A DNA stretch of 7,173 nucleotides, taken from a virus. The translations under genes were made by a program, and so were the position numbers. Positions within the stretch are counted from its first letter, which is position 1, and every line of letters begins with the position of its first letter. Under the pieces are notes generated by a model. That model saw only the letters and a list, made by a program, of their open reading frames with translations. It did not search any database and was not told where the DNA came from. The stretch lies in the UHGV virus genome UHGV-0382498; one strand, written 5' to 3'. Of this stretch, positions 1-7,173 are shown piece by piece.

Positions 1-122
1 CCTTTTTCCTTACGGGTATCTATGATGGTTTGGGCTCCTTGAATGTTCCGATTGCGTTTGCTCTTACGTTGTCTGTATCTCTGCTTGCAATCGGTTACTA
101 TCGGTTTAAATCTGGTAGTTAG
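1..122 (+). CDS. 3' end of an upstream ORF (frame 3, TAG at 120-122) encoding a hydrophobic C-terminal anchor, ...LNVPIAFALTLSVSLLAIGYYRFKSGS*
   Basis: Frame 3 is open from position 3 to TAG 120-122. The stop overlaps the AGGAGG (121-126) of the next gene. The peptide is a TM helix plus a short basic tail, like the C-terminal anchor of pIII-type proteins. The 5' end is outside the window. Confidence 0.35.
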   Translation, partial: FFLTGIYDGLGSLNVPIAFALTLSVSLLAIGYYRFKSGS

Positions 123-133
123 GAGGTATCTAC

Positions 134-352
134 ATGTTTAAGTTTTTTGAAGGAATTGTAGCTTTTTTAACAACCGCAATCAATTTCATTATCAACCTGT
201 TTGAGATGGTTGTACAGGTGGTTGTAAACGTGGGTCGTGGCATTGCCTGGCTCTTCGCCTGCCTTTCCTATCTTCCATCCTGGCTGGTTGCGTTTCTGGC
301 CGTCCCGGTTGCCCTGGCGGTTATATTCCAGATAATAAATAAGGGGTCTTGA
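134..352 (+). CDS. Small integral membrane protein (72 aa, two predicted TM helices); inovirus small virion or morphogenesis protein candidate
   Basis: The ORF starts with ATG 134 and has AGGAGG at 121-126 with a 7-nt spacer. The protein is strongly hydrophobic (FLTTAINFIINLF... and WLVAFLAVPVALAVIF). Its stop TGA 350-352 overlaps the start region of the next ORF. Confidence 0.6.
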   Translation: MFKFFEGIVAFLTTAINFIINLFEMVVQVVVNVGRGIAWLFACLSYLPSWLVAFLAVPVALAVIFQIINKGS

Positions 353-354
353 TT

Positions 355-594
355 ATGCGTGAGGTGATTACGTTTTGTGTTAATATTTTGGTGCACATTG
401 TAGAATGTTTGTTTGCTTTGGATATAGGAGGTTATAGCTTTGGTGATTTTCTTACGGCGTGTCTTGTTGTGTCGGTGTTCATATCTTCCCTTGTGGTATC
501 CTTCAAGGGGGCCGGCGGTTCCCCTGGTTCCGCTGTCCGACCGCCCAGGCCGCATAAACAATCGAAGAGCCGTTCATCTGGTAAGCCTGATTAG
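355..594 (+). CDS. Small membrane protein (79 aa from ATG 355) with a hydrophobic core (FLTACLVVSVFISSLVVSF) and a basic Pro/Arg/Lys-rich C-terminus; its layout resembles a coat or DNA-binding protein
   Basis: ATG 355 is preceded by AAGGGG (341-346). Hydrophobic then basic is the order seen in inovirus major coat proteins. It overlaps ORF 440-1405 out of frame for about 155 nt, so one of the two N-terminal assignments may be wrong. Confidence 0.4.
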   Translation: MREVITFCVNILVHIVECLFALDIGGYSFGDFLTACLVVSVFISSLVVSFKGAGGSPGSAVRPPRPHKQSKSRSSGKPD

Positions 595-1405
595 TGTGTT
601 CCTACTTATGTTTTCGGTTCCCGCTTATGCTTCGGTTGCTACGCCTTCCGAAGCGGAAAAAAAGGATACTTCCAATATACCTGTGTCTGGCTCTTTAAGT
701 GACGAGGAATGGGAAGAATTTCAAGAAAGGATGGAAGAAATAAATGGAAGTTCTGACGAAACTGGCTTATCAACCTTCGTTCTTGATGATGTATTTCTGG
801 ATTATATGTATTATCATTTCCGTGACCTCGCTGTTGCTGATATCGCATCTGCATCAAATGCTAAAAAGGCGCCTTTGGATGAAGTACAGGATGTGGATGG
901 CGTGTTGGAATCTGTTGTACCGTATGAAGATATATCCACATATTCGTTACTATCTGCCAATGCTGAGAATGATTATGTTAATTGCGTCCGTTTTGATTGC
1001 GTGGTTGATGGTACGCCGTGTACTCTCCTGTTCCCTTCCACTGACCGGGCGTCCCTTTTTATAGATTCCGATAAACAGCTCTGGAATGTGTCGGATTCCG
1101 TAGTTCAGGGCCTTGTGGTCTATGACAGTTTTGCTCCCAGGTCGGACGAAGGGACGTTGGTATTTATGGCCCCTTGCCTTGGCAATAACTTTTCAAATAA
1201 CCACAACTATGGAAGTCCCAATTACTTCCGCCGTTACTACTGGTCAGGTGGTTCTTATGACCGCCTGAGTTACACGGATACATATGTTATAGTTCGTGTT
1301 GAATCTGCGCCGTTCACGTTCTATTCGGATGATATTATCCAGTATGCTTGTATCCTGATTGGAGGTGCTATTCTGTTATGTTTATTGAAAAAGTCACTGC
1401 GTTAA
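440..1405 (+). CDS. pIII-like minor coat or adsorption protein candidate: a signal peptide (...RRAVHLVSLISVFLLMFSVPAYA|SVATPSEAE), an acidic extracellular domain and a C-terminal TM anchor (IIQYACILIGGAILLCLLKKSLR*)
   Basis: AGGAGG at 426-431 precedes TTG 440 and GTG 443. The core of the signal peptide is homologous to that of the ORF at 5958. The topology (N-terminal signal peptide plus C-terminal TM helix and basic tail) is that of filamentous-phage pIII/pVI-class virion proteins. The true start is uncertain: the signal-peptide n-region begins at an ATA codon (554), not an ATG. Confidence 0.7.
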   Translation: MVIFLRRVLLCRCSYLPLWYPSRGPAVPLVPLSDRPGRINNRRAVHLVSLISVFLLMFSVPAYASVATPSEAEKKDTSNIPVSGSLSDEEWEEFQERMEEINGSSDETGLSTFVLDDVFLDYMYYHFRDLAVADIASASNAKKAPLDEVQDVDGVLESVVPYEDISTYSLLSANAENDYVNCVRFDCVVDGTPCTLLFPSTDRASLFIDSDKQLWNVSDSVVQGLVVYDSFAPRSDEGTLVFMAPCLGNNFSNNHNYGSPNYFRRYYWSGGSYDRLSYTDTYVIVRVESAPFTFYSDDIIQYACILIGGAILLCLLKKSLR

Positions 1406-1524
1406 TCGGCCTTGTCCCTGTCCAGTTCGAACCGCTTGTATATGTGATGGGTTTTATCCTCTTCCTGTGGCTCATTGATGGGTTCTTATGGCTTGCAAAA
1501 TATCTGGTCTGCGGAGGTAGGTGA
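1378..1524 (+). CDS. Small hydrophobic protein, 48 aa (MFIEKVTALIGLVPVQFEPLVYVMGFILFLWLIDGFLWLAKYLVCGGR); below the 60-aa cutoff of the ORF track
   Basis: ATG 1378 has GGAGGTG at 1361-1367 with a 10-nt spacer. The sequence translates cleanly to TGA 1522-1524. It has a TM-like core and overlaps the 3' end of the pIII-like gene by 28 nt, which is typical compact phage gene packing. Confidence 0.5.
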   Translation: MFIEKVTALIGLVPVQFEPLVYVMGFILFLWLIDGFLWLAKYLVCGGR

Positions 1525-1529
1525 TTGAT

Positions 1530-1688
1530 GTGTTTTCGGAAGTCAATGTTGTCGTTGATTGGATTTTTACGCAACTCACCGTGTTTGCCCGTTTCCTTTG
1601 GAATGACTGCGCCTGGGTAGGGGTTTTGTTAATTGTTCTTCCCCTGGTCCGGCGAGTTATTAATATATTCAAACAAATTTTATCTTAA
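1530..1688 (+). CDS. Coat-like small protein, 52 aa from GTG 1530 (or 55 aa from GTG 1521), with an acidic N-terminus, a TM core and a basic C-terminus: MFSEVNVVVDWIFTQLTVFARFLWNDCAWVGVLLIVLPLVRRVINIFKQILS
   Basis: GGAGGT at 1513-1518 lies 11 nt before GTG 1530. Alternatively GTG 1521 overlaps the upstream stop as GTGA, a translational-coupling arrangement. Acidic N-terminus, hydrophobic core, Arg/Lys C-terminus is the major-coat (pVIII) or pVII/pIX pattern. It is missing from the ORF track because it is under 60 aa. Confidence 0.5.
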   Translation: MFSEVNVVVDWIFTQLTVFARFLWNDCAWVGVLLIVLPLVRRVINIFKQILS

Positions 1689-1704
1689 AAAGGAGGTATC
1701 TTTC

Positions 1705-1983
1705 ATGTTAAAAATCCGTTGTTTCCTTCGTAAGTATCGGGCCGTTCCTGTCACGTCTGTGGCGGTTGTGTCCATGTCGTTCCCGGCGTTTGCTAGTGAC
1801 GCTAGTCCGGCTGGCATGACTTCCCTGCTGGGTTCCTTCACGGAGGTGGCCGCGTGGATGTGGGCTGAGATTGGCAAGCTTCTTACTTGGGTTCTTGGCC
1901 AGCCTATCCTGCTCCTTGCAATGTCCCTGTTCTTTGTAGGGGCCATTGTATCATTCTTCATCCGTGTATTTCATTCTGTGTAA
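1705..1983 (+). CDS. Major coat protein precursor (pVIII-like), 92 aa: a Sec signal peptide (MLKIRCFLRKYRAVPVTSVAVVSMSFPAFA|SD...) and a 62-aa mature region with an acidic N-terminus, a TM helix and a basic C-terminus (IRVFHSV)
   Basis: AGGAGG at 1691-1696 lies 8 nt before ATG 1705. The signal peptide has a classic n/h/c structure with an AFA↓S cleavage motif. The mature region has the standard filamentous-phage major coat layout. An internal start within the longer track ORF 1633-1983 is preferred because of the RBS. Confidence 0.75.
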   Translation: MLKIRCFLRKYRAVPVTSVAVVSMSFPAFASDASPAGMTSLLGSFTEVAAWMWAEIGKLLTWVLGQPILLLAMSLFFVGAIVSFFIRVFHSV

Positions 1984-2162
1984 GGAGGTAATTGATTATG
2001 ACAGAACTTTTAAATGCGTTTACCCAGGTTGCGGCCTGGATGTGGTCTGAAATCGGCCTGCTTCTTGGCTGGATTCTGAACCAGCCTATCCTGCTCCTTG
2101 CAATGTCCCTGTTCTTTGTGGGGGCGATTGTATCCTTCTTCATCCGTGTATTCCACTCGGTT
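1838..2162 (+). repeat. Tandem direct duplication with a 182-bp period. The 3' roughly 80 nt of each unit (1900-1980 and 2082-2162) are near-identical with only synonymous-type differences, and the 5' halves have diverged.
   Basis: The 38-mer cagcctatcctgctccttgcaatgtccctgttctttgt occurs at both 1900 and 2082. The shadow ORFs on the minus strand (1680-1961, 1958-2143) repeat the same peptide (KNRDIARSRIGW). Confidence 0.85.
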
Positions 2163-2165
2163 TGA
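1998..2165 (+). CDS. Coat protein paralog without a signal peptide (55 aa, MTELLNAFTQVAAWMWSEIGLLLGWILNQPILLLAMSLFFVGAIVSFFIRVFHSV); its C-terminal 27 residues are identical to those of the upstream coat gene
   Basis: AGGAGG at 1983-1988 lies 9 nt before ATG 1998. It is a tandem duplicate of the mature part of 1705-1983. Signal-peptide-less major coat proteins are known (Pf3-type), so this is biologically plausible. It is under 60 aa and so absent from the track. Confidence 0.7.
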   Translation: MTELLNAFTQVAAWMWSEIGLLLGWILNQPILLLAMSLFFVGAIVSFFIRVFHSV

Positions 2166-2173
2166 TGCTTTAC

Positions 2174-2207
2174 TTCCTAGGGGTATAAAAGCCCCTAGGA
2201 ACCTTTT
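2174..2207 (+). terminator. Rho-independent terminator candidate after the coat genes: a perfect 10-bp inverted repeat TTCCTAGGGG-(TATAAAAG)-CCCCTAGGAA followed by CCTTTTGG
   Basis: There is a GC-rich 10-bp stem, an 8-nt loop and a short T-run 2 nt downstream. It sits where Ff-type phages carry the post-gene-VIII terminator. Confidence 0.55.
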
Positions 2208-2218
2208 GGAGGTTTGCT

Positions 2219-2377
2219 ATGATTGAGTTTCTAACTGCTTTTATGGATATATTTTTATACCCGGTATCCCTTACGATAGATTTTGAAAATCCCTTATACT
2301 ATGGCATGATTGCCATATTGGTTACGGCTGGTATTGTATGTATTGTTAGGAGGTTGATTATTGCATGTATATCATAG
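2219..2377 (+). CDS. Small membrane protein, 52 aa (MIEFLTAFMDIFLYPVSLTIDFENPLYYGMIAILVTAGIVCIVRRLIIACIS), immediately upstream of and overlapping the Zot gene
   Basis: GGAGG at 2208-2212 lies 6 nt before ATG 2219. It has a C-terminal TM helix and its stop TAG 2375-2377 overlaps the Zot start at 2365. It could be a pVI-like protein or the membrane partner of the TM-less Zot ATPase. It is under 60 aa and not in the track. Confidence 0.5.
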   Translation: MIEFLTAFMDIFLYPVSLTIDFENPLYYGMIAILVTAGIVCIVRRLIIACIS

Positions 2378-3123
2378 GTTTCATTATGGTTCTGCTGTTC
2401 TGCGTGTTCATGTTCTTTGCCTACCATGCGTTTAAGTATCGCAACCCTTACAAGCTCTATATGTGTTTTGGGCGCAAAGGTTCTGGCAAGACTACTCTTA
2501 TGACAAAGCTTGCTTTGCAATATCAAAAAAAGGGCTGGAATGTTTTCTGTGACCGTGAAATTCCCGGCTGTATACAGTTTGAAACAGAGGACTTCGGCCG
2601 CTATCAGTTCCCACCTAATTCCCTTATCCTGGTTGACGAAGTGGGGCTTGTCTGGGATAACCGCAACTTCAAAAACTTCCCTGAGCATGTAAAGGTATAT
2701 TTCAAATATCAGCGTCAATACCAACATGTTGTATACTTATTTAGCCAGTCCTTTGATATCGATAAAAAGATACGTGACCTCACCGACCATTTGTACATTG
2801 TCCAGAACTTTTTCAACTGTTTTTCGATTGCCCGGCGTGTAACTAAATCCCTCACCGTTGTCCATGCGGATAAATCATCCCAGGGTGAAAGCAAGATAGT
2901 TGATGATTATAACATTGACTCGTTATTGTTTGCCCCCTTCGGCTCAGTCCGCTTTACATACATACCAAAATATGCAAAATATTTCAAAAGCTTTGACCCT
3001 CCCCAGCTCCCATCCTTTGAGGGTTCCCCCCTCCCTGGATTGCCTGCCCTGAGCAAGCGCCAGACGCTGGTCGGCGCGGCGAAGGAAAGGCAGGAAATGC
3101 TGAGATTCTGGAAAAAGCACTGA
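2365..3123 (+). CDS. Zot-family (zonula occludens toxin / inovirus pI-like) P-loop NTPase, the phage assembly ATPase
   Basis: Walker A GRKGSGKT at residues 36-43, a Walker B-like hydrophobic strand ending in DE (SLILVDEV), the size and the position after the coat-gene cluster all match Zot (PF05707-type) N-terminal domains. AGGAGG lies 12 nt upstream. No C-terminal TM segment is present. Confidence 0.85.
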   Translation: MYIIGFIMVLLFCVFMFFAYHAFKYRNPYKLYMCFGRKGSGKTTLMTKLALQYQKKGWNVFCDREIPGCIQFETEDFGRYQFPPNSLILVDEVGLVWDNRNFKNFPEHVKVYFKYQRQYQHVVYLFSQSFDIDKKIRDLTDHLYIVQNFFNCFSIARRVTKSLTVVHADKSSQGESKIVDDYNIDSLLFAPFGSVRFTYIPKYAKYFKSFDPPQLPSFEGSPLPGLPALSKRQTLVGAAKERQEMLRFWKKH

Positions 3124-3124
3124 C

Positions 3125-3397
3125 CTACAACTTCACGTTTCCCTTAACGTCCCCAACAATGACGCCCTTGTTGTTGTCCCCTATAACAACTCCGTTGCTG
3201 TTCTGGACGTGTATTCCCGGCTTCTCTCCTGCCTGCATGTCCTGGGCTATTAGGTCTTTGATATATCCGCTCAGTTTTGTATATCCCTTTTTATTCATGT
3301 GCGCAATGACTTCTGGATACTCTTCTTCACGGATGTAGACTTTTACTGTTTTATATACTTCTTTGTTGTATTCTCTTATATATTCTTGTTTTTTCAT
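3125..3397 (-). CDS. Ribbon-helix-helix (Arc/MetJ/CopG-like) DNA-binding regulator, 90 aa from ATG 3397, with a Gly-rich repetitive C-terminal tail
   Basis: The N-terminus has an alternating beta-strand pattern (YKTVKVYIREEEY), followed by helix A (PEVIAHMNKKGY), a G-x-x-x-x-S turn and helix B (KLSGYIKDLIAQDM). AGGTGAGG precedes ATG 3397. A 12-bp perfect palindrome sits just upstream, so the gene may be autoregulated. The track ORF starts 11 codons earlier at 3430 without an RBS. Confidence 0.55.
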   Translation of the reverse strand: MKKQEYIREYNKEVYKTVKVYIREEEYPEVIAHMNKKGYTKLSGYIKDLIAQDMQAGEKPGIHVQNSNGVVIGDNNKGVIVGDVKGNVKL

Positions 3398-3406
3398 AAC
3401 CTCACC

Positions 3407-3484
3407 TATAGGCCTATATACAAAATTCACATATATAGGGCTATATATTTAGTATATATGCCTATATACATATAGTCCTATATA
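3407..3484. promoter_or_regulatory. Operator/iteron array: four imperfect 14-bp repeats of TATAG(G/T)(G/C)CTATATA at 3407, 3434, 3455 and 3471. The first is the perfect palindrome TATAGGCCTATA (3407-3418). The array lies in the divergent region between the RHH gene and the + strand ORF 3628.
   Basis: The repeats can be read directly from the sequence. They sit upstream of the RHH gene's RBS and are spaced 27, 21 and 16 bp apart. RHH repressors typically bind tandem or palindromic sites of this kind. Confidence 0.5.
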
Positions 3485-3627
3485 TGTTATACTGTAGTTA
3501 CAAGTTAATAAATGATACTTAAAGTTCCAGTAGCAATGAGAACATGGCAGTGTAGTAGTGAGAACTGGACATTAGGTATCAACCTAAGTATAGCAAACGA
3601 TTCAAGAATTTGAAAGGGGAAAATGAT

Positions 3628-3801
3628 ATGACCAAAAAGGAAAAACAGGTTTTTCAGAACTACAAGGATATTGCCAGTAGTAAGTTGGTGGAAGCGTTCA
3701 ATTCTGGTGATGCTGATGCAATTACCAGGGCAACGGATTCATTCGTTCAGCTTACTTCCCTCTGGGATGAACTTAACAACATAGTGGAACAAGGGGCCTA
3801 G
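3628..3801 (+). CDS. Small acidic, helical protein, 57 aa (MTKKEKQVFQNYKDIASSKLVEAFNSGDADAITRATDSFVQLTSLWDELNNIVEQGA); function unknown, possibly a regulator
   Basis: ATG 3628 has AAGGGG at 3613-3618 with a 9-nt spacer. It is divergent from the RHH gene across the iteron array. A short hairpin (AAGGGGC-cta-GCCCCTT, 3791-3807) overlaps its stop. Confidence 0.45.
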   Translation: MTKKEKQVFQNYKDIASSKLVEAFNSGDADAITRATDSFVQLTSLWDELNNIVEQGA

Positions 3802-3961
3802 CCCCTTCCCCTTTAAAGCTACTGCCCTTTGGGTAACGGTCACAAGTCCGTGTAAAAGCTGAGTGAAGGTTTTGGATGAATGTAGCGATTGTTCCGATTA
3901 AGTAAATCATTGCATTGATTGCCATTCCAATACCTAAGATAAAGTATTTTATTAAATCCAT
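3773..3961 (-). CDS. Small membrane protein, 62 aa (MDLIKYFILGIGMAINAMIYLIGTIATFIQNLHSAF...), on the minus strand with a strong RBS
   Basis: The reverse complement of 3966-3975 is AAGGAGGTGA, placed 5 nt before ATG at 3961-3959. The N-terminal 36 aa form a TM segment. The C-terminal third reads through the hairpin at 3791-3807 and is low-complexity. A degenerate copy of the iteron motif (ATATGGCCTATAT, 3983-3995) lies just upstream. Confidence 0.45.
   Translation of the reverse strand: MDLIKYFILGIGMAINAMIYLIGTIATFIQNLHSAFTRTCDRYPKGSSFKGEGARPLVPLCC
3791..3815. terminator. Short hairpin AAGGGGC/GCCCCTT (7-bp stem, 3-nt loop) followed by CCCCTTTAAAG; a weak candidate terminator for ORF 3628-3801
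   Basis: The inverted repeat can be seen directly in the sequence. The T-tract is short and the loop minimal, so this is a weak call. The minus-strand ORF 3773-3961 reads through it. Confidence 0.25.
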
Positions 3962-4102
3962 GTTTTCACCTCCTTGGTGTGATATGGCCTATATGGTGGG
4001 TGGGGTTTCTTTTTTGTGGTACATCTAGTATACCCCCTCCCATATCTGTAATCAATTACATATTTGTTACGGTTGGTTACATTTTGTTTAAGCGGTCTGT
4101 TT

Positions 4103-4126
4103 GTCAATTGCTATTGAGAAATTGAC
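4103..4126. promoter_or_regulatory. Inverted repeat GTCAATT-(10 nt)-AATTGAC in the 3962-4219 intergenic region, overlapping TTGACA-like hexamers on both strands; operator or promoter candidate
   Basis: This is a sequence observation only. A palindrome CGCCCTGGGCG lies nearby at 4171-4181 and a 5-bp hairpin GGCAG/CTGCC at 4138-4153. Confidence 0.25.
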
Positions 4127-4219
4127 GGTTGGATTTAGGCAGAAATACTGCCCTCCCAGGTTGATGTAAACGCCCTGGGCGGTACGTTGATAATAGAATA
4201 TTGAAAGGAAGGTAATTTT

Positions 4220-4465
4220 ATGAAAGTTAAGGTATTAGGTATTCAGTCTGTTGATTATGTCAGCCGTAAGACTGGTAATCCCGTTAAGGGGGTTACACTG
4301 CATTCGGCATTTAAGGATGCGCAGGTGGAAGGGGAATCCGTTTCCTCTATCTTTGTCAGCGACAACTTGAATCTTAAGTGTGTCGCTGAGATTCGTCCCG
4401 GTATGCTGGTGGATGTGGAATACAATAACCGTGGCTATGTCTGTGATTTGGCTATCTGTAAGTAA
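4220..4465 (+). CDS. Hypothetical 81-aa protein immediately upstream of rep. It could be the ssDNA-binding (pV-like) protein, but that rests on size and position only.
   Basis: AAGGAAGG at 4207-4214 lies 5 nt before ATG 4220. The predicted beta-rich composition (MKVKVLGIQSVDYVSRKTGNPVKGVTLH...) and roughly 80-aa size resemble gene-V-type proteins. There is no motif-level proof. Confidence 0.5.
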   Translation: MKVKVLGIQSVDYVSRKTGNPVKGVTLHSAFKDAQVEGESVSSIFVSDNLNLKCVAEIRPGMLVDVEYNNRGYVCDLAICK

Positions 4466-4490
4466 TCTGCTTTTTTGCATTTCTCCTTTA

Positions 4491-4666
4491 GCTGGCTGTC
4501 CTGTCCTGGTCCAGCCAGCCCCTTGCGGACAATATCCGCATTTCCTTGTCTACTCTCAGTTCCAAGCCAGCCAGCGGTTTTGATTCGTCATTACGTGGAA
4601 TGCCTACGTTCTGCCATTTCCCCGCTGGGGATGGCTTGTAAAACCCCCGTAGGGTAATACGGGGGT
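4491..4666. promoter_or_regulatory. Structured intergenic region upstream of rep. It has a hairpin GCTGGCTG-(13 nt)-CAGCCAGC (4491-4519), a second CAGCCAGC copy (4568-4575), a hairpin GCGGA-caata-TCCGC (4525-4539) and a strong hairpin ACCCCCGTA-GGGTAA-TACGGGGGT (4643-4666) 12 nt before the rep RBS.
   Basis: The inverted repeats were read from the sequence. There is no long ORF with an RBS; the track ORFs 4380-4583 and 4475-4657 span these hairpins and are probably spurious. This is a candidate origin, packaging signal or attenuator. Confidence 0.4.
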
Positions 4667-4688
4667 ACTAAATACATTGGAGGTTGGG

Positions 4689-5732
4689 ATGGAAGGAAAC
4701 TTAATAACCCTGGATAACGGGTTAGTCGTATCCGTTGACTGGCTGTCGTTCACGGTCATGTCAACGGCTGATGTTGTGGATGTGCTGGATATGTTCGGCT
4801 ATGTGATGGATGATTTCACACGGATGCCAAGGGGCGCACGTGGCTACAAGACCATGTTCCGGCTCAATGGCTATTCCCTTTCGGTTCTCTGTGACGGTAA
4901 TCCCGGCATGGGTATACATATTGATGTGGCTGGCTCCGCCATCGGCGAACTGGTCCGTAGCTTTTCGGAAACTTTGAAAGTGGATACCCCCTTCGGTGAG
5001 GGGTATGATATAGATTTTGACAGCACCTTCATGGTGGCTCTCCTGGAACGCATACGGGATAATGGTCATGTTACCAGGATTGATGTGGCGATTGATGATA
5101 TCGGCTGTAATTATTTTACCACGGATGATGTGTGCGGCCTGTATGGGAATACCCAGATTGTCTCAAAATTCCGCAACATGCGTAATGTTGTTGAATCCGA
5201 AGTCTCAGGTAAGAAAACAGGCCATACGGTATACTTTGGTAGCCGTACAAGTGACATATTTTTGAGGGTATACGATAAGCAGTTGGAACGCAACCGTAAG
5301 CTGTCCGCATCCGGTACCCATATTGATAATCCTTGGGTACGCTGGGAACTGGAACTTAAGAATGACCGGGCGGTCAGTGTATCCAAGATGCTTACGTCTG
5401 GTATCCCCTTGGGTGCTGTAGCTGTCGGTGTTTTGGGGCATTACATGAGGATGATTGAGCTTGATGATATCAACCGTTCAAGGTGTTCTACACATTCTGT
5501 CTGGGCTGATTTCATGGACGGGATATCGTCACTCAAGATAACGGTCGCAAAGTATGAAAAGACCATGGACGAGAAAAAGACCTGGATAAAAAGACAGGTC
5601 ATGCCCACCCTCGCCGCTGTCATCCTGGCAGATGGTGGTAGTCTTGAATTTGTGGAAGATAACTTGGAAAACGGTCTGAACCGTATGAATAAGTCATTAT
5701 ATAAAATGGCAATGGTTGAATTGGGTGGTTGA
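4689..5732 (+). CDS. rep: Rolling-circle replication initiation protein of the Rep_trans family (PF02486-like), 347 aa from ATG 4689
   Basis: GGAGG at 4679-4683 lies 5 nt before ATG 4689. The protein has family-type motifs: an N-terminal VDWLSFTV, RIDVAIDD, TVYFGSRTSDIFLRVYDK (a Tyr-containing block of the kind that carries the catalytic Tyr in this family) and WVRWELELK. The track ORF begins 12 nt earlier at TTG 4677. Confidence 0.85.
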   Translation: MEGNLITLDNGLVVSVDWLSFTVMSTADVVDVLDMFGYVMDDFTRMPRGARGYKTMFRLNGYSLSVLCDGNPGMGIHIDVAGSAIGELVRSFSETLKVDTPFGEGYDIDFDSTFMVALLERIRDNGHVTRIDVAIDDIGCNYFTTDDVCGLYGNTQIVSKFRNMRNVVESEVSGKKTGHTVYFGSRTSDIFLRVYDKQLERNRKLSASGTHIDNPWVRWELELKNDRAVSVSKMLTSGIPLGAVAVGVLGHYMRMIELDDINRSRCSTHSVWADFMDGISSLKITVAKYEKTMDEKKTWIKRQVMPTLAAVILADGGSLEFVEDNLENGLNRMNKSLYKMAMVELGG

Positions 5733-5772
5733 TATAGATTACAACTATCTCGTTAAACTACTGTTTCGCAAA

Positions 5773-5828
5773 TAGTTGCAGACAGGCGCCGTCCGGCGTG
5801 AAATTAGAAGTCCGGCGCCTTGCAACTA
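5773..5828. promoter_or_regulatory. Large composite hairpin downstream of rep. The outer stem is TAGTTGCA/TGCAACTA and the inner stem AGGCGCCG/CGGCGCCT (with a 3-nt bulge), around a 21-nt loop that contains a direct repeat of TCCGGCG. This is a candidate origin of ssDNA-to-dsDNA conversion or a packaging signal.
   Basis: Sixteen base pairs of stem can be read from the sequence. Adjacent are an additional inverted repeat CAACTAT (5742-5748)/ATAGTTG (5772-5778) and a palindrome TTTCGCGAAA (5847-5856). It lies in the non-coding 225-nt gap between rep and the next gene. Confidence 0.4.
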
Positions 5829-5878
5829 CCACCCTTATGGATGGGTTTTCGCGAAACATTGGGCCGTTTAACGAATAG

Positions 5879-5908
5879 TTGGTATTTATAACAACAATTC
5901 TATATAAA
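5879..5908 (+). promoter_or_regulatory. Candidate sigma-A-type promoter for the large downstream gene: TTGGTA, an 18-nt spacer, then TATAAA
   Basis: These are the only -35/-10-like hexamers in the AT-rich stretch before the RBS at 5944. This is a weak inference. Confidence 0.2.
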
Positions 5909-5957
5909 TCGATTGAAAACCCATTTAATAACTGAATAAATATAGGAGGTGGTTTCT

Positions 5958-7173
5958 GTGAGGTGTAAACGCTTCATGGCTGTTCTTGTTGCGCTTTCCT
6001 TATCGGTACTGTTTGTCTTTCCTGCGTTTGCATCCGTTGCTACGCCTTCCAATGCCTTACCGTCTGAATCATATCTTGGTTTTGTTCAGTCATTGGACGA
6101 ATATGCGGATGTTGCAACATCCAGTAATGCGACTCTATCTCAAGATTATATGGAAACGGATGGTTTTGACGCATTGGAAGCCCCTGTCCTTATGTCGTCT
6201 GGTGACGATTCCGTTGTTAATACGGTCAATCTTACCTCTGTCCAGATGTGTCTGTCTTATTATGATATGGCTGGGGTCATCCGTTATAAGGAGGTATGGT
6301 TGGATAAGAATGGTTATGCTTCCATGTCACTTCCTTCTGACTATGCATCACCTATATGGTTTGGTTTTGTCCTGCATAAAGGTGCATTACCTCCGGCTGG
6401 TAAATATAAGATGTCTGTACATTTTGGTAGTAACACTAACATTGTATATCAGTCCAGTTCCATCTGGTTTGGTGTCAGGCGTAATAATGTAAGTCAGCAG
6501 GAATCCAATTATTATGTTGATGGTTATTACTCCTCTGGCGATTTTAGGCTTTCTACTGATTTATCCATTGGTGCTTCTACAAGCCAGCTTAATATATCTA
6601 ATTTTTTGGCTTATGACTCTCCTGCACCGCCATATGGTGGCTATGTCAGCATTAATTTTACCCGTCTTTCCGGTGATGCGCCTGTACAGGGTGGTTCCCC
6701 TGATTCCGGCAATGTTGACCAGGACATTAACCAGAGTATTTCTAATAATACGGCCCAGCAGGTGGAACAGGGTGATACTATCATCGAATTAATAAAAAAT
6801 ACCATTCAGACTATTTCTTCTCAGCTTACGGCTTTTTGGAATCAGCTTGCTGGAGAGTTCACTAATCTTTACAATAAAATGAACCAGCAACATTCTGAGC
6901 AATTACAGGCCGACCGTCAAAATACAGACGATATGATAGCCGCTGGGGAATCGAATACCACGGACATTATCAATAACAACAACGCCAATACCGATAAAAT
7001 CACCAACGGTTATGATAACTCTGGTATGCTCTCTGAGAATGACCGATTAAACAATTCCCTTGATGAATACCAGAAAAAAGAGGATGAAGTTTTTAATCAG
7101 GCAAAGGATAAAGTCAACTCGTTTGAGTATGGCAATCACTTCGATAAGTTCACGGCTCCGCTGGCTGATATAT
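5958..7173 (+). CDS. Large secreted protein of at least 405 aa, 3'-truncated by the window end. It has a signal peptide (MRCKRFMAVLVALSLSVLFVFPAFA|SVATPSNA), a beta-rich middle and an Asn/Gln/Asp-rich, coiled-coil-like C-terminal region. It is a candidate receptor-binding (pIII-like) virion protein.
   Basis: AGGAGGTG at 5944-5951 lies 6 nt before GTG 5958, with an in-frame ATG at 5976. Frame 0 stays open to position 7173. I re-translated it manually; it is not in the supplied ORF track, presumably because it has no in-window stop. Its signal peptide and mature N-terminus SVATPS match those of ORF 440-1405. Confidence 0.75.
   Translation, partial: MRCKRFMAVLVALSLSVLFVFPAFASVATPSNALPSESYLGFVQSLDEYADVATSSNATLSQDYMETDGFDALEAPVLMSSGDDSVVNTVNLTSVQMCLSYYDMAGVIRYKEVWLDKNGYASMSLPSDYASPIWFGFVLHKGALPPAGKYKMSVHFGSNTNIVYQSSSIWFGVRRNNVSQQESNYYVDGYYSSGDFRLSTDLSIGASTSQLNISNFLAYDSPAPPYGGYVSINFTRLSGDAPVQGGSPDSGNVDQDINQSISNNTAQQVEQGDTIIELIKNTIQTISSQLTAFWNQLAGEFTNLYNKMNQQHSEQLQADRQNTDDMIAAGESNTTDIINNNNANTDKITNGYDNSGMLSENDRLNNSLDEYQKKEDEVFNQAKDKVNSFEYGNHFDKFTAPLADI

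Follow-up and report, generated by a model that had tools for sequence, protein, structure and literature searches.

The stretch of DNA analysed here, which we call the window, comprises 7173 nt and is a complete circular inovirus genome (7.2 kb) or a circular permutation of one. Circularity follows from an open reading frame that crosses the window ends: ORF-A (439 aa) starts at position 5976, runs off the end of the window and finishes at position 122. The element is assigned to the inoviruses because a Rep_trans rolling-circle initiator (4677-5732; Pfam E = 9e-59) and a stand-alone Zot/pI-like morphogenesis ATPase on the plus strand (2365-3123; Pfam Zot E = 3.3e-6, above the gathering score; PHROG 197, Zot-like) are combined on a circular 7.2-kb genome, and its relatives are annotated as Inoviridae. 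The only phage record close to the window, Dulem virus 64 from lemur faeces (annotated Inoviridae), has only the module of Rep and the ssDNA-binding-like gene in common with it, at 87% identity (window 4135-5880 versus positions 1768-3519 of the Dulem record, L001). The structural module of Dulem virus 64 is unrelated, evidence that inoviruses which otherwise differ have exchanged their replication module.

The structural cassette of the window runs in the order secreted ORF-A, o72 (134-352), secreted ORF-B (440-1405), o58, o55, g1, g2, o52 and Zot. Gene g1 (1705-1983, plus strand; 92 aa, TAA stop) is preceded by the Shine-Dalgarno (SD) site AGGAGG at 1691-1696, 8 nt before the ATG, and the anti-SD duplex of this site (-13.1 kcal/mol) is the strongest in the cassette. 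The encoded protein begins with a 30-residue signal peptide, MLKIRCFLRKYRAVPVTSVAVVSMSFPAFA (1705-1794), with predicted cleavage after AFA. The predicted mature protein consists of an extra tail, SDASPAG (1795-1815), which is not found in g2; the N half of the core, MTSLLGSFTEVAAWMWAEIGKLLTWVLG (1816-1899), an amphipathic helix that has diverged from g2; and the C half of the core, QPILLLAMSLFFVGAIVSFFIRVFHSV (1900-1983 with the stop codon), which holds a membrane-spanning helix and an Arg/His end. Gene g2 (1998-2165, plus strand) is a leaderless paralog of 55 aa, with its N half at 1998-2081 and its C half at 2082-2162; its own AGGAGG (1983-1988), which is spaced 9 nt from the ATG, overlaps the stop codon of g1.

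The first-pass annotation had described these genes as tandem paralogs of which only one has a signal peptide, and the pair is indeed real, intact and correctly placed. The g2 protein and residues 38-92 of g1 can be aligned without a gap (45/55 identical, BLOSUM62 score 239), Met1 of g2 standing opposite the internal Met38 of g1, and a repeat finder independently returned a 143-nt direct repeat (1837-1979 versus 2019-2161, 83% identity). Nucleotide alignment bore out the near-identity of the 3' ends: over the last 27 codons (1900-1980 versus 2082-2162), 74 of 81 nt are identical, the 7 differences are synonymous and the peptides are the same, with differing stop codons following. The 5' parts have diverged, as had also been noted. 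The first 28 core codons show 65% nucleotide identity and 9 replacement changes, and all 10 amino-acid differences of the pair fall here: the N half diverges, and the C half is kept the same. No SD site lies upstream of Met38 of g1, which makes translation from this internal codon unlikely.

An AlphaFold2 model of g2 (mean pLDDT 92.5) contains two helices, at residues 2-27 and 30-54, with a break at N/G-Q-P. The first helix is amphipathic (muH 0.30) and the second is strongly hydrophobic over core residues 30-49 (Kyte-Doolittle 2.5). The charged residues of the N part are E3 and E18 in g2, and one D, two E and one K in g1; g2 contains no Lys at all, and its single Arg is near the end.

Small ORFs flank the pair. 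Upstream, o58 (1378-1524, plus strand) is a small membrane ORF and a candidate minor coat protein, with a conserved MFIEK start, a C-terminus ending in ...CGGR and a position that is kept in the cassette; half of its homologues have a TTG or GTG start. The ...YLVCGGR end of o58 is kept as GGR or GG in homologues and recalls ...AGGQR, which we take to be the end of Ff pVII. It is followed by o55 (1521-1688, plus strand; likely start GTG at 1530; 47-55 aa), a small ORF and a rival coat candidate, whose product has an acidic N-terminus, a short hydrophobic segment and a basic C-terminus, RRVINIFKQILS. Downstream of g2, the small membrane ORF o52 (2219-2377, plus strand; N-terminus MIEFLTAF) overlaps the start of the Zot-like gene. 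We considered o52 and the other small ORFs as distant g-family paralogs and rejected this, with hhalign probabilities of 20% or less (top: g versus o55).

Directly after g2 lies a GC-rich 10-bp hairpin (2175-2184/2191-2200) followed by CCTTTTGG, a terminator- or attenuator-like element on the plus strand (2175-2208) with a fold energy of -22.4 kcal/mol (z = -3.4). A simple terminator scan did not call the window hairpin, which has only 4 T. Despite this, we regard it as relevant because it is conserved across loci: a hairpin follows the last g copy in 22 of 22 loci examined, whatever the copy order, with unrelated sequences and often with a T-run.

A sequence search of 5.8 billion proteins yielded 121 clusters of the g family at 90% identity. 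About 90 clusters are long forms of 91-99 aa, in which the leader is followed by a short tail rich in A/S/G/P/T with a net charge of -1 to -2. A further 22 clusters of this list, besides g2 of the window, are forms of exactly 55 aa that start at the core Met, and a few forms of 60-67 aa have an acidic tail and no leader; those of 62-63 aa lacking the signal peptide carry a tail like that of the long forms. The C half of the core, QPILLLAMSLFFVGAIVSFFIRVFHSV, is almost invariant across the 121 clusters. Four core residues (W14, E18, G42 and R50) are invariant and two more (P30 and H53) are almost so, distant members ending instead in R..K or RVKRS. The sources consulted for the 121 clusters gave no functional name for any g-family protein. 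A profile search of 1.84 billion representatives returned 95 hits, each a representative of clustering at 50% identity, and with the 121 clusters these make up a new, unannotated coat-like family for annotation pipelines. The peptide SDASPAGMTSLLGSFTEVAAWMWAEIGK is proposed as a query for gut metaproteomes. Judging from where family members lie, the hosts are Clostridia, since Lachnoclostridium sp. An14 and a Clostridiaceae MAG both harbour prophage copies, and one short form is found on 708 contigs, including one from an Alitiscatomonas MAG.

The arrangement might be taken for a peculiarity of one phage; instead, it is a clade-wide variable array. About 40 related loci have the same cassette with a g array of 1-3 copies, and the forms occur in every combination. 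The order long-short is found in the window and at least 10 other loci, long-short-short in six loci and short-long in three, and one locus has the short form only. The two prophages combine a short form with a leaderless 62-63 aa form, and the long form alone is present in a more divergent sub-clade and in the complete genome of bajarodino virus 30. Either form can therefore stand alone, as both long-only and all-leaderless genomes exist. Every array copy is intact, with an ATG (27/27) and an SD site (median -11.5 kcal/mol).

Comparison of the two halves of the core across genomes revealed opposite patterns. In the N half, long copies are nearest to long copies of other genomes and short copies to short ones, with an ortholog identity of 0.79-1.0 versus 0.61-0.75 for paralogs of the same genome; the Lachnoclostridium prophage is the one clear exception. 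Class-specific N-half signatures recur across genomes, such as K21/G28 in the long and L21 in the short copies. In the C half the pattern is reversed, with substitutions peculiar to a lineage recurring in the paralogs of one genome: both copies of one locus (L020) have Met33, all three copies of two others (L004 and L036) have Ser35, and the copies of the Lachnoclostridium prophage (L006) share six changes. Nucleotide identity of the C halves averages 0.86 for copies of one genome and 0.75 for copies of different genomes.

Because the N halves group by type across genomes, the long/short split is judged to predate the divergence of these phages. The recent duplication proposed in the first-pass annotation does not agree with this: each class, long or short, has its orthologues in phages with Zot proteins that are only ~70-87% identical, and dS between g1 and g2 of the window is 0.44 in the C half and saturated in the N half. 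The gene conversion proposed alongside it fared better, as the higher C-half identity within genomes makes some homogenisation of the 3' half likely. Two explanations fit the C-half pattern: gene conversion that takes place now and then and only in the 3' half, or co-adaptation among subunits required to match one another. In either case, strong purifying selection is superimposed. Nei-Gojobori dN/dS is ~0.10 among short copies and ~0.13 among long-copy cores, and in some within-genome pairs 11-16 of the 27 C-half codons differ synonymously with 0-3 replacements.

Taken at face value, the high similarity of the 3' ends alone could suggest that a recent duplication left g2 behind as a decaying copy without function. 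We consider this highly improbable. The g2 ORF is intact, with an ATG and AGGAGG; its 55-aa orthologues are present in about 30 protein clusters and in many loci, one of them on 708 contigs; short copies evolve under a dN/dS of ~0.10, and the C halves of the window pair differ by 0 replacement versus 7 synonymous changes; and leaderless forms occur alone in some genomes. A degenerating second copy in relatives, which the first-pass annotation had named as the observation that would overturn its proposal, was looked for, and the copies proved to be intact. The translation signals, the low dN/dS and the conservation of the pair in many genomes argue that g1 and g2 are both functional, long-maintained genes.

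The N-terminus of g1 has five K/R among its first 12 residues, a 17-residue hydrophobic stretch and A-F-A before Ser31. A small-x-Ala motif (AxA, SxA or VxA) stands at the aligned site in 92 of 92 long homologues, and the remainder of the leader is highly variable. Residues 1-30 of g1 thus have the pattern of a typical signal peptide, of the M13-procoat type, and are probably cleaved off. The predicted cleavage would yield a 62-aa protein that equals a g2-like protein with the 7-residue tail SDASPAG. A recent copying of the g1 leader from the two large secreted ORFs is unconvincing, as the similarity amounts to only ~19 nt around the PAFA site. The g2 sequence, for its part, has the features of a Pf3-type leaderless protein: no leader, a negative N-terminal tail without basic residues and a positive C-terminal tail. 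Many short orthologues of g2 carry Lys17.

From the presence and absence of the leader, the first-pass annotation had derived a Sec signal peptide and two insertion routes, which overstates the case. A cleavable leader does not imply Sec: the M13 procoat has one and is nevertheless Sec-independent and YidC-dependent, like the leaderless Pf3 coat (PMC2172118). Because of this precedent, g1 and g2 need not use different machines, and the difference between them may lie in signal-peptidase processing alone.

Several features suggest that g1 and g2 encode the major-coat-type subunit of the virion. Inovirus major coats are expected to be ~30-90 aa long after removal of the leader and to have one hydrophobic membrane-spanning segment (PMC6813254); the predicted mature g1 (62 aa) and g2 (55 aa) both lie in this range and have one strongly hydrophobic helix. 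The g2 model is almost wholly alpha-helical, as inovirus major coats are, and acidic residues are confined to the N part of the 55-62 aa g proteins. Inovirus major coats are also expected to end in a basic stretch that neutralises the DNA, where the g proteins have just Arg50 and His53. In the cassette conserved in ~40 loci, the g array is placed between small membrane ORFs and the Zot-like gene. In Ff phages the gene order is gVII-gIX-gVIII-terminator, and among the virion proteins only pVIII and pIII have a cleavable leader. The position of the g array is coat-like because its order, two small leaderless membrane ORFs followed by the array and a hairpin, mirrors this arrangement. Moreover, the g family is the one that is duplicated (2-3 copies) and elaborated in the cassette. 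That the g proteins would be the most abundant in the virion is hinted at indirectly by the strong ATG and SD signals of the copies and by the hairpin behind the array.

In database comparisons, neither g1 nor g2 gave a significant match to Pfam or PHROGs; weak matches to DUF3487, TrbC and Phage_coatGP8 stayed below threshold and probably reflect hydrophobic composition. Sub-threshold matches to Phage_coatGP8 (PF19199) were obtained with 4 of 49 family members, the best being a long member (18.5 bits versus a cutoff of 24.6; E = 0.002), and g1 and g2 themselves had no match to it. A profile search of PDB sequences with the g family returned only chance GPCR segments, and a Foldseek search of the PDB with the g2 model returned no match, the 55-residue two-helix model being too simple. 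The term 'major coat' of the first-pass annotation describes a property that we infer, no significant match to any coat family having been obtained. Its label 'DNA-binding' is unsupported, the C-terminus having only the invariant Arg50 and the near-invariant His53.

An alternative is that g1 and g2 are membrane proteins of the virion or of its assembly but not the major coat, and that the filament body is made of o55 (1521/1530-1688). Its acidic N-terminus and its basic C-terminus, RRVINIFKQILS, with 3-4 basic residues, represent a more classical charge layout than that of the g proteins, whose C-terminus is weakly basic (one Arg and one His) and whose conserved mid-chain proline is atypical of known major coats. 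The g membrane helix also exceeds most of the cassette in conservation (identity to the counterpart in the Lachnoclostridium prophage is 73% for g2 and 55% for Zot), the family has no detected homology to known coats, and its ectodomain-bearing relatives, described below, resemble an adsorption protein with a coat-like anchor. On this alternative, g1 and g2 might be minor or tip proteins, or membrane partners of Zot/pI at the extrusion site in a host without an outer membrane. However, o55 never bears a leader, has the weakest SD site in the cassette (-9.1 kcal/mol, versus the median of -11.5 for g copies) and abuts or overlaps the o58 stop, like the low-abundance pVII and pIX of Ff. The conserved hairpin comes after the g array, and it is the g family that is amplified to 2-3 copies with strong ATG and SD signals. 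Most inovirus major coats are leader-bearing, and single-copy genomes of this group retain the leader-bearing g. We therefore regard an o55 filament as unlikely, though a serious contender, and give the same low credence to a minor, tip or Zot-partner role of the g proteins. On balance, we lean slightly towards g1 and g2 being functional, long-maintained paralogs of a major-coat-type subunit, analogous to Ff pVIII.

The leader-bearing class also includes much larger proteins. Among the 95 profile-search hits, 13 (among P0140-P0204) are proteins of 206-283 aa in which the g core forms the C-terminal 55 residues; ahead of it come a leader, a linker that is acidic and modelled at low confidence, and a beta-rich domain, the ectodomain (~150 aa). 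The AlphaFold2 model of such a relative has a mean pLDDT of 65.8, and Foldseek gave only generic Fn3/C2-like beta-sandwich matches (E > 0.07). Three metagenome contigs (L043, L044 and L045) have the same cassette, with 1-2 leaderless copies of 54-61 aa adjoining the ectodomain copy. Because the leader-bearing copy carries a linker and a beta-rich domain ahead of the same core, the arrangement implies that the N-terminus of this paralog would be exposed outside the cell or virion. It also suggests that the leader is needed to export a larger hydrophilic N-terminal extension. A 78-aa family member (P0129) is an apparent chimera of an o72 N-terminus (MFAFFDSVAAIFQTVVNFVV) and the g-family core, and may be a fusion or recombinant of two small structural genes.

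We propose the following model for the window phage, in which the insertion route, the co-assembly in one virion and the DNA contact are what we infer from the genes. Both g1 and g2 would reside in the host membrane, with the N-terminus outside, the amphipathic helix at the surface, one membrane-spanning helix and the Arg/His C-terminus inside. The g1 precursor would be cut after AFA, losing its 30-residue leader and leaving a 62-residue protein with a 7-residue acidic tail; g2, with 55 residues, would insert without a leader, as the Pf3 coat does. The Zot/pI-like ATPase would then assemble g1 and g2 onto the extruding ssDNA in one filament. The identical C halves would pack together into an invariant inner layer facing the DNA, and the diverged N halves would form a mixed outer surface. 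Subunits that fit one lattice would be expected to have N halves that are orthologous by type and C halves that share changes within a genome.

Alternatively, both genes may encode the major coat and be redundant, serving dosage or robustness to differences between hosts, for instance in signal-peptidase or insertase capacity, with any mixing in virions incidental. Copy number and type vary freely among the loci, each form suffices alone, and translation signals are equally strong in both, all of which would agree with redundancy. By contrast, the class-specific N-half signatures (K21/G28 versus L21) are kept across genomes, both classes are under purifying selection, and N-terminal elaborations have arisen repeatedly in the long class, the largest being a beta-rich ectodomain. 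These three observations argue for differentiated surface roles over pure redundancy, which we consider improbable. We tentatively hypothesize, as a possibility that falls somewhat short of being probable, that natural mosaic capsids are built by filamentous phages infecting gut Clostridia, from 2-3 differentiated paralogs of the major coat. Their C halves would be matched within each genome by gene conversion or co-adaptation and their N halves would be separate orthologous lineages; the leader-bearing paralog would act as the display scaffold and the leaderless one as the bulk subunit. The N-terminal extension of the leader-bearing paralog ranges from 7 residues in the window to an acidic linker and beta-sandwich domain in related phages.

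Known filamentous phages offer partial parallels. As is predicted for g1, pVIII of Ff phages (M13/fd/f1) is a small alpha-helical protein whose precursor carries a cleavable leader that ends in small-x-Ala, and like the g proteins it has an acidic N part, a hydrophobic middle and a positive C-end, the last only weakly basic in the g proteins. Its gene, like the g array, comes after two tiny leaderless membrane ORFs and before a hairpin or terminator, and Ff assembly likewise depends on a pI/Zot-type ATPase. The g proteins differ from pVIII in that they have no detectable sequence homology to it, carry Arg and His at the C-end in place of four Lys, have a conserved mid-chain Gln-Pro hinge and occur in 2-3 differentiated copies; in addition, the window phage has a Gram-positive host (Clostridia), and no secretin. 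The major coat of Pf3 (44 aa, leaderless, YidC-only insertion) resembles g2 in having no leader, one membrane helix, an acidic N-terminal region free of Lys and Arg, and a short, positive, aromatic-rich C-tail (SFFIRVFHSV in g2, IRWIKAQFF in Pf3). However, the N-terminal region that g2 would have to translocate is, at 29 residues versus 18, longer than in Pf3 and far more hydrophobic, the two proteins are not homologous, and Pf3 has a single coat gene.

Engineered type 88 display vectors contain two gene VIII copies in one genome and produce mosaic virions. Like the window phage, they combine two coat genes in a filamentous-phage genome, with the lattice-forming part shared and one copy bearing an N-terminal extension behind the leader, an extension that amounts to a whole ectodomain in related natural phages. 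The window arrangement differs from these vectors in being natural and conserved and in having a leaderless second copy, and mosaic assembly is here proposed from the genes alone.

To our knowledge, the filament body of all characterised inoviruses is built from one major coat protein. Our literature search found no report of tandem major-coat paralogs in inoviruses; what it returned was limited to general surveys of inoviruses and work on archaeal filamentous viruses that have two coat proteins. Roux et al. described family-specific inovirus coat proteins, not arrays (PMC6813254). Filaments of two coat proteins encoded side by side are known only from archaeal filamentous viruses such as SFV1 (PMC6105669) and lipothrixviruses. 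These viruses are unrelated to the window phage and have dsDNA genomes; their coat heterodimers wrap A-form DNA and are not membrane-inserted subunits assembled by extrusion. If the proposal is true, this would be the first multi-subunit inovirus capsid, and nature would have its own version of type 88 phage display; with differentiated coat paralogs in a conserved array, the one-coat picture would have to change for filamentous phages of Gram-positive and gut bacteria. Since two forms of nearly the same membrane protein are encoded together, the array also lets leader-dependent and leaderless insertion be compared naturally within one cell, and it suggests a natural route to surface variation, or to the display of adhesion or receptor domains, on filaments persisting in the human and animal gut.

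Additional features were observed in the remainder of the window. ORF-A (439 aa; 5976-7173 and 1-122) and ORF-B (440-1405) each encode a large secreted protein that is anchored at its C-terminus; ORF-A has a signal peptide. In this pair the phage seems to have two pIII-like proteins. The two ORFs have a 46-nt stretch in common (609-654 versus 6010-6055, 76% identity), which covers the leader end and 'SVATPS'; the TTG of ORF-B at 440 would give a pre-cleavage region of 65 residues. Four copies of a 16-nt repeat resembling TATAGGCCTATATACA lie at 3407-3486, including an inverted pair (3429-3451/3465-3487). They are located in the 5' end of, and just upstream of, a minus-strand 101-aa ORF (3125-3430), in the region between it and the plus-strand genes, and look like an operator array for a phage repressor. 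Terminator-like T-run hairpins are present at 4524-4540, just after the 81-aa ssDNA-binding-like gene, and at 5956-5979, immediately before and overlapping the start of ORF-A.
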